Below are positions 1-64,000 of a stretch of DNA of 64,000 bases, one piece after another. The translations under genes were made by a program, and so were the position numbers. Within the stretch, counting starts at the first letter, position 1. Each line of letters begins with the position of its first letter. This DNA is from Thiohalomonadales bacterium (lineage in GTDB: Bacteria > Pseudomonadota > Gammaproteobacteria > RBG-16-57-12). The notes below the pieces were generated by a model. It did not search any database. It worked only from the letters and a program-made list of their open reading frames with translations, and had not been told where the DNA came from. The DNA is taken from the NCBI GenBank assembly GCA_050295955.1, contig JBNKQQ010000083.1:10219-74218 (forward strand). Direction: 5' to 3'.

Positions 1-1248
1 TTGGTTTGGTATGACCTCAATTACCCGCACCTCCGCTTGGACAGAATTCGCAGCAATTTGTATCTGGTGTGATTGAATGGGATCCATATGGATATTTTGA
101 TCATCACTTTGATAAGCGCGTGCCTCAGCGGCTTTTTCCAAGGCATCAATCGTAATGGCCTTACCACTCTTGAATACCTGTGTAACCTTAAAACCCATCT
201 GCCAATTGTTTTGCTGGTTAAGTGATATCAGACAGAAATCTGCTTGATAACCTGGCGCAATAGCACCTCGGTCATTTAAGCCATAGATTTGCGCAGGCGC
301 GAAACTGGCAATACGGAAGATCTCTTCGGGCTTATGCCCTGCTTGCAAAGCAAGATTCAGAATGTAGTTAATGTGACCCTGTGCAGCGATATCCGCAGGG
401 TTGCGATCATCACTACATAGACTGAGCACGGATGACGTGTAAGCATTCAGCATTGGCAATAAGGTTTCCGCATTCTTGGCGCAAGAGCCTTCACGAATCA
501 ATACGTGTATCCCTTTACTAAGCTTTTCCTGAGCCTCCTTCAATGACGTAGATTCGTGGCAGCTATGAATCCCCGCGACACCATAAGCATTGAGATCTTT
601 ACCTGATAGTCCCGGACAATGGCCATCACGCTTCATGTCCGCGAAGCTGACCAGTTTATCCATTACATCCTGCTCACCGTGTAGCAAACCGGGAAAATTC
701 ATCATCTCTGCCAGCCCCAAAACGCGGGGATGATTACGAAAACCTTCGATATCAGCGGACTTTAACTCTGCACCACTGGACTCCAGCTGCATCTCTGGCG
801 TAGTGGATGGCACACAACTGGGGACCATCACAAATACATCCAAATCCAGGCCTTCTGAGGCATCCAACGCCCATTGGATACCCTCAGTCCCTTTCACATT
901 GGCAATCTCATGAGGGTCCCAAATAATGGAAGTGGTACCACAAGGCAGCACCGCCTGTTGAAAACGGGCTGGGGTCATCAGGCTGGACTCAACATGCACA
1001 TGGGAATCAATAAACCCCGGCACCAAAAACATACCGTTGCCATCAATAACTTGCTCCGCCTGGTACTCCTCGATAATCCCAACAATCTGGCCATTCTTAA
1101 CCGCTACATCACCTGCAATAAACTGCCCAGAGAAAACATCCAGGAATTTAACATTCTTGATTACCAAGTCAGCCTTATCGACGCCTCTGGCTGCATTAAT
1201 AGCTTGCTTGAGCTGGGCAGTATCTTGGAAGCGGGCTTTGGATTTCAT
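1..1248 (-). CDS. ade: Adenine deaminase, N-terminal ~416 aa; the 3' end runs off the window edge
   Basis: I translated the minus strand by hand. ATG is at 1248 with a GGAG RBS. Motifs VPGFIDSHVHVESS, DPHEIANVKG, GLAEMMNFPG and DGHCPGLSGKDLNAY match E. coli Ade. The ORF is absent from the track because it has no in-window stop. Confidence 0.8.
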   Translation of the reverse strand, partial: MKSKARFQDTAQLKQAINAARGVDKADLVIKNVKFLDVFSGQFIAGDVAVKNGQIVGIIEEYQAEQVIDGNGMFLVPGFIDSHVHVESSLMTPARFQQAVLPCGTTSIIWDPHEIANVKGTEGIQWALDASEGLDLDVFVMVPSCVPSTTPEMQLESSGAELKSADIEGFRNHPRVLGLAEMMNFPGLLHGEQDVMDKLVSFADMKRDGHCPGLSGKDLNAYGVAGIHSCHESTSLKEAQEKLSKGIHVLIREGSCAKNAETLLPMLNAYTSSVLSLCSDDRNPADIAAQGHINYILNLALQAGHKPEEIFRIASFAPAQIYGLNDRGAIAPGYQADFCLISLNQQNNWQMGFKVTQVFKSGKAITIDALEKAAEARAYQSDDQNIHMDPIQSHQIQIAANSVQAEVRVIEVIPNQ

Positions 1249-1330
1249 GGAGGACTCCTATGGTGGTAATCCTTAAAGAATAGCGGTAATTTGTAATAAC
1301 TCCTAGCGAGAGAAAATACAAAAAAGAAGT

Positions 1331-1429
1331 ATATTGATGGACAATTTTTTATTTGTTTTGTGTAGGAGCCTGCTTGCAGGCGATTTATTACTCAAGCTAT
1401 CGCCTGCAAGCAGGCTCCTACATCAATAT
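1331..1429. repeat. Inverted REP pair with outer inverted flanks (BIME-like palindromic unit) just upstream of the RAYT gene
   Basis: gtaggagcctgcttgcaggcgat at 1362-1384 and its exact reverse complement at 1399-1421. Outer atattgatg / catcaatat arms. The same REP recurs at 56975-57182. Confidence 0.75.
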
Positions 1430-1456
1430 AAAATATGATAGGGTTATTTTTCCAGG

Positions 1457-1909
1457 ATGGAAAAGGAGTCTACTATGGCAGAAGGGTACCGCCTAAGGAG
1501 AGGTCGCGTCTCGATACCCAACCAAATCTACAGCATAACTACGGTTACCAAAAATAGAGTACCCATTTTTCAGGACTTTTATCGAGCTAGAAAAGCGGTA
1601 CGTATCATTAAACGGCAGCACGATTCAGCATATTTTGATTGCCTCTGTTTTGTTGTCATGCCGGATCATCTACATCTGCTTATCCAGCTAAAAGAAACAA
1701 TCACTCTTGAAAAATCAGTTCAGCAAACTAAGGCGCTTATAAGTCAGCATTTGGGAATGCCTATTTGGCAGAAAGGTTTTTACGATAGAGCGATTCGTAA
1801 AGATGAGGATATTAAAGCTATTGCTCGTTATATCGTCGCTAATCCGCTACGTGCCGGTTTGGTGGGGAGTGTAAGAAAATATCCTCATTGGGATTGTATT
1901 TGGTTATAG
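1457..1909 (+). CDS. REP-associated tyrosine transposase (RAYT, IS200/IS605-like Y1 HUH transposase)
   Basis: HLHLL HUH motif, conserved Y near the C-terminus, ~150 aa. Overall similarity to E. coli RayT/YafM. The REP pair is immediately 5'. Confidence 0.8.
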   Translation: MEKESTMAEGYRLRRGRVSIPNQIYSITTVTKNRVPIFQDFYRARKAVRIIKRQHDSAYFDCLCFVVMPDHLHLLIQLKETITLEKSVQQTKALISQHLGMPIWQKGFYDRAIRKDEDIKAIARYIVANPLRAGLVGSVRKYPHWDCIWL

Positions 1910-2024
1910 GCGCCTTAAGGTCAGTGATCAGCATAAAGGTTGATGAGGTACTTGTGTATTAATTCCGCATCATCCCCCGCAATCAGGTAAAATCCCTCTT
2001 TTGCAACTCCAAAACGAGAGCAAC

Positions 2025-2888
2025 ATGGCGGTAAATTGGTATCCGGGCCATATGCATAAGGCTCAGAAAGAGATGAAGAAGGTGATGCCCAGCGTCGATC
2101 TTGTGATCGAGGTGATGGATGCGCGTATCCCCTATAGTAGTGAAAACCCGACGGTTTCCCGGTTACGGGAAAGTCGTCCCTGTATCAAAATCCTGAATAA
2201 AGAGGATTTGGCTGATCCCGCGGTGACCAAGCAGTGGCTGGCCTATTTTGAACAGGAGAAGGGGGTGAAGGCGATTGCTATGAGCTGTAATCAGCCTAAG
2301 CTGGTGCGGGGCAAGGTGATTGATCTGGCTCGCAAATTGTTACCTCACCGTAATGACGAGTTTCTCAAGCCAATCCGCGCTATGGTGATGGGAATTCCCA
2401 ATGTGGGAAAATCCACACTTATCAACGCATTGGCAGGAAAAAATATCGCCAAAGTGGGGGATGAGCCTGCCGTGACCAAGGCGCAGCAGAAGATTCATCT
2501 GGAGGGTGGAATTGTGCTCTCCGATACCCCTGGGATTCTCTGGCCACGAATGGGTAGTGAGGATTTCGGTTATCGCTTGGCAGTGTGTGGTTCGATCAAA
2601 AACACGGCGATTGAGTATGAAGATGTCGCCCTTTACGCTGCAGAGTATTTTCTTAAGGCCTATCCTGATGCGATCCGTGAACGCTATAAGTTGAAGCAAT
2701 TACCAGCAAATGATATTGCTTTACTTGAGGAGATCGGCCGTAAGCGTGGGGGCTTGCGCCCTGGTGGTCATATAGATCTACATAAGGCATCTGAGGTATT
2801 ACTGCACGATTTTCGCAGTGGGGCCATTGGTCGTCTGAGCCTGGAGACGCCAGCGATGATTCCGCAAAATGAGGCGGATGAAGAGTAA
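2025..2888 (+). CDS. rbgA: Ribosome biogenesis GTPase A (YlqF/RbgA)
   Basis: WYPGHM N-terminus. Circularly permuted GTPase motifs: NKEDL before GIPNVGKSTLIN, then DTPG. The track start at 2001 is probably upstream of the true ATG at 2025. Confidence 0.8.
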   Translation: MAVNWYPGHMHKAQKEMKKVMPSVDLVIEVMDARIPYSSENPTVSRLRESRPCIKILNKEDLADPAVTKQWLAYFEQEKGVKAIAMSCNQPKLVRGKVIDLARKLLPHRNDEFLKPIRAMVMGIPNVGKSTLINALAGKNIAKVGDEPAVTKAQQKIHLEGGIVLSDTPGILWPRMGSEDFGYRLAVCGSIKNTAIEYEDVALYAAEYFLKAYPDAIRERYKLKQLPANDIALLEEIGRKRGGLRPGGHIDLHKASEVLLHDFRSGAIGRLSLETPAMIPQNEADEE

Positions 2889-2915
2889 TGACAATATTTA
2901 TTATTGAGAGAGAAC

Positions 2916-3755
2916 ATGGCAGAAGCAGGTCAGTTTAATACCCTGAAGGTGGTTAAGGCGGTACCGTTTGGCCTCTATCTGGATGGTGGCGAGTGGGGCG
3001 AGATACTGCTGCCCAACAAGTTTGTGCCGCAGGGTACCCAGGTGGGGGATGAGGTAAGGGTCTTTCTCTATTTTGACTCAGAAGATGAGATTATTGCCAC
3101 CACTCAGCGACCCCGAGCGCGCTTGGGGCAGTTTGCCTATCTACAGGTGGTGGATATTAGCCGTCACGGCGCTTTTCTGGATTGGGGATTAGATAAGGAT
3201 TTGCTCTGCCCTAAAGGGGAGCAGCGTCGCCCGATGGAGAAAGACAAATCCTATATCGTTTATCTTAAACAGGATGGGGAAGGGCGTATCGTCGCCAGCT
3301 CCAAGATCGATCGCTTCCTGGATAAATATCGTTCGCGGGTGATGCCTGGGGATGAAGTGAGCCTGCTGATTGCCGAGAGTACCGAGTTGGGCAATAAAGT
3401 AATTATCAATGATGCCTACTGGGGGCTTATTCATAAGGCCGACATCTTCCAGGCACTCCGCTATGGTAAGCGGGTGAAGGGGTATATCAAGGCTGTACGG
3501 GAAGATGGTAAGATCGATGTAACACTGCGCAAAAAAGGTAAAGACAGAATCAGCGAATTGGCTGAACGTATCCTTGAAGAGCTAGAGAAAAAAGGTGGCT
3601 TTCTCCCTTTGCATGATAAGAGTGGTGCGGAGGAGATCAAGCGGGCCTTTGGCGAGAGTAAAAAGAGCTTTAAGAGCGCCATTGGTTACCTTTATAAGCA
3701 GAAGTTGATTACTATTGAAGAGAAGGGTGTACGCTTGGATAGGGGGAAATCATGA
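2916..3755 (+). CDS. S1-like RNA-binding protein, CvfB/YitL family
   Basis: Repeated S1-like segments and C-terminal winged-helix-like region typical of CvfB. The track start is a TTG at 2904. ATG at 2916 preferred. Confidence 0.6.
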   Translation: MAEAGQFNTLKVVKAVPFGLYLDGGEWGEILLPNKFVPQGTQVGDEVRVFLYFDSEDEIIATTQRPRARLGQFAYLQVVDISRHGAFLDWGLDKDLLCPKGEQRRPMEKDKSYIVYLKQDGEGRIVASSKIDRFLDKYRSRVMPGDEVSLLIAESTELGNKVIINDAYWGLIHKADIFQALRYGKRVKGYIKAVREDGKIDVTLRKKGKDRISELAERILEELEKKGGFLPLHDKSGAEEIKRAFGESKKSFKSAIGYLYKQKLITIEEKGVRLDRGKS

Positions 3756-4093
3756 AGATCTATATGCTGGCAGAGCAGAATGAACTCGATGAGATTGCTG
3801 CTGCTTTGGTGGAGCAGATCGAGAGTTGGTTACAGGCCAACCCGGGCCCATGTCAGTTAGTCTCCCCCGGCGATGAAGCTTTTGAAGTGGGACTGATACT
3901 GGAGACCAGTAAAAAAATCGCTTTGAAAGAGCCGGTGAACTTCCTTTATACCTTGGCCAAGGAGTATAAAGCAGAGTTTGTAGTAGGGATGATTAACGAG
4001 GATGGCAGTCGCGAAGATGTCTGCTTCTTCGGGTTCGAAGAGGGGCGGCCAGATATCAACGAGATTGGTCAGTATTTGGGCTTGAAGCGTTAG
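3752..4093 (+). CDS. Hypothetical protein (113 aa), translationally coupled to the upstream gene (ATGA overlap)
   Basis: ORF with 4-nt overlap to cvfB-like gene. No recognisable motif. Confidence 0.45.
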   Translation: MKIYMLAEQNELDEIAAALVEQIESWLQANPGPCQLVSPGDEAFEVGLILETSKKIALKEPVNFLYTLAKEYKAEFVVGMINEDGSREDVCFFGFEEGRPDINEIGQYLGLKR

Positions 4094-4183
4094 TCATCAG
4101 CGTTGTTGATTGGAGAATCTTATGGGGCCGGAATCAAGTTTAGGACGACAAGGTGTAGGAAAAAGGCGGTTCCAAGGGCTTGG

Positions 4184-4927
4184 TTAGCCATTCAGGCGCT
4201 GGATGTAGCGCATCCGCTTCCAAGCCAGTAGGTTGCGGTGTTTGTAAACCCACAGACAGCCTAGATCAAACAGAAAGTAGAACAGCGCGATGCCGATAGG
4301 TGGATTGCCACTGGGCATCCACTCAAAGACCCCAAACCATACCGCTGGCCACTGCCAGCAGCCGAAGTAAGTTCCCACTAACTCCAGATAGGCAACAATG
4401 CAGAACATTACCAGGTAGAAGGTACGATTCTCGCCACTGGCTCGATAAAAGGCCAAAAAGCCGAGAAAGCAGCAGAGACCAAACCAGTCGTTTTGGGTGA
4501 GCCACCAGAAGATGACCAAGCCGCTTGCCAGACTAAGTAACAATGGTTGTAGCGGATTCAGCTGTTTGATTCTGGGGCTACGCATCAGCAGATAGACGGA
4601 AGCGTAAACCACCGAATGCCCCAGGAAAACATAGAGTGGAATATTGCCCAGGCGATACTCATACATCCCCAAAATCAGTGAGAACAGTGTTTCACCAAAC
4701 ATGGCGATAGGGATGCCATAGAGCATCAGCTTGCGTAATCGTTGTGTCGCCTGGCGATAGATAAACAGGAAGAAGGTGAGGCAGATGCCGTTGGCCATCC
4801 ATTGGTTGTAGGTCACACGCTCACTAAGCCACTGACTATCCACCGCAAAGATGGTGGGGATGAACAGCAGAAAGATGGGAAAAACCCAATGGCTAAGTTG
4901 TTTTGGCTGTGAGCAGTTTTCCATCAT
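4184..4927 (-). CDS. Polytopic integral membrane protein of unknown function
   Basis: 247 aa with about 7 hydrophobic helices, W/F/Y rich. Confidence 0.55.
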   Translation of the reverse strand: MMENCSQPKQLSHWVFPIFLLFIPTIFAVDSQWLSERVTYNQWMANGICLTFFLFIYRQATQRLRKLMLYGIPIAMFGETLFSLILGMYEYRLGNIPLYVFLGHSVVYASVYLLMRSPRIKQLNPLQPLLLSLASGLVIFWWLTQNDWFGLCCFLGFLAFYRASGENRTFYLVMFCIVAYLELVGTYFGCWQWPAVWFGVFEWMPSGNPPIGIALFYFLFDLGCLWVYKHRNLLAWKRMRYIQRLNG

Positions 4928-5085
4928 TTTTGCGGTCTAGCTGATTTTTGTTAAGTGCCTGCAGGAGGCTTCTAGGATAGGATTGCTTATCCTACCACGC
5001 TCCATTATCCAGCACAGCTATTATCCAACCCCTCAATTGGTTATAATGCAGCCTATTTTTTCGTCATCTAACCAAAGGTTTTTTC

Positions 5086-6678
5086 ATGCTGACCACCGCC
5101 AATATCACCATGCAGTTTGGTGCCAAACCCCTTTTTGAAGATATCTCCGTCAAGTTTGGCGATGGTAATCGTTACGGCCTGATTGGTGCCAATGGTTGCG
5201 GTAAATCAACACTGATGAAGATTCTGGGCGGCGATCTGGAGCCTTCTGCCGGTAATGTCTCCCTGACCCCTAATGAGCGCTTGGGTAAGCTGAAACAGGA
5301 TCAGTTCGCGTATGAAGAGTACACGGTGCTGGATACGGTGATTATGGGGCACGCGGAACTGTGGGCGGTGAAGCAGGAGCGGGATCGTATCTACTCGCTA
5401 CCGGAGATGACGGAAGAGGATGGCATCAAGGTAGCCGAGCTGGAGGTGGAATTCGCAGAGATGGATGGCTATACCGCTGAATCTCGAGCGGGTGAGCTGC
5501 TGCTGGGGGTGGGGATTCCCATTGAGCAGCATGCTGGCCTGATGAAAGAGGTGGCGCCGGGTTGGAAGCTGCGTGTATTGCTGGCTCAGGCACTATTCTC
5601 TGATCCTGACATTCTTCTGCTGGACGAGCCCACCAATAACCTGGATATTAATACTATCCGTTGGTTGGAAGGGGTGTTGAACCAGCGTAACTCCACCATG
5701 ATTATCATCTCCCACGATCGTCACTTCTTGAACAGTGTCTGCACCCATATGGCGGATTTGGATTATGGTGAGCTGCGTATTTATCCCGGGAATTACGATG
5801 ACTATATGATCGCCTCGACCCAAGCCAGAGAGCGTCTGTTGTCAGACAATGCCAAGAAGAAGGCGCAGATTGCTGAACTACAGCAGTTTGTTAGCCGCTT
5901 CTCTGCCAATGCCTCTAAGGCAAAACAGGCCACCTCCCGTGCGAAGCAGATTGATAAGATCCAGCTGGAAGAGGTGAAGCCATCCAGCCGTGTTAATCCC
6001 TTTATCCGTTTTGATCAGGAGAAGAAGTTGCATCGCCTAGCTGTCGAGGTGACTGATCTGGCGAAAAGTTTTGATGATGAGACCCTGTTTAATAACCTCA
6101 ACCTGATGGTAGAGGCGGGTGAGCGTATTGCTATCATTGGACCTAATGGTATCGGTAAAACCACACTGTTGCGCTGCTTGGCCAGTGATCTGGAGAGTGA
6201 TAGCGGTGAGGTAAAGTGGGCCGAGAATGCCCAAGTAGGCTATTTTGCTCAGGATCATGCGGCGGATTTTGCTGAAGATAAAAATCTCACTGAATGGATG
6301 GTTCAGTGGAGCAAGGATGGGGATGATGATCAGGTGATTCGTGGGACCTTAGGCCGTATGCTATTTGGTCGTGATGAGCTGAATAAATCCGTGAAGGTGC
6401 TTTCCGGTGGTGAACAAGGGCGTATGCTGTTTGGTAAATTGATCCTGCAAAAGCCCAATGTCCTGCTAATGGATGAACCTACCAACCACTTGGATATGGA
6501 GTCTATTGAATCATTGAATATGGCACTGGAAAATTATCCTGGCACCTTGTTGTTTGTCAGCCACGACCGGGAGTTTGTCTCATCTATCGCGACGCGGATT
6601 ATTGAAATGTCGCCAGATGGTGTGAGGGACTTCCATGGCAGTTACGATGACTATCTGCGTAGCCAGGGCATCGAATAG
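5086..6678 (+). CDS. ybiT: ABC-F family ATPase YbiT (two ABC ATPase domains, no TMD)
   Basis: 530 aa. Near colinear with the E. coli YbiT N-terminus ([42 protein letters not shown]...). Two Walker A motifs and LSGG signatures. Confidence 0.85.
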
Positions 6679-6683
6679 GCTGA

Positions 6684-6724
6684 TAAAACAAACCCCGCTT
6701 GAGCGGGGTTTGTTGTTTTTGTTT
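6684..6724. terminator. Bidirectional rho-independent terminator between convergent ybiT and cytochrome c4
   Basis: aaccccgc-ttga-gcggggtt hairpin flanked by an A-run and a T-run. Confidence 0.7.
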
Positions 6725-6740
6725 GAGGAATTTTTCGTGT

Positions 6741-7343
6741 CTAGCGAGTGCTGAGATAAGCCGCCAGGGCTTCGAAATCTTCATCTGACATCATGCCAGT
6801 GATCATGTTCATCATATAGCCTTTTTCACTACGACGTATTCCTCCACGAAACTCGGCCATCTCTTTGACAAAGTAGGTGGTACTTAGCCCGATGACCATG
6901 GGGGAGACAACGCCTTCCGCATTGATGGTGCCTTTACCATCTACACCATGGCAAAAGTGGCATTTATAGGTACCGGTGTAGATTCTTTCACCCTCTTCGA
7001 TTAAGGCTTTATTGTTGTTTCGATAGCGTGCACGGGGCAACGTGCCATAGTAGGCTGCGACATCTTCAATTTTTTTCGGGTCGCTGATTAACATGGCCAG
7101 GCCATGCATTACGCTATCGTTTTGGTCTTCTTGGCGGAATTCCTTAATGCGACTGATGATATATTCAGGGATTTGCCCAGCGAGATTGGGGACCTCTGGA
7201 CTTGGACTGATTCCCGCATCTCCATGACAGGATACGCAGCTTTTGGCGACCTCTTTACCTGCGACGGGATCGCCTCCCGCAATAGCAAGGTGGCTGAAAG
7301 CAAGGCTAAGTGTGATTGCTAGTGCAAATTTCTTCTTAGTCAT
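6741..7343 (-). CDS. Diheme cytochrome c4
   Basis: Signal peptide and two CxxCH motifs (CVSCH, CHFCH), ~200 aa. Confidence 0.8.
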   Translation of the reverse strand: MTKKKFALAITLSLAFSHLAIAGGDPVAGKEVAKSCVSCHGDAGISPSPEVPNLAGQIPEYIISRIKEFRQEDQNDSVMHGLAMLISDPKKIEDVAAYYGTLPRARYRNNNKALIEEGERIYTGTYKCHFCHGVDGKGTINAEGVVSPMVIGLSTTYFVKEMAEFRGGIRRSEKGYMMNMITGMMSDEDFEALAAYLSTR

Positions 7344-7414
7344 AATGGGTATCTGTCCTAATTATTTTTGCTGATGATTATGCCTAAATATCCTGAAACA
7401 ACAAGAGGCTATTT

Positions 7415-7942
7415 TCACCTGATTGGTGTGGTATCCAGTTCTCCATCGAGTCCCAGCTGTTCACAATACTCGGTAAACTGGAGCTTGAGCTCATCGACGC
7501 TTTTCGTGCTGTTATTTTGTAGCTCAATATCCAGAGAAAACATTGGGCTGCCAGTATGAGGGGCTGGATAGGTATCGGTTTCCAGTGACTGTATGTTTAG
7601 CTGCTGCTGGGAAAAGAACTCGGTGACTTTGTGTACAATACCTGGGTGATCCAGTGCTTCAACATGGGCATGCAGTAGCGGTGTCGTGACAGATGCGGGT
7701 TGAGTAAGTTTGCTGGTGATGGTGAGCCCCATCGTTTGTGACAGCGATGGTAAATGGGATTGCAGTTGCTCAATGGCCTCTTTACCGCTGACTACTAATA
7801 GCATCAGTGCAAATTCACCGCCAAGGATACTCATTCGGCTCTCCTCGATATTACCTCCTTGGTCGAGTATTGCCTTGGATATACGCTCGACGATACCTGG
7901 ACGGTCTTGCCCCAGTGCACTGATTACAAGGTATTGATTCAC
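7415..7942 (-). CDS. gcvR: ACT-domain regulatory protein, glycine cleavage system repressor GcvR-like
   Basis: YLVISALGQDRPGIV and second ACT repeat DHPGIVHKVTEFF parallel E. coli GcvR (HYLVITALGADRPGIV). Confidence 0.65.
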   Translation of the reverse strand: MNQYLVISALGQDRPGIVERISKAILDQGGNIEESRMSILGGEFALMLLVVSGKEAIEQLQSHLPSLSQTMGLTITSKLTQPASVTTPLLHAHVEALDHPGIVHKVTEFFSQQQLNIQSLETDTYPAPHTGSPMFSLDIELQNNSTKSVDELKLQFTEYCEQLGLDGELDTTPIR

Positions 7943-7996
7943 GTTGCCATTCCATTCGTTGATTGCAGTTACTGTAAGGGATTGCCGTTGTGGAAT

Positions 7997-8974
7997 TCAA
8001 CCTTTTGAAATTAAACCCTCTTTCCCGAAGATCACTTCCACTCTCAAGAGAAAGCCCCAGTTGTCTTTAAAATTATTCTCACGATCAAAGGAGACGCGAG
8101 GAGAGAGTTCGTAAAATAACCATTCACGATGAATACGTTTACGATAGCGGATATCCAGAATATAGCTATCCACTTCATTACCGTGGTAGTCGCTGCCGTT
8201 AATACCCAAGGTATAGGCGAGACCCCGCCGTAGATCTAATTTTCGATATAGTGAGATATTTTGACTCCATAGGTAAGCTTGAAGTTCATCCCACCAAGTA
8301 CCGGTTGTGGAAAAGCGTAGCAGCCGTTGCTTTGCTAAGGGATGTTCGATATCCAGTATGCTGCGAGCGCCTGCTCCCGTGGATTTGAATTCAAATAGTG
8401 TCTGGGTAAAGCGTACCTGAAGGGAAGAGAACTGCCACTCTTTACGTCCCCTGACTCGTATAAATGGGTCTATCGGTGTATGCAGTTTAACACCCACATC
8501 GGTACTAAGCCGCCATGCCTCTGTCTCTTTAAGAATGGCTTCCAGCACGGCAGATTGCTGATTATCACCAGTGGGGTTTTCAATGGCAGAGTTTTCTTGT
8601 TCCTGCTGAGTGCTTTGAGTCTCTTCAGGGGTACTTTCAACGGTAAAGCGCAAACGTTCCTTGCTGTGGGGCATGATTAGCTTGGCACGAAAAGTCTGTT
8701 TAAAATCGACGACACCTCCCTCCTGAAAAAGAGTATCCAGTGAGAGGCGGAAGGTGCTCTTATTGGACTCTAATTCGCTACGCTCATCAGCAAAAAAGTT
8801 GTCGATAGTTCGTGGGAGGTAAAGTAGACCTTCACTAATGTAATCGTGGGTGGTGTTGAGTGTGCTGGAAAAGTAAAGGCTGTCCTCTTCTTCGGTGACA
8901 ACCGCCTCCGTTGCGACGGCATTAAGCGGTAGCAGTAGGAGGAGTACAGCCTTTAAGAAAATAGGTACCTTCAT
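7997..8974 (-). CDS. Secreted or outer-membrane-associated hypothetical protein
   Basis: N-terminal signal peptide. 325 aa. Amphipathic beta-like C-terminal segments ending in F. No known motif. Confidence 0.5.
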   Translation of the reverse strand: MKVPIFLKAVLLLLLPLNAVATEAVVTEEEDSLYFSSTLNTTHDYISEGLLYLPRTIDNFFADERSELESNKSTFRLSLDTLFQEGGVVDFKQTFRAKLIMPHSKERLRFTVESTPEETQSTQQEQENSAIENPTGDNQQSAVLEAILKETEAWRLSTDVGVKLHTPIDPFIRVRGRKEWQFSSLQVRFTQTLFEFKSTGAGARSILDIEHPLAKQRLLRFSTTGTWWDELQAYLWSQNISLYRKLDLRRGLAYTLGINGSDYHGNEVDSYILDIRYRKRIHREWLFYELSPRVSFDRENNFKDNWGFLLRVEVIFGKEGLISKG

Positions 8975-9006
8975 TTCGCCTTTATCGGCCGAAATGAAGG
9001 CGAGGA

Positions 9007-9813
9007 TTAGTGGTGATGGTGCTGAGAAGCATCTGGTGGCTGAGGTGCCTGCACTTCGGGAGCATGATGGTGTGACTCCATCTCCTGTTGCTGTGGCGAA
9101 GGGGTGGCCATCTCCATTACATGAGAGGCGTGCGCATTGCCATTGTCGTGACTGTGATCGCCATGGAGAAGGTGGCGGGTGGCGGTGAAAATCGCTAGGA
9201 TAATCAGGGCAATGGCCGCAACCTTAAGCAGAATACCACGAAGCTGCGGTGTCAGTTTCCGCATCAGATAGGGCGTGGCAAGCATTGATGGGATAGTTCC
9301 CAGACCAAAGGCAAACATGATCAGAGCCCCTTGCTCCAGGCTATTTGCTGTCAGGCTTAGCGCCAGAGCGGCATACACCAGTCCACAAGGAAGCAAGCCG
9401 TTCAGCCAACCCACCATCAACCAGGGGACCAAGCTCTCCTGCTGATGGGCTTGCTTGCTCCAACGTCCTAAGCCGCTGATACGCATGATGGTTGCAGTAA
9501 AGCGGCTCAGTGGATCGGGTAGCCAGCCTCCTAGATTCAGGGCAAACAGCACCATGACCGCTGCGGCGAAATAGCTCAACCAGACCTGTATATTCTGCAT
9601 CTCCCCACCGTGCAGGCTAAGTCCGATTGCGGCAATCAGTACGCCCAATAATACATAGCTGCTGACGCGAGCACCTTGATAGGCAATCAGCCCTGGCCAC
9701 CAGAGTTTTTCACGACTCATGGTGATGGCACTGACTAGGCCGCCACACATGCCAATGCAGTGCAGGCTGCCGAGAAGTCCGATGGTAAAGGCGCTGGCGA
9801 GCAGGCTATCCAC
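9007..9813 (-). CDS. DsbD_2/UreH-like polytopic membrane protein with His-rich C-terminal tail (possible Ni/Co or metal handling)
   Basis: LGSLHCIGMCGG motif characteristic of the UreH-like/DsbD_2 transmembrane family. C-terminus HGDHSHDNGNAHASH...HHHH. Confidence 0.55.
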   Translation of the reverse strand: MDSLLASAFTIGLLGSLHCIGMCGGLVSAITMSREKLWWPGLIAYQGARVSSYVLLGVLIAAIGLSLHGGEMQNIQVWLSYFAAAVMVLFALNLGGWLPDPLSRFTATIMRISGLGRWSKQAHQQESLVPWLMVGWLNGLLPCGLVYAALALSLTANSLEQGALIMFAFGLGTIPSMLATPYLMRKLTPQLRGILLKVAAIALIILAIFTATRHLLHGDHSHDNGNAHASHVMEMATPSPQQQEMESHHHAPEVQAPQPPDASQHHHH

Positions 9814-10544
9814 TATTGTACTACCTCTGGTTGTTGGGCCTGCATGCGGGCAGAGGCATCGGCCAGTGATTGACGGGTTAACCCTAATTTATCTAATACC
9901 AGGTCATAATGATCTGGGCGAATAAACTGCAACATTGCTTCCCCGCTTTGGTCGATGATGGCATCCAGTCCTAGCTCTGGATAAAGGAAATGCAGGATCT
10001 CATCCTGAGGGTGGACTAGGATTGGGTTGCCAAATTTGTTGGTAATATCCTCGGGAGAGAGGCGAATGCGGGGGATGGCGGTGATGGTGAGTAGTGCCAT
10101 GCCGTCAATCATTGATTGATGTTCATCTGCAACTTCCAGCTTGATATTGCCGGAAGGGAAGGCAATCGGCTTGTGTGCCTTTTCGCGAATGGCTTTTAGC
10201 TGTTCGTCACTGGCTTCCAGTCCCATCAACATCTTACTGTTATTGGGCATGTTGCCGATAAAAGCTTCGATGTTATGTTCAGGTGGAAGCTCGTTACCCT
10301 TTTCATCTTTTTCTGGCGGCATGATAAACAGCGCACGCTGGGAGCGGCTAGCGAGGATCTTTTCCGCCTCTTTCAGCGTGGTTTCGCCGAGTTTGATACC
10401 GCCAAACAGCAGTAAGTTGCCATCTTCCACTTTGGTGATTTGGGTGGCTTGGGCAAAGTGTTCGCTGGACTCTTCGGAGGGCCAGAAAGTCCAGGCCAGC
10501 AGAATGGCAAGAGTGAGATATAGCAGCTTGATTTGGGTACTCAT
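9813..10544 (-). CDS. Periplasmic or membrane-anchored hypothetical protein, translationally coupled to the downstream UreH-like gene
   Basis: Signal-anchor N-terminus. Its stop overlaps the start of the 9007-9813 gene (ATGA). Confidence 0.5.
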   Translation of the reverse strand: MSTQIKLLYLTLAILLAWTFWPSEESSEHFAQATQITKVEDGNLLLFGGIKLGETTLKEAEKILASRSQRALFIMPPEKDEKGNELPPEHNIEAFIGNMPNNSKMLMGLEASDEQLKAIREKAHKPIAFPSGNIKLEVADEHQSMIDGMALLTITAIPRIRLSPEDITNKFGNPILVHPQDEILHFLYPELGLDAIIDQSGEAMLQFIRPDHYDLVLDKLGLTRQSLADASARMQAQQPEVVQ

Positions 10545-10683
10545 AAGTTAACTTCTTTACTATTTGGCTATTCAGTTCACCCTATTGTACCTTAAGGAGT
10601 AGTGGAACGGACCACCAATCCACAAACCGCCTGGAGTATACCGGGATTTGTTGGGGAAATGAGTGTGACAAATTGTCGCAGAG

Positions 10684-11082
10684 GTGTTGGAGGCTATGCA
10701 TTTTCACTATCACAAAGCGCTACTCTTTCTGTTGTTGCTGGCTGAACTGTGGATGGCGTTCAATGCCGATGTGGAGCTACGTTATAACCTTCACCTGATC
10801 ATGGGTACAGTCTACTTTGGTGTTTCTTTCTGGTTTATCTTTGGTGAGCGGCAGTGGTGGCCTTATCTATTTGCCGGGGCTGCTTATGTCGCTTACATCA
10901 TTGTTTATCGAATACTGCTGGTGTTTGAGGTGCCCTTTGAAAGGGATCTTTACCATTTGGGCTTGGCGTTGCTGTGGGGCGGTGTGTTGGCGATCCATCT
11001 GTTTGTTGAGCGGGCTTTTGGGCCACCAATGGCCCGTCCTCCTAAAGACCGTAATAAGCGCTATTTCCCTGATGATGACTAG
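10684..11082 (+). CDS. Small integral membrane protein, hypothetical
   Basis: 132 aa with about 4 hydrophobic helices. Confidence 0.45.
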   Translation: MLEAMHFHYHKALLFLLLLAELWMAFNADVELRYNLHLIMGTVYFGVSFWFIFGERQWWPYLFAGAAYVAYIIVYRILLVFEVPFERDLYHLGLALLWGGVLAIHLFVERAFGPPMARPPKDRNKRYFPDDD

Positions 11083-11162
11083 CCATGAATTCACGGGCTG
11101 TTTGTGCGTATCGCACATTTAGTCTATTATTTGTGTAATGGTCACAAATTGAGGGTTGGCTG

Positions 11163-11534
11163 ATGTCAGCATTGGCGCAGCATACACCACTGCCTGAGGC
11201 GGTATTGGCGAAGGCAGTTTTAAAGGCGGCAGCACAGTTGGGCTTGAAGCAGGCTGAACTGGCTTCGGTATTGGGGATGCATCGTACCGCAATCAGTCGC
11301 TTGAAGAGTCATCCTACCCTGGATCCACAATCCAAGCAGGGGGAATTGGCGCTGCTACTGATCCGTATTGCCAGAGCACTATTTGCTTTGACGGGGGGGG
11401 ATAACGACTGGATCAAACATTTTATGCACACGCCTAATAAGGTCACTGGTGGTGTTCCAGCTGAGCAAATTACTAGTATTCAGGGGCTGATGCGGGTGCT
11501 GCAGTTTGTGGATGGGGTACGGGGCAAAGTGTAG
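11163..11534 (+). CDS. Xre-like antitoxin (MbcA/ParS family, DUF2384) of a RES toxin-antitoxin pair
   Basis: 123 aa. An HTH-like segment ELASVLGMHRTAISRLK. The C-terminal domain is typical of RES-partner antitoxins. Its stop overlaps the RES gene start. Confidence 0.65.
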   Translation: MSALAQHTPLPEAVLAKAVLKAAAQLGLKQAELASVLGMHRTAISRLKSHPTLDPQSKQGELALLLIRIARALFALTGGDNDWIKHFMHTPNKVTGGVPAEQITSIQGLMRVLQFVDGVRGKV

Positions 11535-12280
11535 TGATTTGGGAGAATTGCCAGGGAGAGCAGTATATTGGGCCCTTATCCGGTACACTTTATCGCTTGG
11601 TAGAGAGTCAGGAGCAGGTGGCTACCTTGGGTTATGTGGAGACCCTTGAGGAGCAGGCTTTGCTGGAAGAGCTTTTGGAAGGAGTGAAGCCTTCCTATCC
11701 CGAGCAGAGCGATGATCTTCATTACCTATTGAAAACACCGTTTCGTTACCCTCCATTGGCATGGGGATCGCGTTTTGGTAAAACCCATGAGCCAAGTCTC
11801 TTCTATGGTGGTTGCCATATTGACACTACCCTTGCTGAATCCGCCTATTATCGCTTTGTCTTTTGGTATTCAATGACAGAGAAACCGCCAAAACCCTCTA
11901 TTCGTAGCGAGCATACCCTTTTTTCGGTGGACTATCGCAGTCAGCGTGGCATCAGGCTGCAGCACCCTCCCTTTAATCAATATCACACACAACTTACTCA
12001 CCCGATAACGTATGCCATTACCCAACAACTTGGCGGGGCGATGCGTGAAGCCAAGGTTGAGGTCTTTGAATATGCTTCGGCCAGAGATCCTAAGCAGGGG
12101 CATTGTGTGGCTTTATTTGCACCCAGCGCGTTTCGTCAGAAACGTCCCAAGCAGATGAGCCAGTGGTTGTGTGAGCTAAGTGATTCAGAGGTTTCATTTA
12201 AGCAGTTGGCTTATAACGAAATTACCCACTTTCATCTGGAGCAGTTTCTCTATGAGGGGGAGTTACCAATGCCGGCATAA
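11534..12280 (+). CDS. RES-domain toxin (MbcT/ParT-like NAD+-targeting toxin)
   Basis: YRL...GSRFGKTHEPSLFYGGCHIDTTLAESAYY matches the R-E-S signature region. Coupled to the upstream DUF2384 antitoxin. GTG start. Confidence 0.65.
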   Translation: MIWENCQGEQYIGPLSGTLYRLVESQEQVATLGYVETLEEQALLEELLEGVKPSYPEQSDDLHYLLKTPFRYPPLAWGSRFGKTHEPSLFYGGCHIDTTLAESAYYRFVFWYSMTEKPPKPSIRSEHTLFSVDYRSQRGIRLQHPPFNQYHTQLTHPITYAITQQLGGAMREAKVEVFEYASARDPKQGHCVALFAPSAFRQKRPKQMSQWLCELSDSEVSFKQLAYNEITHFHLEQFLYEGELPMPA

Positions 12281-12364
12281 GGCAATATCCTTTCTGTCTA
12301 TGTGGACAATATTTTACCTCTCTTGTATGGTTGGCTGTTTTAGATTAAGTCAAATGAGAGATCG

Positions 12365-12667
12365 ATGGAAAACCTATCTGAATATCAATGTCGTCATTTC
12401 ACCAGTTATAGCGGTATCGCTTTACCCCTAAAACTGGTTAATGAATTGGATGAGGCTAGCCGTGATAACCGTAATACCTATTTCCGGGGTTATTACGATG
12501 ATGGTGGGCGGCTACACCTGTGTGAGAAGGTCGTGTATGGGGAGATTGAGCTGACCCATCGCTATGAATATGATGAGAATGGCGTGTTACGCAGCGCCGA
12601 AATTACCGATGTAGATGAAGAGCCAAAACGGATTCAATTTGATTGCAACGGTCGACCACAGCGTTAA
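12365..12667 (+). CDS. Hypothetical protein (100 aa)
   Basis: ORF only. Acidic, no motif. Confidence 0.35.
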   Translation: MENLSEYQCRHFTSYSGIALPLKLVNELDEASRDNRNTYFRGYYDDGGRLHLCEKVVYGEIELTHRYEYDENGVLRSAEITDVDEEPKRIQFDCNGRPQR

Positions 12668-12690
12668 AACCGTCAGTAAAAGGAGCTGCG

Positions 12691-13596
12691 ATGTCGAATT
12701 TTTCATTGACCCAACAACAGATTCACCATTTTGATGAACTGGGTTATACCGCGTTAAAAGGTGGCATATCGGTATCGCTGTTGCAGCGCTTGCGGGATGT
12801 AGCGGAAACATTGGAGCAGCGCGCCTCTTTGGATTATGCGAGAGGAAATGGGGCGGCGCTCCCAGGCTGTGCATTTGCCCCTACATCTACCGGATATGAG
12901 TTGATGCGCATAAATGATATTTATGCGCTGGCACCGGATGTAATTCTCGATATATTGGCATCTCCCTCTGTGATGGCGCTTTTCCGACAACTGGGGGGGC
13001 GTTTTGCGGTACCGCTTCAGGTGGATCTGTTGTTTAAGCGGCAGGCTCCACATCCCCCGGTTCTTTGGCATCAGGATGCGCCGGTTCCTCGTGAACACCC
13101 CTACTTCAATGTGGGTATCTATCTGGATGAAGCGGCAGAAGGAGATGGCTGTGTCCGTTATGTGCCGGGTAGTCAGCATGTCTTACAGGATATCGCTCCT
13201 CTGGCCAAAGAGCATGGCTGGGAAATCCCAGGTGTGAAAGAAGCATCTGCACAGCCAGGGGATATTCTGATTCACGATATGATGGTGCTGCATGGTTCGC
13301 CTGTAAAATGCCATCCAGGTGTGCGAAGAACACTTTATGTGGAGATTCGTGCTGTCGATGGGATTCTGGAGAGTGGCTCCCACTCACCGGAATGGGTGGC
13401 ACTACGTCGTCGTTTCATGGGATTAGTGTTGCGTCGAGCAGACCCGGCTTTATGGCCTCAAGCATGGCAGGATGAGATTCCTGGTGACCTGGTCAGCGAT
13501 GAGGAGGAGCTGGCGAAGATCGTGGCACAGCGCGAGCCACCTCTGCCTGCTAACTATGCGAGTGAGCAAGTAACGGTGGCCGGTTATCCTGTGTAG
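12691..13596 (+). CDS. Phytanoyl-CoA dioxygenase (PhyH) family Fe(II)/2-oxoglutarate oxygenase
   Basis: WHQDAP ... LHGS motif pattern of PhyH. RBS AAAGGAG before the ATG at 12691. The track start at 12643 is likely too far upstream. Confidence 0.65.
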   Translation: MSNFSLTQQQIHHFDELGYTALKGGISVSLLQRLRDVAETLEQRASLDYARGNGAALPGCAFAPTSTGYELMRINDIYALAPDVILDILASPSVMALFRQLGGRFAVPLQVDLLFKRQAPHPPVLWHQDAPVPREHPYFNVGIYLDEAAEGDGCVRYVPGSQHVLQDIAPLAKEHGWEIPGVKEASAQPGDILIHDMMVLHGSPVKCHPGVRRTLYVEIRAVDGILESGSHSPEWVALRRRFMGLVLRRADPALWPQAWQDEIPGDLVSDEEELAKIVAQREPPLPANYASEQVTVAGYPV

Positions 13597-13778
13597 TTAT
13601 GGTGTTTGATGACGGCTGGTCAAATTAAATTCATTTTTTTCTAAAGGATTTTGTGAAAGGTGCGCTACCTTCCTTGCTCTCATGTTGTGAAGTCTCAAGG
13701 AGAGGCAGAAGACCATTTGCATTAAGCAGTGGGCTTATTTTCTGAATACAACATTTTTGGTAACAAGGAGATACGACT

Positions 13779-14195
13779 ATGGAAAATGTAGCAGCTCAAA
13801 CTCCCGCATCACCCGTTCCATCAGAAGCCACTTTTACCCTGACTCTGTCACGTCTGATTCAAGGCGCAGAGCCAGTGATTGCCAATGCGCACTGTGTGTT
13901 TAGCTATCACTGGGACTTTTCCACCAACATGGGCGAGGCCAAGTTGGTCTCTATTAACAATTGTGAGCAGGATATCGTACTGCATCCACTCGGTATTTCC
14001 GGCGCGCTGGACTTTATGTCTGACATGGAGCCTCAACATGTGGTGATCAACGGCCAACGTGTGGTGCTATATCGCGTGATTTTGGATATTGATCTGGAAA
14101 GTGGCGAGCGTTCTGCAGCAATCATGTTTAATGAGGATGGCTCGGTAATCCAAGGCACTGAAAACTTTGGTCGTACCGACACACTGACCGCGTAG
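13779..14195 (+). CDS. Hypothetical protein (138 aa)
   Basis: ORF with RBS-like AAGGAG upstream. No motif. Confidence 0.4.
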   Translation: MENVAAQTPASPVPSEATFTLTLSRLIQGAEPVIANAHCVFSYHWDFSTNMGEAKLVSINNCEQDIVLHPLGISGALDFMSDMEPQHVVINGQRVVLYRVILDIDLESGERSAAIMFNEDGSVIQGTENFGRTDTLTA

Positions 14196-14205
14196 CTTTC
14201 ACTAA

Positions 14206-14243
14206 GGAGGATCGATCACTGTGCGTGGTCGATCCTCAGTGAC
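14206..14243. terminator. Hairpin between convergent genes (probable bidirectional terminator)
   Basis: ggaggatcgatcact ... agtgatcgatcctc inverted repeat. Weak T-run. Confidence 0.4.
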
Positions 14244-14248
14244 CAATC

Positions 14249-15916
14249 TTATTCTACTTTTGCTTCCCCAATGCCTCGGCGATCGCTGGCGGCAGTGACA
14301 ATACCCCTCTCTTTATTCCATAGCACTGCGTGCATTCCGCCGTAAGGGGAGTCCAACTCTTTTAATTTGTGTCCCATTGACTGCAGTTGCTGACTTACCC
14401 CCTCTGAAAATGCTTCTGGCTCATGCTGAATGAGGTCCGGCAGGTACTGGTGATGAAAGCGTGGTAGGTCTACCCAACGTTCAGCCCCTTCGCCTTTGGC
14501 AAACTCCAGGGTCGCTAGCAATAGCATGGTGATGATGCGACTACCGCCAGGAGTGCCAAGGATCGCGACACGCTCATCATTTTCCAAAAAAGTGGGGGTC
14601 ATGCTGGAGAGGGGGCGCTTGCCTGCTTTGATGGCATTTGCCTCTGCACCCACCAGCCCATAGGCATTGGGGGTGCCGGGTTTGCTGGAGAAGTCGTCCA
14701 TCTCATCATTCAGTAAGACGCCGGTGCCGGGGGCAACGAAGCCGGAGCCGAACGGGTAGTTGATACTCATAGTGGCAGCAACACGATTACCCTCTTTGTC
14801 CAGAATGGAGAAGTGGGTGGTATCTTGACCTTTAGGGGTACTGTCTACAATACCTGGGAGTAGATTGCTGGGAGTGGCTTTATTAGGATGGATAGAGGCC
14901 CTGAGTCCAGCGGCATACTGCTTGTCGGTAAGCCTTGCGAGGGGAATTGCTACGAAGTCGCTATCTCCCAGATACTGAGCTCGATCCCGGTAGGCCCGGC
15001 GCATCGCTTCAACAATTAAATGGATACGCAGGGCCTCACTCAACTGGTCGAGCTCATACCCTTCCAGAATATTCAGCATGGTGGTCAAAACAATACCGCC
15101 GGAGGAGGGGGGCGCTGCGGTAGTGATGGCGATATCGTGGTAGCGGGCACGAATCGGCTCCCGCTCTAATAGTTTATAGTTGCGAAGATCCTGATGAGTC
15201 CAGATGCCTCCTGCCTGCTGTACCCCCTGAATAAGTTTGTCTGCAATTGTCCCTTCATAGAAGCCCTTTGCCCCCTTTTCTGCAATAACTTTGAGCGTAT
15301 TGGCCAAGTCGGGCTGCTTAATAAAATAACCAACTGGAGGAACATTGCCATCATCAAGAAAAATTTGCGCTGCTGCAGGTGAGGCTTGTAGTGCTTTCAG
15401 GCGAAAACCTGCCATCCGTTGGTAGAGTTCATCCACTGCGAATCCCTGTTCTGCATAGCGAATGGCGGGTGCCAGAGAGTGGGTGAGGGGAAGCTTGCCA
15501 TAGTGAGAGGCCAGATGCTCTATTGCTGCTGGGGTGCCGGGAATACCTGCGGCTAATGGGCCATCCATAGAGGCACCGGCAATCACATTGCCCTTCTGGT
15601 CCAAATACATGTCTCGATGGGCTTTGCCTGGTGCCATTTCTCGGCCATCGATCATGGTCTGGCGCTGATTTTTCTCATCGTGTATCAGCCAGAAACCACC
15701 ACCACCTAGGCCTGAACCGGTAGGCTCCACAACGGCTAAGGCGGCAGTGACGGCGATTGCTGCATCAAAAGCATTACCGCCTTGTTGGAGAATCTCCATA
15801 CCTGCTTGTGTTGCCAGAGGATGGGCAGAGGCAACACTATTTTGCGGAGGTGTCTCAGTGGCAAGGGTAAAGGCACTATGGAGAAGTAGGGCAGTGGTAA
15901 TGATGAGGCGATACAT
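14249..15916 (-). CDS. ggt: Gamma-glutamyltranspeptidase
   Basis: 555 aa with signal peptide. Thr nucleophile context TTHFS. GGGGF motif. Confidence 0.85.
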   Translation of the reverse strand: MYRLIITTALLLHSAFTLATETPPQNSVASAHPLATQAGMEILQQGGNAFDAAIAVTAALAVVEPTGSGLGGGGFWLIHDEKNQRQTMIDGREMAPGKAHRDMYLDQKGNVIAGASMDGPLAAGIPGTPAAIEHLASHYGKLPLTHSLAPAIRYAEQGFAVDELYQRMAGFRLKALQASPAAAQIFLDDGNVPPVGYFIKQPDLANTLKVIAEKGAKGFYEGTIADKLIQGVQQAGGIWTHQDLRNYKLLEREPIRARYHDIAITTAAPPSSGGIVLTTMLNILEGYELDQLSEALRIHLIVEAMRRAYRDRAQYLGDSDFVAIPLARLTDKQYAAGLRASIHPNKATPSNLLPGIVDSTPKGQDTTHFSILDKEGNRVAATMSINYPFGSGFVAPGTGVLLNDEMDDFSSKPGTPNAYGLVGAEANAIKAGKRPLSSMTPTFLENDERVAILGTPGGSRIITMLLLATLEFAKGEGAERWVDLPRFHHQYLPDLIQHEPEAFSEGVSQQLQSMGHKLKELDSPYGGMHAVLWNKERGIVTAASDRRGIGEAKVE

Positions 15917-15997
15917 AGGGATTCCTTTTTACAATACTTGCTCGATGGTAACCAATTTTGGAGGGCCTCGGAACCATTGTGATGAATTATTCAGAGT

Positions 15998-16378
15998 GTG
16001 TGTTTTTTCACAGAAATTGTACAAATTTTGGGCTATTTTCTCGTTATTGGGAAACTGGAGACAAGAAGGGCGATGGCGAGACAGTTCTGTTTTTTGTTGG
16101 GCGATGAGGGAGGGGCTGCCGAGATGGTTGCTTTTGAGGTTCTGCGATGGTGGGAAGAGGAGCGCCCAGATGCCATGTACAATGAGTTGTCAGAGTGGTG
16201 GGTGTATAACCGAGGGACTCGTACCGATGAGGAATTTGCCCGCTTGCTAGGGCAGATTATTCGCCAGGATAACCTGATGGATAATGATAGTTCCGCTGAA
16301 TTGAATCAATTATTGGCCTCTACCACTTTGCAGCAATCTGTCGAGCGAACTTTGTTTAAGAGAAGTGCCGTGGCTTAG
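15998..16378 (+). CDS. Hypothetical protein
   Basis: ORF only. The true start may be internal (MARQF...). Confidence 0.3.
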   Translation: MCFFTEIVQILGYFLVIGKLETRRAMARQFCFLLGDEGGAAEMVAFEVLRWWEEERPDAMYNELSEWWVYNRGTRTDEEFARLLGQIIRQDNLMDNDSSAELNQLLASTTLQQSVERTLFKRSAVA

Positions 16379-16496
16379 TGTTATATCCCATGACTGATTT
16401 TCAATGAGCCCAGATTGATATCTGGGTTTTTTATTGGCTAAATTAATGATTGCACTCTATATTTCATCAGATGAAGAGGATTTTCAGGAGCATGGA

Positions 16497-17732
16497 ATGA
16501 AGCGTAAGGTTGACTGTTCAGACCTACAGATTGGCATGTATGTTGAAGAACTGGATCGCCCTTGGGTGGAGACTCACTTTCTGTTTCAAGGATTTAAGAT
16601 TGCCGATCTTAAGGATATCGAGTCTCTGAGCCAACTTTGCAAATATGTCTATATCGATACTGAACAGAGCGATATGACTAGCGACTCTTCATCGGTGTCT
16701 TCTGAGAATAATGTTTCACAGGCTCTTCATGCTCTACATGAGGGAGCAGAAGCGCAAGATCTCAATATCTCTGTTGTGGAAGAAGAGATTCACCATGCCA
16801 AAGCGATCCACTCGGTTGCGGCGAGTGCTTTGAAGCTGATGATGAGTGATTTACGCCTTGGGGTGAAGGTGAATGTCGAGACGGTAAAGTCTGCCGTCGA
16901 TGCATTGGTGAGTAGCATCGAACGTAACCCTGATGCGCTGATGCTATTGGGGAGATTGGAACAGAAGCATAATGATGCGGTTTCCCACTCTCTGGGTTGT
17001 GCCATTTTAGCACTGAATTTTGGTCGCTACATTGGCATTACAGGCGAGAGTCTAAAGATATTGGGCTTGGCAGCCCTTCTACACGATGTGGGTGAAACCA
17101 AGGTGCCGGATGAGGTGCTGAAACGCTCTAACCATAAAACCCGTAAAGAGGTATTGGAGTTTCATCGCCACCCGGAATATGGCAAAGAGATCCTCAGTCA
17201 GGTGGCGGGGATTTCCAAGGCGGTAGTGGATGTAGCATGGTGTCACCATGAGCGGGTGGACGGGAAAGGTTATCCTCGCCATCTGAAAGGGGATGAGATC
17301 CCGTTGTTTGCTCGTATGGTCTCCGTGGTGGACTTTTATGAGTGGCTTACCAGCGGCAGTGCTGGCCGGACACTTTCCAGTAGTGAAGCGGTGCGTTTTA
17401 TCTATCTTCACCGTAATGAGATATTTGATCCCAAATGTACTGAACAGTTTATCCAGTGTTTGGGAATCTATCCGGTCGGGAGTTTGGTGGAGTTGGCGAG
17501 TGGCTGTGTGGGGATTGTGGTGGGGATCTCGCCAGAAGCACGCCTTTATCCCCGTTTGATGCTGGTGATGGATGAAGATAAGCAGTACCTGCATCCGCCT
17601 CGCCTGATTAATCTGGCTCATTTCCAAGATAAAGCCAATGCCGCCGCACTACATATTGATAAGGTTCTGCCAGGGGATGCCTATGGCATCAATCTGCATG
17701 AATTTGTTCAGCGGGAGTTGGGAGCGGCTTAA
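16497..17732 (+). CDS. HD-GYP domain c-di-GMP phosphodiesterase with N-terminal DUF3391-like domain
   Basis: LLHDVGETKVP (HD) and HPEYG ... GKGYP (GYP) motifs. AGGAG RBS before the ATG at 16497. Confidence 0.75.
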   Translation: MKRKVDCSDLQIGMYVEELDRPWVETHFLFQGFKIADLKDIESLSQLCKYVYIDTEQSDMTSDSSSVSSENNVSQALHALHEGAEAQDLNISVVEEEIHHAKAIHSVAASALKLMMSDLRLGVKVNVETVKSAVDALVSSIERNPDALMLLGRLEQKHNDAVSHSLGCAILALNFGRYIGITGESLKILGLAALLHDVGETKVPDEVLKRSNHKTRKEVLEFHRHPEYGKEILSQVAGISKAVVDVAWCHHERVDGKGYPRHLKGDEIPLFARMVSVVDFYEWLTSGSAGRTLSSSEAVRFIYLHRNEIFDPKCTEQFIQCLGIYPVGSLVELASGCVGIVVGISPEARLYPRLMLVMDEDKQYLHPPRLINLAHFQDKANAAALHIDKVLPGDAYGINLHEFVQRELGAA

Positions 17733-17741
17733 TTTCTTTTC

Positions 17742-18161
17742 TTAGTATGTTCGCCTGGGGGCGTTCTCCTGACCTTTTTGATAGGCGCTAAACAGGGCGG
17801 CTTTCAGCTTGAGGTGTTGGTCAAGGTCGTCGATTCCCATCTCTTGCTTAGCGATCTCCCGCAGAGCAGACAGCTGTTGTTCCCGATACCAATGCGTAAT
17901 GAATCCATCTTGATCGAATCTACCATCATGCACGTATTCTGCGGCAATTCCTTGGGCATTGCTGAACTGCATTTCATAGGATTCCATGACATCAAATTCA
18001 TAAGAGTAAGTGTCAATGCCGTTCATATCGGCAAGGGCTTTATAGAGATCCGGTATGGAGCCGTTTTTGTGCATGATTTGGTCTAGATCAAATTCACCCG
18101 TGGGGCGGTAGGTCTGACCACGGAAATCAAATACAACACTGGCGGTGATGCTGTTGTTCAT
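17742..18161 (-). CDS. Hypothetical protein (139 aa)
   Basis: ORF only. Confidence 0.4.
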   Translation of the reverse strand: MNNSITASVVFDFRGQTYRPTGEFDLDQIMHKNGSIPDLYKALADMNGIDTYSYEFDVMESYEMQFSNAQGIAAEYVHDGRFDQDGFITHWYREQQLSALREIAKQEMGIDDLDQHLKLKAALFSAYQKGQENAPRRTY

Positions 18162-18209
18162 AATGCTTTTATTCCAAGTCGGTAATATGGCTGAGTATGT
18201 TATTAATGG

Positions 18210-18818
18210 TTAGCGATGACGCCAGACCAGAATGCGATTATTGACGGGCATTTCGATATCTTCATCGAGCTCAAGCCCATTTTTTGCGGCAACCTCTTTT
18301 AGCCACACAATATCCCGAATGCCTCGTGTAATCTCTTTGCTGTGTAGCCATTCATCAAAGCGTTCATTGCTCTCGCTGGTGTGTTTGCCATGATACATAA
18401 AAGGGCCGTATACCATGAATTCACCCTTTGGGGAGAGGTGTTTGGCGATATGTTGAAATAATTTCTCAACGCCTTCCTGGGCAATAATGTGAAGGGTATT
18501 GGCAGTGAAGATGGCATCGAAATGATCTATTGGCCACTGTTCCGCATAAGTGTCCAGTTCCAATGGCGGGAGTAAGTTCGGTAGTTTCGCTTCTTCTAGC
18601 CACATCAGAATACCTTCATGGGTGGCCTTCAGATCACTGGTTTGCCACTGAAGATGGGGCATTGCTTGACCAAAACTGACAGCATGCTGGCCTGTACCAC
18701 TCCCTATCTCCAGGACATTTTTACAGTGGCTCAGACGAGGCTGAATGATATTCAATATCGGCAGAGTGTTTTCATTACAGGATTCCGCGTGGGGTTTTGG
18801 GTTTTGATCATTGCTCAT
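18210..18818 (-). CDS. DUF938-family class I SAM-dependent methyltransferase
   Basis: LEIGSGTGQHAV, ANTLHI, YGPF...GKHTSESNERFD and MPVNNRILVW match the DUF938 family pattern. The track start at 18962 is probably upstream of the true start. Confidence 0.65.
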   Translation of the reverse strand: MSNDQNPKPHAESCNENTLPILNIIQPRLSHCKNVLEIGSGTGQHAVSFGQAMPHLQWQTSDLKATHEGILMWLEEAKLPNLLPPLELDTYAEQWPIDHFDAIFTANTLHIIAQEGVEKLFQHIAKHLSPKGEFMVYGPFMYHGKHTSESNERFDEWLHSKEITRGIRDIVWLKEVAAKNGLELDEDIEMPVNNRILVWRHR

Positions 18819-18984
18819 GGCAGTAAAGACCGTTGTAGGGACGATAATGCTCCATTCTACTGGAGCGATAAAAGGAAAAATAGAGGGGGAAGTGGGGCGT
18901 TTAATCGATGGATTGAATAGACATTCATTGATAATCCTTTTACATTGATTTTGATATATCACGCTAATAATGAAAGGGACTGTA

Positions 18985-19803
18985 ATGCAAGATGAAATCC
19001 AGCGTAAGCAAATGATTCAAAACACTTTTAATACCGTTGCGGATGCCTATGGGCAGGGAGCCAGCCATTTTTTTCACCTCAGTGGTGAGACCATGGCAGA
19101 GCTACTTGAGCTTGAGGGCCATGAATCCATACTGGATGTGGCCTCTGGCACCGGAGCGGCGGCGATTCCTACTGCAAAGCGGCTTACTCAAGGTAGTGTA
19201 ACAGCTGTTGATTTCTCGTCCGGGATGCTGGAGCAGGCGAGTAAGAGTGCTGAAAAGCTAGATCTGCAAAATCTCTCTTTCCACATAGGGGACATGACTC
19301 AGCTACCCTTTGGTAAGGCAGCTTTTGACCATGCGACCTGCGCTTTTGGGCTGTTCTTTGTCGATGACATGGGTGGTACCTTGCAGCACATTTCCAGTAC
19401 CGTTAAACCGGGTGGTAAAGTGATGATCAGCGGATTTTGTGGGGACTCTTTCCAGCCTATGGCTAAGTTATGTCTTGATCGCCTACGCGCATATGGTTTG
19501 GATGTACCGGAACAGATCGGCTGGCAGCGTATGTCTGAGCCTGAGCAGCTTCAGGAGATCTTTGATCAGGCCGGCTTGGAGAATATGCAGATTGATCGGC
19601 GCACCTTTGGTTACCATATTGACCTCGAGGGCTGGTGGGAGGTTGTGTGGAATGCGGGGTTCCGTGGTTTGGTGATGCAACTGGGTGAACAGTTGGAAGA
19701 ATTTAAGCAGGCGCATCTGGAGGAGTTAAAGCCTCTGTGCGATGAGCAGGGGCTTTGGCTGGAAATTGATGTGAATTTTACTCATGGCATAAGAGGTGAA
19801 TAA
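18985..19803 (+). CDS. Class I SAM-dependent methyltransferase (Methyltransf_11-like)
   Basis: ILDVASGTGAAA SAM-binding motif I. D-loop LDLQNLSFHIGD. Divergent from the DUF938 methyltransferase. Confidence 0.65.
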   Translation: MQDEIQRKQMIQNTFNTVADAYGQGASHFFHLSGETMAELLELEGHESILDVASGTGAAAIPTAKRLTQGSVTAVDFSSGMLEQASKSAEKLDLQNLSFHIGDMTQLPFGKAAFDHATCAFGLFFVDDMGGTLQHISSTVKPGGKVMISGFCGDSFQPMAKLCLDRLRAYGLDVPEQIGWQRMSEPEQLQEIFDQAGLENMQIDRRTFGYHIDLEGWWEVVWNAGFRGLVMQLGEQLEEFKQAHLEELKPLCDEQGLWLEIDVNFTHGIRGE

Positions 19804-19824
19804 CCTCTTCTTACATTAAATAAT

Positions 19825-19892
19825 AGCCATTTTAGGAGGCATGACTTAACAGGGAAAGGAGACACACTGTTAAGTCAAATGGCTCTTTTTTC
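19825..19892 (+). terminator. Rho-independent terminator (nested hairpin plus T-run)
   Basis: agccattt...gacttaacag-loop-ctgttaagtc...aaatggct followed by ctttttt. Confidence 0.65.
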
Positions 19893-20167
19893 TGCTAGAC
19901 ATGATTGTATCTATTTCGGGTACATGTTGCTCTTCACCTAATTCTTTAGTATCTCCGGCATTCAGGATGGTGTTACGGTATATCTGATACTTACCAAACT
20001 ATCCATTGATTTTTATATGGTTTCTACTGTGTGGCATCGCAGGCTGAAATCTTGGTTTTGTGTAATATTGTTTTTTTTATGTGCTATATATTGTTCTCAC
20101 TCTAGTAAAAATTTGACGCTCTCTAGGTAGTTGGGGGAGGTTACAAACGCAGAATGGAGCGCTCATC

Positions 20168-20902
20168 ATGGTTGATGAAGTAACCGACGGTACTGATTAT
20201 GACAGTAGTGATGTTCAACAACGGGCAACATCGATTTTAAATGGCTATGTACCACCGCTAAGCAGTCATGTGGCGAGCTGGGAAGTGACCAAAAATGAGA
20301 CAGGTCGATTGGAGATAAATCGAAAGTTTCTGAAAGTCCCTCTGCTCTCCGATATCGGCACCTATTCCCGGCAATTGCAGCAGCATCTCTTTTCCAAGAA
20401 TCAGGTAGACCTATCCGAGGATCCCAACCTTTCAATTATGGCGGATATTCCCGCATACCAGAAAAGCCTGGATGTTTTTAGGCGACTCAAAGATTGTCCA
20501 TTTAAGTTGCACTATTACAAGAAGGCAGTGCCACTTCCCCGGGATGATATCGAGAAAAACCATGTACTCACTCTCCTATCAGGGGAACTCTCAACTCAAT
20601 TGCATGACAGCGATATTGGCGTACCACAGCGGGGAGTGCCTGGAGAGATTATTGTTGGGCGCAAGCGGGGGGGCGGTGCAAAGCATACTACCACGGTAGA
20701 AAAAGGTTCGGCCATTTTGGTGAGAGTGGATGGTGATGACTGGAGTGCAGATCCACTTACATTTTGGCATGATCTTGCGTTCTTGTACGATTGGAAGGCA
20801 AAGCCGGAGTTGACTCCAAGTCATCGGCCAATGCCTGAAGGGATGTATGAATTTGATGTGGATTGGACGTACAATGGGCAGAGCCTGACGTCCCTGGTAT
20901 AG
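20168..20902 (+). CDS. Hypothetical protein (244 aa) preceded by an AT-rich leader
   Basis: ORF only, no motif. The upstream 360 bp is AT-rich. Confidence 0.4.
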   Translation: MVDEVTDGTDYDSSDVQQRATSILNGYVPPLSSHVASWEVTKNETGRLEINRKFLKVPLLSDIGTYSRQLQQHLFSKNQVDLSEDPNLSIMADIPAYQKSLDVFRRLKDCPFKLHYYKKAVPLPRDDIEKNHVLTLLSGELSTQLHDSDIGVPQRGVPGEIIVGRKRGGGAKHTTTVEKGSAILVRVDGDDWSADPLTFWHDLAFLYDWKAKPELTPSHRPMPEGMYEFDVDWTYNGQSLTSLV

Positions 20903-20967
20903 AGGGTACTGTCGTGTAAGGCACTGTTTTTAAATGGTCTATGGCAATCCAATAAATCGGAGCATTC

Positions 20968-21219
20968 ATGAAAATCGCGGGCTTTATTCTGTTGTTACTG
21001 CTGCTTCCCTCGCTAGTTCAAGCTGGCGAAGAGCGCTGCTTGGATGAGGAGAGTCGCTTGGACGATAAGGCTGTGTGTAAAAAACTGGCGCCTGAAGTGG
21101 ATAATACGGTATATCCCAATAATATCTCTTCCCGAGCTCAAGCGGTAGCCAGGGCTGAGGCTATTAGAGCTAAGCAGGCCGCGGAGCGCCAACAGGAAGA
21201 GGATAAAGGGCAGGAGTGA
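20968..21219 (+). CDS. Small secreted protein with signal peptide and Ala/Gln-rich tail
   Basis: MKIAGFILLLLLLPSLVQA signal. 83 aa. Confidence 0.45.
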   Translation: MKIAGFILLLLLLPSLVQAGEERCLDEESRLDDKAVCKKLAPEVDNTVYPNNISSRAQAVARAEAIRAKQAAERQQEEDKGQE

Positions 21220-21229
21220 GGTTGTCTGA

Positions 21230-21262
21230 AATAAAAAGGGCTCTAACAAGGAGCCCTTTTTA
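21230..21262. terminator. Bidirectional rho-independent terminator between convergent genes
   Basis: aagggctc-taacaag-gagccctt with an A-run before and a T-run after. Confidence 0.7.
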
Positions 21263-21279
21263 TGTGGAGTCAGTAGTGA

Positions 21280-23547
21280 TTATTTCGTCAGTGCCATAAA
21301 CAGTTCTGGCAGTTTTTCAGGTAATCGCTCTACTTTATCGATAACGGTGTATTGATTGCCAAAAATACCCTGTACGTACTCATCTGCCTTTGGATCCAGC
21401 GTGATACAGTAGCTGTAGATACCATCACGGTCGAGTTCATTTACCGCCTGATGTGCATCTTCGATCAGCATACGTTCATCTTTGGTATCAATATCCGCGG
21501 GCTCACCATCCGTCAGAATCAACATCAATTTTTTATCGGCTGGTTGTGACTTTAGATAGTGGCCAGCATGACGCATAGCGGCGCCCATACGGGTAGAGAA
21601 TCCAGCTTCCATCGCACCAATACGACCTTTAACGCTGTCATCCCAAGGCTCGTTGTAGCCTTTGATGTGATAGTAGCGGACATCGTGGCGGGTGTTGGAG
21701 TGGAAACCGGAGATGGCAAAGGGGTCTCCCAAATGACCGACAGCCCAGGCTAGTAAAGAGACCGCCTCTTGTGATAGCTCGAGAATGGTTTGGCCACATC
21801 CCGGGACCTTTTCATTCAACGATGCAGACAGATCGAGTACCAGTGATACGGCAATATTACGTCCATCGGTGCGGTGGCTCATATTGATACGAGGGTCTGG
21901 CTGAGAGCCCGCTTTGTAATCGATGAGCGAGCGAATCGCTACATCCAGATCCAGCTCTGAACCTTCCTCTTGATAACGAATACGCACTTTATCTTGAGGT
22001 TTGATCATGTCGAGAATGCGCTTCATTTGTTTCGCTAAGCCCGCATGTTTTTCAAGCAAGCTGTCTACTTTGGCGGCACTGCCACTGGGATGTTTCATTT
22101 CGTAGACGCTAGCCCAATCGGGGCGGTAACTCTTATTGGTGTAATCCCACTCATCATAATGACGTGGTGGCAGTGCATGGATCTCTTCTTCTTCCTTGCG
22201 CTTTTTATCAAGGTGCTCGAAGATTTCATCTTCGTCACTATTCTCGATATAGATCCACAGGTGGCGGTTATCATCGCGATATTCTACTTCGGTATCCTGG
22301 AAGTAAACCTTGGGTGAGAGATCTGACTGACGACGCATGCGGGCGATAAAGGAGAGTCCCAATCTCGACATTTCCGGGCTATTGCTTTCACCTTCTGCCA
22401 TGGCGGCCCGGAAGCGATCAGCAAACTCTCGGATATCGGTATTATCGTATTTATAGTCTGGGTCCAGCATGGCACGGGAGACCATGGCCAGCTTGATACG
22501 AATGGCAGATACTTCGGGATCATCCAGCAGGCTTTCATCTGGGATTGGGTGTAGCGCCAAAAACAGCGGTTTTAAACCAGGATAGCGCTGCATCGCCAAG
22601 TAATCGACACGGCAATCCTCGAATATTTCAACACCAAGGCGTTGGAAGGGACTCCAATTGTCCACTACCATACGGGTACTCCAGCGGCGGTGCGCTGCCA
22701 TGTGCGCCAGCGCAGCGCGATAGCGATTAATACCACTGATTTCATCCAGATCATCATAGACGTCAGGAAGGCGGATACCGTCCTCATCGAAATAGGGCAT
22801 GGGTTTGACGAGGTTGTCAAACGCGAGTGAATAGGGGATGAGTTGATCCCCATCCTTCCACAGGCCTTTCAAATAGAGTTCCAGCTTGCGTTCGTTGTCG
22901 ATCAACAGGGTACCGTGTCGCTCCCGCTGTAACACCGCTTTTGAGTCAGCAGATGCCAAGGAGAAGTATTCAATCTGGCGCTCTGGATGATCGTTGTAAT
23001 AGCGCACACCGTAATCAATCCAGTTCTTAAACCCTGCCAGTGGCACAAGAGATAAGATAATTGGTGCCTGTTTGAGCATCTCTGGCAAGCCGGGACTCGG
23101 GAAGGTGGTATGGTGGCCATGAACCGAGCCGGTGGTGCGATTCATCATGTCTCGCACGACTTCGATATAATGGCCAAACAGGTCCCGGCTATGCAGTCGG
23201 CTTGCAACGGCACCACTGGTTTGCAGGAATGGCACTATTGCTTTGAAGTTGGTGTGAGTTGACATGTAATGCGAAAACTCACGCAGCTCAATTAGAGCCT
23301 CTTCACCTGCGAATGCAGCAACACGTGGTGCCTCTTCCAAATAAATCAGTAGTGGCTCGGGCCCACGTCCCATCTTGCCGAGTGATCGGGCATTCTCTAG
23401 GTAAGCGTTTAGCCCATCGCTCGATAACAAGGAGATGGCTTCTTTGAGGCATTCATCGAAAACCTCATTGACCTGGGCAAATTTACAGCCCAGTTTTTCC
23501 CAATAGGCTTCAAACTCTTTACTTCGTTCGGTTGTGCTATCCATCAA
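21280..23547 (-). CDS. cbbO: CbbO, RuBisCO activation protein (C-terminal VWA domain)
   Basis: 755 aa. C-terminal VWA with DxSxS MIDAS (LDLSASLNE). Lies downstream of cbbQ in the cbbM cluster. Confidence 0.8.
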   Translation of the reverse strand: MMDSTTERSKEFEAYWEKLGCKFAQVNEVFDECLKEAISLLSSDGLNAYLENARSLGKMGRGPEPLLIYLEEAPRVAAFAGEEALIELREFSHYMSTHTNFKAIVPFLQTSGAVASRLHSRDLFGHYIEVVRDMMNRTTGSVHGHHTTFPSPGLPEMLKQAPIILSLVPLAGFKNWIDYGVRYYNDHPERQIEYFSLASADSKAVLQRERHGTLLIDNERKLELYLKGLWKDGDQLIPYSLAFDNLVKPMPYFDEDGIRLPDVYDDLDEISGINRYRAALAHMAAHRRWSTRMVVDNWSPFQRLGVEIFEDCRVDYLAMQRYPGLKPLFLALHPIPDESLLDDPEVSAIRIKLAMVSRAMLDPDYKYDNTDIREFADRFRAAMAEGESNSPEMSRLGLSFIARMRRQSDLSPKVYFQDTEVEYRDDNRHLWIYIENSDEDEIFEHLDKKRKEEEEIHALPPRHYDEWDYTNKSYRPDWASVYEMKHPSGSAAKVDSLLEKHAGLAKQMKRILDMIKPQDKVRIRYQEEGSELDLDVAIRSLIDYKAGSQPDPRINMSHRTDGRNIAVSLVLDLSASLNEKVPGCGQTILELSQEAVSLLAWAVGHLGDPFAISGFHSNTRHDVRYYHIKGYNEPWDDSVKGRIGAMEAGFSTRMGAAMRHAGHYLKSQPADKKLMLILTDGEPADIDTKDERMLIEDAHQAVNELDRDGIYSYCITLDPKADEYVQGIFGNQYTVIDKVERLPEKLPELFMALTK

Positions 23548-23598
23548 TCATGCCACCATGTCGCTAATCAGTTTGGTTTCGATACTCAGTTGTTGGCC

Positions 23599-24408
23599 TT
23601 AGCCAAACGACGCTTCAATTGCGTGATCCAGCGTATCGCGGATATCTGCATCATCCGTAATGGGGTGAACCAATGCCATGCGACAAGCATCCTTGGGCGC
23701 AACGCCATCTTTGATTAGGGTTGCTGCATAGACCAGCAGGCGGGTTGAGATGCCTTCATCCAAGCCGTGACCTTTAAGGTTACGAGCTGCTTGACCAATT
23801 TTCACCAGATTGCTGGCCAGGGCCGCTTCGACACCTGTTTCTTTGGCCAGAATTGAGGTCTCCGTCTCTTCCGTAGGATAGTCGAACTCAAATCCGGTAA
23901 AGCGCTGCTTGGTGGACTGTTTCAGATCCTTCATCAGGCTCTGGTAGCCAGGGTTATAGGAGATAACCAGTTGGAAGTCTGGGTGGGCTTCGATTAGCTC
24001 ACCTTTTTTATCCAGTGGTAGGGTGCGACGGTGGTCAGTTAGGGGGTGGATAACTACGGTAGTATCCTGACGAGCCTCTACTACTTCATCCAGATAGCAG
24101 ATAGCCCCCAAGCGCGCAGCGGTGGTCAATGGGCCATCTAACCAGCGTGTGCCGTTGGCATCCAGCAGGTAACGACCAACCAGATCAGAGGCAGTCATGT
24201 CTTCATTACAGGCAACAGTGATCAAAGGCTTACCCAGTTTCCACGCCATGTACTCTACAAAGCGTGATTTACCACAGCCTGTCGGGCCTTTTACCATTAC
24301 TGGCAGGCGTTTGTTGTAAGCGGCCTGATAGAGTTCTACCTCGTTACCTTGTGCTTGGTAGAAAGGCTCTTCTTTGATCATGTACTGCTGGATGTCCACC
24401 TGACTCAT
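23599..24408 (-). CDS. cbbQ: CbbQ, MoxR-type AAA+ ATPase (RuBisCO activase component)
   Basis: 269 aa. Walker A GPTGCGKS. Typical CbbQ/NirQ/NorQ length and context. Confidence 0.85.
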
Positions 24409-24763
24409 TGGATAACTCCTAGGGAATAGTTGATCTTAATTGAGGGTCATTATTATTGAGGTTAAGCATAAATAACAGTCAGGGTTTTTGATTGGTTGGA
24501 TAAGTAATCATTTATGTGTGGTTTGTTCTGGCGTTGGTCGTGGTAGGGGACTGCTTGCTGATGATTATTTATTGGGGTCCTCTACAAAAAAATGTGATTC
24601 AGTAAAAAAAAATTATTTTTCAATATATTGTGTATGTGTCAGTTCACTTTTTTTCAGTATGACAAATGAATGAGATGTTTTTTCGATGGCGCCGCGCCAA
24701 CAAAAAAGCCCCCACCCATGGTGGAGGCTTTAGGCTGATAGGCTAAAAGAAAATAAAAAGGGA

Positions 24764-25093
24764 TTAGTCTTCCGCTTCATCCTCTTTTACATCCATTTCT
24801 GGATCCCAGCCCATCTTTTTGGCCCGTTCAACGGCATCGTTCTGGATGCGGGTGAATTTCTCTTGTAGTTCAGGCGGAAGATTGCTAACTAGGAAGCCAT
24901 ATTTTTCCCATTCAGCACTGGTTTTTGCCCATAAATCTTGGATACCTTGAGGAAGCCATCCTTCGCAATCCTGATCCTCAGGGAGTAGTCCGAAGATCCA
25001 GGCGTCGCGGATGATCTTGCCGGTATCGGTCATGCCGCCAAAGTGGTCGTTATAGATGCCCACATACTTTTTAGTTTCTTTATTTATACGCAT
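24764..25093 (-). CDS. Hypothetical protein (109 aa) inserted between cbbM and cbbQ
   Basis: ORF with acidic C-terminus. Same strand as the cbb genes. A terminator-like hairpin lies just downstream at ~24700-24735. Confidence 0.45.
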   Translation of the reverse strand: MRINKETKKYVGIYNDHFGGMTDTGKIIRDAWIFGLLPEDQDCEGWLPQGIQDLWAKTSAEWEKYGFLVSNLPPELQEKFTRIQNDAVERAKKMGWDPEMDVKEDEAED

Positions 25094-25317
25094 AGCTTGT
25101 CCTGCCTAAAAAATGCTCGATGGCGCGAGTATAGCTCAATAGCTAGGTGCGAGGTCAACGGGGGAAGATAGTTGGAGTGGGGTTTAATTCACTGTTAATC
25201 TTGATTTGTCGCAGAGTTGGTTATTTTGAATGGATAAAATAGCAAGAAGCCCTTGCCAAAAGGCAAGGGCTTCTTAGTACTACAGCTTTTGCTGAGACTG
25301 GGGTGACACAAGTAATC

Positions 25318-26730
25318 TTACTTGTGTGAACCCAGTTGATCGCGCCAGCCTGGGAAGTACTTGTCAGCATCGTGAGGGAATGACTCGAATGCACGAGCAA
25401 ACTCAGGGTGAGTTTTTGCGTATTCGATTGGATCAGTACCGTCTTTCCAGCACTCGTATGCTTGACCCAGAGAAATACCACCCGCTGCTGGGCTGTCGAT
25501 GTGACCGAATGAGCCACCACCACAAGTGTTGATAACGTTACCGTGACCCAGGTTCTCGAAGAAGCCTGGCAGGCGCAGTGCGTTCATACCGCCAGAGATG
25601 ATTGGGGTACAAGCCTTCATGCCGTGCCACTTCTGGTAGAAGTAAGGACCTTGGCACTCATCACGCTCCAGCATGTAAGCCAGAACAGTCTCACCAGCGT
25701 GACCTTCCATCTTACCGTAACCCATGGTACCAGTGTGGATACCAGAAGCACCCATCAGACGAGCCAGCTTCATGTAGCACAGTGGATCCATACCCATTGG
25801 TGACTTGTAAGAAGTTACCGCACCGTGACCTGCGCGGTGGAAGTGCAGGAAGGTGTCTGGGAATGCGCGACGGCAAGTTGTTACACCAGCAGGGCCAGTT
25901 ACGAAGCCATCAACCAGGAAGGCAACGTGAGATTCACTGTTGTACTTCGCGAATTCACCCAGGATGTACTCACCACGACGGATCATTTCACCGTGGAAGT
26001 CAGCAGTTACGTTCGCAGAGAACAGTTTAGCTTGACCAGTTTCTTGCTGTGCACGGTCCATCGCTTCTGCAACCTTAGGAATAACCACTTCCATTGGGCA
26101 GAAAGGTTGGTTAGCTTGTGGCTCATCGTTCTTGATGAAGTCACCACCCAGCCAGAAGTCATAGCATGCCTTAGCGAAAGGATCAGGACGCAGACCCAGT
26201 TTAGGCTTGATGATGGTGCCCGCAATGTAACCACCGTCAACTTCTGGACGACCCAGAACTTTCCACAGATTAGAGATGTTGGCAGAAGGACCGTCGAACT
26301 TCTTAACCATGCACTCAGGTACCATGAAGTCCAGCATACGCAGGCCTTCGTGATCGCCCATACCTTGGTTGTTACCCAGGATCAGAGACCACATGTGAGA
26401 AACGTTGAAGATACCGTCAGTCAGGTTAGGATCAAACAGGTCAACAGGGTATGCGATCTTCATCAGGCCGCCACCTTTAACTGGATCGTCACCGAAAGCA
26501 GTTTCGTCGATTTCGTATACCAGTGCGTCAACACCGCGGGTGAAGTCGTCAGTGGTAGATACTTCTACGTTGGTACCAGTAGAAGATTCTGCTGCAACGT
26601 GTGCTGCAACTTCCAGGAAGCCGTAGCCTTTAGCAGGAATCAGCTTGTAGGCAACCAGCAGGTGCTTACCACCATCGATTAGATCCTGTTCGTTCAGGTC
26701 CAGTCTTGCGTAACGGTTGGATTGATCCAT
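25318..26730 (-). CDS. cbbM: Ribulose-1,5-bisphosphate carboxylase/oxygenase, form II large subunit
   Basis: 470 aa. Form II length and sequence (no small-subunit gene adjacent). Followed by cbbQ/cbbO with divergent cbbR. Confidence 0.9.
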
Positions 26731-27067
26731 TGTCGTCTCCTGTATTCAGGGGAGTCCCCTGAGGTTATGTTACCGGTCTGCCGAGGCTTGCCGGCGCTTT
26801 TCTTGGCTTTAGCGGTTAATGACTAATGCCCTCAAATTCGATGTGCGTACTTTACCCATGTTTAATCATAAATTAAATTCAAATTATATTATTATTACGA
26901 TAAGATTTACCTTATAGGTTATTGTGTATGGCGAGAAACCTATATATAGATATGATCTATGTTGGTGGAAAGAGTGTTTCGTCCTTGATGGGATTTTTTT
27001 GAGTATTTTTTGTTCATTTGTCGCTATTTTCATGTGGCATTCGATTTGGCTCTGATGAGGTGATGCT
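26731..27067. promoter_or_regulatory. Divergent cbbR/cbbM control region (AT-rich, expected CbbR binding sites)
   Basis: 337-bp AT-rich intergenic region between divergent LysR regulator and RuBisCO genes. Exact boxes not resolved. Confidence 0.4.
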
Positions 27068-27979
27068 ATGGCGCTGAATATTACGATTCGTCAATTGAAG
27101 GTTTTTCAGGCTGTGGCACGTCATAATGGTTTTACCCGGGCTGCGGAGGAGTTGCATCTTACGCAGCCGGCAGTTTCTATGCAGGTGAAGCAGTTGGAGG
27201 AGCAGGTAGGCTTGCCCCTTTTTGAGCAGGTAGGTAAGAAGATCTTCCTGACAGAGGCGGGGAGAGAGATGCAGCACTATGCCAAACAGTTCTCTAATTT
27301 GTTGCAGGAGGCAGAGGATGTGTTTGAGTCAATTAAAGGGGTTCAGCGAGGGAGCCTGGATATCTCGGTTGCTAGCACGGCTAATAATTTTGGCACTAAG
27401 CTTTTGGCCGCATTTAGTCGTGAGCACCCATCGGTAACAATCAAATTGGATGTGACCAATCGAGAAACTCTGCTGAAGCAATTGGCAGAGAACGAAAAAG
27501 ATTTGGTGATTATGGGGCGGCCCCCTAGCAATATGGAGTTGGAGGCCATCCCATTTCTTGATAACCCCCTTGTGGTGATCGCCCCGGCCGCACATCCTTG
27601 GGCGAAAGAGAAGGATATTGATCCTGAGCGGTTACGTGATCGTACCTTTGTGGTGAGGGAGAAGGGGTCTGGTACTCGCATGTTGATGGAGCGCTTTTTT
27701 GAGTCTCACGATATCCCTTTCGAGCCAGGCATGGAGATGACGAGTAATGAGGCGATTAAGCAAGCGGTAGAAGCAGGACTAGGCTTGGCCGTGGTCTCCA
27801 TGCATACACTCCGACTGGAGTTGGAGACCAGTCGCTTAGCGGTACTGGATGTGCAGGATTTTCCCATTATGCGCCATTGGTATCTGGTGCACCCCAAGAG
27901 CAAACGTTTATCTCCAGTTGCTTTGGCATTTCGGGAGTTTGTGTTGCAGCGGGCTGGTGAAATTCTATTGCAGACCTGA
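27068..27979 (+). CDS. cbbR: LysR-family transcriptional regulator CbbR
   Basis: N-terminal HTH (IRQLKVFQAVARHNGFTRAAEELHLTQPAVS). 303 aa. Divergent from cbbM. Confidence 0.85.
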   Translation: MALNITIRQLKVFQAVARHNGFTRAAEELHLTQPAVSMQVKQLEEQVGLPLFEQVGKKIFLTEAGREMQHYAKQFSNLLQEAEDVFESIKGVQRGSLDISVASTANNFGTKLLAAFSREHPSVTIKLDVTNRETLLKQLAENEKDLVIMGRPPSNMELEAIPFLDNPLVVIAPAAHPWAKEKDIDPERLRDRTFVVREKGSGTRMLMERFFESHDIPFEPGMEMTSNEAIKQAVEAGLGLAVVSMHTLRLELETSRLAVLDVQDFPIMRHWYLVHPKSKRLSPVALAFREFVLQRAGEILLQT

Positions 27980-27992
27980 TTTGTGCAGGGCC

Positions 27993-28898
27993 TTACTTAT
28001 TCTCCAGATCCCGGCCTTTTTCGATATCGTCCCAGGTCGTACCTTTGGGTGTGGTCAGCCAACGCATTAATTTATTGGTGAAGCTGGCATTGCGGGCTTT
28101 TTTCCGGATACTGGCATTAACGCTTGGCGGTGGTGGGGGGGCGGCAGATACCGTTGGGGCATGCTGGTGTTGCTCCCGACCGCTGTCCAAGTGAGTCACC
28201 TCATCCTCTGAAAGAATTACAATCTCGATGGGGACCGGCATGGTTTCGATGCTTTTTCCGCTCTCCACGTGCTCTAGATTTAGCCCCAGGCTGGCCACGG
28301 TATTTTCCATTACCTTACGCATGCCTTCGTTAAGGGTATCAGAGCTGAGCATCTCCTTGGTCTCTTCCATCATATTCATGATACTGAGTGAGACCCGTTT
28401 TCTGCAGGTTTTTTCCCGGGCACTGACCTCGGCCAGCTTTTTGACGATGATTTCACTACTGACGCTGAAGGGAGTCGGTTTGGTAACTTCGCCACGGGAG
28501 TGTAGGATACCTTTGATGGCAACCGCTGTTTGTGAGTTCTTGGAGTAGGTTTCCAGCAGGGCATCAATTTGCTCTTCGCCGACGGAAAGAGAGACCAATT
28601 GGTCATCGTTCATTTCGGCGATATCGAGAATAATTTCCAGTTTACCCTGTACCGATTTTTCGAGATGGGCGAGGGTTTCCCGTAGTTTTCCAGTGGGTTG
28701 TACGCGGACACTCTCTTCCAGGCTATCCATCAAGGCCTTGATTTTAGGGGCCGCACTGGAGACGGGTTTTCCCAGCATGACAATTGAGTGCAGGCTGTCA
28801 TTCAGGCGTTCAACCGCTAATGCTATTTGTACCACTTTCTCTAAAGTGGCACGCTTCTTTTGTAACGCGGTCAATTCATCTGTCGGGTTGCTGGTCAT
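27993..28898 (-). CDS. Hypothetical protein (301 aa) with poly-Pro segment
   Basis: ORF, coiled-coil-like N-terminus, PPPPPS tract. No assignable domain. Confidence 0.45.
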   Translation of the reverse strand: MTSNPTDELTALQKKRATLEKVVQIALAVERLNDSLHSIVMLGKPVSSAAPKIKALMDSLEESVRVQPTGKLRETLAHLEKSVQGKLEIILDIAEMNDDQLVSLSVGEEQIDALLETYSKNSQTAVAIKGILHSRGEVTKPTPFSVSSEIIVKKLAEVSAREKTCRKRVSLSIMNMMEETKEMLSSDTLNEGMRKVMENTVASLGLNLEHVESGKSIETMPVPIEIVILSEDEVTHLDSGREQHQHAPTVSAAPPPPPSVNASIRKKARNASFTNKLMRWLTTPKGTTWDDIEKGRDLENK

Positions 28899-28993
28899 TT
28901 ACTTCTCCGGTGAAAAAAACAAAACACTAATATTGTTATTTTTCGGTGATAAGCCAGATTACATGAGCGATATGGAAAAAGGCAAATAGTTAA

Positions 28994-30280
28994 TCAGGCG
29001 TTTGTTGGATTTGTTCTCCGAGGCGCGCTACGTCGCTTCCCAACGCTTTTCTTATCTCTTAGGCGTTTTTTCACTTTGCTCTTTTTCTTAGCTACTTTGG
29101 GTTTCTTGCTGCCATAGGCTTTTCCGGAAGCTTTTACCTTCTCAGGGCCTTTGTATTTTGCGGGTAAATCCTCGATTTCTCGCCGGACTAGCTTTTGTTT
29201 TAGGTAGCGTTCGATGCTGGCGGTCAGATTCCATTCTGAGGCATCAATCAGCGTGATGGCTAAGCCCTCTTTGCGTCCACGTCCGGTACGGCCAATACGG
29301 TGCAGATAAGTATCGCCACGGCGGGCCATTTCGTAGTTGATGACGAGATCAGTTCCTTCAATATCCAGGCCGCGGGCAGCCAGATCTGTTGCGACTAGGA
29401 TGTTGATTTTACCGTCCAGAAGCAGGCCCATAACGCGCTCACGTTCTTGCTGTTCCAAACGGCCATGCAAAACGCCTACTCGCAGTCTGCGGTGCATCAG
29501 GTAGCTGCCAACCTTTTCTGCTTTCTCTCGGCTGTTGGTGAAGATGATGGCTCGTTGGTATGTTTCTCGACGTAGCAGCCAATTTAGCAGTGCCTGCTTG
29601 TGTTGAGTGCCATCAGAAAGGATCAGTTGCTGCAGGATATTGGCGTGTTTATCCCAAACCGTGTTTAGTGAAACCAGCTCAGGCTGGTTCATGATCTCTT
29701 TGGCCAGAGTGCTGATGGTACCTTTGCTGGAGGCAGAAACCAGTAGGGTTTGGCGTGAGTCATTGCACTGCTTGATAATGGCTAGGACGTCATCCGCCAT
29801 ACTCATATCCAGCATACGGTCTACCTCATCCAGTACCAGCATCTCGATATCCATCAGGTCAGCTGCGCCGATCTTTAGAAGTTCCAGCAGGCGTCCAGGG
29901 GTGGCAATAATGACATCAGGCTGGTGTTGCAATACTTCAGCCTGTGCATTGATGTTGTCGCCACCACAGACCAAGTCTATTTTCAGGCGGGTGAATTTGG
30001 CTAGGTCACAACAGACACTGTATACCTGGGCAGCTAGCTCACGGGTCGGTAGTAGTACTAGAGCGCGACTGCCGCCACTGCTGGATTGGCTTAATAGGGT
30101 TTGCAGCATCGGGATGAGAAAGGCAATGGTCTTGCCGCTGCCGGTTTCGGCATTGATCTGCAGATCGATTTTATCCAGTGCCAGGGGAATTGCTTTGACC
30201 TGGACGGCTGTTGGGTCTTTCAGGCCCATTTCACTCAGGGCACGGGTCAGTGAACGGTGTAGATTGAAGTGTGCAAACAA
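28994..30280 (-). CDS. DEAD-box ATP-dependent RNA helicase (DEVD variant) with basic C-terminal tail
   Basis: Q-motif, AETGSGKT, DEVD, SAS and HRIGRTGR motifs. Lys/Arg-rich tail. Confidence 0.85.
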   Translation of the reverse strand: MFAHFNLHRSLTRALSEMGLKDPTAVQVKAIPLALDKIDLQINAETGSGKTIAFLIPMLQTLLSQSSSGGSRALVLLPTRELAAQVYSVCCDLAKFTRLKIDLVCGGDNINAQAEVLQHQPDVIIATPGRLLELLKIGAADLMDIEMLVLDEVDRMLDMSMADDVLAIIKQCNDSRQTLLVSASSKGTISTLAKEIMNQPELVSLNTVWDKHANILQQLILSDGTQHKQALLNWLLRRETYQRAIIFTNSREKAEKVGSYLMHRRLRVGVLHGRLEQQERERVMGLLLDGKINILVATDLAARGLDIEGTDLVINYEMARRGDTYLHRIGRTGRGRKEGLAITLIDASEWNLTASIERYLKQKLVRREIEDLPAKYKGPEKVKASGKAYGSKKPKVAKKKSKVKKRLRDKKSVGKRRSAPRRTNPTNA

Positions 30281-30406
30281 GGGGAGCCGCCTCTCTAAAT
30301 TTCAGCCGGGAATAGTAGCAGAAAAGCGCCGATACGCCTATGTTCAGAGGGAAGAGAGTGTTAGTCTTCCACTGAATGATAATAACAATATTCAAGGAGA
30401 GTCAGG

Positions 30407-31099
30407 ATGAAACCCACATCCCTATTTTATCCACTAGTTCTGGTGTTGGTGTTGTCGGGCTGTGCATCGACAGAATTGAAAGAACAGAATACCTCACTTC
30501 AGCAGCAAGTTACCGAGCTGGAGAGTGAGCAACAGCAGCAGCAAAAGGCTCATGAGCAGGAGGTTAAGCAGCTGCAACGGGATTATGCAGATAAGTTGCG
30601 CTCAGCAGAGAGCATGGCCGAGGGTGAGAAACTCTCCATGCGTAACGAGATGGCCAGCATGCGCCGTGAACTTTCCCAGGTGCTGTCAGAGAAAGAGGCG
30701 TTGATTAAGCAGGTTAATGATTTGACGGTCATTGATTTGAATCAAACCCTGTTGTTTGCCTCTGGCGGTGTGGAATTGACACCGGAAGGGAAGGGGGTGG
30801 TTAGGGAGCTGGCCAGTGCCCTGGTGGGGTATCCCGGTTATCATGTGCGTATTGAGGGGCACACTGATAATTTGCCATTAAATGAGGAGCTGAAAGCGCA
30901 GTTCATCTCCAACTGGGAACTCTCCGCAATGCGGGCTAGCAATGTGGCAAAGTATTTGGTGTATGGTTTGGGATCTGATAAGAAGCACATTTCGATTGCC
31001 GGTTTTGCCGATACCCGGCCGGTGGCAGATAACTCGACTCCCCAGGGACGTGCGGAAAATCGTCGTGTCAGGGTGGTGGTTTTCAAAGAGCTGGATTAA
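30407..31099 (+). CDS. OmpA/MotB-domain lipoprotein with coiled-coil linker
   Basis: Lipobox LVLSGC. Gln-rich coiled coil. C-terminal OmpA-like motifs (TDNLP ... NRRV). Confidence 0.75.
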   Translation: MKPTSLFYPLVLVLVLSGCASTELKEQNTSLQQQVTELESEQQQQQKAHEQEVKQLQRDYADKLRSAESMAEGEKLSMRNEMASMRRELSQVLSEKEALIKQVNDLTVIDLNQTLLFASGGVELTPEGKGVVRELASALVGYPGYHVRIEGHTDNLPLNEELKAQFISNWELSAMRASNVAKYLVYGLGSDKKHISIAGFADTRPVADNSTPQGRAENRRVRVVVFKELD

Positions 31100-31104
31100 T
31101 TAAC

Positions 31105-31135
31105 AAAAAGGCGCTGAGGGATCAGCGCCTTTTTG
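31105..31135. terminator. Bidirectional rho-independent terminator
   Basis: aaaaaggcgctga-ggga-tcagcgccttttt. Confidence 0.75.
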
Positions 31136-31150
31136 CATCATTCTTGATAT

Positions 31151-32851
31151 TTATTGATTCGATTTTTTGCCCTTCTCATCCTGAAGCATCTGTACAAGAT
31201 TAGAGGCACCAAGGATGGCTGCAGCGCCTTCATACCCACCTGTTGTGCCGTTGACTTGTACAGTGGGGATCTTGATGATATCTGGATTCTCAGCGGCCAC
31301 GGCCAGTACCTCTTTGAGCATTTGGAGCTGTAAGGTGCGCTCTTCACCCAGGACTTTTACCTGAGCTTTTTGACCAGCGGCGATTTCGATCAGCTTAAGC
31401 TTCTCCCCCTCGCCCTCCAGTTGCAGGCGGGTTTTGGTGTGTTCGGCTGCCTGCTTTTCAATCTCCGCTTTAACCAAGATGCTTTGTTGGTTAGCCGTTG
31501 CACGGTCACGTTCTACCTTGATGCGCTCGGATTGAGCCGCCTGTTCCTTACGGTAGGTCTCCTGTAGCTGGTCTGCCAGTTGCTCCCGTAATTTGGCTAC
31601 CAACAACTCCGGTGGAATGGCGGGCTCTCCCAGGCGAACTTCTTGGATGGAGACACCCGCCTTGGCGGCTTCTACAATGATGGTTTCTTCCACCGCAGAG
31701 GCGATCTCGTCACGTTTTTCGATGAAGTCCAGTACCCTGCGCTCAGCATGGCCACCGATGGTGCGCAGGACATCACGGATGACCGGTGTGACGATGCGAT
31801 TCTCTACGTCTTCGATGGTGCCTACGGAAGCCACTACTTTGGCGGCATCCTTGGGATACACCTGTGTAACAACACGCATCTCTACTGGGATGGTCCACCC
31901 TTCAACCCGCACGTTAATGGCCTGATCTGCGGCATCTTCCGGTACGGGAATCTCCTTAGAGGACTCTACCTGACGAATCGTGCCGTTGTCTTCAACTCGC
32001 AAGTTGATGGTACGTTGTGTGTAGCCACCTTTATAAGACCAAGTCTGAACCCTTGTGGGAATGATGGTGGGGACGTAGGCCTTGGGATTCAGGTAGTAGC
32101 GCCCAGGGGAGAGCGGGGTATCCCATACACCGATGCATCCTTTGGGAACAATGGGGGTTGCCACATTAGCTCCTGAGGAGCCTTGTGCAGTATCAATGGC
32201 ATCCGGGCAGTCGGTGCGACTGGCGACGTTGGAGCGAATAACGGCTACGTGACCCGTCTCAACGTCGAGAGCACGAGCGGGTTTGATGTCGTAAAGATAA
32301 TGATTGATACGGTATTTACCAGGACGAAGCACCGTCAGCTGTGGGCCTTTTTGCCCACTACCCTCTGAGAGGAAATAGCTGGCATCCAGCATCTGTTCAA
32401 ATTGTTTTTCTGGCCACTCATCGGCAATAAATTGCCCATCACGCAGCGGGGAGCCATCTTTAGTGGTGATGAAACCGAGACTACCTTCGGGTATCTCAAC
32501 AACCGGCAACTCCTCCAATTCATAGAGTACCTGAACGAAGGGGATGAAGTGGAAACCAGGGCCGAGAATTTCAGCTTGAGGTCCTTTCTCACCATTTACC
32601 GCAATGATCTTGCCGGGGGGGAGGTCAGAGGCAAAATAGATGCGTTTGAGGTGACCTGTGCCTTCACTATCGATGATGACGAAGGAGCGGGTGATGACGC
32701 CAAGAATACCTGCAACAATCAATAACTTGCCCAGTAGGCTAGGCGGTAGGGCAGGGATTCTCTGGCGTAAAAAGGCAACAATAGGCCCAATGCCAGAGAG
32801 TGCCATTAGGCCGATGATGATGGCAGCAAGGGAGATTGCAACGGTGAGCAT
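31151..32851 (-). CDS. SPFH/Band-7 (flotillin-like, YqiK-type) membrane protein
   Basis: N-terminal TM segments. SPFH core. Long Glu/Ala/Gln-rich coiled coil. 566 aa. Confidence 0.7.
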   Translation of the reverse strand: MLTVAISLAAIIIGLMALSGIGPIVAFLRQRIPALPPSLLGKLLIVAGILGVITRSFVIIDSEGTGHLKRIYFASDLPPGKIIAVNGEKGPQAEILGPGFHFIPFVQVLYELEELPVVEIPEGSLGFITTKDGSPLRDGQFIADEWPEKQFEQMLDASYFLSEGSGQKGPQLTVLRPGKYRINHYLYDIKPARALDVETGHVAVIRSNVASRTDCPDAIDTAQGSSGANVATPIVPKGCIGVWDTPLSPGRYYLNPKAYVPTIIPTRVQTWSYKGGYTQRTINLRVEDNGTIRQVESSKEIPVPEDAADQAINVRVEGWTIPVEMRVVTQVYPKDAAKVVASVGTIEDVENRIVTPVIRDVLRTIGGHAERRVLDFIEKRDEIASAVEETIIVEAAKAGVSIQEVRLGEPAIPPELLVAKLREQLADQLQETYRKEQAAQSERIKVERDRATANQQSILVKAEIEKQAAEHTKTRLQLEGEGEKLKLIEIAAGQKAQVKVLGEERTLQLQMLKEVLAVAAENPDIIKIPTVQVNGTTGGYEGAAAILGASNLVQMLQDEKGKKSNQ

Positions 32852-33005
32852 GGAGAAGTCCTTTTTTAGTGATATGTGGGGTTATCGTGGCTATTTTTTC
32901 CTATATCGTCAAGGGGTTGTGGGTTCAGTATTGATCCAGATCTGCCTTTGCTGGGCAAAAAGGCGTATAATGCAATTTTAATGTTATTGGAGCCAGGAAT
33001 AGAGC

Positions 33006-33344
33006 ATGAGCAACCTACCTAATTGCCCGAAATGCGGATCGGAATATACCTATGAAGATGGCGCGATGTATATCTGCCCAGAGTGCGCCCATGAATGGTC
33101 TCAGGATGCTGCTGCGGAGGCAGATGAGCAGGACGTGATTAAGGATGCTAATGGCAATGTACTGCAGGATGGCGATACAGTAACTGTTATTAAGGACCTT
33201 AAGGTGAAGGGCTCCTCATCAGTGGTTAAGGTGGGCACCAAGGTGAAGAATATCCGTTTGGTTGGCGGTGATCACGATATTGATTGTAAGATTGATGGTT
33301 TTGGCCAGATGTCGCTGAAGTCGGAGTTTGTCAAAAAGGTTTAA
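33006..33344 (+). CDS. phnA: PhnA/YjdC zinc-ribbon protein
   Basis: Near colinear with E. coli PhnA ([30 protein letters not shown] ... [17 protein letters not shown]). Confidence 0.9.
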
Positions 33345-33375
33345 TCCTTTTCTTACCAAAACGACGCAGTCAAAA

Positions 33376-33410
33376 AAGCCTGGATGGGTTGCCATCTGGG
33401 CTTTTTTATT
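33376..33410 (+). terminator. Rho-independent terminator after phnA
   Basis: agcctggatgg-gtt-gccatctgggct (with G-U pairs) followed by tttttt. Confidence 0.65.
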
Positions 33411-33563
33411 GCCGATCCGCTTTGCAAGGGGATGCGTCATTTAGATGTAGTCTATTTCAAATAATCATACTATCTGTTAAAAACATTAAAAAAAATATTA
33501 AAATTTGATTAGAAGAGAACGATATAAAGGGCGTGGATAAAATAAATATGAAGGGTATCAGTC

Positions 33564-33734
33564 ATGGAACAATTCACTCTCGGTAAGCGGATTCTTGTCA
33601 CCTTTTTTATTTTAATGTTTGCATCCCCTGCCTTTGCTTGCACTCTCAGTGATGAAGTAAAGGGCTTCTCTGATACGGAATCTATTCATAACGCTGTTGT
33701 TACTTGTTTATCCGCTCTCTATAGCGAGGAATAG
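33564..33734 (+). CDS. Small secreted peptide, paralog 1 (56 aa). Not in the ORF track
   Basis: MEQFTLGKRILVTFFILMFASPAFA-CTLSDEVKGFSDTESIHNAVVTCLSALYSEE. Signal peptide with AxA-C cleavage. Confidence 0.4.
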   Translation: MEQFTLGKRILVTFFILMFASPAFACTLSDEVKGFSDTESIHNAVVTCLSALYSEE

Positions 33735-33768
33735 ACGATTTAATCAAATAGAATAGAAGGGTTTTCTT

Positions 33769-33939
33769 ATGAAGAAGAGTTTATTGGCGAAATTACTAAT
33801 GAGTGGTGTTGTTGCTCTACTCGTTTCTATCCCTGCATTGGCATGCTCATTGGAGCCTGCTGGGCAAAGTTACAGTGATACGGACTTTGTCGATGTGGAA
33901 ACAATTCACTTGCTGTCTAAGCTGTACATCGAAGAGTAG
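33769..33939 (+). CDS. Small secreted peptide, paralog 2 (56 aa). Not in the ORF track
   Basis: MKKSLLAKLLMSGVVALLVSIPALA-CSLEPAGQSYSDTDFVDVETIHLLSKLYIEE. Shares C-[TS]-L, SDT, IH and LY-x-EE with paralog 1. Confidence 0.4.
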   Translation: MKKSLLAKLLMSGVVALLVSIPALACSLEPAGQSYSDTDFVDVETIHLLSKLYIEE

Positions 33940-33978
33940 TCAATGATAGCGCCCCCTGTTGGGGGCGCAGGCTGTTTT

Positions 33979-34416
33979 TCAAATGGAGCGTGTCATTTTC
34001 TGATGTGGAATGCCGGCATCAAGGAATTCATCGCTCGCTATCGTAAAACCATGGCGTTGGTAAAAACTGATTGCATGACATTGAGCATCAAGCTCAATGG
34101 TTTTGATAGCGTGCTTTGCCGCCAGTTCTATCATCTGGGTGAGCAGACAGCTTCCTACTCCCTGCTGGCGCCATGGCTTGATGACTGCCATGCGGCCAAT
34201 ATGGCCATCTTTTAACATTCTGACACAGCCTATCGGATTACTATGATGATCAACGGCTAAAAGATGAAAGGCGTTGTTGTCTTCACCATCCCACTCCAGT
34301 GATTCTGGTACATTCTGCTCTTCGATAAAGACCTGCCGCCGAATAGTGGCGAGAGCTTGTTGCTGCTGCTGCCAGCTAACCTGCTGAACGGTATAGTTTG
34401 ATCTATTCATCTTCAA
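33979..34416 (-). CDS. GNAT family N-acetyltransferase
   Basis: RQQGVGSCLL acetyl-CoA binding motif. 145 aa. Confidence 0.75.
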   Translation of the reverse strand: MKMNRSNYTVQQVSWQQQQQALATIRRQVFIEEQNVPESLEWDGEDNNAFHLLAVDHHSNPIGCVRMLKDGHIGRMAVIKPWRQQGVGSCLLTQMIELAAKHAIKTIELDAQCHAISFYQRHGFTIASDEFLDAGIPHQKMTRSI

Positions 34417-35578
34417 AATAGAGCATTCCCAGATTTACCCAGTGCAATAGCAATTGACCGCACTCTTCATCTTGAATGTAGGGGGTGAGTTGCTCGTGGG
34501 TTAGAGTGAAGTGGTCGCAGAGTAATATGCCCAGTTTGGCCTGGTTGCCGTCCAATAGATGGGGCTCCCCATCGATAAACAGCTGGATGTGCTGTTTGTC
34601 TTGCCTGAAAAAGTGAAAGCGGCATTGCTCGTTACGCCTTAATGGTTGGTATGCGATATGGTCCCGTAGCTCTTGGGTGGTGAACGGTTGTTCTGGGAGT
34701 AATGGGGTTAAGGGATTTCGGGGCTCGCTGATAAAGCGACCGAACCACTCACCGACACTTTTTTCATCCAGAGGCAGTTGTTGTAGCAATTGAGTAAGTT
34801 TATTGATGGTATCCGAGCTGATTTCTCCCGGGTGCTGCTGGGGCTGGAGCTGAGTGTCTGTAAAGTAGGTCGATAGAGATCCGTGCTCCAGAAGGTAATC
34901 CATAAAGCTTGTTTGTAGTTCGCTCTGGGATAAGGCGCGATAGCCGATGGAGAAGGTCAAGCTATCTCCCTGTGCAACACCATAATGGGCCACACCTGGG
35001 GGAAGATAGAGCATATCTCCCGGTTCCAGCACCCAGTCATGCTCCGCCTCGAATGTTTTCATGATGCGTAACGGCACATCTTCCAGGTAGTTATCTTTGG
35101 CAACCTGATTGGTATCAATGCGCCAGCGCTTTTGTCCCTCAACCTGTAGCAGGAAGACGTCGTAAAGGTCGTAATGAGGGCCGACGGTACCTTGATCAGG
35201 TGAGTAGCTGATCATGATGTCATCGAACCACCAGCTGGGGATAAAACTGAACTGCTCCAGCAGTGATGAGAGTTCAGGTATATGGCGATTGGCTTCCTGA
35301 ACCAGCAGGCTCCAGTGAGTGGAAGGTAGTTTGCTGAAGGTGGATTCATTGAATGGGCCACAAAGCAATTCCCATGGGGTGCTACCTCCTTGCTCAATGA
35401 CTAAGCGAGATTCCACTTCCTCTTCACAGGCGAGCCCGGCAAGCTCTTCTGCGGCAATAGGGGAGTGATAATCCGCTAGCGCATTACGAATCAAGAGAGG
35501 CTTTTTTTGCCAATATTGATCAAAAAATTGTTGGGGGGTAATACCGCCAAGAAGAGGGAGCTGAGTTGCATTTTTCAT
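34403..35578 (-). CDS. roxA: Ribosomal protein L16 arginine hydroxylase RoxA/YcfD (JmjC/cupin)
   Basis: Colinear with E. coli YcfD: WQKKP, GPHYDLYDVFLLQVEGQKRWRI, LYLPPGVAHYGVA. Confidence 0.8.
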   Translation of the reverse strand: MKNATQLPLLGGITPQQFFDQYWQKKPLLIRNALADYHSPIAAEELAGLACEEEVESRLVIEQGGSTPWELLCGPFNESTFSKLPSTHWSLLVQEANRHIPELSSLLEQFSFIPSWWFDDIMISYSPDQGTVGPHYDLYDVFLLQVEGQKRWRIDTNQVAKDNYLEDVPLRIMKTFEAEHDWVLEPGDMLYLPPGVAHYGVAQGDSLTFSIGYRALSQSELQTSFMDYLLEHGSLSTYFTDTQLQPQQHPGEISSDTINKLTQLLQQLPLDEKSVGEWFGRFISEPRNPLTPLLPEQPFTTQELRDHIAYQPLRRNEQCRFHFFRQDKQHIQLFIDGEPHLLDGNQAKLGILLCDHFTLTHEQLTPYIQDEECGQLLLHWVNLGMLYFEDE

Positions 35579-35599
35579 GACCTAAGGATACCCCAATGG

Positions 35600-35632
35600 T
35601 AAAAAAAATGCCCGCACAAGGCGGGCTAATGT
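35600..35632 (-). terminator. Rho-independent terminator on the minus strand upstream of roxA
   Basis: gcccgc-cttgt-gcgggc followed by an 8-T run on the minus strand. Confidence 0.55.
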
Positions 35633-35827
35633 TTCGGAAGGGTAGATTAGACATCTTGTCCAATGGGGTAAAAGCAACTATAGGGCTCTTTAAGCAGAGA
35701 AACTGAGAGGCGGATCACAAAAGGGCTAAGTGATTTTTAAAATTGATAATAAATCTTGTAGGAGGGGGGATAGATAGCAGCAGCCTTGTGGACTTGGGCT
35801 GCTGCTTAGTTTAATGCGAGAGGGGGC

Positions 35828-36067
35828 TTATTGGGGCGAATGGGGGGCATTGTCCCCCCCTTCTTCTTTGCCTTCTTCTTTAGGTGGCGTGGCGCAGGTT
35901 TTGATTCCAGTGATGGTATAGAGCGGGCACCAGCCAATGGCCGCGGTAATCAGAGGAATCAATCCTATCCACCCCCACGGAGTTTGGGGGCCAATAAAGA
36001 CCAGAGATAGTAGTGCCAGGCCGATAATGGCGCGCACCAAGCGATCAATTAATCCGACATTGCACAT
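35828..36067 (-). CDS. DUF2892 (YgaP-like) small membrane protein
   Basis: GWCPLY...G..TC motif and two TM helices. Confidence 0.6.
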   Translation of the reverse strand: MCNVGLIDRLVRAIIGLALLSLVFIGPQTPWGWIGLIPLITAAIGWCPLYTITGIKTCATPPKEEGKEEGGDNAPHSPQ

Positions 36068-36132
36068 TTCATATCTCCTTGTCTTTAATGGTCTCTCCTA
36101 ATGAATAGACTAAACCTGTGTGACAGACAAGG

Positions 36133-37020
36133 TTAATTGCCGTAGCGTTTGGTCAGGTCGTCATAGGCATCGATACGGCGGTCACGGAAGTAAGGCCAGA
36201 TTCGGCGTACTTGTTCAGTGCGTCCCTTATCGATAGTTGCAACCAAAATTTGGGGCTCGTCATTGCTGGCAACTTCAAGGAACTCTCCCTGAGGACCGCA
36301 GATGAAGCTATTTCCCCAGAATTGAATGCCTAGGCTTTGTCCGCTTGGATCGGCTTCATGTCCGGTACGATTGGCAGAGATCACAGGCAGGCCATTCGCA
36401 ATGGCATGGCTGCGTTGGATGGTGATCCAGGCATTGAGCTGGCGTTGCTGCTCTGCTTCATCGTCGCTAGGATCCCAGCCGATAGCGGTGGGATAGAGCA
36501 GGATTTCTGCCCCGTTCATGGCCATCAGCCTGGCGGCTTCTGGATACCACTGGTCCCAACATACCAATACGCCCAGTTTGCCAACAGAGGTTTCAATGGG
36601 TTGAAAGCCCAAGTCGCCAGGGGTGAAGTAGAACTTCTCGTAGAAACCGGGATCATCCGGGATATGCATTTTGCGGTACTTTCCGGCCAATGAGCCATCA
36701 CTCTCCAGAACCACCGCTGTGTTGTGGTAGAGGCCAGGGGCGCGGCGCTCAAAGAGTGAGGCAACAATCACGATGCCCAACTCTGCCGCCAGATCACCAA
36801 GCTGATGGGTGGTAGGGCCTGGGATGGTCTCTGCCAAGTCAAAGTGGCTGGTATCCTCGGTCTGGCAGAAGTAAGGGCCGGTATGGAGCTCTTGTAGCAG
36901 TACTAGCTCTGCGCCTTCGGCATGAGCTTCACGAATCGCCTCTATGCTGAGGTCAAGATTGGCCTCACGGTTTTCGGCAAGTTGTTGTTGAACCAGGGCA
37001 ACAGTCAATTGTGTATTCAT
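36133..37020 (-). CDS. aguB: N-carbamoylputrescine amidase (CN hydrolase)
   Basis: CN-hydrolase E-K-C triad context (LVCWDQWYPE). 295 aa. Adjacent to agmatine deiminase. Confidence 0.8.
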   Translation of the reverse strand: MNTQLTVALVQQQLAENREANLDLSIEAIREAHAEGAELVLLQELHTGPYFCQTEDTSHFDLAETIPGPTTHQLGDLAAELGIVIVASLFERRAPGLYHNTAVVLESDGSLAGKYRKMHIPDDPGFYEKFYFTPGDLGFQPIETSVGKLGVLVCWDQWYPEAARLMAMNGAEILLYPTAIGWDPSDDEAEQQRQLNAWITIQRSHAIANGLPVISANRTGHEADPSGQSLGIQFWGNSFICGPQGEFLEVASNDEPQILVATIDKGRTEQVRRIWPYFRDRRIDAYDDLTKRYGN

Positions 37021-37038
37021 GATGTGAAGCTCTCTGAA

Positions 37039-38088
37039 TTATTGGGGGAGTACGCCGGCAGGCAGTTGCATGGTAACGCAGTGCAGGCTGCCATATTGCC
37101 AAATCAGTGGTAGACAGTTGATACCTATAATCTCTTTGTCTGGGAAGCCGGTTTTTAGTTGCTCAAGGGCCAGGGCATCCTGTGGATCGTCATAGGTCGG
37201 GGCCAGTACAGCGCCGTTAATAATGAGAAAGTTAGCATAGCTTGCGGGCAGTTTTTTACCCTCCTCATTATATTTAACTCCCGGCCATGGAAGAGGGATT
37301 AATTTATACGGATTGCCAGCACTGGTAGTCATGGCCTGAAGTTGCTGCTCCATCGCCTTGAGAGCCGGATAGTGCTCATCTTCAGGATCATCACAACTAA
37401 CATAGATTATGGTCTCTTCATTGCAAAAGCGGGCCAGGGTATCGATATGGCTGTCAGTATCATCCCCAGCCAGGTAGCCGTGATCCAGCCAAAGCACTCG
37501 TTTTAGGCCGAATAGCTCGCATAACTGTTTTTCAATCTGTTGTTTATCCATCTCTGGATTGCGGGTGTCCGACAGCAGACAGGCAGAGGTAGTAAGTAGG
37601 GTATCTTTGCCATCAGACTCGATACCACCACCCTCCAGCACCATGTTGATTACTTGGCGTGGCGTACTGCCAAAGGCGCCAAGCTCATGGAGCTTTCCGG
37701 TGATTAGATTGTCCAGGTTGGACTCAAACTTGTCGCCCCAGGCGTTAAAGGTGAAATCCAGTAGGGTAGGCTGGCCGTTTACCAATATGGTGATTGGGCC
37801 GTGATCACGAGCCCAACTGTCATCGCTACTCACTTGGTAAAAGGTAATCTTTTGCAGGGCGACACCGGCTTGTTCCAGCTGCTGTTGAATATGGGCGAGG
37901 TGTGTATTATCGAAAGCACTAATTAATAGGGGTTCACGTAGCGTTACTTGCTTGGCGATCTCGATAAAGACCGGCTCCACTTCAGCGAGGTAGGGAGCCC
38001 AGTCGGTTTGGGGGTGAGGCCAGGTTAACATTACGCCGCTTTGTGGAGCCCACTCGGCGGGCAGAATCACAGCAGACGCATTGGTCAT
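37039..38088 (-). CDS. aguA: Agmatine deiminase
   Basis: PAD_porph family features. C-terminal GSLHCVTMQ with catalytic Cys. 349 aa. Confidence 0.8.
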   Translation of the reverse strand: MTNASAVILPAEWAPQSGVMLTWPHPQTDWAPYLAEVEPVFIEIAKQVTLREPLLISAFDNTHLAHIQQQLEQAGVALQKITFYQVSSDDSWARDHGPITILVNGQPTLLDFTFNAWGDKFESNLDNLITGKLHELGAFGSTPRQVINMVLEGGGIESDGKDTLLTTSACLLSDTRNPEMDKQQIEKQLCELFGLKRVLWLDHGYLAGDDTDSHIDTLARFCNEETIIYVSCDDPEDEHYPALKAMEQQLQAMTTSAGNPYKLIPLPWPGVKYNEEGKKLPASYANFLIINGAVLAPTYDDPQDALALEQLKTGFPDKEIIGINCLPLIWQYGSLHCVTMQLPAGVLPQ

Positions 38089-38102
38089 AGATTGCCCTCA
38101 AA

Positions 38103-39368
38103 TCAGGTTTTACGAAGGTGTGGATAGATGCGTGCGGATTTTACCGTATTATCCTTGGTTTGCAGAATATCTATTGGATAGCCGGCCAAACGTAGGCTGG
38201 TGCCGGCTTCGGGAATGTCCTCCAGATATTCGATAATCAGTCCACTCAATGTTTTTGGACCGTCAGTGGGAAGCTCCCAATGCATCAGCTTATTGATTTG
38301 ACGGATATTTAGGCCACCATCCAGAATGAAGCAGCCGTCAGCTTCTTTATGAATGCCTTTGTGGGTGGCTGACGGGTCAGAGGTGAACTCACCCACAATC
38401 TCTTCCAAAATGTCTTCCAAGGTGACCAGCCCCAGCATCTCACCATATTCATCCACCACGACACCGATACGGCGACGGTTACGCTGCATATCCTGTAGCA
38501 CATTGTGTAGCTGGGAACCTTCATGGACGAAGTAAGGTTCACGCATCAGGTTGCGGATGCTTTCTTGATTCAGATTGCCTCTTTGTTGCTGGTGAAAGAC
38601 ATTCTTCAGATGCAGCATACCTACCACATTATTAATATCGCCTTCATACACTAGGATCCGGGTGTGCTGGCTGTGGGTCAGCTGTTTGACGATCTTCTCT
38701 TCATCCTGCTCAAGATCGATGGCAAACACCTCATTACGAGGGATCATGATGTCCTCGACTGTGACCTGCTCCAGATCAATGATGCTTAGCAACATCGCTT
38801 GGTGGCGTCGTGGAATCATTGCGCCCGCCTCATTAACCACAGTACGCAGCTCCTCGCGGGAAAGCGTGTCGTTGCTATTCTGGCTAAGGGGGACGCCCAG
38901 TAGTCGCAGCACTGAGTTTGCCATTAAATTGGTCAGCCATACCAGAGGGTAGAGCAGGGTTAGCAGTGGCTTGAGTAGTAGGCTTACCGGAAAGGCGAAG
39001 CGCTCTGGGTGGAGAGCTGCAATGGTCTTAGGCGCCACTTCGGAGAATATCAGTACCAAGAAGGTGAGAACGCCGGTAGCAATGGCAATACCAGCCTCTC
39101 CATAGAGTCGCATACCGATAATGGTCGCCAGGGCTGAAGCCGCGATATTAACGAAGTTATTGCCCAGCAGAATCAGGCCGATCAGGCGTTCAGGGCGCTG
39201 CAGCAGCTCCTGAGAGCGCTTGGCGCCGCGGTGTCCTGATTTGGCCAGATGTTTGAGGCGATAACGGTTGAGGCTCATCAGACTGGTTTCAGAGCCTGAG
39301 AAAAAGCCGGAGAGGACCAATAAAAATGCCAGGGCGCCAAATAGCGCCCCTAGGGGTATCTCATCCAA
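38103..39368 (-). CDS. corB: CNNM/CorC-HlyC family transporter (DUF21-CBS-CorC, YfjD/CorB-like)
   Basis: N-terminal DUF21 TM domain, paired CBS and C-terminal CorC_HlyC. Adjacent to ypjD and ffh as in E. coli. Confidence 0.8.
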   Translation of the reverse strand: MDEIPLGALFGALAFLLVLSGFFSGSETSLMSLNRYRLKHLAKSGHRGAKRSQELLQRPERLIGLILLGNNFVNIAASALATIIGMRLYGEAGIAIATGVLTFLVLIFSEVAPKTIAALHPERFAFPVSLLLKPLLTLLYPLVWLTNLMANSVLRLLGVPLSQNSNDTLSREELRTVVNEAGAMIPRRHQAMLLSIIDLEQVTVEDIMIPRNEVFAIDLEQDEEKIVKQLTHSQHTRILVYEGDINNVVGMLHLKNVFHQQQRGNLNQESIRNLMREPYFVHEGSQLHNVLQDMQRNRRRIGVVVDEYGEMLGLVTLEDILEEIVGEFTSDPSATHKGIHKEADGCFILDGGLNIRQINKLMHWELPTDGPKTLSGLIIEYLEDIPEAGTSLRLAGYPIDILQTKDNTVKSARIYPHLRKT

Positions 39369-39440
39369 GGATGAATCCTTTTGCAGTTACGATGTTTACT
39401 TTCTACGGATTGTGGTACCGGATGTCAACCAGTCCCATTA

Positions 39441-40259
39441 CTAGGAAAGGATCATCTCCAATACCACCTTGGTGCCGAAATAGGCCAGAAACAGCAAGAC
39501 AAAGCCAGAGAGTGTCCAGCGAATTGCAGTGCGTCCCCGCCAGCCATGGTAGTAACGACCCCAAAGCAGGGTGGCAAAAGTAAGCCAGGCGATAATGGAT
39601 AAAGTGGTTTTATGAACCAGTTGCTGGGCAAACAGGTTCTCTACATAGAGCAACCCTGTGGCCAGCGCAATGGTATGTAGAACAAAGCCCGCTGCAATAA
39701 ATTGGAACAACAATGTTTCCATGGTTTGTAGGGGAGGCAGCGATCGGATGAGACCGCCTGGGTGGCGGGAGCGCAGATGACGATCCTGTAGCGCCACAAT
39801 CAGGGATTGGATCGCCGCCACAGTCAGAGCGCTATAGGCCAGAATGGAGGTCAGGATATGAAACTTGATCTCTCTGGATACTTCTGCAGCCACAATGTGC
39901 GAGCTGGGAAATATCTGTTCCACCAATAGGGTGAGTCCAGCGGCAGGGAGGAAGATCACAACCAGGCTTTCCAGAGGTAGCTTGATGGTGGCTAAGACCA
40001 GTATCAAAGCGATCAGCCAGGTGATCAATGATGCAGCATTTGTTACCCCGAGATTAAGGCCTGGAGCCAGAAATAGGTCCTGAGAGAGCACGACAGCATG
40101 AAACGCGGCACCAAGTAGCGCCAGGGCAATGATGCTGCTTTTGCTTAGATAAGAGGCCAGGGTATTGCCCTGACGTTGGGAATTGAAGCGTAAGAACAAC
40201 AACATAGTTGCTGTTAAGTAAAACAGGATGGCACCGATACTAGTAAGCGATGAACTCAT
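39441..40259 (-). CDS. ypjD: Cytochrome c assembly family inner membrane protein YpjD
   Basis: 272 aa polytopic membrane protein, CcsA/CcmC-like. Conserved position next to ffh. Confidence 0.7.
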   Translation of the reverse strand: MSSSLTSIGAILFYLTATMLLFLRFNSQRQGNTLASYLSKSSIIALALLGAAFHAVVLSQDLFLAPGLNLGVTNAASLITWLIALILVLATIKLPLESLVVIFLPAAGLTLLVEQIFPSSHIVAAEVSREIKFHILTSILAYSALTVAAIQSLIVALQDRHLRSRHPGGLIRSLPPLQTMETLLFQFIAAGFVLHTIALATGLLYVENLFAQQLVHKTTLSIIAWLTFATLLWGRYYHGWRGRTAIRWTLSGFVLLFLAYFGTKVVLEMILS

Positions 40260-40461
40260 AAGGATATTTTCTTATTGGTTAACTATATGTGTGAATAATG
40301 GCACAACTGGGCGTTGCATAGAAGTGTTAGCGCCGCTATGAATGATTTTTTTACCCCAGCCTTCCATTATAACTATTTATATTATATATATTTAATGATG
40401 GCTGGGCGGCTATGGATAAAGATAACAACAATGTCTGCCGGCAAGAGCGAACTGGTGAACT

Positions 40462-41229
40462 ATGAATTTGAGAATACTGGGTTGTAGCGGAGGGATCGGC
40501 GGAGAGCTGCGTACCACATCTTTGATGTTGGACGATGATATCCTGATTGACGCCGGTACCGGAATCGGTTCGCTCTCTTTGCAGGAGATGGCCAAGCTGC
40601 AGCATGTTTTTCTTACTCACTCTCATTTGGACCATATTGCTAACCTTCCTCTGCTAATTGACAGTATATTCGAAAAAAAAATTGGTCATCCCATTATTGT
40701 GCATGCCCAGCCGGCAACAATTAAGGCGTTGAAAGAGCATATTTTCAACTGGGTGATTTGGCCTGATTTCAGTCGTTTGCCAGAGGAGGATAACCCGGTA
40801 TTGGTATTTAATGAGATGACCCCGGGTGATCTAGTAAGTATTGGGGACCGGGAGTTCGAAATGATTCCCGTTAATCATGCCGTTCCCAGTGTGGGCTATT
40901 ACATTCGTCAGAATGATCGGGCGATGGCTTTTAGTGGTGATACCACGACTAACGATACTTTTTGGGATGGACTCAATCTGAGGGATAAGCTTGACGTGCT
41001 GATTATTGAGGTGGCTTTTCCTAATGCCCAGCTGGAGCTCTCTAAGGCAGCTTTCCACTACTGTCCAAGCCTGTTGGCTGCCGACATTGTCAAATTAGAG
41101 CACACGCCCAAAATCTATATTTCCCACCCCAAACCCGGCCAGGAAGCTGAGATCGCTCAAGAGCTGAAAGCCTGCGGAGTATGTGGCGAATTCACCTGCT
41201 TGCGCGGAGATGAAATTTTTCAGGTATAA
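40462..41229 (+). CDS. Metallo-beta-lactamase-fold hydrolase, class II 3',5'-cyclic-nucleotide phosphodiesterase-like
   Basis: HSHLDH metal-binding motif close to the class II PDE signature. 255 aa, no signal peptide. Confidence 0.5.
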   Translation: MNLRILGCSGGIGGELRTTSLMLDDDILIDAGTGIGSLSLQEMAKLQHVFLTHSHLDHIANLPLLIDSIFEKKIGHPIIVHAQPATIKALKEHIFNWVIWPDFSRLPEEDNPVLVFNEMTPGDLVSIGDREFEMIPVNHAVPSVGYYIRQNDRAMAFSGDTTTNDTFWDGLNLRDKLDVLIIEVAFPNAQLELSKAAFHYCPSLLAADIVKLEHTPKIYISHPKPGQEAEIAQELKACGVCGEFTCLRGDEIFQV

Positions 41230-41272
41230 TCCCCCGCCAATTGATCCGTAAATTGCAAGGTCCGACATTCCC

Positions 41273-42652
41273 ATGTTTGAAAATTTGACCGAACGCCTTG
41301 GACGCACGTTAAAAACGTTACGCGGCCAGGGGCGTCTTACCGAAGAGAATATCAAAGACTCGTTACGTGAAGTACGTATGGCGCTACTGGAGGCCGATGT
41401 GGCTTTGCCTGTGGTGCGAGAGTTCGTCAATCATGTCAAAGAGCGGGCTGTCGGGGAAGAGGTGCATAAGAGCCTGACACCAGGGCAAGCTCTAATCAAG
41501 ATCGTAAATGAAGAGCTTACCGCTCTGATGGGGGAGAAGTGTGAAGAGCTGAATTTGGCTGCTCGTCCCCCTGCTATTGTGCTGATGGCGGGTCTGCAAG
41601 GCTCGGGTAAAACCACTTCCGTAGGTAAACTCTCCCGCTGGTTGAAAGAACAAAAGAAAAAATCCGTATTGGTGGTGAGTGCCGACATCTATCGTCCTGC
41701 AGCGATTGACCAATTGGAAACCCTGGCTAAAGAGGTGGGGGTTGAATTCTTCCCCAGTACAACTGATCAGGATCCGGTGGATATCGCTCAAGGGGCAATT
41801 CAACACGCCAAGATCAAAGCTATTGACGTGGTATTGGTGGATACCGCCGGTCGCTTGCACATCGACGGGGAGATGATGGATGAGATCAAGCGCCTGCATG
41901 GGGCAATTGATCCCGTTGAAACGCTATTTGTTGTGGACTCCATGACGGGTCAGGATGCGGCCAATACTGCCAAGGCATTTAATGAAGCGCTACCCCTGAC
42001 GGGGGTGGTACTTACCAAAACCGATGGTGATGCACGTGGTGGTGCCGCCTTGTCTGTGCGCCAGATTACCGGTAAGCCTATTAAATTCCTGGGTGTTGGG
42101 GAAAAGAGTACCGCGCTAGAGCCCTTCCACCCTGACCGCGTTGCTTCACGCATCCTCGGTATGGGTGATGTACTTTCGCTGATTGAGGAAGCCCAGCAGA
42201 AGGTTGACCATAAAGAGGCTGAGAAGCTTGCCAAGAAGCTGAAAAAGGGCAAGGGCTTTGATCTAGAAGATTTTCGTACCCAACTGCGTCAGATGCAGAA
42301 GATGGGCGGTCTCACCAGTCTGATGGATAAGCTCCCCGGTATATCAGATATCCCCAAGGATGTGAAAAGCCAAGTCAATGACAAGGAGCTGGTGCGTTTG
42401 GAAGCGATTATCAATTCGATGACCCCAGGTGAACGGGCTAATCCCGATATCATCAAAGGCTCTCGTAAGAAGCGGATTGCCGCAGGCTGTGGAATGCAGA
42501 TCCAAGATGTAAATCGTCTTTTAAAGCAGTTTTCGCAGATGCAGAAGATGATGAAAAAACTCACAGGAAAAGGCGGTATGGCCAGAATGCTTCGTGGCAT
42601 GGGAGGGCGTATGCCGCCCGGTGGAATGCCCCCGGGAGGATTTCCTTTTTAA
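41273..42652 (+). CDS. ffh: Signal recognition particle protein Ffh
   Basis: SRP54 N, G (GLQGSGKTT) and M domains. Met-rich C-terminus. Confidence 0.95.
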
Positions 42653-42795
42653 TTGAAGAAGGCTTGGGAAATACAGTTTTTTCACATTTAGGCTTTCCCT
42701 TTCAAATATTGTTGGGTATAATTCGCGCCCAAATTGATCACGACTCGGCCAGTATCGAGTCGTTTACTTTTGTACAGATAGAGGATTTAGAGTTC

Positions 42796-43041
42796 ATGGT
42801 AACTATTCGTTTGGCTCGTGGCGGTTCTAAAAAGCGTCCATTCTACAACGTTGTTGTAAAAGATAGCCGCGCTAGGCGTGACGGTCGTTTCATCGAGCGC
42901 GTAGGTTTCTTTAACCCAAGTGCACAAGGTAACGAAGAGCGTCTGCGTCTTGACAACGAGCGCATCGATTACTGGCTGGGCCAGGGCGCACAGACTTCAG
43001 ATCGCGTTGCCAACTTGATTAAGACTGCTGCAAACGCCTAA
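42796..43041 (+). CDS. rpsP: 30S ribosomal protein S16
   Basis: [17 protein letters not shown]. The track ORF extends upstream. The true start is the internal M. Confidence 0.95.
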
Positions 43042-43084
43042 TTTGGCGTTGCCCGCTATCAGTCATTCAGAAAGGCACTGATTT

Positions 43085-43600
43085 ATGCAGGGCGAGCAGG
43101 AATTAATCCATGTGGGCCGGATCTCCGGCCTTTATGGTGTTAAGGGGTGGGTTAAAATCTATTCCTACACCGATCCGCGGGATGGCATACTCAAATATAA
43201 CCCTTGGTTGGTTAAAATTGGTGGCCAGTGGCGTCAGCTCCATTTAAAAGGGGGGCGGGCCCAAGGTAAAGGCGTTGTCGCTTACCTTGAGGGTTATGAT
43301 GATCGTGATTTATCTGCAACACTGATGAATTGCGATGTTGCCATTTCCCGCGAGCAGTTACCTAAGGCGCGAAAAGGCGAGTACTACTGGATCGACTTGG
43401 TTGGTCTAAATGTAGTGAATCCCGAAGGGGATAGCTTGGGGACAGTGCAGAAGATGATGTCTACCGGTGCCAATGATGTATTGGTGGTGGACGGTGTGAA
43501 CGGTGAAGAGTTGTTGATTCCTTTCGTTAAGGATATCTATGTTTTGAATGTAGATATTGAAGGACAAACAATCACCGTTGATTGGCAGCTTGATTACTGA
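43085..43600 (+). CDS. rimM: Ribosome maturation factor RimM
   Basis: Conserved position and RimM N-terminal GxxxGxxGxxG-like motif ([12 protein letters not shown]). Confidence 0.9.
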
Positions 43601-44343
43601 TGCGTATTGAGCTGATAACGCTCTTTCCAGAGATGTTTGATGCCATAATAGATCATGGCGTGAGTGGAAGAGCGGTTGATCGGGGTATACTGCAATTGGG
43701 TTTTGAAAACCCGCGGGATTATACTCAGGATCGCCATCGCACCGTGGATGACCGCCCTTATGGCGGTGGGCCAGGTATGGTGATGATGGTAGAGCCATTA
43801 AAGGCGGCTATCCAGGCAGCTAAAGGCAAACTGGAGGGTGACGCTAAAGTGCTTTACATGTCCCCCCAAGGGCGGGTGCTGGATCAGCAGGGTGTGGTGG
43901 AACTCTCGCAATGCGAGAATTTGATCATTCTCTCTGGGCGCTATGAGGGCGTGGACGAACGATTGATCCAGTCGCAAGTGGATGAGGAGTGGTCGATAGG
44001 TGACTACGTACTGAGTGGCGGCGAATTGGCTGCCATGGTGATGATTGATAGTGTCGCTCGGCTGCTGCCTGGTGTGCTGGGTCATCAAGAATCAGCGGTT
44101 CAGGACTCCTTTTATCAAGGTTTGCTGGACCATCCCCACTATACGCGGCCTGAGCAGATGGTCGAGGGGGATGTGCCTAAGGTGCTGCTTAGCGGCGATC
44201 ACAAGGCGATAGAGCGCTGGCGGCACAAGCAGGCGCTGGGAAGAACCTGGCTTAGACGCCCGGATTTGTTGCAAAATCGCCCGCTGAGTGATGAGCAGCA
44301 GAAGCTTTTGCAAGAATTTTTGCAAGAAAATGAGCAGAATTGA
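43600..44343 (+). CDS. trmD: tRNA (guanine37-N1)-methyltransferase
   Basis: SPOUT knot motifs ([17 protein letters not shown]). Operon position. Confidence 0.95.
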
Positions 44344-44387
44344 GATTTTTAGCGTATAATACGCGCACAATTTTTGGGAGCAGGTAA

Positions 44388-44744
44388 ATGAGCAACATTA
44401 TCGATCAATTGAATGCGGAGCAAATGACCCGCGAGGTACCAGAATTCGGTCCAGGTGATACCGTTGTGGTACAGGTTAAAGTAACAGAAGGTAACCGTGA
44501 GCGTCTGCAGGCATACGAAGGTGTATGTATCGCTAAGCGTAACCGCGGCCTGAACTCCTCTTTCACCGTTCGTAAAATCTCTCACGGTGAAGGTGTTGAG
44601 CGTGTATTCCAAACCTACAGCCCAACTGTAGCGGAAGTCCAGGTTAAGCGTCGTGGTGACGTTCGTCGTGCTAAGCTGTACTACCTGCGTGGTCTGGAAG
44701 GTAAAGCTGCACGTATTAAAGAGAAGCTGGTTAGCAAGAAGTAA
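44388..44744 (+). CDS. rplS: 50S ribosomal protein L19
   Basis: [14 protein letters not shown]-terminus and operon position. Confidence 0.95.
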
Positions 44745-44786
44745 ACCTTCTCTTTCCTGGGGTGTAATGCCTCAGCAAGCTCTCAG

Positions 44787-44823
44787 AAACAGGCGTTATG
44801 GCGACATAACGCCTGTTTTTTTA
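44787..44823 (+). terminator. Rho-independent terminator of the rpsP-rimM-trmD-rplS operon
   Basis: aaacaggcgttatg-gcgac-ataacgcctgttt followed by a T-run. Confidence 0.8.
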
Positions 44824-44848
44824 TGTCCGCAGGCGCCATAATCAACTA

Positions 44849-45331
44849 ATGAATAGCACCAACCCACTGATTTTTGACTGTCGGCCCTATGGCCTCGATC
44901 CTTCTTTATCCGTTGATATTGAGGAGGGGGAGATTCATGGTGTCGATTTTCAGCAGCCTGCTGAACAAGAGGCATATGATCCAGATGATGGATTGCAGCA
45001 GGATATTATGCAGCAGCTCCGACAATATATGATTGGTCAGCGTCGGGATTTTGATTTGCCCTTGAAACCCTCTGGAACGCCCTTCCAATTGAAGGTCTGG
45101 CACCAGATGCAGGATATTCCTTGTGGTGAGGTGTTGAGTTACGGGACTGTGGCAGCACGCCTAAAGAGTAGCGCTAGGGCCGTAGGCGGCGCTTGTCGAG
45201 CTAATCCCATACCACTCTTTATCCCTTGTCACCGAATTGTTGCAGCCAATGGTATCGGTGGCTTTGCTGGTGATCGCCAAGGAGGGCGAGTTGAAATTAA
45301 GCAGTGGTTATTGAATCATGAGCAAGGTTGA
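44849..45331 (+). CDS. ogt: Methylated-DNA--protein-cysteine methyltransferase
   Basis: Active-site PCHRIV motif. 160 aa. Overlaps the xerD start. Confidence 0.75.
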   Translation: MNSTNPLIFDCRPYGLDPSLSVDIEEGEIHGVDFQQPAEQEAYDPDDGLQQDIMQQLRQYMIGQRRDFDLPLKPSGTPFQLKVWHQMQDIPCGEVLSYGTVAARLKSSARAVGGACRANPIPLFIPCHRIVAANGIGGFAGDRQGGRVEIKQWLLNHEQG

Positions 45332-46235
45332 TCATCTTCCTCTCCAACAACAGTCGCTTATCGAGCAGTTTATTGATGCACTATGGATGGAGCGGGGATT
45401 AAGTGAGAATACCCTTAACGCGTATCGGACAGATTTGGCCAATTTAGCTCAATGGCTGGAGCAGCATGATTCTGTTGGGTTGCTGGAGGTGCGCCGTGAT
45501 CAACTGCTGGCTTTTTTAGCCCATCGTGTTCAGTTGGGGAATAGTCCCCGCTCCAGTGCGAGGTTGCTCTCCTCGATTCGTCGCTTCTATCAATATCAGG
45601 TTCGAGAGAAACGGCTGGTGGAAGATCCCAGTGCACGTATCGAGGCGCCAAAGATCGGTCGCTCTTTACCCAAGGCACTGACTGAAATAGAGGTAGAAGC
45701 ACTACTGGATGCACCCAATATTGAAGAGTCTAATGAGCTGCGGGATCGCGCCATGCTGGAGCTGATGTATGCGTCCGGTTTGCGGGTCTCGGAGTTAGTA
45801 GGTTTGCAGCAATCCCAGGTAAATCTTCGCCAGGGGGTGGCCCGTATTTTGGGCAAAGGCGCCAAGGAGCGCATCGTTCCTCTGGGGGAGGAGGCGGTCG
45901 AATGGTTGCAAACCTATCTCAAGGTGGCAAGACCCGAGCTGGCAAAGGGAAATGCTAGCGAAGTATTGTTTATCTCCTCCCGGGGGACTCAGATTACCCG
46001 CCAAGCGTTTTGGTATGCGATTAAGCGCTATGCGCTACGTGTAGGAATTCAAAAGCATCTGTCACCTCATACATTACGCCACTCTTTTGCCACTCATCTT
46101 TTAAACCATGGTGCAGATTTGCGTGTGGTGCAGATGTTATTGGGGCATAGTGATCTCTCTACCACGCAGATTTATACCCATATCGCAAAGGCTCGCCTAC
46201 AGTCACTTCATGCCCAGCACCATCCGCGAGGATAA
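45318..46235 (+). CDS. xerD: Site-specific tyrosine recombinase XerD
   Basis: R-K-H-R-H-Y catalytic residues. C-terminal LLGHSDLSTTQIYTH. Followed by dsbC as in E. coli. Confidence 0.9.
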   Translation: MSKVDHLPLQQQSLIEQFIDALWMERGLSENTLNAYRTDLANLAQWLEQHDSVGLLEVRRDQLLAFLAHRVQLGNSPRSSARLLSSIRRFYQYQVREKRLVEDPSARIEAPKIGRSLPKALTEIEVEALLDAPNIEESNELRDRAMLELMYASGLRVSELVGLQQSQVNLRQGVARILGKGAKERIVPLGEEAVEWLQTYLKVARPELAKGNASEVLFISSRGTQITRQAFWYAIKRYALRVGIQKHLSPHTLRHSFATHLLNHGADLRVVQMLLGHSDLSTTQIYTHIAKARLQSLHAQHHPRG

Positions 46236-46329
46236 GCGGTTAGAAACTGAATCTAAACTATGGCATAGTTAGCGTGTCAAAGGGCGAGGCCACTGATGGC
46301 CATCCATTTATAACCTAGTGAGTAAGAGA

Positions 46330-47046
46330 ATGAAAAAATTATTTGTGGCTCTACTGGCCATGTTTATCTCTGCAGCGGCAGTCGCGGAGGATACAGAGAA
46401 GAATATTCGTGATGCTTTGGCTAAATTGGCTCCAGATTTGAAAGTTGATTCCATTAAGGAGTCTCCGATTTCCGGTGTTTATGAGGTCGTATTTGGTGCT
46501 GAAGTGATCTATCTCTCCGCCGATGGCAAATACCTGATCCAGGGTAGTGTGGTGGACACAGAAAGTCGTGAAAATCTTACTGAAGCCGCACGTAGTGCTG
46601 GCCGCACGAAAATCATGGAGGGCCTGAAAGAGGAGGATATGGTGGTATTTGCTCCGAAAGAGACGAAATATACTGTGACGGTGTTCACAGATATTGATTG
46701 TGGTTACTGCCGTAAACTGCATGGTGAAATTGATAAATATAACGAGCTGGGCATTAAGATTCGTTACGCAGCCTATCCTCGTGCGGGAATTGGCTCTGAC
46801 TCTTTTAAGAAAGCGGAAACTGTTTGGTGTGCTCAGAACCAGCAGGAGGCGATGACTACGGCTAAGGCTGGTGAGTCTCTGGCCGATATAAAGACCAAAG
46901 AGGGGTGCAATAGCCCAGTTCGTGACCAATATATGACAGCTAGGGCATTAGGCTTAAGTGGCACCCCTGCGCTGTTTTTGGAGAGCGGTGAACTGATACC
47001 AGGCTACGTACCTGCTGACCGACTGATCCAGAATCTCGAAAAATAA
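46330..47046 (+). CDS. dsbC: Thiol:disulfide interchange protein DsbC
   Basis: Signal peptide, dimerisation domain and CGYC active site. ATG at 46330 preferred over the track GTG at 46318. Confidence 0.85.
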   Translation: MKKLFVALLAMFISAAAVAEDTEKNIRDALAKLAPDLKVDSIKESPISGVYEVVFGAEVIYLSADGKYLIQGSVVDTESRENLTEAARSAGRTKIMEGLKEEDMVVFAPKETKYTVTVFTDIDCGYCRKLHGEIDKYNELGIKIRYAAYPRAGIGSDSFKKAETVWCAQNQQEAMTTAKAGESLADIKTKEGCNSPVRDQYMTARALGLSGTPALFLESGELIPGYVPADRLIQNLEK

Positions 47047-47064
47047 CTCTCTTTTCAGATGACT

Positions 47065-47099
47065 GAAAACAGCGGTGCAGGTCACCGCTGTTTTCGTTT
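47065..47099 (+). terminator. Rho-independent terminator after dsbC
   Basis: gaaaacagcggtg-caggt-caccgctgttttc plus T-run. Confidence 0.8.
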
Positions 47100-47125
47100 A
47101 TGCAATAAGAAAAATGGATAGGGAA

Positions 47126-48166
47126 ATGGGACAATACAAGATTGTTGTAGATGGCACTGTCCTTGATGGGTTTGATGAGGCTCACGTAAAAGAGGAGGTT
47201 GCTCGGCTGTTTAAGCTTACGGATCGACCGGATAAGCTTGAAAAACTGTTTAGTGGAAAATCGGTTGTAGCCAAGCGGGGACAGGATCATGATAGTGCTG
47301 AGCGCTATGTCAACACGCTGCGAAAAGCGGGTTTGGCCTGCCATATGGAGCTGGAAGAGCCCATCGTTGTTTCAGCTCAATCCAGTAATGCTGTGATCTC
47401 ACCAGACTCTCAGGATTCATCTCTATTCGATTCCCAGCAACATAGCGCGTCTAGTAGTGGATGCGAGCTTCATCGCCTGGGAATTGCTGAAGGATGGCAC
47501 TGGGTTCCCCAAGGGTTTGCCTATTTTAAGCAGCAGCCTTGGCATTGGATCGGTGCCGTTGTAGTGATGATGTTGATTTACATGGTGCTGGGAATGGTAC
47601 CTATTATGCAACTCTTGAGTGTGATTGTTACCTGTTTGATGACAGGTGGATTGATGATCGCCTGTTATAAGCAGATGCAGGGAGAGCACTTTAGTGTTGC
47701 CGTGTTATTCGATGGTTTTCGCTACAAATTAAAACCCCTGGCCCTGTTGGGATTGCTCAATCTTCTTGTCAGCATCGTGGGGATTATCTTAACCGTGATG
47801 GTGTTCTTATCTATGTTAGGCTCTTTGGATGGCCTCCAGCAGATGGCGGAGGCGGGTACCGCTCCAGACCCCATTATGGGATTGATCCTGCTATTGATCA
47901 TCATGTTGATCTGGACACCCATCATCATGATGACATGGTTTGCTCCGGCTTTGGTAACACTAAATAGCCAAGGTCCATGGAGTGCAATGAAGCTTAGCTT
48001 TAAGGGGAGCCTTAAAAATATTCTTCCCCTCAGCCTGTTTGGTTTGGTGATGACGCTGCTAGCGATTGTCGCCTCAATTCCCTTATTCTTGGGCTGGTTA
48101 GTACTGCTTCCAATGCTTTATACCACGATGTTTGCAGCGTATCGCCAGATCTATTGTGAGGCGTAA
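47126..48166 (+). CDS. Membrane protein of unknown function (soluble N-domain plus polytopic C-terminal domain)
   Basis: The track ORF starts inside the dsbC terminator. ATG at 47126 (or 47114) more plausible. 5-6 TM helices. Confidence 0.5.
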   Translation: MGQYKIVVDGTVLDGFDEAHVKEEVARLFKLTDRPDKLEKLFSGKSVVAKRGQDHDSAERYVNTLRKAGLACHMELEEPIVVSAQSSNAVISPDSQDSSLFDSQQHSASSSGCELHRLGIAEGWHWVPQGFAYFKQQPWHWIGAVVVMMLIYMVLGMVPIMQLLSVIVTCLMTGGLMIACYKQMQGEHFSVAVLFDGFRYKLKPLALLGLLNLLVSIVGIILTVMVFLSMLGSLDGLQQMAEAGTAPDPIMGLILLLIIMLIWTPIIMMTWFAPALVTLNSQGPWSAMKLSFKGSLKNILPLSLFGLVMTLLAIVASIPLFLGWLVLLPMLYTTMFAAYRQIYCEA

Positions 48167-48169
48167 GCC

Positions 48170-49027
48170 TCACATCAGGTATTTGGCCATCTGCATTCGG
48201 TATTTGTGAACCAGCTCGCCACTGTTGCCGAGGATTTCAAAAATTTTCAGCATACGTTTTCGGGCTGCTCCTTCGCGGAATTTGGGGTCTTGTTTGATAA
48301 TCTCCAGTAGGCTCTCCATGGCCTGCTCAATCTCACCTTTTAACACTTGATAAGCGGCTAGCTGAAATCGTTCCTCCTGACTCTCTGGTTGCTTGGATTT
48401 CAGCTGTTCCAGCTGCTCTTTGGATAGCCCTTCAATCTGTTCGACAAAGCTAAGGCGAGCCAAGAGTGGTGCAATCTTGGCATCCGTTTGTAGATTGATG
48501 GGAAGGTGTTCCAGATGTTGGGCTGCCAATTGGAAGTCCCCGTTATCAATCAAAAGGCCACAGGCTTGTGCAATGATGCGTACCGATTCAGGCATTTCCT
48601 TAATGGCCTGTTCCACCAATGCTGTTGCTTTTGAATTCTCGGCACTTTGATAGGCGCTACGGGCTTGGGAGAGAAGATCATCTGCTACACCAGGGAGATA
48701 GTTGTCGATGAAAAGGCGGATTTCCGATTCAGGTAGTGCGCCGCTGAAACTATCCACCATCTCACCATCTTTGAATAGCATCACATGGGGAATACTGCGG
48801 ATGGCAAACTGTTCAGCAAGGCTACGCTGCTGCTCGGTATCAACCTTGGCCAGCAGGAACTTGCCCTGATATGCCTGCGCCAGTTGAGTCAGAATGGGAA
48901 GGAGTATTTTGCAGGGATTGCACCAGGTAGCCCAAAAGTCCACTAACACCGGTTGTTGATGGGAGGCCTCAATGACCTGTTGCTGAAAATTTTCACTGGT
49001 TGCTTCGAAGATAATCTCACGACTCAT
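48170..49027 (-). CDS. cnoX: Thioredoxin-domain/TPR chaperedoxin YbbN/CnoX-like
   Basis: N-terminal thioredoxin fold with WCNPC. C-terminal TPR-like helical domain. 285 aa like E. coli YbbN. Confidence 0.7.
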   Translation of the reverse strand: MSREIIFEATSENFQQQVIEASHQQPVLVDFWATWCNPCKILLPILTQLAQAYQGKFLLAKVDTEQQRSLAEQFAIRSIPHVMLFKDGEMVDSFSGALPESEIRLFIDNYLPGVADDLLSQARSAYQSAENSKATALVEQAIKEMPESVRIIAQACGLLIDNGDFQLAAQHLEHLPINLQTDAKIAPLLARLSFVEQIEGLSKEQLEQLKSKQPESQEERFQLAAYQVLKGEIEQAMESLLEIIKQDPKFREGAARKRMLKIFEILGNSGELVHKYRMQMAKYLM

Positions 49028-49200
49028 GGCTTTGCCTTATTGATTCTATTTTCAACATCTTAGCATCCATAGGCGGTGTGTCGAGGTGCAAAACGGCTAA
49101 AACCTACTATTATTATAGGAATAATACACACAATAAGTGTGGGCTAAGTGGTGGCTGAGAGGGTGGCTTGGTGAATCAAATCTAGCGAGGTAGTAGTGCG

Positions 49201-50253
49201 ATGGATGATCAAAGCAATCCAATGGGAACTGATGGTTTCGAGTTCATCGAATATACCGCTGCTGATACCCGGGCATTGGAAGCGCTATTTCAGCAGATGG
49301 GCTTTTCTGCCGTGGCGCGGCATCGCTCCAAAGATGTGGTGCTCTACCGCCAGGGTGATATCAACTTTGTGATTAATCATGAGCCAAACAGCTTTGCTCA
49401 GAGTTTTGCTGATGTGCATGGTCCCTCCTGCTGCGCCTTTGCGATTCGTGTGAAGGATGCCGCCAAGGCCTATCAGCGTGCACTGAAGCTGGGGGCTGAG
49501 CCTTTCAATGGCAAAGTCGGGCCTATGGAACTGAATATCCCCGCTATCCGAGGTATTGGCCGAAGCCTGCTCTATCTGGTGGATCGCTACGAGCATGGCT
49601 CTATCTATGATGTGGATTTTGTTCCTATTGAGGGGGCTGATCTGAATCCTAAAGGGGTGGGGCTGATGCAGATTGATCATCTGACCCATAATGTGCACAA
49701 GGGGCGAATGGATCAGTGGGCCCACTTCTATGAAACCCTGTTTAATTTTAAAGAGATTCGCTATTTCGATATCCATGGTAAGGCGACTGGCCTGAAATCC
49801 CGGGCAATGACCAGCCCTTGTGGGAAGATTCGTATTCCCATTAATGAACCATCAGATGCCAAGTCGCAGATTCAAGAATACCTGGATGCCTATCACGGTG
49901 AGGGAATACAGCATATCGCCCTGACGACTAATGACATTTATGAGAGCATCGAGATGTTGAGGTCAAATGGGGTGGAGCTGATGGATGTGCCGGACACCTA
50001 TTATGAGATGGTGGATAAGCGCCTGCCAGGCCATGGGGAGGATCTGGGGCGTTTGAGTAAGAATCGTATTCTGATTGATGGTGATCCTGCCAATCAAAAG
50101 GGGTTGCTGCTACAGATCTTTACCCAAACGGTGATCGGTCCCATCTTCTTTGAGATTATCCAGCGTAAGGGTAACGAAGGGTTTGGTGAGGGTAACTTCC
50201 GTGCACTGTTTGAATCCATCGAATTGGATCAAATGCGCAGAGGAGTGCTGTAA
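49201..50253 (+). CDS. hppD: 4-hydroxyphenylpyruvate dioxygenase
   Basis: Colinear with Pseudomonas HPPD (NPMG..GFEFIE, HRSK.V.LYRQG.IN, GEGIQH, FFEFIQRKG..GFGEGNF.ALFESIE.DQ.RRGVL). Confidence 0.9.
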   Translation: MDDQSNPMGTDGFEFIEYTAADTRALEALFQQMGFSAVARHRSKDVVLYRQGDINFVINHEPNSFAQSFADVHGPSCCAFAIRVKDAAKAYQRALKLGAEPFNGKVGPMELNIPAIRGIGRSLLYLVDRYEHGSIYDVDFVPIEGADLNPKGVGLMQIDHLTHNVHKGRMDQWAHFYETLFNFKEIRYFDIHGKATGLKSRAMTSPCGKIRIPINEPSDAKSQIQEYLDAYHGEGIQHIALTTNDIYESIEMLRSNGVELMDVPDTYYEMVDKRLPGHGEDLGRLSKNRILIDGDPANQKGLLLQIFTQTVIGPIFFEIIQRKGNEGFGEGNFRALFESIELDQMRRGVL

Positions 50254-51386
50254 TGGCCAAGAACTGGATCAATTTTCCGCGCAGTGAAGGGGAGAGCAGC
50301 GGACAGGCCCATGCAGATCTTCCGGCTGGCAGTTACGAGCGGGAACTGGGACGTGAAGGTTTTTTTGGTCCCGCAACCCAGATGTATCATCGTCATCCCC
50401 CCACTGGCTGGAGCCATTTTAACGGCCCTGTTCGCCCTCGTGCCATCGATACCTGCAAACTTACCCGTACAGTTAACTCGCCCTGGCAGGCAACCCCATT
50501 ATTGGGCAATGCCCATGTGAAGATTCGTCTGTGGCGCAATAGCGGTAATATGGACCACTTGATACGAAACAGCGATGGGGATGAGTTGCTGTTTATCCAC
50601 CAGGGGAAGGGGGAGCTGTTTTGCGACTATGGCCACCTAAGCTTCACCGAAGGGGACTACATTCTGCTGCCACGAGGCACTATGTGGCGAATCGAGAGTC
50701 AGGATGAGCTGAGTGTATTGATGATTGAGGCCACTAACGAGGCCTATTATCTACCAGAGAAGGGGATTGTTGGACAGCACGCGATTTTTGATCCGGCAAT
50801 GCTGGACACACCAAAGATCGATGGGGCATTTCTACAGCAGCAGGATGAAAACCCCTGGCAGGTGGTGGTCAAACGGGCCAATCAACTGACAACCATTGAG
50901 TATCCCTACAATCCGCTAGATGCCATTGGCTGGCATGGCGATCTAACCACGGTGAGAATTAACTGGCGGGATATCCGGCCATTGATGAGCCACCGTTATC
51001 ATCTGCCTCCATCCGCCCACTCCACCTTTGTGGCACCACGCTTCGTGGTCTGTACCTTTTGTCCCCGGCCCATGGAGAGTGATCCTGGCGCTTTGAAGGT
51101 ACCGTTTTTCCATAGTAATGACGATTTTGACGAGGTGATCTTTTATCACATGGGAGAGTTCTTCTCCCGGGACAATATCCACCCCGGCATGATTACCTTC
51201 CATCCCTGCGGATTCCCCCATGGTCCTCATCCCAAGGCGTTGGCCGCCGGAATTCAGGCAAAGCGTCAGGATACCAATGAGGTGGCGGTGATGATTGATA
51301 CGCGGGATGGTTTGGAGTTGGCACTGCTTCCAGATGGGGTGGAATGGCAAGGCTATGTTGATTCCTGGAAAGGGGAGAGTAAATGA
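50253..51386 (+). CDS. hmgA: Homogentisate 1,2-dioxygenase (short form)
   Basis: Lies between hppD and fahA. Cupin architecture with WHG and FHSND/FHPCGFPHGPHP segments resembling HmgA. 377 aa, shorter than ~430-aa forms. Confidence 0.6.
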   Translation: MAKNWINFPRSEGESSGQAHADLPAGSYERELGREGFFGPATQMYHRHPPTGWSHFNGPVRPRAIDTCKLTRTVNSPWQATPLLGNAHVKIRLWRNSGNMDHLIRNSDGDELLFIHQGKGELFCDYGHLSFTEGDYILLPRGTMWRIESQDELSVLMIEATNEAYYLPEKGIVGQHAIFDPAMLDTPKIDGAFLQQQDENPWQVVVKRANQLTTIEYPYNPLDAIGWHGDLTTVRINWRDIRPLMSHRYHLPPSAHSTFVAPRFVVCTFCPRPMESDPGALKVPFFHSNDDFDEVIFYHMGEFFSRDNIHPGMITFHPCGFPHGPHPKALAAGIQAKRQDTNEVAVMIDTRDGLELALLPDGVEWQGYVDSWKGESK

Positions 51387-52363
51387 AGCTGGCATCACTA
51401 AAAACAGGCTCTCGAGATGGTACGCTGATTGTGGTTAGTCGTGACCTGGAGCGTTATACACCAGTACCACTGCCAGAAACTCTACAGCAGGCGCTAGAGG
51501 CGTGGAGTGATAACCAACCATTATTGGAAACGCTCTACCAGCAACTCAATGAGGGTGAGATTAGCGGTCTGCCGCTGGAGGTGAATGAGTTGGCTTCACC
51601 CCTACCCAGGGCCTACCAATGGTTGGATGGTAGTGCCTACCTCAGTCATGTGGAGAGGGTGAGGCGTGCCCGTGGTGCAGAGATGCCACCCAGCTTTCTT
51701 CATGATCCTTTGATGTACCAGGGAGGATCGGATACCTTCTTAGGGCCTCGGGATGAGATTGTTGCCCAAGAGGCTTGGGGCATTGACCTGGAAGCGGAAG
51801 TGGCAGTCATCACTGATGATGTGCCCATGGGGGTGAGCGTGGATGAGGCAGGAACCCATATTCGCCTGGTGATGTTGGTGAATGATGTCTCACTACGCAA
51901 CCTGATTCCCAATGAGTTAGCCAAGGGATTTGGCTTTCTCCATGGCAAGCCGCCTAGCGCCTTTTCCCCGGTAGCCGTTACACCCAATGAATTGGGTGAG
52001 GCGTGGCGTGATCATAAATTACATCTGCCTCTGTTAGCCCGGCTCAATGGCCAGCTATTGGGTCATCCCAATGCAGGGGTGGACATGCAGTTCAGCTTTG
52101 CTCAACTAATTGCCCATGCCGCGACCACCCGTCCTCTGGCCGCAGGTACAATTATTGGTTCCGGCACGGTCTCTAACCAAGATCAGGACAAAGGGGTCTG
52201 TTGTTTAGCGGAGCGTCGGGTGCTGGAGATTATCGAAAAGGGTGAAGCGAAGACACCTTTCCTCAAACACGCTGATGAGGTGATGATTGAGATGGAGAAT
52301 GAAAGAGGGGAAAATCTATTCGGAGCCATTGTGCAACGGATTAACTGCCAGGAGTCAGACTGA
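51383..52363 (+). CDS. fahA: Fumarylacetoacetate hydrolase family protein (fumarylacetoacetase)
   Basis: FAH-fold motifs. Operon position between hmgA and maiA. Confidence 0.7.
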   Translation: MKLASLKTGSRDGTLIVVSRDLERYTPVPLPETLQQALEAWSDNQPLLETLYQQLNEGEISGLPLEVNELASPLPRAYQWLDGSAYLSHVERVRRARGAEMPPSFLHDPLMYQGGSDTFLGPRDEIVAQEAWGIDLEAEVAVITDDVPMGVSVDEAGTHIRLVMLVNDVSLRNLIPNELAKGFGFLHGKPPSAFSPVAVTPNELGEAWRDHKLHLPLLARLNGQLLGHPNAGVDMQFSFAQLIAHAATTRPLAAGTIIGSGTVSNQDQDKGVCCLAERRVLEIIEKGEAKTPFLKHADEVMIEMENERGENLFGAIVQRINCQESD

Positions 52364-53026
52364 GTGTCTTCCTATATCCTTTATACCTATTTTCGTAGTA
52401 GTGCCGCTTATCGGGTTCGCATTGCCTTAAATCTCAAAGGGATCGAATACCATCCCCACTATGTTCACCTAAAGAGAGGGGAGGATAAGCAGCAGGCTTA
52501 TCGCAATATCAACCCACTGGGGCTGGTACCCACCTTACAGGTACAGGGGCATCACAACGATGTGGTGATTACCCAATCAATGGCAGCTATCGAATACCTG
52601 GAAGAGACACACCCTGAACCGAGCTTACTGCCGGGCTCAGCAGCCCTGCGGGCGCAGATCCGCGCCTTTGCCCAGAGCATCTGCTGCGATATTCACCCAC
52701 TCAATAATCTTCGGGTGCTCAATTATCTGGAACATCCCATGGGGATCAGCGAGACCCCACGCAAACTCTGGTATTGCAACTGGATTGATACTGGCCTGAG
52801 CGCCTTGGAAGAGATCATGCGGCGGCGGGATGAGAATACACCATATTGTTTTGGGGAGGCGCCCACCATGGCGGATGTATGCCTGATTCCCCAGCTCTAC
52901 AATGCCAAACGTTTTGACTGTGATACCAAAGCCTATCCTATTTTGACCCAGATCTATGACAACTGCCTGCAGCTGGAAGCGTTCCAGCGGGCAGCGCCTG
53001 AAAACCAGGCAGACTGGGAGGATTAG
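52364..53026 (+). CDS. maiA: Maleylacetoacetate isomerase (GST zeta class)
   Basis: LYTYFRSSAAYRVRIALNLKGI ... SMAAIEYLEE typical of GST zeta/MaiA. Confidence 0.85.
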   Translation: MSSYILYTYFRSSAAYRVRIALNLKGIEYHPHYVHLKRGEDKQQAYRNINPLGLVPTLQVQGHHNDVVITQSMAAIEYLEETHPEPSLLPGSAALRAQIRAFAQSICCDIHPLNNLRVLNYLEHPMGISETPRKLWYCNWIDTGLSALEEIMRRRDENTPYCFGEAPTMADVCLIPQLYNAKRFDCDTKAYPILTQIYDNCLQLEAFQRAAPENQADWED

Positions 53027-53048
53027 GCAACGGATCAGGAGGTATGTG

Positions 53049-53942
53049 ATGAGTGAACAAGATCTTCAGCAATTTGCTACACAGCATCAGTTACAGGGGC
53101 TGAGCCCTACTTCACTACAAGCCCTGGTAGACAATGAGCCTGGTTATAACATTGAGAAAGCCCAGCATTTTCTGCGGTTTCAGCGGCGTATTAATGAAGA
53201 GCTGCTGACCCATCGGGTGATTCTGGATAACGCCTTCTGTAACTGGTTTGAAAAAGGGGCGCTAAGCGAGGAGCAGGTAAAGGCCTTTGTGATACAGTTC
53301 TCTGTCTTTTCCAACCTGTTCCTGTTTGCTCAGCTGCATAAGACCATTAATGCCGATACGCTGGAGGGGATGCGGGCCTCCAAAGAGATACTGGCTAATG
53401 AAATCGGGGTAATTTTTCGTACTGATAAGGGGCGAGGCAGCGAATCAGAACTGGTCTCCAGCGAAGGTACCGTAGAGGGAGGCGAGTTCCGCTTTGCAGC
53501 AGCTCACTTCGAGTGGTTACTGTTGTTGGCGGAAAAATTGGGGTTGGGGTTTAACGATGTCGGTAAACGGCGCCACGGTACGGCATCTACACTGTTTTTC
53601 TGTGATGAACTGAATCGTCTCTATGGTAGCGAAGATTATATGATCTCCCAGGCTGCCAGTTATGCGGTAGAGAACTGGGCTGCCGCGGGCTTCTGGGATC
53701 AACTGGTAGAAGGCTTCACTCTCTTTAACGAGCAGCATGGTAAGCAACTTCCCCTGGGGTTTTTCACCTGGCACGCCATGATTGAGGCGCAACATGCTGC
53801 GCATACTCAGGAGGAACTGGAAGAGCTCTACTTCAGTCGTGATATCAATGAAGATGACTTCATTCGTTATGGTAATGAAATGTTAGATGGCGTTGCCGCT
53901 TTCTGGGATGGGCTGGATGAGCAGCGTAAAACATTAGGATAA
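53049..53942 (+). CDS. Hypothetical protein, possibly heme-oxygenase-like (TenA/PqqC/CADD) fold, co-transcribed with the tyrosine catabolism genes
   Basis: AGGAGG RBS 7 nt before the ATG at 53049. Helical, His/Glu/Trp-rich. Fold call is tentative. Confidence 0.4.
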   Translation: MSEQDLQQFATQHQLQGLSPTSLQALVDNEPGYNIEKAQHFLRFQRRINEELLTHRVILDNAFCNWFEKGALSEEQVKAFVIQFSVFSNLFLFAQLHKTINADTLEGMRASKEILANEIGVIFRTDKGRGSESELVSSEGTVEGGEFRFAAAHFEWLLLLAEKLGLGFNDVGKRRHGTASTLFFCDELNRLYGSEDYMISQAASYAVENWAAAGFWDQLVEGFTLFNEQHGKQLPLGFFTWHAMIEAQHAAHTQEELEELYFSRDINEDDFIRYGNEMLDGVAAFWDGLDEQRKTLG

Positions 53943-54045
53943 GATTAATCTCTGTCGATCAGGAAATTAATTTCTAGTCTAAATTGTATTGTTTTTTAAG
54001 GGCATAGCAGTGGTATGATGAAGAGCCTTAGGGGGGTGATTCATC

Positions 54046-54612
54046 ATGATTAGAGTTCTCAGTATTCTTTCTATCTTGCTAATCTCATTACAGACAGCAG
54101 GGGCGGCATTTGATGTCGAATCCAAAGCAAGCCTCTGTGCTATCTGCCATGAACATAGCGGTGATGCCTTGGTGCCAACGCTATCCGGCCAATCCAAAGC
54201 TTATCTTCTACAACAGCTAAAACGCTACCAAAGCGGCGAGCGGGAGAGCAGCGTGATGTCCGCGGTAGTGAAATCTTTCAGTAACGATCAGGAGATGGCA
54301 GCGGTAGCGGAGTATTTCTCCAAGCAAGAGGCGAAGGGAGGCACGGTGGCTGACAGTGAGCAGTTCTATGTGGGTAAACATATCTTTGAACAGAAGCTTG
54401 CTTGTGTCAGCTGTCATGGATTTGATGGGCAGGGTAAGTCTGGCAAGAATTTAATTGTGCCTAATTTAGTAGGGCAAAAATCAGAATATATTATCCAGCG
54501 CCTCAAGGACTTTCGGGAATCACAACAAAAAGAGAACCCCATGGTTCAGGTGGCAGAAAAGTTGGAGGATAGCGAGATTGAGAGCATCGCTAGCTATCTG
54601 AGCGGTATGTAG
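54046..54612 (+). CDS. Diheme c-type cytochrome (c4-like)
   Basis: Signal peptide. CAICH and CVSCH heme-binding motifs. Confidence 0.75.
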   Translation: MIRVLSILSILLISLQTAGAAFDVESKASLCAICHEHSGDALVPTLSGQSKAYLLQQLKRYQSGERESSVMSAVVKSFSNDQEMAAVAEYFSKQEAKGGTVADSEQFYVGKHIFEQKLACVSCHGFDGQGKSGKNLIVPNLVGQKSEYIIQRLKDFRESQQKENPMVQVAEKLEDSEIESIASYLSGM

Positions 54613-54682
54613 CAACGGCTCACTCGCAATCCCGGAGCAACAAGCGCATAATGGGCGAAATTTCCAAAACCCATGTGTGATT

Positions 54683-54934
54683 ATGACCAACAACGAAATT
54701 ATCAAAAAGCTGCGCATCGCTCTGGACCTGAAAGAGCTGGATATGATTGAGATCTTCGAACTCTCTGGATATGAGATCAACAAATCAGAACTCTCCGGCA
54801 TCTTTCGCAAAGAGGGGCACAAAAATTACCGCGAGTGCAGCGACAAAGTGCTGAACCATTTTCTCAATGGTTATATTGTCTACAGGCGGGGCTTGGAAGA
54901 GGAAGAGGCTGTGATAGAAGTAACCGACCAATAA
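54683..54934 (+). CDS. DUF1456 (YehS-like) single-domain protein
   Basis: EIIKKLRIALDLKELDMIEIFELSGYEI ... similar to the YehS repeat unit. Confidence 0.5.
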   Translation: MTNNEIIKKLRIALDLKELDMIEIFELSGYEINKSELSGIFRKEGHKNYRECSDKVLNHFLNGYIVYRRGLEEEEAVIEVTDQ

Positions 54935-55018
54935 AAGCCCCCAGTTCACTTGTTCCCCCACACAAACCCCCGTACAATCCGGCTATATAGTTAGCCGCCT
55001 CCGGAGTAAGAACGAGGA

Positions 55019-55774
55019 ATGTCTCAAAAAGTGATGTCATCACAGTCCCTATTAAAAGAACCCGTTGTCGAGTTCAAGGGCTCCAGCTTTACCCTTACCA
55101 TCCTGGTAATCTCCAGCTTCGATCTTGATACCATTGTTGAAGATATCAAAAAGCGCCTTGCTCAGGCGCCACGCTTTTTCCTGCACGCCCCGGTGGTGGT
55201 GGACCTCAATCCGCTGAAAGAGCAGCAGGGAGAACTGGACTTTGCCGCATTAGCAGAGCAGTTGCGAGCGCTGGAACTGGTACCCGTTGGCGTTTGCAAT
55301 GGCAATCCCTGCTTCTATGAAGCTGCCGTAGCCGCTGGCTTCGCTGTACTGCAGTCTGGTCCACAGCCACGCGCAGTCCAGCGGGAAGAGCCCAAGCCAG
55401 CCCCACAGCCTGAGCCTAAAGTGGTTGAGCAGCCCAAGGCGGAACCACTGGTGATCCACAAACCAGTACGCTCTGGCCAACAGATCTACGCCAGAGGCCG
55501 AGACCTGATCCTGATGGCCCAGGTGAATGCTGGGGCTGAAGTGATTGCCGATGGCAACATCCACGTCTATGCTCCTTTGCGAGGCCGAGCGCTGGCTGGT
55601 GTTCAAGGGGATACCAATGCCCGTATTTTCACCCTTAATTTCGGCGCTGAAATGGTGGCAATTGCTGGCAACTACCGTGTATTTGAAGAGCAGCCCGCCA
55701 CCGATGTGGCAGGCAAAACCAGTCAAGTTTATCTCGATGGCGAACAACTGATTGTTGCGCCATTGGTTTCATAA
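55019..55774 (+). CDS. minC: Septum site-determining protein MinC
   Basis: MinC N- and C-domains (C-terminal beta-helix GNIHVYAPLRG). Followed by minD and minE. Confidence 0.9.
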   Translation: MSQKVMSSQSLLKEPVVEFKGSSFTLTILVISSFDLDTIVEDIKKRLAQAPRFFLHAPVVVDLNPLKEQQGELDFAALAEQLRALELVPVGVCNGNPCFYEAAVAAGFAVLQSGPQPRAVQREEPKPAPQPEPKVVEQPKAEPLVIHKPVRSGQQIYARGRDLILMAQVNAGAEVIADGNIHVYAPLRGRALAGVQGDTNARIFTLNFGAEMVAIAGNYRVFEEQPATDVAGKTSQVYLDGEQLIVAPLVS

Positions 55775-55796
55775 AATTCCTAGGGGAGGTTAAGCC

Positions 55797-56606
55797 TTGT
55801 CAAAGGTAATCGTTGTAACATCCGGAAAAGGTGGCGTAGGCAAGACCACCAGTAGCGCCAGTATCGCGACCGGTCTGGCGATGAAAGGCCACAAGACTGC
55901 AGTCATCGACTTCGACGTGGGCCTAAGAAACCTGGATCTGATAATGGGGTGTGAGCGCCGCGTGGTATACGATCTGGTTAATGTTATCCACGAAGAGGCA
56001 ACACTTAAACAAGCCCTGATTCGTGACAAGCGCTGTGATCAACTCTACATCCTGCCAGCCTCACAAACCCGCGACAAAGATGCTCTGACCACTGAAGGGG
56101 TTGAGCGGGTGCTGGAAGAGCTGAAAAAAGAGTTCGACTACATCGTTTGTGATTCACCTGCCGGTATCGAGCAGGGCGCTGTGATGGCACTCTACTTTGC
56201 CGATGAAGCCTTCATCGTCACCAACCCAGAAGTCTCCTCGGTGCGTGACTCTGACCGCATACTTGGCATCCTGAATGCTAAATCCAAGCGTGCCCAAGAG
56301 GGCGCAGAGCCTATTAAAGAGCACCTGCTCATCACCCGCTACTCACCTAACCGTGTTGAAACCGGTGAGATGCTGAGCATTGATGACATCAAAGAGCTGC
56401 TGGGTATCGATCTGATTGGTGTGATTCCTGAATCAGAAGCCGTACTACAAGCTTCCAACTCCGGCACCCCAGTGATCCATGATCAACAGAGCACCAGTGG
56501 CCAAGCCTACGCTGATGTTGTGGATCGCTTCCTGGGAGAGGAACGCCCGCTACGCTTTATCGAGCCTGAGAAGAAGGGCCTGTTGAAACGACTGTTTGGG
56601 ACCTAA
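55797..56606 (+). CDS. minD: Septum site-determining ATPase MinD
   Basis: VVTSGKGGVGKTT deviant Walker A. C-terminal amphipathic helix. TTG start. Confidence 0.95.
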   Translation: MSKVIVVTSGKGGVGKTTSSASIATGLAMKGHKTAVIDFDVGLRNLDLIMGCERRVVYDLVNVIHEEATLKQALIRDKRCDQLYILPASQTRDKDALTTEGVERVLEELKKEFDYIVCDSPAGIEQGAVMALYFADEAFIVTNPEVSSVRDSDRILGILNAKSKRAQEGAEPIKEHLLITRYSPNRVETGEMLSIDDIKELLGIDLIGVIPESEAVLQASNSGTPVIHDQQSTSGQAYADVVDRFLGEERPLRFIEPEKKGLLKRLFGT

Positions 56607-56608
56607 CC

Positions 56609-56869
56609 ATGTCACTACTCGATTATCTATTGCGAAAAAAGAAAAAGCCCAGCGCCTCGGTCGCCAAAGAGCGTCTACAGATCATCCTGGCCCGAGAGCA
56701 CGGTAATGACGAACCAGACTTCCTGCCAGAACTTAAACGGGAACTGCTGGAAGTGATCAGCAAATACACCAACATTGATTTGGATGAGATCAGCGTCAAT
56801 CTGGATAAAGAGGACGACTGCGAAATCCTTGAAGTCAACGTAGTGTTGAATAAGAAGGATGCGGCGTAA
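56609..56869 (+). CDS. minE: Cell division topological specificity factor MinE
   Basis: MSLLDYLLRKKKK N-terminus. 86 aa. Confidence 0.95.
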   Translation: MSLLDYLLRKKKKPSASVAKERLQIILAREHGNDEPDFLPELKRELLEVISKYTNIDLDEISVNLDKEDDCEILEVNVVLNKKDAA

Positions 56870-56893
56870 ATTCACGCAGTGCATCACTTCATG

Positions 56894-56922
56894 AAAAGGC
56901 GGCCAATGGTCGCCTTTTTTAT
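56894..56922 (+). terminator. Probable rho-independent terminator after minE
   Basis: aaggcggcc-aat-ggtcgcctt (one mismatch) plus T-run. Confidence 0.5.
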
Positions 56923-56960
56923 TTGGTAGGTGCGCGCCCTGCAAAAGTAAATTCATCCAA

Positions 56961-57200
56961 TTCTAAAAGTGTGTGTAGGAGCCTGCTTGCAGGCGATGGG
57001 CTTTTATATCGCTATTGCTGTAGGAGCTTGCCCTGCAAGCGAACCCACTCAATTCTAATAAGCGTGTGTAGGAGCCTGCTTGCAGGCGATGGGTTTTTAT
57101 ATCGCTACTGCTGTAGGGGCTTGCCCTGCAAGCGAACCCACTCAATTCTAATAAGCGTGTGTAGGAGCCTGCTTGCAGGCGATGGGTTTTCATATCGCTA
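56961..57200 (+). repeat. Tandem BIME-like array: ~91-bp units each containing REP (gtaggagcctgcttgcaggcgat) and variant REP' (gtagg[a/g]gcttgccctgcaagcga)
   Basis: Units begin at ~56961, 57051 and 57143. REP is identical to the pair at 1362-1421. A further REP variant lies at 57528-57550. Confidence 0.8.
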
Positions 57201-57204
57201 CCGC

Positions 57205-57571
57205 GATGAAGTGGATATCACTTCGTGAGGTTTTATTGGCATCGGGATTCCGTCCCGATAGCCGGGTCACTTTTTTACCGTAAAAAAGTAACCAAAAAAG
57301 CTCTCCCGAAAAATGCGGTCGCCAACAACGCGACTTCCCTCGGTTCTCACTATGAACAGCACTCCTGGCAACTCGCTTCGCTCAAACATGCCATCCGCTT
57401 AATCTGTTCATCGCTGCGAGCCTCGGCACATTTGAACGGGGATGAAAGGCATGGCATATTCCGCTAACGCGGAAGAAAAAGTCATTCTGCACTTGATTCA
57501 GAATCCAGGCTAATTCTAAAAAGCGTATGTGGGAGCCTACTTGCTGGCGATGGGTTTTATATCGCTACCGC
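57205..57571 (+). repeat. Structured repeat element, copy L1 (hairpin-rich, ~200-bp conserved core)
   Basis: Hairpins gaagtg-gatat-cacttc, atcggga-ttccg-tcccgat, cttttttac-c-gtaaaaaag. Core ggtcgccaacaacgcgacttccctcggttctcac...caaacatgccatccgc...gcgagcctcggc...catttgaacgg. Confidence 0.75.
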
Positions 57572-57900
57572 GATGAAGTGGATATCACTTCGTGAGGTTT
57601 TGTTGGCATCGGGATTCCGTCCCGATAGCCGGGTCACTTTTTTACCGTAAAAAAGTAACCCAAAAAACTCCCCCGAAATATGGTCGCCAACACCGAGACT
57701 TCCCTCGGCTCTCGCTACGAATGGCGCTACTGGCAACTCGCAAACTACGCTCAAACATGCCATCCGCTCTTTCCGTTCGTAGCTACGAGCCTCGGCAGTA
57801 TTTGAACGGGAATGAACGGCGTTTATATATTTCGCTAACGCGAAAGATGAAGAGCCGCTTCGCGGAGTAATTGAATGGGTGCTTGCGACCCGTTGTAGCC
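57572..57900 (+). repeat. Structured repeat element, copy L2
   Basis: Same architecture as L1 with indels and paired substitutions. Putative ORF frames differ between copies, so noncoding. Confidence 0.75.
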
Positions 57901-58090
57901 ATTGGCAGGCAGCTAATTGAACGTCAGCCATTGGTAAAAATTAACAATCAATATATACATTCAAATAGATTGGGTTGACTAGGTATCCCATGCAAGCAAA
58001 GTTGCAAATTGGCTTAATGATCAATAGTGCTCTTGGAAGGAACCTCCTTCCGATAACACTACTTGCACCGGATTGCTGTTGGTGAATGAA

Positions 58091-59173
58091 TTACGAATGG
58101 GGGGGCTCAAGTCTAGGTGAACAAACCCCTGATGTAGGCATCGTAATTCCCCATGGATAAGCCGGAGTTTCTCCTCGTTGATACTGGTAAACTGTTACCT
58201 TAGGTAAATTTCGTTTGTCATAAAGTGTTCCAAAGCGGAATACCAAACTGCTCGGCCCAGCGATAAAAAGGTGGATGTGGTTAATTCCGTAACTGTCCAA
58301 TTTAGTGAGCATTTCAAGAAATTGCCTGCCTAATGCTCGCTGCTTGTCTTCTGACCAGTGAGAGTCTGGCCCAGCATTCTGCAATTCGAGATGAATTAAT
58401 GGAATATTAGGTAGTTTCTTCTGAATCTCAGGTAAATTGGCTATGTATGATATAGAAATGGCTAAGACTGCCTCTGTTGATTCTTGGTCAAGTTGTGTCC
58501 CAAGATATTTAGTATCAAAGCGATTTCCATCGTCAGCTTTTTCAAGCTGCTGCCATCTTTTTTTATGTCGCTCCCAATCAAAGATATGAATTTCCGATTC
58601 ATCATCTAGAATTGTCCCTGCTAGAAAAGTTAGAGGAACAGGGGCCAGTCCTCCAAATACAGTTGTAATATCATTTCTATTGTTTCCAGCTTCATATTGG
58701 TCAAGCTGATAAGTGATATGTACTAATTTATCTAGAGCAACTTGAGGTTCAACGATATAGCCATCTCTAATATTTTGCCTGAGATCTACTAGTATGCTAT
58801 TACGTCTTCCCTCAAAGTAGGGGGGGAGCGATTCATTTAAAGGAGTACCGGCTGAATCGCGAAGCCCTCTTACTTCAATAACATTTACTCTTTTGCGCGA
58901 TAACGCTCGATATTCCATGGTATGTCTAATTATTTCCCATGGTATGGCTATTGATATTAATGCAATACCGAGGAAGTAAGTTGTATAGATCAAGAGTGAA
59001 GGAATATTTCCCTCAATATCGATATCTAATTTGAAAGAGTCTCCACTTTCAACAGAAAAGGTAATATCTGCAGCAGCAGCTAGAGTGAGTAGAAATACCC
59101 CTGCTCTTAGAAAATACAATGCAGGTGACTTTTTACGAATAATCCAGTATATGATTTGTTTAATTATTGTCAC
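58091..59173 (-). CDS. CBASS-like effector: N-terminal 2-TM domain fused to a SAVED-like (CARF-related) sensor domain
   Basis: Two N-terminal TM helices. C-terminal ~270 aa ending HIHLFIAGPSSLVFRFGTLYD, resembling the SAVED C-terminal motif. Immediately downstream of the nucleotidyltransferase. Confidence 0.5.
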   Translation of the reverse strand: MTIIKQIIYWIIRKKSPALYFLRAGVFLLTLAAAADITFSVESGDSFKLDIDIEGNIPSLLIYTTYFLGIALISIAIPWEIIRHTMEYRALSRKRVNVIEVRGLRDSAGTPLNESLPPYFEGRRNSILVDLRQNIRDGYIVEPQVALDKLVHITYQLDQYEAGNNRNDITTVFGGLAPVPLTFLAGTILDDESEIHIFDWERHKKRWQQLEKADDGNRFDTKYLGTQLDQESTEAVLAISISYIANLPEIQKKLPNIPLIHLELQNAGPDSHWSEDKQRALGRQFLEMLTKLDSYGINHIHLFIAGPSSLVFRFGTLYDKRNLPKVTVYQYQRGETPAYPWGITMPTSGVCSPRLEPPHS

Positions 59174-59195
59174 GTCTTTAGTTACCTCCCCGCTT

Positions 59196-60710
59196 CTATT
59201 GGATATTCACTATAAATTGCCCACTACGCGCTGCTAGCAGTCCATCTTTTACTATAAAGCATTCTATGCTGTGCATACCTTTATAGGAGGTGGACTCCTG
59301 TCTTGTTAATGAGTTGCAGTCTCTAGAAAAGTCACCCCGTAATCCACAAGCCAATTTAGCTTCGTTACCAGTATTTACCACCTGCCAGTGTACTTTATAT
59401 GGAGGTGGAATATTTGTTGTAGCCTCAAACTTTAAATCGCAGTTTTTCGGCAAGGCTTCACCGTTGCTATCAAATCGGTATGGCCCATATTTATTCTTTC
59501 TATATGTAGCCTTTGCAATTTGAACATTCCCTTGTACTGAAGTCTTCCAAGGGGGAGTTTGTTTATGGGGAGGATTTAGAGCTAACTGTTTGCTTGAATG
59601 ATGGTGTATGTCACTGTAATTTACGTTGTTCTTTGAAAGTGATGCATCGATTAGTTTTTTTCCTAATCTAGGTGTGAGGGTATTAGCTGCAGATTCCTCA
59701 TTTAGTGCATTAGCTGCACTGTAGAAATCTTCTCTCGCTTGGGCGAGCCACTCATAGAATGCACCTTTCCTTTCAGGATATTGTTGCCAGCGGTCAGAAA
59801 AATTTTCAGCCGGGTCCGTCGGGTTGGGTATCCATGACACTCCATTACGTGTCTCTATAAAGCTATCCATGCGTTGAAGAATACTATACAGTGCCCCTGA
59901 TATAGTCGGTTCTTGCTGGTATGCATGACCTGCCAATGTGGTTAAAATAATGGATATGGGCTTTTCATCCAATCGTTTAGCAAACATAGTATTCCTATGA
60001 TGCTTGAGAAGTTGAATAGCTGACTGTAGTGGTGTACGAACCTTATAGTCTGGTATATCTTCAACGCTAGCATTAATTGCATAAGCAAGTTCCTTTTTTC
60101 TCTGCTCAAAAATCACAGTCATTCGGGATTTGAACCAGTCGCTATATCCCTTAGGGTTGCTATGTGGCCAATAAGAAGTGATGCATTTGTAATATGGGTG
60201 ATCCCTATCAGTAATGGCGATTGCAGATTCAGACCATTTCGAAGAAAATCCTCTGCTAGCAAGAAGATATCTCATATCCTCCCCGTCAGGGATTGCAGGC
60301 AGTGTATCCAAATGAAATTGTGCACCATCAGCATAGTTTTGGGTCCAACAGCGTCTGCCTTCATCAGGTATTTTCATTTCATGTGCTTTCGCATACTCCT
60401 TTAACTCAAAACCCAAGGCTTCCTTCAATTGATGTTGTGTTAATGAGCTTTTTGACAAAGTCAGTTCACAAACTAGATCAATGTCATAATCGTCATCACC
60501 TGAGTGGGGTTTAATGACTGTTCCTAAACGAAATGATCCTTGAACGTATACCTGTGGATTTGCATCTTTAAGCTTGGAGCTATCTCTGTTTAGCCATTTA
60601 CCAACTGATGTATAGCTGCGCTCTGCTGCTTCATATCTGCTGGGAGATATTTGTAGTGCTTCTACTGCATTTTCAAGTAGCTTTTCAGTGTGTTTCTTAA
60701 TGTTTGTCAT
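59196..60710 (-). CDS. SMODS/CD-NTase-type (cGAS/DncV-like) nucleotidyltransferase with ~300-aa C-terminal extension (possible AGS-C sensor)
   Basis: QGSFRLGTVIKPHSGDDDYDIDLV = GS...[DE]x[DE] Pol-beta NTase motif, in SMODS-like N-terminal context (..Y..V..WL). 504 aa. Confidence 0.6.
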   Translation of the reverse strand: MTNIKKHTEKLLENAVEALQISPSRYEAAERSYTSVGKWLNRDSSKLKDANPQVYVQGSFRLGTVIKPHSGDDDYDIDLVCELTLSKSSLTQHQLKEALGFELKEYAKAHEMKIPDEGRRCWTQNYADGAQFHLDTLPAIPDGEDMRYLLASRGFSSKWSESAIAITDRDHPYYKCITSYWPHSNPKGYSDWFKSRMTVIFEQRKKELAYAINASVEDIPDYKVRTPLQSAIQLLKHHRNTMFAKRLDEKPISIILTTLAGHAYQQEPTISGALYSILQRMDSFIETRNGVSWIPNPTDPAENFSDRWQQYPERKGAFYEWLAQAREDFYSAANALNEESAANTLTPRLGKKLIDASLSKNNVNYSDIHHHSSKQLALNPPHKQTPPWKTSVQGNVQIAKATYRKNKYGPYRFDSNGEALPKNCDLKFEATTNIPPPYKVHWQVVNTGNEAKLACGLRGDFSRDCNSLTRQESTSYKGMHSIECFIVKDGLLAARSGQFIVNIQ

Positions 60711-60729
60711 ATATTCTTAACCTCTCCAA

Positions 60730-60963
60730 TCAATCTTTAGGTGGATATGGGTCATTGCCATGACTATCGCTACTGGCAATACGTCCATTTTTATTGTGAA
60801 TGCGCAATTCAGTGCCTTGATTGCGACTGGTTTCACGCCCTTTGCTGATAGCATCAGCTTTTGTTTTATGGTGGCTGCTTGCCCGTTGAGCTTCACCACG
60901 TTTAACATCCCAGCCACCTTGAGGGTTGGATACGATGTGATGCGTTTTAGGACCTTTTGGCAT
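60730..60963 (-). CDS. DUF2188 small protein, immediately upstream of and co-oriented with the nucleotidyltransferase
   Basis: KGPKTHHIV.NP.GGWDVKR...RASSHH.TKADAI..GRE.SRNQGTEL.IH.K.GRI...DSHGNDP.PPKD matches DUF2188 consensus. Confidence 0.65.
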   Translation of the reverse strand: MPKGPKTHHIVSNPQGGWDVKRGEAQRASSHHKTKADAISKGRETSRNQGTELRIHNKNGRIASSDSHGNDPYPPKD

Positions 60964-61269
60964 AATAATGCTCCTTTGCTTTATATATTTAACTAATTTT
61001 TAATCGATTATTAAGGGTTTCCTCAATTGCATACCTAATAGCAATTAGAGATAAATATCCCCTAGTGCTTATATATACTGCTGAGAATAAAAAAGTGGCG
61101 ATTTTTTGTAAAAACTTATAAGTCACTGTTAATGAAGGATAAAATTTTGTGCCGAATTCATTTTGTTAATTTGGCCTGTTGTAGATATAATTATTCTTAT
61201 ATAAATTTTATGGTGAATTTTTTCTCCACTTTTGCATTTTGAACAGTATTAGGGATATAGGAGGAAGTT

Positions 61270-61842
61270 TTGAGCGACCAAGCACATTACACTGAAATTG
61301 AGGTTGAGGAACTTATTCAAGGGCTTACTGATTCTCAAATAGCCAAGATGCTGCATGTTTATCGAAATAAGGGATGTCAGCAAAGGGCGGGACTATCAGG
61401 GCATGATGTTTTTCAAAATGCTGTAATGAAAGCTTTATCAAAAAAGAATTGCTGGAAAAAGGGAATCCCTGCTGAAGCTTATCTAATTATGCTAGGAAAA
61501 AATTATATAAGTAATGAGGAGAAAAAATATTCACGGAATGTTTATGAATCACAATCTGATAATTTACAGATTGAGGCACTTCCTATAACAGCTGTAGACT
61601 GCTCTGAACACACTCATGAGTTCATAATTCAGGAATGGGTTGGTAAAATTGTTAGCCTCTTTGCTGATGATAAAGATGCTTCTTGTTTTTTGAAAAGCAA
61701 GTTGGCACAGGCCAAAAAAGCTAAAATACTCGCTTTATGTAGATTTACAGATCAGGCATATCGAAATGTTGAAAAAAGGATTAAAGATAAGGCAAGGAAG
61801 AGATTTCCTGGTGGTGTGCCGTTTAATGAGGCAACGCTATGA
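61270..61842 (+). CDS. Hypothetical protein (190 aa), first gene of a divergent tri-cistronic operon
   Basis: TTG start with GGAGGA RBS. No recognisable domain. Its stop overlaps the next start. Confidence 0.4.
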   Translation: MSDQAHYTEIEVEELIQGLTDSQIAKMLHVYRNKGCQQRAGLSGHDVFQNAVMKALSKKNCWKKGIPAEAYLIMLGKNYISNEEKKYSRNVYESQSDNLQIEALPITAVDCSEHTHEFIIQEWVGKIVSLFADDKDASCFLKSKLAQAKKAKILALCRFTDQAYRNVEKRIKDKARKRFPGGVPFNEATL

Positions 61843-62276
61843 GTGCTGAATTTCTTAAAATGATCAATGAGTACATTATCGATTCAATTATTGAATGTGA
61901 TGATGATGAGTATTTGTCAAATATAGGAAAGGATGGTTATTCATCTCAAGAGGACATTGACTTTGCTAGATCATTTATCCAAGCCACTGTTAGGGAGCTA
62001 AGGCAAGAGCGCTTAAATGCTAGTAGAGAGCGTTATGCTCAATCAAAAAGCCAAAAAAGTGGTGTATTAGATACCATTTCTACAACAAAGCCTCTCCAAG
62101 AGATGCTTACTCAGATTATTTCAGTGATGCAAAGTGAAGAGCAGGTGCCTGATGGGTTACTTATCGCTTTTAGGGAACAAGGGAAAACTGGTAGTGAAGA
62201 GGGTATTCGCAATATATGGAAATCTCTCGTTGAGCTTGGATTAATTGATCCTGAGAAGGATGAAAATTCGAAATGA
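61839..62276 (+). CDS. Hypothetical acidic protein (145 aa), second gene of the operon
   Basis: ATGA overlaps on both sides. No recognisable domain. Confidence 0.4.
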   Translation: MSAEFLKMINEYIIDSIIECDDDEYLSNIGKDGYSSQEDIDFARSFIQATVRELRQERLNASRERYAQSKSQKSGVLDTISTTKPLQEMLTQIISVMQSEEQVPDGLLIAFREQGKTGSEEGIRNIWKSLVELGLIDPEKDENSK

Positions 62277-63040
62277 GGTTCAAGCAACAACCCAATGATA
62301 TTTTGAAAAGGCTTGGCATGTATGAGCCTGAAGATATTGATTTGGATTTAATTGCATTTGATTTGGGTGCTGAGGTGAAAAGAGCATCGTTGAATGATTG
62401 TGAAGGGAATATCCTAGGAACGTCAACGAAGGCAATTATTACAATTAATAAGATTTCTAGAATTGAAAGGCAGCGTTTTTCATTAGGACATGAGTTGGGA
62501 CACTGGGTAAATGATCGGGGAAAAAATTTAACTTATCGTTGTACTACGGACGATATGCGGCAACGCTCTATGATTCAAGAAGATTTTCGCCAAAATAAAG
62601 AAGTGCGTGCAAATCAATTTTCAGCAGAGCTCCTTATGCCTGACTTCATATTCAAAAGGTATGCTGAAAATTTGGATATTATCCTAAAGACAGCAAGATA
62701 CCTTGCAAATACTTTTAATGTGTCACTCACAAGTACCGTTATAAGGCTTGTTGAGTTATCTGAGAGGCCATGCATGATTATTTGCTGGGACAAGATGGGT
62801 AAACGGCGCTGGTTCTCACGTAACGATATTATTCCTGAAAAAATATGGCCACATGAAAGAATTTTTCATCCTCAAGAAGTATTCAAGCTTTCAGATGGAG
62901 TAGAGGTGGATGCTGATAAATGGATCAACTTGGCAGGATCAGAGAATTACACCGTAATCGAAAGTATATTTTCAAATACATATGACTTTTTATCACTCAT
63001 TTGGTGGAAGGATGAAGAGCAGCTAGCTCACTATCTATGA
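62273..63040 (+). CDS. ImmA/IrrE-family zinc metallopeptidase (CapP-like) with C-terminal Cys/His-containing domain
   Basis: HELGHW (HExxH) at the N-terminal peptidase core. Downstream E in QFSAELLMP. C-terminal CMIIC ... HERIFH. Confidence 0.6.
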   Translation: MRFKQQPNDILKRLGMYEPEDIDLDLIAFDLGAEVKRASLNDCEGNILGTSTKAIITINKISRIERQRFSLGHELGHWVNDRGKNLTYRCTTDDMRQRSMIQEDFRQNKEVRANQFSAELLMPDFIFKRYAENLDIILKTARYLANTFNVSLTSTVIRLVELSERPCMIICWDKMGKRRWFSRNDIIPEKIWPHERIFHPQEVFKLSDGVEVDADKWINLAGSENYTVIESIFSNTYDFLSLIWWKDEEQLAHYL

Positions 63041-63084
63041 GCTGCTACCTCAGATGATTCTCTACCTATAGCTATGACTACTTA

Positions 63085-63420
63085 GTACCGCATGCGGCCA
63101 TCCAATTTTTCCTACAAAGCGGTTCTTTTTCTTTTGCGTTAGCAAAACATAAAATGCTTTTCACATCCCGTTCAAATGCAGCCGAGGCTCGCAGCTGTGG
63201 ACGGATAGAGCGGATGGCATGTTTGAGCGTAGTTTGCGAGTTGCCAGGAGCACCGTTCGCAGTGAGAACCGAGGGAAGTCGCGTTGTTGGCGACCGGTAT
63301 TTTCGGGCCTTCTCTTTGATTACTTTCTCTTGGCCGTTCAAGAGAAAGTCATTAGCTGTCGGGCTACCCCCGACATCTCATTAATCGTCACGCAGTGACA
63401 CATAATCTTACCGCAGAGCC
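63085..63420 (-). repeat. Structured repeat element, copy R1 (inverted relative to L1/L2)
   Basis: The reverse complement matches the L-copy core (ggtcgccaacaacgcgacttccctcggttctcac...). Hairpins actttctcttg-aacggc-caagagaaagt and tgtcggg-ggtag-cccgaca replace the L-copy hairpins at the same positions. Confidence 0.75.
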
Positions 63421-63489
63421 AGTAGGGCAGGCTCACTACAGTGATAGTGATATAAAAATCGCGACTCGATTACTGTATTGCATTTCTGT

Positions 63490-63835
63490 GAGTTGAAGCC
63501 TGGATTCTGAATCAAGTTCAGAATGACTTTTTCTTTCGCGTTAGCGAAACATTAAATGCAGTTAATTCCCGTTCAAATACAGCCGAGGCTCGCAGCTGTG
63601 GACGGATAGAGCGGATGGCATGTTTGAGCGTAGTTTGCGAGTTTCCAGGAGCACCGTTCGCAGTGAGAACCGAGGGAAGTCGCGTTGTTTGCGACCTGTA
63701 TTTTCGGGCGGCCTTCTCTTTGATGACTTTCTCTTGGCCGTTCAAGAGAAAGTCATTAGCTGTCGGGTTACCCCCGACATCTCATTAATCGTCACGCAGT
63801 GACACATAATCTTACCGCAGAGCCAGTAGGATGCG
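63490..63835 (-). repeat. Structured repeat element, copy R2
   Basis: Near identical to R1. Confidence 0.75.
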
Positions 63836-63939
63836 GTGATAACCGCATCGATCGAGACAGAATCATTACACGACTGATGCGGTTCGTTCCTCACCACATC
63901 CTACATTGAATGACCGCTCCAGCCGCTTTTGGCCATCTA

Positions 63940-64000
63940 ATTTATCTCGCGTAGCGGTTCTTCTTTTTTCGCGTTAGCGGAATATAAAATGCCTTTCCTA
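63940..64000 (-). repeat. Structured repeat element, copy R3 (partial, truncated by window end)
   Basis: cttcttttttcgcgttagcggaatataaaatgc parallels the R1/R2 starts. Confidence 0.5.

Follow-up and report, generated by a model that had tools for sequence, protein, structure and literature searches.

The nearest described analogue, in organisation, of the gene pair reported here is the entericidin EcnA/EcnB locus of Enterobacteria. Like our locus, it has two paralogous genes in tandem on one strand; their pre-peptides, of ~40-56 aa, carry an N-terminal signal with Cys at +1 after it and a mature part of ~30 aa that is predicted to be helical, and they are encoded on the chromosome without a dedicated exporter. 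Small single-pass bacterial membrane proteins are a more generic class, of < 60 aa, whose members modulate larger membrane proteins; our pair shares with them its size, the presence of one hydrophobic helix, the lack of a family annotation, and intergenic genes that have their own ribosome-binding site and terminator. Class II microcins and Sec-dependent bacteriocins are likewise small, ribosomally made, exported and often encoded in tandem. The pair also resembles small periplasmic proteins processed by signal peptidase I in its n-h-c layout; substrates of this enzyme have small residues at -1 and -3, frequently together with a helix breaker somewhere from -4 to -6 (PMC9360617), and the pair has small residues in both places and its helix breaker at -4. 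The lipobox of lipoproteins is described as [LVI][ASTVI][GAS]C at positions -3 to +1 (PMC7296081) or as Leu-Ala/Ser-Gly/Ala-Cys (PMC9360617), and entericidins have been proposed to be membrane-active lipopeptides (PMC7296081).

We analysed a 64-kb stretch of DNA (the window), in which such a pair lies in the gap between phnA/yjdM and a convergent GNAT acetyltransferase gene (Table 1). The first-pass annotation had described two tandem, same-strand, paralogous 56-aa ORFs at this place, and the coordinates, the ATG starts and the 32% identity, which extends without gaps over all 56 residues (BLASTP, E 9e-10), agree with that description. The gap itself, previously put at 560 bp, measures 634 bp from the phnA stop to the GNAT stop; it is indeed AT-rich, with a GC content of 0.40 compared to 0.484 for the window, and the ORFs have GC contents of 0.41 and 0.43. 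The product of ORF1 reads MEQFTLGKRILVTFFILMFASPAFA (predicted signal) followed by CTLSDEVKGFSDTESIHNAVVTCLSALYSEE (predicted mature part), and that of ORF2 reads MKKSLLAKLLMSGVVALLVSIPALA followed by CSLEPAGQSYSDTDFVDVETIHLLSKLYIEE; segments of these predicted products include CTLSDEVK..., CSLEPAGQSYSDTDFVDVETIHLLSK and the C-terminal LYIEE. Aligned on their own, the predicted mature parts score z = 7.4, and 0 of 5000 shuffles scored as high. Both proteins are already present in an NCBI-derived protein collection (212,652-bp contig). Among the motifs that the pair was said to share, SDT(E/D) and LY-x-EE are in register, but in the ungapped alignment the (S/T)IH of one copy stands 5 residues away from that of the other and thus has no conserved position; the SIH of ORF1 aligns with a SIN in an outside homologue, P0004, described below. 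We also noted that the mature part of ORF1 holds a second Cys, Cys48, which is absent from ORF2 and P0004. Thus, an intramolecular Cys26-Cys48 disulfide is possible only in ORF1, and this Cys may be a mark of functional divergence between the paralogues.

Table 1. Features of the peptide locus and of the neighbouring genes (window coordinates).
Feature	Position	Strand	Details
755-aa ORF	21280-23547		no Pfam match; in CbbO position
CbbQ	23599-24408		
109-aa ORF	24764-25093		no Pfam match; just downstream of RuBisCO large subunit, possibly small subunit
RuBisCO large subunit	25318-26730	-	
LysR regulator	27068-27979		divergent
phnA/yjdM	33006..33344	+	TIGR00686, E 9.5e-53
phnA/yjdM intrinsic terminator	33372..33407	+	upstream limit of peptide unit; 16-nt inverted repeat, then T-run; RNA fold -28.8 kcal/mol, z -6.5
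Promoter-like site TTAAAA-16-TAAAAT	33477..33504	+	in AT-rich leader; 9/12 matches, weak evidence
ORF1 ribosome-binding site AAGGG	33551..33555	+	8 nt before ATG; read from sequence
ORF1 pre-peptide (P0001)	33564..33734	+	56 aa, ATG start
ORF1 predicted signal region	33564-33638	+	codons 1-25
ORF1 predicted mature peptide	33639-33731	+	31 aa, from Cys26
ORF2 ribosome-binding site AAGGG	33757..33761	+	7 nt before ATG; read from sequence
ORF2 paralogous pre-peptide (P0002)	33769..33939	+	56 aa, ATG start
ORF2 predicted signal region	33769-33843	+	
ORF2 predicted mature peptide	33844-33936	+	31 aa, from Cys26
Intrinsic terminator closing peptide unit	33949..33978	+	8-bp all-G:C stem, 4-nt loop, then CTGTTTTT; 10 nt past ORF2 stop; RNA fold -20.4 kcal/mol, z -3.1
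GNAT acetyltransferase	33979..34416	-	convergent
JmjC/RoxA-like oxygenase	34403-35578	-	

The signals around the two ORFs suggest that the pair would form a self-contained two-gene transcription unit for paralogous pre-peptides of a very rare, unannotated family. The unit lies between two intrinsic terminators, and each ORF is preceded by an AAGGG. The AAGGG of ORF1 sits inside a 20-nt repeat, ATAAAATAAATATGAAGGGT, whose second copy occurs 206 nt downstream, ahead of ORF2. Thus, the duplicated unit brought its own translation signals, and the pair would have arisen when a stretch of ~206 nt, ribosome-binding site included, was duplicated in tandem. RNA folding of the 34-nt spacer between the ORFs yielded no hairpin, and co-transcription is therefore likely. 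Promoter-like matches were no more numerous than in shuffles, and the match at 33477-33504 is no better than expected by chance. A 12-nt tandem repeat, AAAAA[CT]ATTAAA (33479-33502; AAAAACATTAAA / AAAAATATTAAA), lies upstream of ORF1, where it overlaps this sole promoter-like match, and might serve to bind a regulator or act as an UP-element-like tract. A search with Rfam found no RNA family anywhere in the 64-kb window.

One homologue outside the window, P0004, was found when we searched 1.84 billion representative proteins with a two-sequence profile (hmmsearch), at an E of 1.4e-4 that is partly owed to the hydrophobic signal region. P0004 has 58 aa, MKISSSIKALLAASLIVAVSFPALA followed by CTLSETAGNTGYTDTDSINSHVMARITAEFYVE, with a PALAC-TLS site, the segment YTDTDSI and a C-terminal FYVE. 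Its gene (980-1156 on Logan contig L002, which has 1,364 bp and 69% GC) has AGGAG 7 nt before the ATG and lies directly downstream of a gene for a two-domain rhodanese sulfurtransferase. The GC content of the P0004 gene (0.486) and of the spacer upstream of it (0.43) is lower than that of the contig around them (0.63-0.69), a strong contrast that suggests foreign origin or strong constraint. Across the family, the mature parts align at z 6.3-7.4 (0 of 5000 shuffles reach the observed scores), BLASTP of the mature parts alone returned no local alignment, and overall identity among the three members is 32-37%. The conservation statistics are thin because only these three members are known.

Further searches left the family at this size. 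In 5.8 billion proteins, a word-indexed search with profiles built from two and from three sequences yielded no member beyond the three, and screening every fetched locus and the entire 64-kb window in six frames (hmmsearch) added none. Nothing meaningful matched the peptides in Pfam, NCBIfam, PHROGs or PADLOC at E <= 1, and plasmid and phage records gave no match (tblastn, E <= 1). Likewise, no confirmed relative emerged from two back-translated pattern scans of JGI metagenome contigs, assessed with full-length and signal-trimmed alignments, or from one such scan of viral contigs. Two candidate members from the search of 1.84 billion representatives, P0003 and P0005, were rejected as repetitive Ig-like proteins with low-complexity matches to 'PATASSLTVNVLSFSATD' repeats, and PSI-F, found in a PDB profile search (E 0.49), was dismissed as a chance match. 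From these collections, the three-member family appears to be unannotated and nearly unique among billions of proteins. The shift towards AT relative to the host, seen in the window genes and in P0004, is compatible with horizontal acquisition; neither the repeat analysis nor the plasmid and phage searches gave a mobile-element signature at the pair.

All three pre-peptides have the same layout, in which one to three K/R residues (K8/R9 in ORF1; K2/K3/K8 in ORF2; K2/K8 in P0004) are followed by 20-21 uncharged residues and then by P-A-[FL]-A-C-[TS]-L; counted from just past the K/R to the first acidic residue, the uncharged stretch is 20, 20 and 21 residues long. Invariant in the family are M1, K8, P22, A23, A25, C26, L28, a D, a T and the terminal E. 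The first-pass annotation had read these N-termini as signal peptides cut before a Cys, and the Sec-type architecture and the invariant Cys directly after A-x-A bear this out, but the cleavage itself is a prediction. The predicted mature peptides of 31, 31 and 33 aa contain 5-7 acidic residues and one basic residue each, with a predicted net charge of about -5 (ORF1), -6 (ORF2) and -4 (P0004), and all three have an [ST]-D-T-[DE] motif opening a predicted helix as well as an aromatic-Tyr-x-Glu C-terminus. AlphaFold2, run on the three-sequence alignment, placed helices at residues 3-30 and 37-54 with a loop between them, at low overall confidence (pLDDT 63) and with a pLDDT of ~74 in the core of helix 37-54. 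The conserved [ST]-D-T-[ED], which we take to be a form of the S/T-x-x-E/D helix capping box, falls exactly at the start of this second helix. The maximal hydrophobic moment of the second helix was reached by 23-71% of shuffles, such that its amphipathicity is not significant.

In these properties the pair departs from entericidins, to which it has no sequence relationship: hmmscan against Pfam-A and NCBIfam (E <= 1) returned no entericidin or other lipoprotein family, the lipobox of the pair is non-canonical, the peptides are strongly acidic, and their helix is not clearly amphipathic. Thus, the pair is not a member of the entericidins and probably acts differently.

The pair lies in core-chromosome gene order. 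Ahead of it, in window order, are the genes for RuBisCO large subunit, CbbQ and LysR (23.6-28 kb), a DEAD-box helicase, an OmpA-family lipoprotein, an SPFH protein and phnA/yjdM; past the pair come those for the GNAT and JmjC/RoxA-like proteins, N-carbamoylputrescine amidase, agmatine deiminase, CNNM/CorC, a CcsA-like and a metallo-beta-lactamase-fold protein, and the order ends with ffh, rpsP, rimM, trmD and rplS. The carbon-fixation cluster spans 21280-27979 of the window, and since the window carries RuBisCO and CbbQ, the host is probably an autotroph (a chemolithoautotrophic gammaproteobacterium). Two further ORFs, at 27993-28898 (minus strand, 301 aa) and 20168-20902 (plus strand, 244 aa), have no Pfam match at E <= 1e-5.

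Among 5.8 billion proteins, those most similar to the JmjC protein share 59% identity with it and belong to Gammaproteobacteria MAGs; judged by such sequence comparison, the host lineage appears to be isolated. We compared the window with seven loci of relatives (L003-L009). In these, the region from the metallo-beta-lactamase gene to the JmjC gene (and to the GNAT gene where it is present) is syntenic with the window. Synteny breaks off precisely where the GNAT gene ends on its 3' side, and there the relatives have a gene for a 121-123-aa rhodanese lipoprotein and two Reg_prop genes. In the window, this place (~33345-33980) holds the peptide pair, with phnA next to it, both in the opposite orientation; the 64 kb contain no homologue of the rhodanese or of Reg_prop. 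Since the relatives carry other genes past GNAT, the pair sits at a synteny break. The first-pass annotation had looked to conservation in relatives for support of its ORFs, and the outcome is divided: the nearest relatives (JmjC 56-59% identical) lack the genes, at a place where synteny is broken, but a distant homologue, P0004, exists. A scan of genome contigs with the JmjC neighbour as query yielded only a high-GC MAG (L001; JmjC 53% identical), which does not have the peptides.

Two side observations concern these loci. The JmjC/RoxA-like and GNAT genes overlap by 14 nt in the window, and the JmjC-GNAT pair is conserved in L001 (5914-7601), L008 (5001-6633) and L009, while L003-L006 have no GNAT gene; the pairing suggests a functional couple, perhaps of a ribosomal-protein hydroxylase and an acetyltransferase. 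In L006, a called 54-aa gene (7814-7978; MAKGGARSLFFRKAYRKLKL...) lies immediately upstream of the rhodanese gene; its product is basic and unrelated to the peptide family, and the call is possibly spurious.

We considered that the ORFs might be chance frames within duplicated non-coding intergenic DNA. The AT-rich region, the lack of annotation in any family library, the absence of the genes from the nearest relatives, and the outcome of 5000 first-order Markov simulations of the gap, 280 of which (5.6%) held two ATG-ORFs of >= 50 aa on one strand, would all fit this explanation; however, 0 of 5000 simulated gaps held two ORFs with signal-like N-termini. Moreover, in a codon alignment of ORF1, ORF2 and P0004, nucleotide identity at codon positions 1/2/3 is 0.41/0.61/0.32, 0.54/0.64/0.23 and 0.43/0.54/0.30 for the three gene pairs, and the 18-19 identical residues per pair use different codons at 10-15 of them. 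This order of identity (position 2 > 1 > 3), together with the synonymous changes at conserved residues, means that the protein is conserved rather than the DNA. The correctly spaced ribosome-binding sites, the dedicated terminator, and the occurrence of an independent, identically organised homologue in a genome of 69% GC also argue against chance frames, which are strongly disfavoured and which we regard as very improbable. Four independent lines of evidence, namely gene signals, substitution pattern, outside homologue and shared architecture, indicate that both ORFs are real protein-coding genes. If the genes are real and their products exported, we would give cleavage by signal peptidase I about an even chance, lipoprotein processing a clearly smaller one, and retention as an uncleaved anchor a small one. 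The Ala-X-Ala rule holds in ORF1, ORF2 and P0004 (A-F-A/C, A-L-A/C and A-L-A/C, with the slash at the predicted cut), and the invariant Pro at -4 supplies a helix breaker within -4 to -6, whereas none of the three members matches the canonical lipobox: residues -1 and +1 fit, but -3 (Ala) and -2 (Phe/Leu) deviate, and Pro stands at -4. Thus, as read from these residues, the predicted cleavage region fits signal peptidase I better than it fits the canonical lipobox, although the 31-aa product is very short compared to other small periplasmic proteins released by this enzyme, which does not require the invariant +1 Cys. That Cys is what keeps open a lipoprotein route, in which Lgt would diacylglyceryl-modify Cys26 and LspA would cut before it, tethering the acidic 31-aa peptide to the inner or outer membrane (Thr/Ser at +2 would predict that Lol sorts it to the outer membrane). 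It is invariant at +1 (3/3) despite an overall identity of 32-37% and is left unexplained by signal peptidase I cleavage alone; the most conserved block, P-A-x-A-C-[TS]-L, spans it, a pattern seen in lipoproteins and unusual for signal peptidase I substrates; a positively charged n-region precedes a hydrophobic h-region; and the lipobox permits Ala at -1. Small lipoproteins of similar size are known in entericidins and in Atu8019, which has a mature part of 32 aa (PMC7296081). Against this route, Ala at -3 and Phe/Leu at -2 are off the canonical lipobox in all three members, the Pro at -4 gives them the kind of c-region that signal peptidase I substrates typically have, a strict and a Prosite-like lipobox pattern both fail for all three, and the canonical LVLSGC is present in a true lipoprotein encoded in this window, the Pal-like OmpA-family protein at 30407. 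We therefore treat small lipoproteins as a possible, distinctly second reading of the locus. An uncleaved single-pass inner-membrane protein, held by a signal-anchor with its N-terminus inside and an acidic periplasmic tail that modulates a larger membrane protein, would accord with the 20-21 uncharged residues, with the single continuous helix that AlphaFold2 places at residues 3-30, and with positive charge confined to the N-terminal side. Such an anchor is unlikely, since a perfect Pro(-4)-Ala(-3)-x-Ala(-1) kept in 3/3 members is hard to explain without cleavage and the Pro would fall within the putative membrane helix; unlike small single-pass membrane proteins, the pair has a conserved A-x-A motif and a soluble acidic tail that argue for processing.

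The peptides might instead be released outside the cell, as bacteriocins or cell-to-cell signals, and the first-pass annotation had called them bacteriocin-like. Loci of this kind typically have small secreted peptide genes that stand in tandem and diverge from one another, and the AT shift relative to both hosts (0.41-0.43 vs. 0.484; 0.486 vs. 0.69) is compatible with horizontal spread. However, the bacteriocin-like label does not hold up: the mature peptides are acidic, with a net charge of about -5 and -6 where class II microcins are cationic or hydrophobic; the leader is Sec-type, and the sequences contain no GG or GA (double-glycine) leader; the hydrophobic moment of the helix is not above that of shuffles; no antimicrobial or defence family matches; and searches with PADLOC, PHROGs, and plasmid and phage records gave no match. 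No partner genes accompany the pair. We found no RiPP enzyme, ABC exporter, C39 peptidase, immunity gene or sensor kinase near it, the transporter or modification genes for which a search had been proposed, and immunity genes as well, are absent within ~13 kb on either side, and the 20-48 kb part of the window contains no ABC exporter, C39 peptidase, immunity, sensor-kinase or modification gene. Release from a Gram-negative cell would also need an outer-membrane export step, of which no component is seen here. Taking both sides together, we consider release quite improbable. A further possibility is that the pair is an AT-rich, horizontally mobile mini-cassette whose N-terminal-Cys acidic peptides act as periplasmic thiol, persulfide or metal carriers in sulfur metabolism. 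This reading was prompted by the RuBisCO and CbbQ of the host, by the position of P0004 beside a rhodanese, and by the rhodanese lipoprotein gene that follows GNAT in the relatives; we regard the rhodanese associations in these two settings as loose coincidences rather than a demonstrated association, and the carrier role as very doubtful indeed.

The best overall explanation, and one that we hold to be reasonably probable on the sequence evidence, is that the pair encodes exported, paralogous, acidic envelope peptides that are cut before Cys26. Sec export and an envelope location are well founded in the sequence features and their conservation and are very probably correct. In the mechanism that we propose, a Sec-type N-terminus of K/R and ~20 uncharged residues, ending in Pro(-4)-Ala(-3)-x-Ala(-1), would direct the pre-peptide into or across the inner membrane, where it would be cut immediately before the invariant Cys, with signal peptidase I as the likelier enzyme. 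The product would be a strongly acidic 31-aa peptide on the periplasmic side, comprising an N-terminal Cys-[TS]-Leu, a short linker, a helix of ~18 residues opened by the capping motif, and an aromatic-Tyr-x-Glu(-Glu) C-terminus. Its site of action would most likely be inside the cell envelope, and a diffusible toxin is unlikely. The conserved Cys (through a disulfide, as a thiol ligand, or, should Lgt act on the site, as a lipid anchor) may, together with the acidic helix, bind a partner protein or a cation.

Systematic under-annotation affects small exported proteins, most of which have no known function. The pair is an ordinary orphan small-protein family that gives no pointer to a new mechanism and touches no long-standing question, and its value lies mainly in correct annotation, as an 'exported small acidic peptide, family of unknown function, possible lipoprotein'. 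It shows that a family of exported small proteins may come close to being unique, here with three members in billions of proteins, and it adds to this class a clean, testable example that combines a defined operon with a conserved Cys at the predicted cleavage site and a conserved helix-capping motif.

Follow-up and report, generated by a model that had tools for sequence, protein, structure and literature searches.

The repeats downstream of minE in this Thiohalomonadales bacterium belong to a widespread family of folded, apparently mobile intergenic elements that is listed in no RNA catalogue we searched, and here they are amplified into two inverted arrays on either side of an acquired anti-phage (CBASS) island. 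The window, by which we mean the whole 64,000-nucleotide stretch analysed (contig JBNKQQ010000083.1, positions 10,219 to 74,218), holds four full copies and one cut copy of a 0.37–0.40 kb unit. Units L1 and L2 lie on one side of the low-GC, 5.2-kb island, and R1, R2 and R3 lie inverted on the other side, with R3 cut by the window end (Table 1). A preliminary description made from the sequence alone had reported a multi-copy repeat with conserved hairpins and compensatory substitutions at 57205–57900. That observation is confirmed, although the repeat is larger than those coordinates.

Table 1. Repeat units and neighbouring features in the window. Unit boundaries are approximate (alignments place the start of R3 at about 63925); the last two columns give bit scores from an earlier search and from the family-level model R2.
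Feature	Coordinates	Strand	Contents	Earlier search (bits)	Model R2 (bits)
REP copies	56967..57200	+	Three REP copies (GTAGGAGCCTGCTTGCAGGCGAT, at 56975, 57068 and 57161) spaced 93 bp apart; the first two each pair with an inverted, diverged REP to form two complete tandem 93-bp doublet units; between the minE terminator and L1; a different repeat family sharing the intergenic region
Unit L1	57185..57551	-	Rod/core 57306-57450 (apex 57370-57388, GCGAAGC form); weak terminator-like hairpin 57318-57334; pyrimidine tract (minus strand) 57290-57301; AT-rich perfect hairpin HA 57269-57289; GC hairpin HB 57241-57259; hairpin HC about 57206-57226; upstream palindrome H0 57459-57474; junction hairpin CTGGATTC..GAATGAC 57482-57510	156	126
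Unit L2	57552..57925	-	Rod/core 57673-57820 (apex 57735-57757); HA 57636-57656; HB 57608-57626; H0 57830-57845; degenerate REP 57529-57551 in the L1-L2 spacer; 'type a' head about 57846-57895 adjoining the island	169	134
CBASS island (context, not part of the repeat)	57926..63089	.	SAVED-2TM effector 58091-59173 (-); CD-NTase 59196-60710 (-); DUF2188 60730-60963 (-); two unknown genes 61270-61842 and 61839-62276 (+); CapP-like M78 peptidase 62273-63040 (+); GC 34-41%
Unit R1	63090..63527	+	'Type a' head 63090-63131; H0 63132-63147; A/T-rich -10-like box 63150-63155; rod/core 63157-63306 (apex 63220-63242); terminator-like hairpin 63278-63294; pyrimidine tract 63308-63319; HA 63322-63349; HB 63357-63375; HC 63387-63399; REP-like GTAG..CTAC about 63424-63445; junction hairpin 63498-63527	180	133
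Unit R2	63528..63925	+	H0 63534-63549; rod/core 63558-63707 (apex 63621-63643); terminator-like hairpin 63679-63695; HA 63726-63753; HB 63761-63779; HC 63791-63803; REPIN-like doublet GTAGGATGCGG...CATCCTAC about 63826-63918	180	130
Unit R3 (5' part only)	63926..64000	+	'Type a' head; H0 63967-63982, followed by TATAAAAT

The 20-mer GCTCAAACATGCCATCCGCT occurs four times in the window against 0.01 expected, and core identity between copies is 73–100%. The details given in the preliminary description all check out. The change from atgaacag/ctgttcat in L1 to acgaatgg/ccgttcgt in L2 falls in helix 4 of the consensus fold, in which GC–AU double changes occur at two positions, with several changes between G-U and A-U or G-C. 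The hairpins cttttttac-c-gtaaaaaag and atcggga-ttccg-tcccgat of the L copies and actttctcttg-gccgtt-caagagaaagt and tgtcggg-ctacc-cccgaca of the R copies sit at equivalent positions. Open reading frames differ in frame and length between copies, and no frame shows an excess of synonymous changes. However, the strand that folds best is opposite to the orientation first used: it is the minus strand for L and the plus strand for R, with a consensus energy of −41.0 against −29.8 kcal/mol and G-U cells outnumbering A-C cells 13 to 3. An apparent 4-nt deletion in L1 lies in the apical loop and gives the form (GCGAAGC) seen in most relatives. A 16-nt palindrome upstream of each core (TTYYGC-GTTA-GCRRAA) also covaries, with three variants in five copies.

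The family is not confined to this genome. Hits to spurious open reading frames, BLAST and motif scans identified relatives in Ralstonia, Variovorax and Comamonas records, in uncultured bacteria and in at least 17 viral or proviral contigs. Whereas a word-indexed protein search with the translated repeat found nothing, and the repeat ORFs of the window are themselves absent from the collection, an exhaustive profile search with the same alignment matched the spurious ORFs P0242, P0243 and P0245, which led to three homologous loci (L016–L018). A covariance model built from the window alone hits L017 at 42.8 bits (E = 2e-11) and L016 at 37.2 bits (E = 1e-9), and also hits pairs in Variovorax and Ralstonia. 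Resemblances in Pasteurella and Aeromonas are partial and unconfirmed by the models; Pasteurella shows only the flanking HA hairpins and a pair-like layout and was matched by neither model. The apex 19-mer occurs in 96 viral-contig stretches. Of 63 distinct instances, 34 carry the rod and 32 carry the pyrimidine tract and pyrimidine-armed hairpin 3' of it, nearly all of these rod-bearing; the latter feature is present in L1, L2, R1 and R2. The family-level model R2 (not to be confused with unit R2) links the window copies to 17 viral-contig copies (E = 1e-14 to 0.01). About 25 apex instances, of the type seen at locus L030 and of the '...GTGCGCCAG|apex' type, have no rod or HA, are not matched by the model and were excluded from the family.

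Other searches returned no relatives. Scans of genome and metagenome contigs with an exact 20-mer, which was too specific a pattern compared with the apex motif, found only a chance match in a Flavobacteriales ABC-transporter gene. No match was obtained by blastn of a window unit against plasmids, phages and 5,426 E. coli genomes, or by tblastn with a spurious ORF. We also approached the locus by synteny through MinD relatives. The nearest relatives of this organism lack the element at this locus and in the 20 kb retrieved, the whole block is absent between minE and folE2, and only 85–95 bp separate the two genes; one further locus (L012) proved unrelated. No Rfam 15 family matched at gathering score in the window, and scans of both arrays at E ≤ 10 gave only noise overlapping the units (DABA-DC-AT at 18.6 bits and P31 at 14.9 bits at best, far below their gathering scores). 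Nothing was found in Rfam for the GC-rich homologues or for eight viral-contig loci. Literature searches by sequence strings and by repeat and MITE keywords found no description of the element.

All confirmed relatives share one plan: a rod-like hairpin capped by UGUYUGAGCG-N-AGCGAGUU, then a pyrimidine tract and an AT-rich perfect hairpin, and usually then a GC hairpin. Stem sequences differ completely between taxa. The preliminary description had set loss of covariation in larger alignments as grounds for rejecting its reading, and the opposite was found. With 13 sequences, 26 of 40 pairs carry double compensatory changes; with 21 sequences, 35 of 40 do, with 89% of cells paired against 57% in shuffles and 50% or less in slid controls, and 0 of 500 shuffles reach the observed value. 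These two alignments were fitted to the model and lean towards its structure, but an independent MAFFT/RNAalifold alignment of six distant copies gives 12 of 43 covarying pairs. In helices 4–7 of the 13 sequences, G-U cells outnumber A-C cells 17 to 4, so the folding strand is opposite to the orientation first used.

Elements occur solo, as divergent pairs or, here, as amplified arrays. Mobility is supported by their occurrence at unrelated sites: between nuoC and nuoD, between P2-like head genes, beside higBA and downstream of minE. The earlier interpretation, either a structured non-coding RNA or a hairpin-dependent mobile DNA (REP-like or MITE), is supported, although strict MITE features (short terminal inverted repeats plus target-site duplication) were not found at the ends inspected.

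With moderate confidence, we interpret the units as members of a widespread, low-copy, apparently mobile family of structured intergenic elements, ERIC/REPIN/MITE-like in kind. Each has a rod-like imperfect hairpin of about 100–140 nt with a conserved apex (UGUYUGAGC-loop-GCGAGUU, usually a GCGNAGC mini-hairpin) and an A-rich 5' bulge, followed by a pyrimidine tract that repeats the 5' arm of HA, and usually by HB. In this view, selection keeps the fold rather than the stem sequence on one particular strand, and the element would therefore work as a single-stranded structure, either RNA when transcribed or ssDNA during replication or transposition, and not as a protein-coding sequence or plain duplex DNA. 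One divergent inverted pair would have been tandemly amplified in this genome to give L2-L1 on the minus strand and R1-R2-R3 on the plus strand, with a horizontally acquired CBASS island between the two arms. Our analysis establishes the copies, the conserved fold with its covariation, the strand bias, the breadth of the family, the lack of coding signal, and the absence of the element both from the orthologous locus of the nearest relatives and from around related CBASS modules. That the element is mobile is an inference from distribution alone, because no donor/empty-site pair, target-site duplication, short terminal inverted repeat or associated transposase or recombinase was identified. 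We likewise infer that the arms predate the island, given their host-like GC content (48% against 34–41%), and that the long inverted arms act as a recombination-prone landing site or hotspot rather than as ends of the island.

Some observations weigh against this interpretation. Copy number per replicon is low (one pair in a 2.5-Mb Variovorax replicon, and one pair per Comamonas or Ralstonia replicon), unlike typical REP or MITE families. In Pasteurellaceae-like P2-type prophages the element sits at one fixed position and has diverged in place, which resembles a retained functional part rather than a selfish insert. The window copies also carry features of independent genes: a conserved A/T-rich −10-like box, a covarying palindrome in the spacer position, and a weak hairpin plus T run exactly where the fold ends.

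These features raise the possibility, which we consider unlikely, that the units are multi-copy ('sibling') small RNA genes. Each would have its own promoter (a T-rich region, H0 as operator and the A/T-rich −10) and would give an RNA of about 140 nt that folds into the rod, ends at the GUCGC..GCGAC hairpin plus U run and acts in trans through the invariant GGAUGGCAUGUUUGAGCG segment. Consistent with this, the promoter-like block is conserved in all five copies, including R3; conservation starts a few nucleotides after the −10-like box and drops right after the hairpin plus T run; the terminator-like sites lie on the strand indicated by the G-U bias; and core paralogues are 15–25% diverged yet keep the fold. 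However, the −35 is poor and the terminator is weak (a 5-bp stem and 4 U, degraded in L2), and such sites are near chance frequency in the scans. H0 and the −10 box are not shared by relatives in other taxa, whereas the rod and the downstream hairpins are, and the hairpins beyond the supposed terminator are also under structural constraint. Orientation relative to neighbouring genes is mixed, and many copies sit inside operons. Duplex folding against gene starts in the window revealed no target complementarity above that of shuffled controls. A Csr/Rsm sponge is unlikely because GGA motifs are not conserved: R1 and R2 have five, but L1 and L2 lose two each through changes that preserve helix 4 instead, and there is no RsmX/Y/Z or CsrB hit. 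Hammerhead-like motifs, sought by eye, are not conserved between copies.

It is less likely still that the inverted arms are the functional ends of a cargo-carrying element, like a mobile insertion cassette, that moves together with whatever lies between them and is mobilized in trans, the 'empty' divergent pairs elsewhere being cargo-less derivatives. The same outward-facing arrangement occurs with almost nothing between the arms at four other loci (L018, L019, L020 and L022). At L016, an AT-rich stretch with a TIR-domain gene abuts the 5' side of a plus-strand arm, as at the right junction in the window. The nuoC/nuoD insert is flanked by a 28–29-nt imperfect direct repeat of the nuoD start, and the whole block is missing between minE and folE2 in relatives. 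In contrast, the GC content of the arms matches the host rather than the island; the L and R arms are only 77–90% identical and their outer hairpin modules only 30–60%, so there was no recent joint transposition; the island contains no transposase or integrase; CBASS relatives sit in other islands without arms; solo arms are common (Aeromonas and most viral contigs); and only two cargo cases were seen. A classical MITE, that is, an internally deleted DDE transposon with short terminal inverted repeats and a target-site duplication, in which the hairpins would be incidental, is the most doubtful reading: although the elements are non-coding, occur at scattered intergenic sites and form pairs of 500–770 bp with long inverted arms, no short conserved termini were recognized at the ends inspected, no target duplication was seen at the Variovorax, Ralstonia or Comamonas elements (the nuoC/nuoD repeat being the only case), solo units are frequent, copy number is low in the Variovorax, Comamonas and Ralstonia replicons, and covariation shows selection on an internal fold with strand bias that a DDE substrate does not need.

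More speculatively, and with low confidence, this may be an undescribed, phylogenetically broad class of structured mobile element of beta- and gamma-proteobacteria and their phages. Its defining fold would be a GNA-capped rod followed by a pyrimidine tract and a pyrimidine/purine hairpin that could form a Y*R-Y triple helix. The upstream tract matches the reversed 5' arm in 28 of 32 cases, but the tracts are nearly symmetric (for example, TTTCTTT), so a mirror repeat cannot be told from a direct repeat. The fold would be required for propagation, for example as an ssDNA substrate of an unidentified hairpin-binding enzyme or as a stabilized RNA intermediate, and the inverted pairs would serve as recurrent landing sites or boundaries for defence islands.

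If truly uncatalogued, the family adds a deeply conserved fold with unusually clean covariation to the structured elements of bacteria and phages. Its occurrence in operons, in prophages and next to defence islands gives a concrete handle on how intergenic repeats spread and how defence islands settle at particular sites. In this window, it explains why the CBASS island sits in a region of more than 1.5 kb of repeats downstream of minE. The repeats also break short-read assemblies, as Logan contigs of the same organism end exactly at them, and they generate spurious ORFs in databases.

Among known systems, long direct repeats carrying type I toxin–antitoxin loci (LDR/ldr-rdl, Sib/Ibs) are likewise tandem intergenic repeats of 0.3–0.5 kb, but a small-protein or toxin identity was rejected here because there is no conserved small hydrophobic ORF; the only ORF start shared by all copies is frameshifted in L1, and its product is not conserved. 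Tandem sibling small RNAs are an established category (for example, NgncR_162/163; PMC9973317), to which Qrr, LhrC and PrrF also belong. They share tandem paralogues with a conserved segment and a preserved fold, whereas this family occurs at unrelated loci across classes and inside phage operons, without promoter and terminator conserved across the family. Neisserial intergenic mosaic elements (NIMEs), RS units flanked by dRS3 inverted repeats of about 20 bp, are similarly arrays of different repeat units in one intergenic region next to variable genes. Units here are separated by an ATTC..GAAT-type hairpin (CTGGATTC-loop-GAATGAC), GC-rich relatives have the ATTCCCGC..GCGGGAAT-like form, and a Neisseria-like contig (L065) carries a family member; the units here are larger and have a deeply conserved fold. 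MITEs and mobile insertion cassettes are also non-autonomous with inverted arms, and in this window cargo lies between the arms, but here defining termini and target duplications were not found, and the arms are hundreds of nucleotides long and internally structured.

REP/REPIN elements mobilized by RAYT transposases show hairpin-dependent conservation on one strand, recurring inverted doublets and placement at the 3' side of genes, as here, and genuine REPs (GTAGGAGCCTGCTTGCAGGCGAT) of a separate family lie in the same spacers. REPs are 20–40 nt with a GTAG head and reach tens to hundreds of copies, whereas this unit is about 250–400 nt, low-copy and without a GTAG-headed core, and no RAYT was seen in the window. 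ERIC/IRU and similar transcribed imperfect-palindrome repeats of enterobacteria are, like these elements, non-coding, intergenic, often within operons, folded as a long imperfect hairpin, patchily distributed and variable in size. The elements described here have no sequence match in the E. coli genomes, are longer (a rod plus two further hairpins), carry a conserved apical motif, often occur as divergent pairs and are present in beta- and gamma-proteobacteria and in phage contigs.

The region downstream of minE begins with the minE terminator, followed by three REP copies 93 bp apart, of which the first two form complete 93-bp REP doublet units, and then by two units of a 367-bp repeat, L1 and L2. 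Next comes a 5.2-kb island of 34–41% GC, compared with about 49% elsewhere, and beyond it, in inverted orientation, lie two full units of about 400 bp (R1 and R2) and the start of a third (R3), which is cut by the end of the window. The most conserved 20-mer of the repeat occurs four times, whereas 0.01 occurrences are expected by chance. The repeat reported in the preliminary description is real, and every sequence detail quoted there is present.

The island is a CBASS module that encodes a SAVED-2TM effector, a CD-NTase, a DUF2188 protein, two unknown genes and a CapP-like M78 peptidase (PADLOC capP, E 6e-50). In place of the usual CapH HTH partner seen in relatives (loci L013–L015), there are two genes of 190 and 145 amino acids with no Pfam or PADLOC family. 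Short-read contigs of the same organism (L004 and L005, from Logan SRR36185845) end exactly at the repeat boundaries, showing that the repeats fragment assemblies. Coordinates are collected in the following table.

Positions of the repeats and associated features in the window and in related loci
Sequence	Position	Feature
Window	1354–1421	Inverted REP doublet near 1.4 kb
Window	49201–53026	Homogentisate pathway genes, compared with loci L006 and L009
Window	56609–56869	minE
Window	56967–57200	Two complete tandem 93-bp REP doublet units plus a third copy
Window	57482–57510 and 63498–63527	Junction hairpin at unit boundaries
Window	57529–57551	Degenerate REP copy in the L1–L2 spacer
Window	57855 and 63158, and 131 bp after minE	Ends of the Logan contigs L004 and L005
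Window	61270–63040	Two genes of no Pfam or PADLOC family and the CapP-like M78 peptidase
Window	about 63424–63445	REP-like GTAG..CTAC element, R1–R2 spacer
Window	about 63826–63918	REP-like GTAG..CTAC elements, R2–R3 spacer
L016	1230–2063 and 3889–4115	AT-rich stretch encoding a TIR-domain protein, abutting a family member
L018	9976–10713	690-bp insert between nuoC and nuoD with two inverted family members
L018	10008–10040	GC-rich repeat at the left end of the nuoC/nuoD insert
L019	3720–3780 and 3903–4004	Centre of the Variovorax pair: tandem repeats and a separate GC-rich palindromic repeat

Read on the plus strand for R and the minus strand for L, each unit comprises, in order, a head (of which there are two kinds), a 16-nt palindrome (TTYYGC-GTTA-GCRRAA), an A/T-rich −10-like box, a core of about 145 nt, a weak hairpin plus T run, a pyrimidine tract, an AT-rich perfect hairpin (HA), a GC hairpin (HB), a short hairpin (HC), REP-like sequences that differ from unit to unit, and a junction hairpin, CTGGATTC-loop-GAATGAC. 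The ‘type a’ head precedes R1, R3 and L2, whereas R2 and L1 directly follow the junction hairpin of the preceding unit. Identity is mosaic. R1 and R2 are 93–100% identical in the core and 97–100% in the HA–HB–HC module; L1 and L2 are 73–83% identical in the core and 97–100% in the module; and the L and R units are 77–100% identical in the core but only 30–60% in the module. Even at 30–60% identity, the module keeps the same hairpins between L and R through compensatory changes, and the palindrome has three mutually compensated variants in five copies. No reading frame is conserved, and synonymous changes are not enriched in any frame.

An RNAalifold consensus of the four cores gives a predicted multi-helix fold, the main element of which is a long helix that encloses the invariant segment. 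Three pairs show double changes and several show G-U<->A-U/G-C changes, including the compensated helix that was given as an example in the preliminary description. The fold is better on the R-plus/L-minus strand, with a consensus energy of −41.0 compared with −29.8 kcal/mol and G-U cells outnumbering A-C cells 13 to 3; this strand is opposite to the orientation used for L in that description. With four sequences, of which only three are independent, this evidence was merely suggestive.

Direct scans with the 20-mer, BLAST with a window unit and a word-indexed protein search did not recover relatives. The organism itself is isolated: its MinD is a singleton at 90% identity, and in the nearest relatives (90–91% MinD identity) minE is followed after about 85–95 bp by folE2, with no repeat and no island. 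The neighbourhood has been rearranged more than once, as the homogentisate pathway genes lie between dsbC and the cytochrome c–minCDE block in this organism but not in its nearest relatives.

An exhaustive profile search with the translated repeat then found three Arg/Ala-rich spurious open reading frames, the DNA of which (loci L016–L018) contains clear homologues of both the core and the HA/HB module. The covariance model derived from the window scores L017 at 42.8 bits (E 2e-11) and L016 at 37.2 bits (E 1e-9). BLAST from these GC-rich copies found further examples in a Variovorax paradoxus chromid, a Comamonas plasmid and Ralstonia megaplasmids. An HA-level match led to regions in Pasteurella multocida and Aeromonas caviae. 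In Aeromonas, the window-derived model scores an adjacent minus-strand arm only weakly (17.2 bits), and in Pasteurella neither model matched, such that membership there rests on the HA hairpins and a pair-like layout read by eye.

Scanning viral contigs for the apex motif TGTTTGAGCGNAGCGAGTT gave 96 stretches, whereas we estimate, by inference from the collection size, that chance would give one to three. A family-level model built from 13 sequences scores the window copies at 126–134 bits and matches 17 viral-contig copies at E ≤ 0.01, many of them over the full length. The same 19-mer (TGTTTGAGCGAAGCGAGTT) also occurs in two other conserved contexts that lack the rod-like hairpin and HA, represented by L030, L035, L051, L055 and about 35 similar loci, and by L040, L054, L067, L069, L073, L085 and L098. 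In the second context, in which ...GAAGTGCGCCAG is followed by the 19-mer and then by variable sequence, the 19-mer lies exactly at a conserved/variable junction, as if it marked the end of another element.

Across low-GC and high-GC hosts the plan is the same. A rod-like imperfect hairpin carries the conserved apex, usually a GCGNAGC mini-hairpin flanked by UGUUUGA and GAGUU, with an A-rich bulge on the 5′ side and ‘CCGU’ on the 3′ side; it is followed by a pyrimidine tract that repeats the 5′ arm of a perfect pyrimidine/purine hairpin and often then by a GC hairpin. The apparent 4-nt deletion in L1 is the common GCGAAGC apex, and the other window copies carry a longer loop.

Stems share no sequence between taxa, but they stay paired. 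In an alignment of 13 sequences, 26 of 40 pairs carry double compensatory changes and 91.8% of cells are paired (68.8% in shuffles), and in an alignment of 21 sequences the corresponding values are 35 of 40 and 89% (57% in shuffles and ≤50% in slid controls). In both cases, 0 of 500 shuffles reach the observed value; in the 21-sequence alignment, 177 cells carry double changes, compared with 52 in shuffles. These alignments were fitted to the model and lean towards its structure, although the slid and shuffled controls agree with them, as does an independent MAFFT/RNAalifold alignment of six distant copies, in which 12 of 43 pairs carry double compensatory changes. G-U cells outnumber A-C cells 17 to 4 in the rod. 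No Rfam family matches any member, and we found no paper that describes the element, although a description under another name cannot be excluded.

In Variovorax, Ralstonia (two species) and the nuoC/nuoD insert, the element is a divergent pair, in which the 5′ ends face each other and the hairpin modules point outward. The arms are 138–276 nt long and 83–89% complementary in Variovorax and Ralstonia, but shorter and more fragmented in the nuoC/nuoD insert (89 nt, 80%). Comamonas and Pasteurella show similar inverted arms (66 nt, 82% in Comamonas), but neither was matched by a covariance model. The centre of the Variovorax pair (L019) holds 34–35-bp tandem repeats built around GCCGAGCGAAGCGA(W)GGCC, that is, further GCGAAGC mini-hairpins. 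Aeromonas and most viral contigs carry solo copies.

The sites are unrelated to one another: between nuoC and nuoD, beside higBA, between dapF and xerC, between the small terminase and head-completion genes of P2-like prophages, next to an integrase, and outside a Mu-like prophage. The nuoC/nuoD insert is flanked by a 28–29-nt imperfect direct repeat of the nuoD start, the differences in which are partly synonymous (two of four differing codons), suggesting site-specific integration or import together with flanking gene sequence. P2-like prophages of Pasteurellaceae-like hosts (L027, L036, L049, L104 and similar loci) keep a family member between the small terminase (gpM-like) and head-completion (gpL-like) genes, on the coding strand and followed by a strong terminator; here the element has diverged in place, with compensation in the stems between phages. 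Over the sites as a whole, orientation relative to neighbouring genes is mixed, and copy number per replicon is low.

The window shows the same outward-facing architecture, but with each arm amplified and the CBASS island between the arms. L016 is a second case of a defence-like gene next to an arm: an AT-rich stretch that encodes a CAP12/Pycsar-type TIR-domain protein lies against the 5′ side of a family member, the outer hairpins of which touch the 3′ end of purL. Related CBASS modules elsewhere have no arms.

The analysis shows a conserved single-stranded fold on a defined strand, in a non-coding element with a patchy, multi-site distribution; that the element is mobile, how it was amplified, the order in which arms and island arrived, and any action as RNA or DNA are inferred from sequence alone. 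We consider the best reading, held with about even confidence, to be a mobile structured intergenic element of the ERIC/REPIN/MITE kind, amplified here by unequal exchange, with long inverted arms that bracket, and probably predate, an acquired CBASS island. The proposal in the preliminary description of either a structured non-coding RNA or a hairpin-dependent mobile DNA is supported. The fold may work as RNA, for which the G-U bias, the strand-specific loops and the sense orientation inside phage late operons speak, or as single-stranded DNA, for which speak the stability of GNA-type mini-hairpins, which is very high in DNA, the perfect Watson–Crick pairing of the outer hairpins, the inverted pairing of the units and the mixed orientation relative to genes.

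Alternatively, the units may be sibling small RNA genes, a possible but unlikely reading that is favoured by the local promoter-like and terminator-like features and weakened by the lack of those features in relatives. It is somewhat more doubtful that the arms are the ends of a cargo-carrying element, and a classical MITE is the least likely of the three rivals. A possible Y*R-Y triple helix at the pyrimidine tract and HA is only a speculation, because the tracts are nearly symmetric.

Other repeats share these intergenic regions. The REP family (GTAGGAGCCTGCTTGCAGGCGAT) occurs after minE, as an inverted doublet near 1.4 kb and as a degenerate copy between L1 and L2, whereas different REP-like GTAG..CTAC elements fill the R1–R2 and R2–R3 spacers. 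The junction hairpin CTGGATTC-loop-GAATGAC looks like a low-GC version of the GC-rich repeat GTCATTC(A/C)CGCGAAGGCGGGAATCCAG at the left end of the nuoC/nuoD insert, and it resembles the dRS3-type repeats of Neisseria.

Follow-up and report, generated by a model that had tools for sequence, protein, structure and literature searches.

We analyzed a 64,000-nucleotide stretch of DNA (the window), in which six genes make up a 5.3-kb block of 39% GC within a neighborhood of 51% GC, just downstream of minCDE and homogentisate-pathway genes. Three of the genes form an operon in the order DUF2188, CD-NTase (with an AGS-C domain) and Cap14-like effector, with intergenic gaps of 19 nt and 22 nt. The other three, p190, p145 and capP, are joined by overlapping ATGA junctions and are divergent from the CBASS operon (Table 1). 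No tRNA or rRNA genes were found in the 64-kb window.

Table 1. Features of the CBASS island and its flanks, in window coordinates.
Feature	Coordinates	Strand	Basis
Left flank: ~370-nt repeat in two tandem copies, in the opposite orientation to the right flank	57185..57850	.	
17-bp imperfect hairpin ~30 nt past the effector stop, possible terminator	58025..58061	minus	inverted repeat
cap14-like effector gene: Saf-2TM + SAVED	58091..59173	minus	ORF, Pfam, PADLOC, AF2, Foldseek
Saf-2TM membrane module, residues 3-147	58733..59167	minus	Pfam, hydropathy, AF2, charges
TM1, residues 17-36	59066-59125	minus	hydropathy, AF2
TM2, residues 59-82	58928-58999	minus	hydropathy, AF2
SAVED nucleotide-sensor domain, residues 93-346	58136..58897	minus	NCBIfam, PDB 9om7, Foldseek
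22-nt spacer from the cyclase stop to the effector start, with GGAGG ribosome-binding site	59174..59195	minus	sequence
CD-NTase (cyclase), 504 aa	59196..60710	minus	Pfam, PADLOC, PDB
AGS-C domain of the cyclase, residues 381-504	59199-59570	minus	Pfam AGS_C E 5.4e-29
DUF2188 gene, at the start of the operon; 77 aa, pI 10	60730..60963	minus	Pfam PF09954 E 6e-21; PADLOC PDC-S16 E 5e-34
Divergent intergenic region, 306 nt, AT-rich, presumed promoters/operators of both operons	60964..61269	.	sequence
p190, weakly ECF-sigma-like, 190 aa, first gene of the regulator operon	61270..61842	plus	NCBIfam, PDB
p145, acidic (pI 4.5), all-helical, 145 aa, in the usual CapH position	61839..62276	plus	
capP, Zn-metallopeptidase	62273..63040	plus	PADLOC, Pfam, PDB, motif
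Right flank: ~400-nt repeat in two or more tandem copies	63125..64000	.	

The effector open reading frame starts with GTG, encodes 360 amino acids and fills 58091-59173 exactly. An earlier reading, made from the sequence alone (the sequence-only reading), had placed it at these very positions but had given no strand, which is minus. Pfam assigned Saf_2TM (PF18303) to residues 3-147 (E 4.4e-22; score 79 bits, cut-off 29.5) and SAVED (PF18145) to residues 162-345 (E 1.8e-43), both matches being well over the gathering scores. The NCBIfam model NF033611, which describes SAVED as a two-lobed domain, aligned with residues 93-346 over model positions 4-260 of 261 (E 6.2e-50). Of the PADLOC profiles, the CBASS "Effector, 2TM" profile PDLC00707 matched end to end (residues 3-355, E 9.7e-124), and SAVED2--SAVED_TM matched residues 3-354 (E 2.9e-117). 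Along with the PDB sequence and Foldseek matches given below, these results bear out the 2TM-SAVED identity proposed from the sequence.

The predicted architecture also agrees with that proposal. Hydropathy analysis (Kyte-Doolittle, 19-residue windows > 1.4) detected two hydrophobic segments, at about residues 16-44 and 55-83, and put the membrane-spanning parts at about residues 17-39 and 57-82. An AF2 model built on 37 family members (mean pLDDT 88.9, pTM 0.83) has a TM1 helix at residues 17-36 and a long TM2/juxtamembrane helix at residues 59-93, matching the two N-terminal TM helices expected, and adds a short amphipathic helix at residues 2-13. The inter-TM loop (residues 37-58) is acidic, is modeled at low confidence (pLDDT <50 at residues 39-55) and, in the 37-member alignment, has 4 residues fewer than in most of the family. 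The soluble part spans about residues 94-360, or about 267 aa where some 270 had been estimated, and in the model an alpha/beta SAVED domain occupies residues 95-356. The C-terminal motif IHLFIAGPSSLVFRFGTLYD, likened in the sequence-only reading to the Rossmann-like strands of SAVED/CARF sensors, lies at residues 299-318; the model has a strand at 299-305 and then a helix at 308-317, and predicts the segment to be a Rossmann-like beta-alpha unit. Across the 37 family members 35 alignment columns are invariant, and the effector keeps all 35. Charges are +4 at the N terminus, -4 in the inter-TM loop and +3 after TM2. This distribution obeys the positive-inside rule and thus fits an N-in/C-in orientation with the SAVED domain facing the cytoplasm, the compartment where the cyclase product would be.

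By sequence, the best match in the PDB was 9om7 (BtCap14 SAVED with 2',3'-cGAMP, E 5.8e-17), with 9wq2 and 9wq3 (3TM-SAVED dimer and filament with 2',3'-cGAMP) at E 8.4e-14 and Cap5 SAVED domains next. Foldseek comparison of the AF2 model with the PDB put 9wq3, 9wq2 and 9om7 on top (E 1e-21 to 2e-19); for the full-length model, 9wq3_G gave E 1.1e-21 and TM scores of 0.60/0.64 over 372 columns. Against isolated BtCap14 and Cap5 SAVED domains, the target-normalized TM scores were 0.77-0.79. Cap5, Cap4, SAVED-CHAT and SAVED-Lon all ranked below the Cap14/3TM-SAVED entries. Cap5 (HNH-SAVED) and Cap4 (endonuclease-SAVED) have the same SAVED fold (Foldseek E 1e-15 to 1e-10; Cap5 target TM 0.77-0.78), but their effector module is a nuclease, whereas the protein here carries a membrane domain. 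A lack of SAVED similarity in profile or structure searches had been named in advance as a refuting outcome; PF18145 matched, the Cap4 and Cap5 folds were recovered, and that outcome did not occur.

Both the sequence and the fold comparisons point to Cap14/3TM-SAVED of Bacillus thuringiensis Bt407 (9om7, 9wq2, 9wq3; Tak, Walth & Whiteley, PMC10402079), which belongs to a type I CBASS, its gene lying beside a CdnB-like cGAS-type CD-NTase; here too the effector gene adjoins a CD-NTase in a type I operon, one that is probably CdnB-like and of cGAS type. Identity to BtCap14 is low (about 15-21% in structural alignment, with the sequence match confined to SAVED), so neither the ligand nor the exact lesion is simply transferable. 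BtCap14 is described as 3TM, whereas the first helix here is amphipathic and, at 12 residues, too short for a bilayer. Compared with the Bt407 system, the operon here has DUF2188 and a regulator module with CapP in addition, and the host is Gram-negative-like where B. thuringiensis is Gram positive. These differences leave the effector inside the family. Its closest homologue is 53% identical, and 197 proteins from many phyla matched at E <= 1e-3. The effector is a divergent new member of the already characterized Cap14 family, and its gene, previously unstudied, is in itself conventional.

The neighboring gene, which the sequence-only reading took for a cyclase, encodes a CD-NTase, based on the PADLOC cyclase profile PDLC00770 covering its full length (E 2.4e-208) and on the Pfam domains SMODS, DncV-like NTase and AGS_C. 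Its best solved relative is PDB 9woo ("Cyclic GMP-AMP synthase", E 1e-74), which we take to be the B. thuringiensis enzyme; their 41% identity over 344 aligned residues is too low to read product specificity. SmCdnG (8hsb) is more distant than 9woo (E 2e-31). Residues G58-S59, D76-x-D78 and D135 are conserved in the alignment with 9woo, and the active site of the cyclase is intact. At 396 aa, 9woo is without AGS-C, whereas the cyclase here has this domain. AGS-C fusions are found in ~40% of type I operons and in nearly all type I CD-NTases of clade B, and do not occur in non-type I CBASS (10.1101/2023.05.21.541620).

The cyclase stop codon, TAG, occupies 59198-59196 on the minus strand. The distance of 23 bp from this stop to the effector start, as first reported, holds when the first base of the GTG is included in the count (23 nt); the spacer itself is 22 nt and reads AAGCGGGGAGGTAACTAAAGAC, with a GGAGG Shine-Dalgarno sequence within. 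The hairpin beyond the effector gene is weak as a terminator because it has no clear T-run. Pfam and PADLOC detected no Cap2, Cap3, HORMA or TRIP13 gene at the locus, where the neighbors are DUF2188, p190, p145 and CapP. Thus, the locus is a type I CBASS.

To place this arrangement among its relatives, we compared 78 loci with Cap14 homologues: 77 species-representative loci and the island's own contig from a short-read assembly (L001). A CD-NTase is present in 60 of the 78. A cyclase with AGS-C lies directly upstream of the effector in 15 (14 excluding L001), and in 11 of the 14 DUF2188 is present too. DUF2188 matches occur in 16 of the 78 loci, mostly immediately upstream of the cyclase. The DUF2188-CD-NTase(AGS-C)-Cap14 trio therefore recurs in at least 11 other genomes. 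Many other Cap14 loci have a cyclase without AGS-C, about 2.3 kb upstream of the effector. In the one locus of this kind that we checked (L043, Stenotrophomonas geniculata), Cap2 (ThiF) and Cap3 (JAB) lie between cyclase and effector, which makes it a type II CBASS. Its effector is 39% identical to the one here and has the same two Pfam domains, and the cyclase cores are 54% identical. Such type II loci have Cap2 (E1/E2) and Cap3 (JAB) and no AGS-C, whereas at the locus here AGS-C and DUF2188 are present and Cap2/Cap3 are not. Since type I and type II arrangements are both found, one effector family serves both system types. The same 2TM-SAVED architecture is also found in the Serratia marcescens E2-CBASS (SmCdnG, 3',2'-cGAMP), where toxicity depends on the cyclase, appearing only when cGAS and 2TM-SAVED are coexpressed (10.1101/2025.03.04.641389). 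Unlike the locus here, the Serratia system is of the E2 type and includes an Exo regulator.

The divergent operon resembles the CapH+CapP control described by Lau et al. in 2022 (10.1101/2022.04.27.489752), in which the CapP gene likewise lies in an operon divergent from CBASS. CapP was identified by PADLOC (capP, E 6.4e-50), Pfam (Peptidase_M78, E 2.8e-16) and similarity to PDB 7t5t CapP (E 2.8e-8), and it has an HELGH motif at residue 73. In place of CapH, the operon has p190 and p145. Neither protein matched capH or an HTH in Pfam or PADLOC, and the AF2 model of p145 matched neither CapH nor any other structure. The orthologous operon of Pseudohongiella (L019) served as positive control for the capH search, and there a canonical XRE-HTH CapH (PADLOC capH, E 9.5e-23) accompanies CapP. 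Judging from these comparisons, the regulator operon here has a CapP and is without CapH.

For p145, no HTH and no relatives of known function were detectable. For p190, NCBIfam sigma-factor models gave weak matches (E 6.5e-4 to 0.1), all at residues ~36-128, and the PDB sigma factor 5uxx matched at E 0.06. There was no Pfam or PADLOC match to p190, a profile of the p190 family found nothing in the PDB, and a weak Sigma70_r2 match appeared in just 1 of 18 family members. The family is small, with 21 clusters. Together these matches are weak evidence that p190 may be a sigma factor. Some named relatives of p145 and p190 come from records of Gammaproteobacteria. Elsewhere, the p190/p145/CapP triad is found beside a type II CBASS whose effector is Cap4-like (L079-L081) and beside an operon that is uncharacterized and unannotated (L082). 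In the region between the two operons, consensus promoter-like sites occur on each strand, no more often than expected from shuffled sequence, and a search of the same region for an operator palindrome or inverted repeat found none.

The six genes are bounded by repeats. The left and right flank repeats share a core of ~185 nt with 80-88% identity, in inverted orientation. The independent short-read contig corresponds exactly to window positions 57855-63158, which indicates that the assembler broke inside the repeats and that these are multicopy in that genome. We rejected an integron cassette/attC origin for the repeats, as the two sides are inverted, ~370-400 nt long and tandem. We also rejected a structured RNA: nothing in Rfam matched, not even at E<=1, and folding z-scores were ~0 on both strands.

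The domains, fold and topology of the effector, its operon linkage and the active site of its cyclase were determined on the locus itself; the ligand and the type of membrane lesion are probably of the kind known from characterized homologues. B. thuringiensis CdnB makes 2',3'-cGAMP, which BtCap14 binds with a Kd of 11 nM; ion conduction by BtCap14 requires the ligand, and the Bt operon protects against phage >10^4-fold, with a phenotype of abortive infection (PMC10402079). Two later studies, as summarized in a 2026 review, describe ligand-induced filaments, a rearranged hairpin between the TM segments and nonspecific permeabilization or fissuring of the membrane (PMC13434031). The oligomerization and membrane disruption that the sequence-only reading ascribed to 2TM-SAVED proteins have thus since been demonstrated for Cap14 homologues (PMC10402079 and, in that review's account, PMC13434031), and by analogy may be expected here.

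From these precedents we propose the following mechanism. On infection, the CD-NTase would make a cyclic dinucleotide, most probably an isomer of cGAMP that contains a 2'-5' linkage, for example 2',3'-cGAMP. The SAVED domain would bind this product with high affinity, and binding would drive head-to-tail SAVED oligomerization into filaments. The filaments would in turn cluster and rearrange the TM hairpins, making the inner membrane permeable, and the cell would die ahead of the maturation of phage progeny (abortive infection). Operon expression is probably turned on by DNA damage or ssDNA via the divergent CapP peptidase module. We consider it highly probable that the effector is a Cap14-family (Saf-2TM + SAVED) member of a type I CBASS that would act by this mechanism, and no observation speaks against that assignment. 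The picture drawn from the sequence alone stands, refined by the short N-terminal amphipathic helix, by DUF2188 as a third operon gene and by the divergent regulator module.

Two alternatives would deny the gene this function altogether. An unrelated membrane transporter or receptor with a superficial likeness to SAVED would have the TM helices in its favor and nothing else. It is refuted by the SAVED profile matches (E 1e-43 to 1e-50), the full-length structural matches to Cap14 in Foldseek and the place of the gene in an operon with a CD-NTase; nor did the effector match any transporter family in Pfam, PADLOC, NCBIfam or Foldseek, a match that the sequence-only reading would have counted against itself. 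That the gene has decayed or been orphaned and no longer serves in defense could be argued from its setting, a repeat-flanked low-GC island gained by horizontal transfer, and from the distance, just 53% identity, of its closest relative. However, the reading frame is intact, full length and matched end to end by the family profile, all of the family-invariant residues are retained, the active site of the partner cyclase is intact and so are the regulator genes, including the HELGH motif of CapP. We therefore regard decay as very improbable.

The remaining alternative keeps the family and the trigger and changes the active state, which would be a discrete nucleotide-gated, anion-selective channel formed by a few subunits (a tetramer, for instance), rather than a membrane-tearing filament. 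In a 2023 preprint, the currents reported for BtCap14 were stepwise, Gd3+ sensitive and chloride dependent, and a tetramer was modeled (PMC10402079). The TM region of the effector here is amphipathic in character, its TM2 carrying polar Y/T residues and its loop being acidic. Against a channel stand the later work, in which the review describes ligand-induced filaments and nonspecific permeability to ions and water (PMC13434031), and PDB 9wq3, which is a filament. A discrete channel is thus unlikely, and we prefer the filament mechanism. The effector sequence itself does not discriminate between the channel and filament models.

The non-canonical CapP module is the less ordinary part of the locus and is worth following up. 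Lau et al. noted 24 CBASS systems with capH/capP plus a sigma70-family gene, as well as DUF2188 operons under CapH/CapP control, and studied neither (10.1101/2022.04.27.489752). Tentatively, p190, as a divergent ECF-like sigma factor, and p145 might together replace CapH. In such a scheme p145 would be an anti-sigma-like inhibitor of p190 and the substrate of ssDNA-activated CapP, so that DNA damage or phage replication would switch CBASS on through a sigma factor dedicated to it, under positive control and not through de-repression. We hold this specific scheme to be possible and still doubtful. As a general reading of the triad, a switch made up of a sigma factor, an anti-sigma-like protein and a protease would be a reasonable hypothesis.

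The effector adds a divergent Gram-negative-type member, at most 53% identical to anything in the searched databases, to a family just solved mechanistically in Bacillus. It may serve as a comparison point for ligand specificity, for the role of the short N-terminal helix and for the inter-TM hairpin. The locus is also a natural experiment, as the same DUF2188-CdnB-like(AGS-C)-Cap14 cargo is accompanied by CapH+CapP in Pseudohongiella and by the sigma-like/p145/CapP triad here. With one cargo under two regulators, an unstudied variant of DNA-damage-responsive immune regulation becomes directly testable. If the proposed switch is true, the novelty at this locus would lie in how a conventional effector is controlled, by means of a portable triad.

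The regulator operon beside the Cap14 (2TM-SAVED) effector operon encodes CapP, the Zn-metallopeptidase of the CapH-CapP pair known to control CBASS, and contains no CapH, the XRE-type HTH repressor. Two other products stand in its stead: p190, a weakly ECF-sigma-like protein of 190 aa, and p145, an acidic, all-helical protein of 145 aa for which neither sequence nor fold searches found relatives with known function. The orthologous Cap14 operon of a Pseudohongiella locus (L019), in contrast, is accompanied by canonical CapH and CapP. The p190/p145/CapP triad also adjoins a type II Cap4-type CBASS in three further loci (L079-L081) and an unannotated operon in a metagenome-assembled contig (L082).

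The CBASS operon itself opens with a DUF2188 gene. A DUF2188 match is present in 16 of the 78 compared Cap14 loci, immediately upstream of the cyclase in most; among these 16 are 11 of the 14 other loci with an AGS-C-bearing cyclase. Lau et al. (2022, 10.1101/2022.04.27.489752) had already noted a link between DUF2188 and operons controlled by CapH/CapP.

A different arrangement was found in loci where approximately 2.3 kb separates the Cap14 homologue from a CD-NTase match on its upstream side (L027-L029, L033, L034, L037, L040, L043-L048, L052, L056, L060-L062, L064-L066, and L073). These CD-NTase matches show 48-54% identity in the core, and they lack AGS-C. In the one locus examined, from Stenotrophomonas geniculata (L043), the gap contains Cap2 and Cap3, making this a type II CBASS. 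Thus, closely related cyclase-effector pairs appear to occur in type I systems, with AGS-C, as well as in type II systems.

The CBASS island spans 5.3 kb at 39% GC. Upstream lie ordinary housekeeping genes at 51% GC, comprising, as judged by eye from translations, a homogentisate pathway cluster with hppD-, hmgA-, fahA-, and maiA-like ORFs, a cytochrome c-like gene, and minCDE. The REP-like 93-nt unit near minE includes the palindromic motif GTAGGAGCCTGCTTGCAGGCGATGG and resembles Pseudomonas-type REP elements; short copies occur at window positions 57521-57568 and 1359-1422. The repeats bracketing the island have units of approximately 370-400 nt, with a core of approximately 185 nt common to both sides (80-88% identity), and the two flanks are inverted relative to each other. 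No Rfam family matched them, RNA folding gave no signal, and the island's own short-read contig (L001) ends exactly within them (57855 and 63158).

Features of the island, its surroundings, and related loci
Feature	Location	Strand	Remarks
Genes upstream of island	window 49201-56869	+	ORF translations judged by eye
REP-like 93-nt unit	window 56967-57200		2.5 tandem copies, just 3' of minE
Tandem repeats bracketing island	window 57185-57850 and 63125-64000
DUF2188 / PADLOC PDC-S16 gene	window 60730-60963	-	77 aa, pI 10
Regulator operon p190/p145/CapP	window 61270-63040	+
Triad copy	L079 7429-9217
Triad copy	L082 2683-4498
Four small or unannotated genes	L082 571-2459	-	Divergent from triad
PADLOC PDC-S08 / 5'-nucleotidase-family gene	L082 4535-5485	+	After triad

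In L082, the four divergent genes encode products of 52, 42, 314, and 209 aa, the latter two without a match in Pfam or PADLOC. This gene set may represent an undescribed defence cargo.

Follow-up and report, generated by a model that had tools for sequence, protein, structure and literature searches.

The cyclase gene of this locus encodes a protein much longer than its nucleotidyltransferase (NTase) motifs alone would need. Does the extra length hold a domain that senses phage, and to what kind of defence system does the gene belong? The window is the whole stretch of DNA analysed, 64,000 nucleotides. The gene lies on its minus strand.

59196-60710, minus strand: cdnG-type CD-NTase fused to AGS-C, a type I CBASS cyclase of 504 residues (Pfam, PADLOC, PDB, Foldseek).

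Identity of the cyclase

The open reading frame starts with ATG and has a ribosome-binding site, GGAGAGG, 8-14 nt upstream. The protein matches the PADLOC cyclase model PDLC00770 over its full length (E=2.4e-208). It also scores above the gathering cut-offs of Pfam SMODS PF18144 (35.2 bits, cut-off 26.5) and DncV-like_NTFase PF21654 (38 bits, cut-off 24.9). The family match is therefore beyond chance. The best PDB sequence matches are VcCdnG 9WOO (E=1e-74), SmCdnG 8HSB and BdCdnG 7LJN. The same CdnG structures were returned when the predicted model was searched with Foldseek, where the top 48 matches are all CD-NTases with E-values down to 4.5e-21. The closest PDB enzymes, together with the Asn/Tyr lid pair described below, assign the cyclase to clade G (CdnG). 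A Pycsar-type mononucleotide cyclase was ruled out, since the catalytic domain belongs to the Pol-beta CD-NTases instead of the class III cyclases.

More than 3000 homologues of the cyclase were found. The nearest one other than itself is 85% identical and the second nearest 66%, and a genome-locus scan returned 301 loci, the top one 63% identical. AGS-C is present in 70 of the 81 related cyclase loci inspected, and 29 of the 81 have a Saf-2TM/SAVED effector in the same gene order. The search of phage genomes gave a single cyclase homologue, weak and partial, so there is no sign of a phage-borne island. The earlier note had stressed the unusual length of the protein. It is long in comparison with CD-NTases that have no AGS-C, but not within its own family, in which lengths are mostly 505-520 residues. 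The cyclase is an ordinary member of the large, described CdnG-AGS-C class.

Catalytic core and lid

59631-60710, minus strand: NTase core, residues 1-360, with N-lobe, lid helix and helical C-lobe (AF2 model, VcCdnG alignment).

The NTase is not limited to the N-terminal 150 or so residues, as had been proposed. It aligns to VcCdnG with about 50% identity over residues 9-357, and the pLDDT of the core in the AF2 model is mostly 80-97. Residues 150-360 are helices in the model and match the helical lobe of VcCdnG and SmCdnG. The idea that the C-terminal region is simply the standard helical lobe thus proved correct for residues 150-360, but not for residues 390-504, which form AGS-C.

The NTase motif was recognised correctly from the start. 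GSFRLGT (G58, S59) and DYDIDLV (D76, D78) are found in the cyclase, and D135 is the third catalytic Asp. These residues are invariant or at least 90% conserved among 36 homologues, and align one-to-one with G56/S57 and D73/D75/D135 of VcCdnG. Judged by these residues, the active site is intact. Lid residues N185 and Y189 align with N194 and Y198 of VcCdnG, the predominant lid1/lid2 pair in clade G. The product of VcCdnG is 3'2'-cGAMP (PMC12804361). Since the two lid residues are kept and identity to VcCdnG is 50%, the predicted product here is most likely 3'2'-cGAMP as well.

In the one activation route demonstrated for clade G, the phage prohead protease cuts the enzyme at an internal loop, with no part for AGS-C (PMC12991175). 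The published activation loops are disordered and variable. The equivalent of the EcCdnG activation loop, at about residues 196-226 (VEDIPDY), is conserved, and ordered in the model. Because of this difference from the published loops, protease activation may fail to apply to the present cyclase.

Linker and AGS-C domain

59544-59630, minus strand: linker, residues 361-389, His/Pro-rich, disordered and variable in length (pLDDT, homologue alignment).
59199-59543, minus strand: AGS-C Ig-like beta-sandwich, residues 390-504 (Pfam, AF2 model, fold comparison).

A beta-rich extension of about 300 residues had been described. The extra piece comprises about 144 residues (361-504), of which just 390-504 are beta-rich. 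The C-terminus is not rich in Trp, Tyr and Cys either: the last 300 residues contain 1.7% W, 4.3% Y and 1.3% C, the same level as in the whole protein. The suggestion of an AGS-C-type domain was borne out. Pfam AGS_C PF18134 matches residues 381-504 with 101.2 bits (cut-off 26.7), over profile positions 4-129 of 129. The Ig-like sandwich is confirmed in the model, and fold comparison recovered the solved AGS-C 9ARD. A phmmer search of the PDB with the AGS-C segment alone gave nothing meaningful, the best match being an esterase with E=0.13.

The pLDDT falls below 50 at residues 362-376 of the linker. Its length ranges from 26 to 41 residues across homologues, and its column conservation is 0.51, against 0.74-0.77 in the rest of the protein; AGS-C and core are conserved to the same degree. 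The linker is closed by a conserved motif, LNPxHRxxPPW. Conservation among homologues also reveals a strongly conserved surface motif of AGS-C, WQVVNTGxEA...LRGGF.

AGS-C reportedly occurs on about 40% of the cyclases of type I CBASS, and clade G is listed with branches that have it and branches that lack it (bioRxiv 10.1101/2023.05.21.541620). The fusion is not unusual. What AGS-C does is a general question for CBASS and Pycsar cyclases, and one that matters for phage recognition by bacterial cGAS-like enzymes. That it senses phage is the working hypothesis of the field, on a correlative basis. The range of phages is shifted in operons with AGS-C, and these operons have the cross-resistance of escaper phages in common (bioRxiv 10.1101/2023.05.21.541620). 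By analogy, AGS-C probably tunes phage sensing or restrains the cyclase.

The domain could instead be an autoinhibitory, oligomerisation or localisation module, and not a phage sensor, with sensing left to the activation loop of the core. AGS-C might then inhibit the cyclase for as long as the exposed linker is uncut, or might dock the cyclase on a cellular or virion-assembly structure. The linker is the sole long disordered, length-variable segment of the model, and as such would lend itself to cleavage by a protease. Clade G cores of 53-55% identity without AGS-C exist (loci L068, L071-L079 and L081) and presumably work, VcCdnG and EcCdnG function without it, and Ig/FN3 folds are generic protein-protein adaptors. 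However, the altered phage range and escaper cross-resistance suggest a role in specificity, and the surface motif looks more like a site for a ligand or partner than like a passive spacer. We regard a non-sensor module as possible, though on the unlikely side. A weaker possibility is that the linker might be a second protease tripwire, at which a phage protease would strip off an inhibitory AGS-C. This cyclase family is a possible test case for the domain, if not a uniquely suited one: closely related cores occur in it both with AGS-C and without, and the linker at residues 361-389 gives a clean boundary.

The operon and the CBASS type

60730-60963, minus strand: DUF2188 protein of 77 residues, the first operon gene, 19 nt upstream of the cyclase (Pfam, PADLOC).
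58091-59173, minus strand: Cap14-type effector, Saf-2TM with C-terminal SAVED, starting 22 nt past the cyclase stop (Pfam, PADLOC).

The DUF2188 protein matches Pfam PF09954 (E=6e-21) and PADLOC PDC-S16 (E=5e-34), and in the closest relatives, too, its gene precedes that of the cyclase. The association of DUF2188 with CapH/CapP operons has been noted (bioRxiv 10.1101/2022.04.27.489752).

Hydropathy places two transmembrane helices in the effector, at about residues 17-39 and 57-82. It matches Saf_2TM PF18303 with 79 bits (cut-off 29.5; E=4e-22), SAVED PF18145 with 148.9 bits (cut-off 26.2; E=2e-43) and the PADLOC 2TM effector model with E=1e-123. BtCap14 is a cGAMP-gated channel (PMC10402079), and after its example the effector is predicted to be a nucleotide-gated channel. 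In the sole Cap14 characterised, the ligand is 2'3'-cGAMP from a clade B cyclase (PMC10402079), so the signal here could differ.

The open reading frames between the flanking repeats all lack Cap2/Cap3 (E1/E2/JAB), HORMA/TRIP13 and other accessory domains of types II-IV. By its gene content, DUF2188-cyclase-effector, the operon is assigned to type I CBASS. Types II and III were ruled out, the Cap2/3 and HORMA genes being missing.

The divergent regulator module

60964-61269, no strand: AT-rich divergent intergenic region, presumed to hold promoters and operator for both operons (sequence).
61270-61842, plus strand: protein of 190 residues, tentatively read as a strongly diverged ECF-type sigma factor (weak sigma matches).
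61839-62276, plus strand: acidic helical protein of 145 residues in the CapH position, with 4-nt overlaps with both neighbours (family search).
62273-63040, plus strand: CapP-like M78 (IrrE/ImmA-type) zinc metallopeptidase with a HELGH motif (Pfam, PADLOC, PDB).

The CapP-like protein is the clearest member of the module, with matches to Pfam Peptidase_M78 (E=3e-16), PADLOC capP (E=6e-50) and the CapP structure 7T5T (E=3e-8). Its gene is upstream of the CBASS operon in divergent orientation. Promoter-like sites are present in the intergenic region at 61163-61191 (plus) and 61112-61084 (minus); in a promoter scan of the island, the total number of sites did not exceed the shuffle expectation.

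Residues 45-105 of the 190-residue protein match NCBIfam ECF sigma models with E=6e-4 to 5e-3, and its sigma2-region scores are 16-19 bits against cut-offs of at least 126. In the PDB it finds the sigma factor 5UXX (E=0.06), and its family profile SigH (E=1.7). An hhalign comparison of the family with E. coli RpoE gave a probability of 0.3%. By eye alone, YRNVEKRIKDKVRKRF at the C-terminus looks similar to a sigma4.2 helix. The family is small, with 21 matches.

The 145-residue protein has no match in Pfam, PADLOC, PHROG or the PDB, and so no HTH there; PHROGs gave nothing for the 190-residue protein either. Profiles of both families found nothing significant in the PDB. A search of 1.84 billion proteins gave 43 representative clusters of the 145-residue family, and hhalign between this family and the canonical CapH of locus L009 gave a probability of 0.4%. 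By sequence, the protein is not recognisable as a CapH repressor. Its gene always has the sigma-like gene on one side and that of the M78 peptidase on the other; the three form a conserved, portable module.

One scheme is that the 145-residue protein would be an anti-sigma factor cleaved by CapP after DNA damage, upon which the freed sigma factor would transcribe CBASS or Bub operons. We consider this scheme doubtful. If true, it would be a positive control of defence operons, instead of the described cleavage of the CapH repressor.

The island and its boundaries

57184-57925, no strand: left boundary, a 370-nt repeat in two tandem copies (repeat comparison).
63089-63997, no strand: right boundary, at least 2.2 tandem copies of about 400 nt of the same family, inverted relative to the left (repeat comparison).

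The genes lie between the two repeat arrays, on an island of about 5 kb where the GC content drops to 0.34-0.41, against about 0.49 around it. Rfam applied to positions 54000-64000 gave a single sub-threshold chance match, which places the flanking repeats outside any described RNA family, and the repeats have no match among PLSDB plasmids. The right repeat array extends to the end of the window.

The low GC content and the bounding repeats, together with the finding of the exact cyclase protein on two contigs only, would fit a locus that arrived with the island by horizontal transfer and has decayed into a remnant without function, the long reading frame being kept by chance. But every catalytic residue of the cyclase is intact, and all six island genes are full length with homologues of matching length. 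They also overlap or are tightly spaced in the manner of operons. A remnant is thus very improbable. The reading of the protein as a long, loop-rich but ordinary CD-NTase with no extra domain, which draws on the alignment of residues 150-360, counted as extension in the earlier note, with the helical lobe of the known enzymes, is refuted by the Pfam AGS_C match, the beta-rich residues 390-504 and the 9ARD fold comparison, and we give it practically no credence.

Proposed mechanism

The locus very probably encodes a type I CBASS in which the cyclase consists of a CdnG core, a flexible linker and an Ig-like AGS-C, with an operon-encoded effector and a CapP module. The steps of its action, from activation, product and channel to the role of AGS-C and induction, are modelled on characterised relatives. 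Late in phage infection, the cyclase would be switched on; in clade G the trigger shown elsewhere is the prohead protease cut in an internal surface loop. The activated enzyme would make a cyclic dinucleotide, most likely 3'2'-cGAMP. Binding of this signal to the SAVED domain of the effector would let Saf-2TM open an ion-conducting pore, and the cell would be killed or arrested ahead of phage release. AGS-C would probably set which phages are sensed, or restrain the cyclase. After DNA damage, the CapP peptidase probably turns on transcription of the operon. In this reading the locus adds one to the thousands of type I CBASS of the CdnG-AGS-C/Cap14 kind; its host, as far as MinD homologues indicate, is an uncultured gammaproteobacterium.

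Comparison with known systems

The cyclase shares with VcCdnG, SmCdnG, BdCdnG and EcCdnG the fold, the GS/DxD/D catalytic set and the N/Y lid. Those enzymes are about 340-410 residues long and have no AGS-C, whereas the present cyclase carries one. The partners of the known CdnG enzymes are Cap5 HNH-SAVED nucleases, and several of these enzymes come from type II systems, which include Cap2/Cap3; the partner of the cyclase here is a membrane effector, and the operon is of type I.

The architecture and the two-gene core operon are shared with the CD-NTase-AGS-C fusions of Richmond-Buccola et al. (bioRxiv 10.1101/2023.05.21.541620). In these type I CBASS fusions AGS-C is Ig-like with a size of about 14-18 kDa, and the tested operons include clades G09, B06 and F04/05 (bioRxiv 10.1101/2023.05.21.541620). 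They differ from the present locus in host and sequence, and the unusual CapP-type regulator set is a feature of the operon here. EcPycC (PDB 9ARD) joins its AGS-C to a pyrimidine mononucleotide cyclase of the class III type, where the present protein has a Pol-beta-type CD-NTase; the similarity of the two AGS-C domains is detected by fold only, not by phmmer.

BtCdnB-Cap14 (PMC10402079) has the same two-gene type I layout, and its effector shares the Saf-2TM and SAVED architecture. BtCdnB is a clade B enzyme that makes 2'3'-cGAMP, and the cyclase here is of clade G, so ligand and ion selectivity may differ.

With the CapH/CapP systems of Lau et al. (bioRxiv 10.1101/2022.04.27.489752), the locus has in common an upstream, divergent CapP-like M78 peptidase; 24 such systems with an added sigma-70-family gene were reported (bioRxiv 10.1101/2022.04.27.489752). 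In the position of CapH, this locus encodes the 145-residue protein without a detectable HTH, while the closest relatives of the cyclase have a canonical XRE-type CapH of 120 residues. Only one feature of the locus is mildly out of the ordinary, the CapP partner that lacks an HTH; if the module proves to be a sigma/anti-sigma switch, it could extend the CapH/CapP paradigm.

The cyclase gene and its operon

A closely spaced operon on the minus strand holds the cyclase, with one gene on either side of it.

Genes of the CBASS operon
60730-60963, minus strand: DUF2188 protein of 77 residues, first operon gene (PADLOC candidate PDC-S16, PHROG 3220), 19 nt upstream of the cyclase
59196-60710, minus strand: cyclase ORF of 504 codons, ATG start with GGAGAGG ahead of it
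From 22 nt past the cyclase stop, minus strand: Saf-2TM-SAVED effector of 360 residues, Cap14 architecture

The ORF was found exactly where the earlier note had placed it, with both quoted motifs present. GSFRLGT supplies G58 and S59, DYDIDLV supplies D76 and D78, and the third catalytic aspartate is D135, within FHLDTLP. The protein matches the PADLOC 'oligonucleotide cyclase' model over residues 2–504 of 509 (E=2.4e-208) and exceeds the Pfam gathering scores for SMODS, the DncV-like NTase and AGS_C. By this full-length match and these scores, a chance ORF is excluded. The length, described before as unusual, is typical of the family; nearly all of the best 120 of more than 3000 matches have 498–529 residues and the same three Pfam domains. 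In the last 300 residues Trp makes up 1.7%, Tyr 4.3% and Cys 1.3%, as in the whole protein, so the C-terminus is not rich in them.

The system has no Cap2/Cap3, HORMA or TRIP13 genes, which makes it a type I CBASS. BtCap14, an effector of the Cap14 type, is a chloride channel gated by cGAMP (PMC10402079). The closest relatives keep DUF2188 as the first gene, as does a type II CBASS that carries the same regulator module. DUF2188 operons under CapH/CapP control were noted by Lau et al. (bioRxiv 10.1101/2022.04.27.489752).

Catalytic core and predicted product

A phmmer search against PDB matched residues 9–357 to CdnG of Vibrio cholerae (VcCdnG, 396 residues; 9WOO, E=1e-74), and SmCdnG and BdCdnG also aligned. 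Sequence and fold searches alike place the core in clade G. The AlphaFold model of the full cyclase (36-sequence alignment, mean pLDDT 86) displays a mixed N-lobe and then a helical lobe to residue 359. Thus the catalytic unit is not confined to the first ~150 residues, as had been proposed.

The key residues of VcCdnG are G56/S57, D73/D75/D135 and the lid residues N194/Y198; its product is 3'2'-cGAMP, and the N/Y lid pair is the predominant clade G configuration (JBC 2025, PMC12804361). In the phmmer alignment each has its exact counterpart in the window cyclase (G58/S59, D76/D78/D135 and N185/Y189), and every one of these is invariant or conserved to 90% or more across 36 homologues. Because the catalytic and N/Y lid residues match those of VcCdnG and are conserved, we infer that the cyclase is active, with 3'2'-cGAMP as its likeliest product.

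The AGS-C domain and linker

In the AlphaFold model the extension beyond the core comprises ~144 residues, 115 of them in the beta-domain, and not the ~300 claimed. Residues 362–376 are disordered (pLDDT <50), and an all-beta domain follows at residues 390–504. Residues 377–504 modelled alone gave an eight- to nine-strand sandwich with a pLDDT of 95.7. A sequence search of the AGS-C segment against PDB did not by itself find the solved AGS-C structure, 9ARD, that of the Pycsar cyclase EcPycC. The reading of the protein as a long ordinary CD-NTase without an extra domain holds for residues 150–360 and fails for 381–504. The first guess of AGS-C for the C-terminal domain was right; in the proposal of a fused AGS-C sensor that activates signalling, the boundary was misplaced, and the activating role is unproven.

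The domain is about as well conserved as the core; column conservation is 0.74 in AGS-C versus 0.74–0.77 in the two core lobes. The linker varies across homologues, with a column conservation of 0.51 and a length of 26–41 residues, and always closes with the conserved motif LNPxHRxxPPW. No other long segment of the model is disordered. The window copy (59544-59630, residues 361–389) is unusually His-rich, with DIHHHSSK and 4 His in 29 residues.

A scan with one genome per species gave 301 loci with cyclase relatives, spanning Alpha-, Beta- and Gammaproteobacteria to Acidobacteriota and Cyanobacteria-related lineages. Some homologues lie on Rhodobacteraceae plasmids, annotated only as 'nucleotidyltransferase'. 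Among the 81 loci inspected, the same Saf-2TM-SAVED effector is directly downstream in 29, DUF2188 is upstream of the cyclase in 14, and a CapP-like gene occurs in 13. Of the 81, 70 carry AGS-C; the other 11 lack it but have an equally similar core (53–55% identical). Such cores with and without AGS-C are natural pairs that could test the contribution of the domain. The clade G cores lacking AGS-C (loci L068, L071-L079 and L081, at 8001-~9070) end at about residue 355.

A divergent regulator module

Three translationally coupled plus-strand genes diverge from the operon across a 306-bp AT-rich spacer.

Regulator module and its copies at related loci
61270-63040, plus strand: sigma-like, 145-residue and CapP-like genes, divergent from the CBASS operon
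L082, 7001-8789: same gene order
L084, 7001-8819: same gene order
L085, 7001-8804: same gene order
L087, 7001-8816: same gene order

The 190-residue protein, of a small family (21 matches), shows weak, sub-threshold similarity to ECF sigma region 2. The third is a CapP-like M78 metallopeptidase (PADLOC capP, E=6e-50; PDB 7T5T, E=3e-8). In the described pair, CapP is a peptidase, stimulated by ssDNA, that cleaves the HTH repressor CapH; an additional sigma-70-family gene was reported in 24 systems (bioRxiv 10.1101/2022.04.27.489752). The CapH position is here occupied by the acidic 145-residue protein, in which searches of Pfam, PADLOC, PHROG and PDB detected no domain, and those of Pfam, PADLOC and PDB no HTH. 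Its small family has 43 representative clusters in a set of 1.84 billion proteins, and hhalign gave a probability of 0.4% against CapH. The closest cyclase relatives, at loci L003 and L009, differ from the window in having a canonical 120-residue XRE-type CapH with a 291-residue CapP.

The same three genes stand in the same order divergently upstream of different defence operons in four independent contexts: at L082/L083 the operon is a type II CBASS with DUF2188, and L084-L087 represent three ubiquitin-like operons of the Bub type. This marks the module as portable and dedicated to defence. Across copies the sigma-like protein has ~190–205 residues and the non-HTH protein ~140–145. An attractive interpretation is a sigma/anti-sigma/protease switch, in which the 145-residue protein may act as an anti-sigma factor that CapP cleaves; the putative sigma assignment is drawn from sub-threshold matches.

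Island borders

The CBASS and regulator genes lie within a 5-kb stretch of 34–41% GC, against a window average of ~49%, with minCDE immediately to the left. Homologues of its MinD put the host among uncultured gammaproteobacteria.

Flanking repeat arrays
57184-57925: left array, two tandem copies, inverted relative to the right array
63089-63997: right array, at least 2.2 tandem copies, continuing past the window end

The unit is 370–400 nt, and copies are 80–97% identical. No further copies occur elsewhere in the 64-kb window, and no Rfam family or plasmid match was found. RNA folding predictions for the repeats score modestly better than shuffled controls (z=−3.4 and −2.6). L001, an independent metagenome contig of 5.3 kb, ends about at the island borders, suggesting multi-copy repeats at which assemblies break. 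They are possibly a MITE-like element, a recombination hotspot or an island boundary.

Separately, just downstream of minE (56967-57200) is a tandem array of three REP-like units of 93 nt. Each has the palindromic core GTAGGAGCCTGCTTGCAGGCGATGG, which recurs as an inverted pair near position 1400 (1359-1384 / 1399-1422). Spurious ORFs run through the units (CRSLLAGDG repeats).

Comparison with known systems

A CD-NTase–AGS-C fusion is encoded by ~40% of type I CBASS operons in the Kranzusch-lab screen (bioRxiv 10.1101/2023.05.21.541620). There, AGS-C is an Ig-like domain, almost always present in clades B and H; in clades F and G some branches carry it and others lack it. AGS-C operons gave broader protection against Drexlerviridae and shared cross-resistance of escaper phages. 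A phage prohead protease activates clade A, clade G and some clade D enzymes by cutting a ~30-residue internal surface loop, K184–K218 with an LPEY motif in EcCdnG (2026 preprint, PMC12991175). Neither study assigns a mechanism to AGS-C. The equivalent of the EcCdnG loop in the window cyclase, ~196–226, carries VEDIPDY (family consensus VEDIPEY). This segment is modelled as ordered and is conserved, not variable, across homologues, so protease activation is plausible but unproven here; in the model, the linker before AGS-C is a conceivable protease site. With its CdnG–AGS-C cyclase and Cap14-type effector, this CBASS is of a known and common kind.
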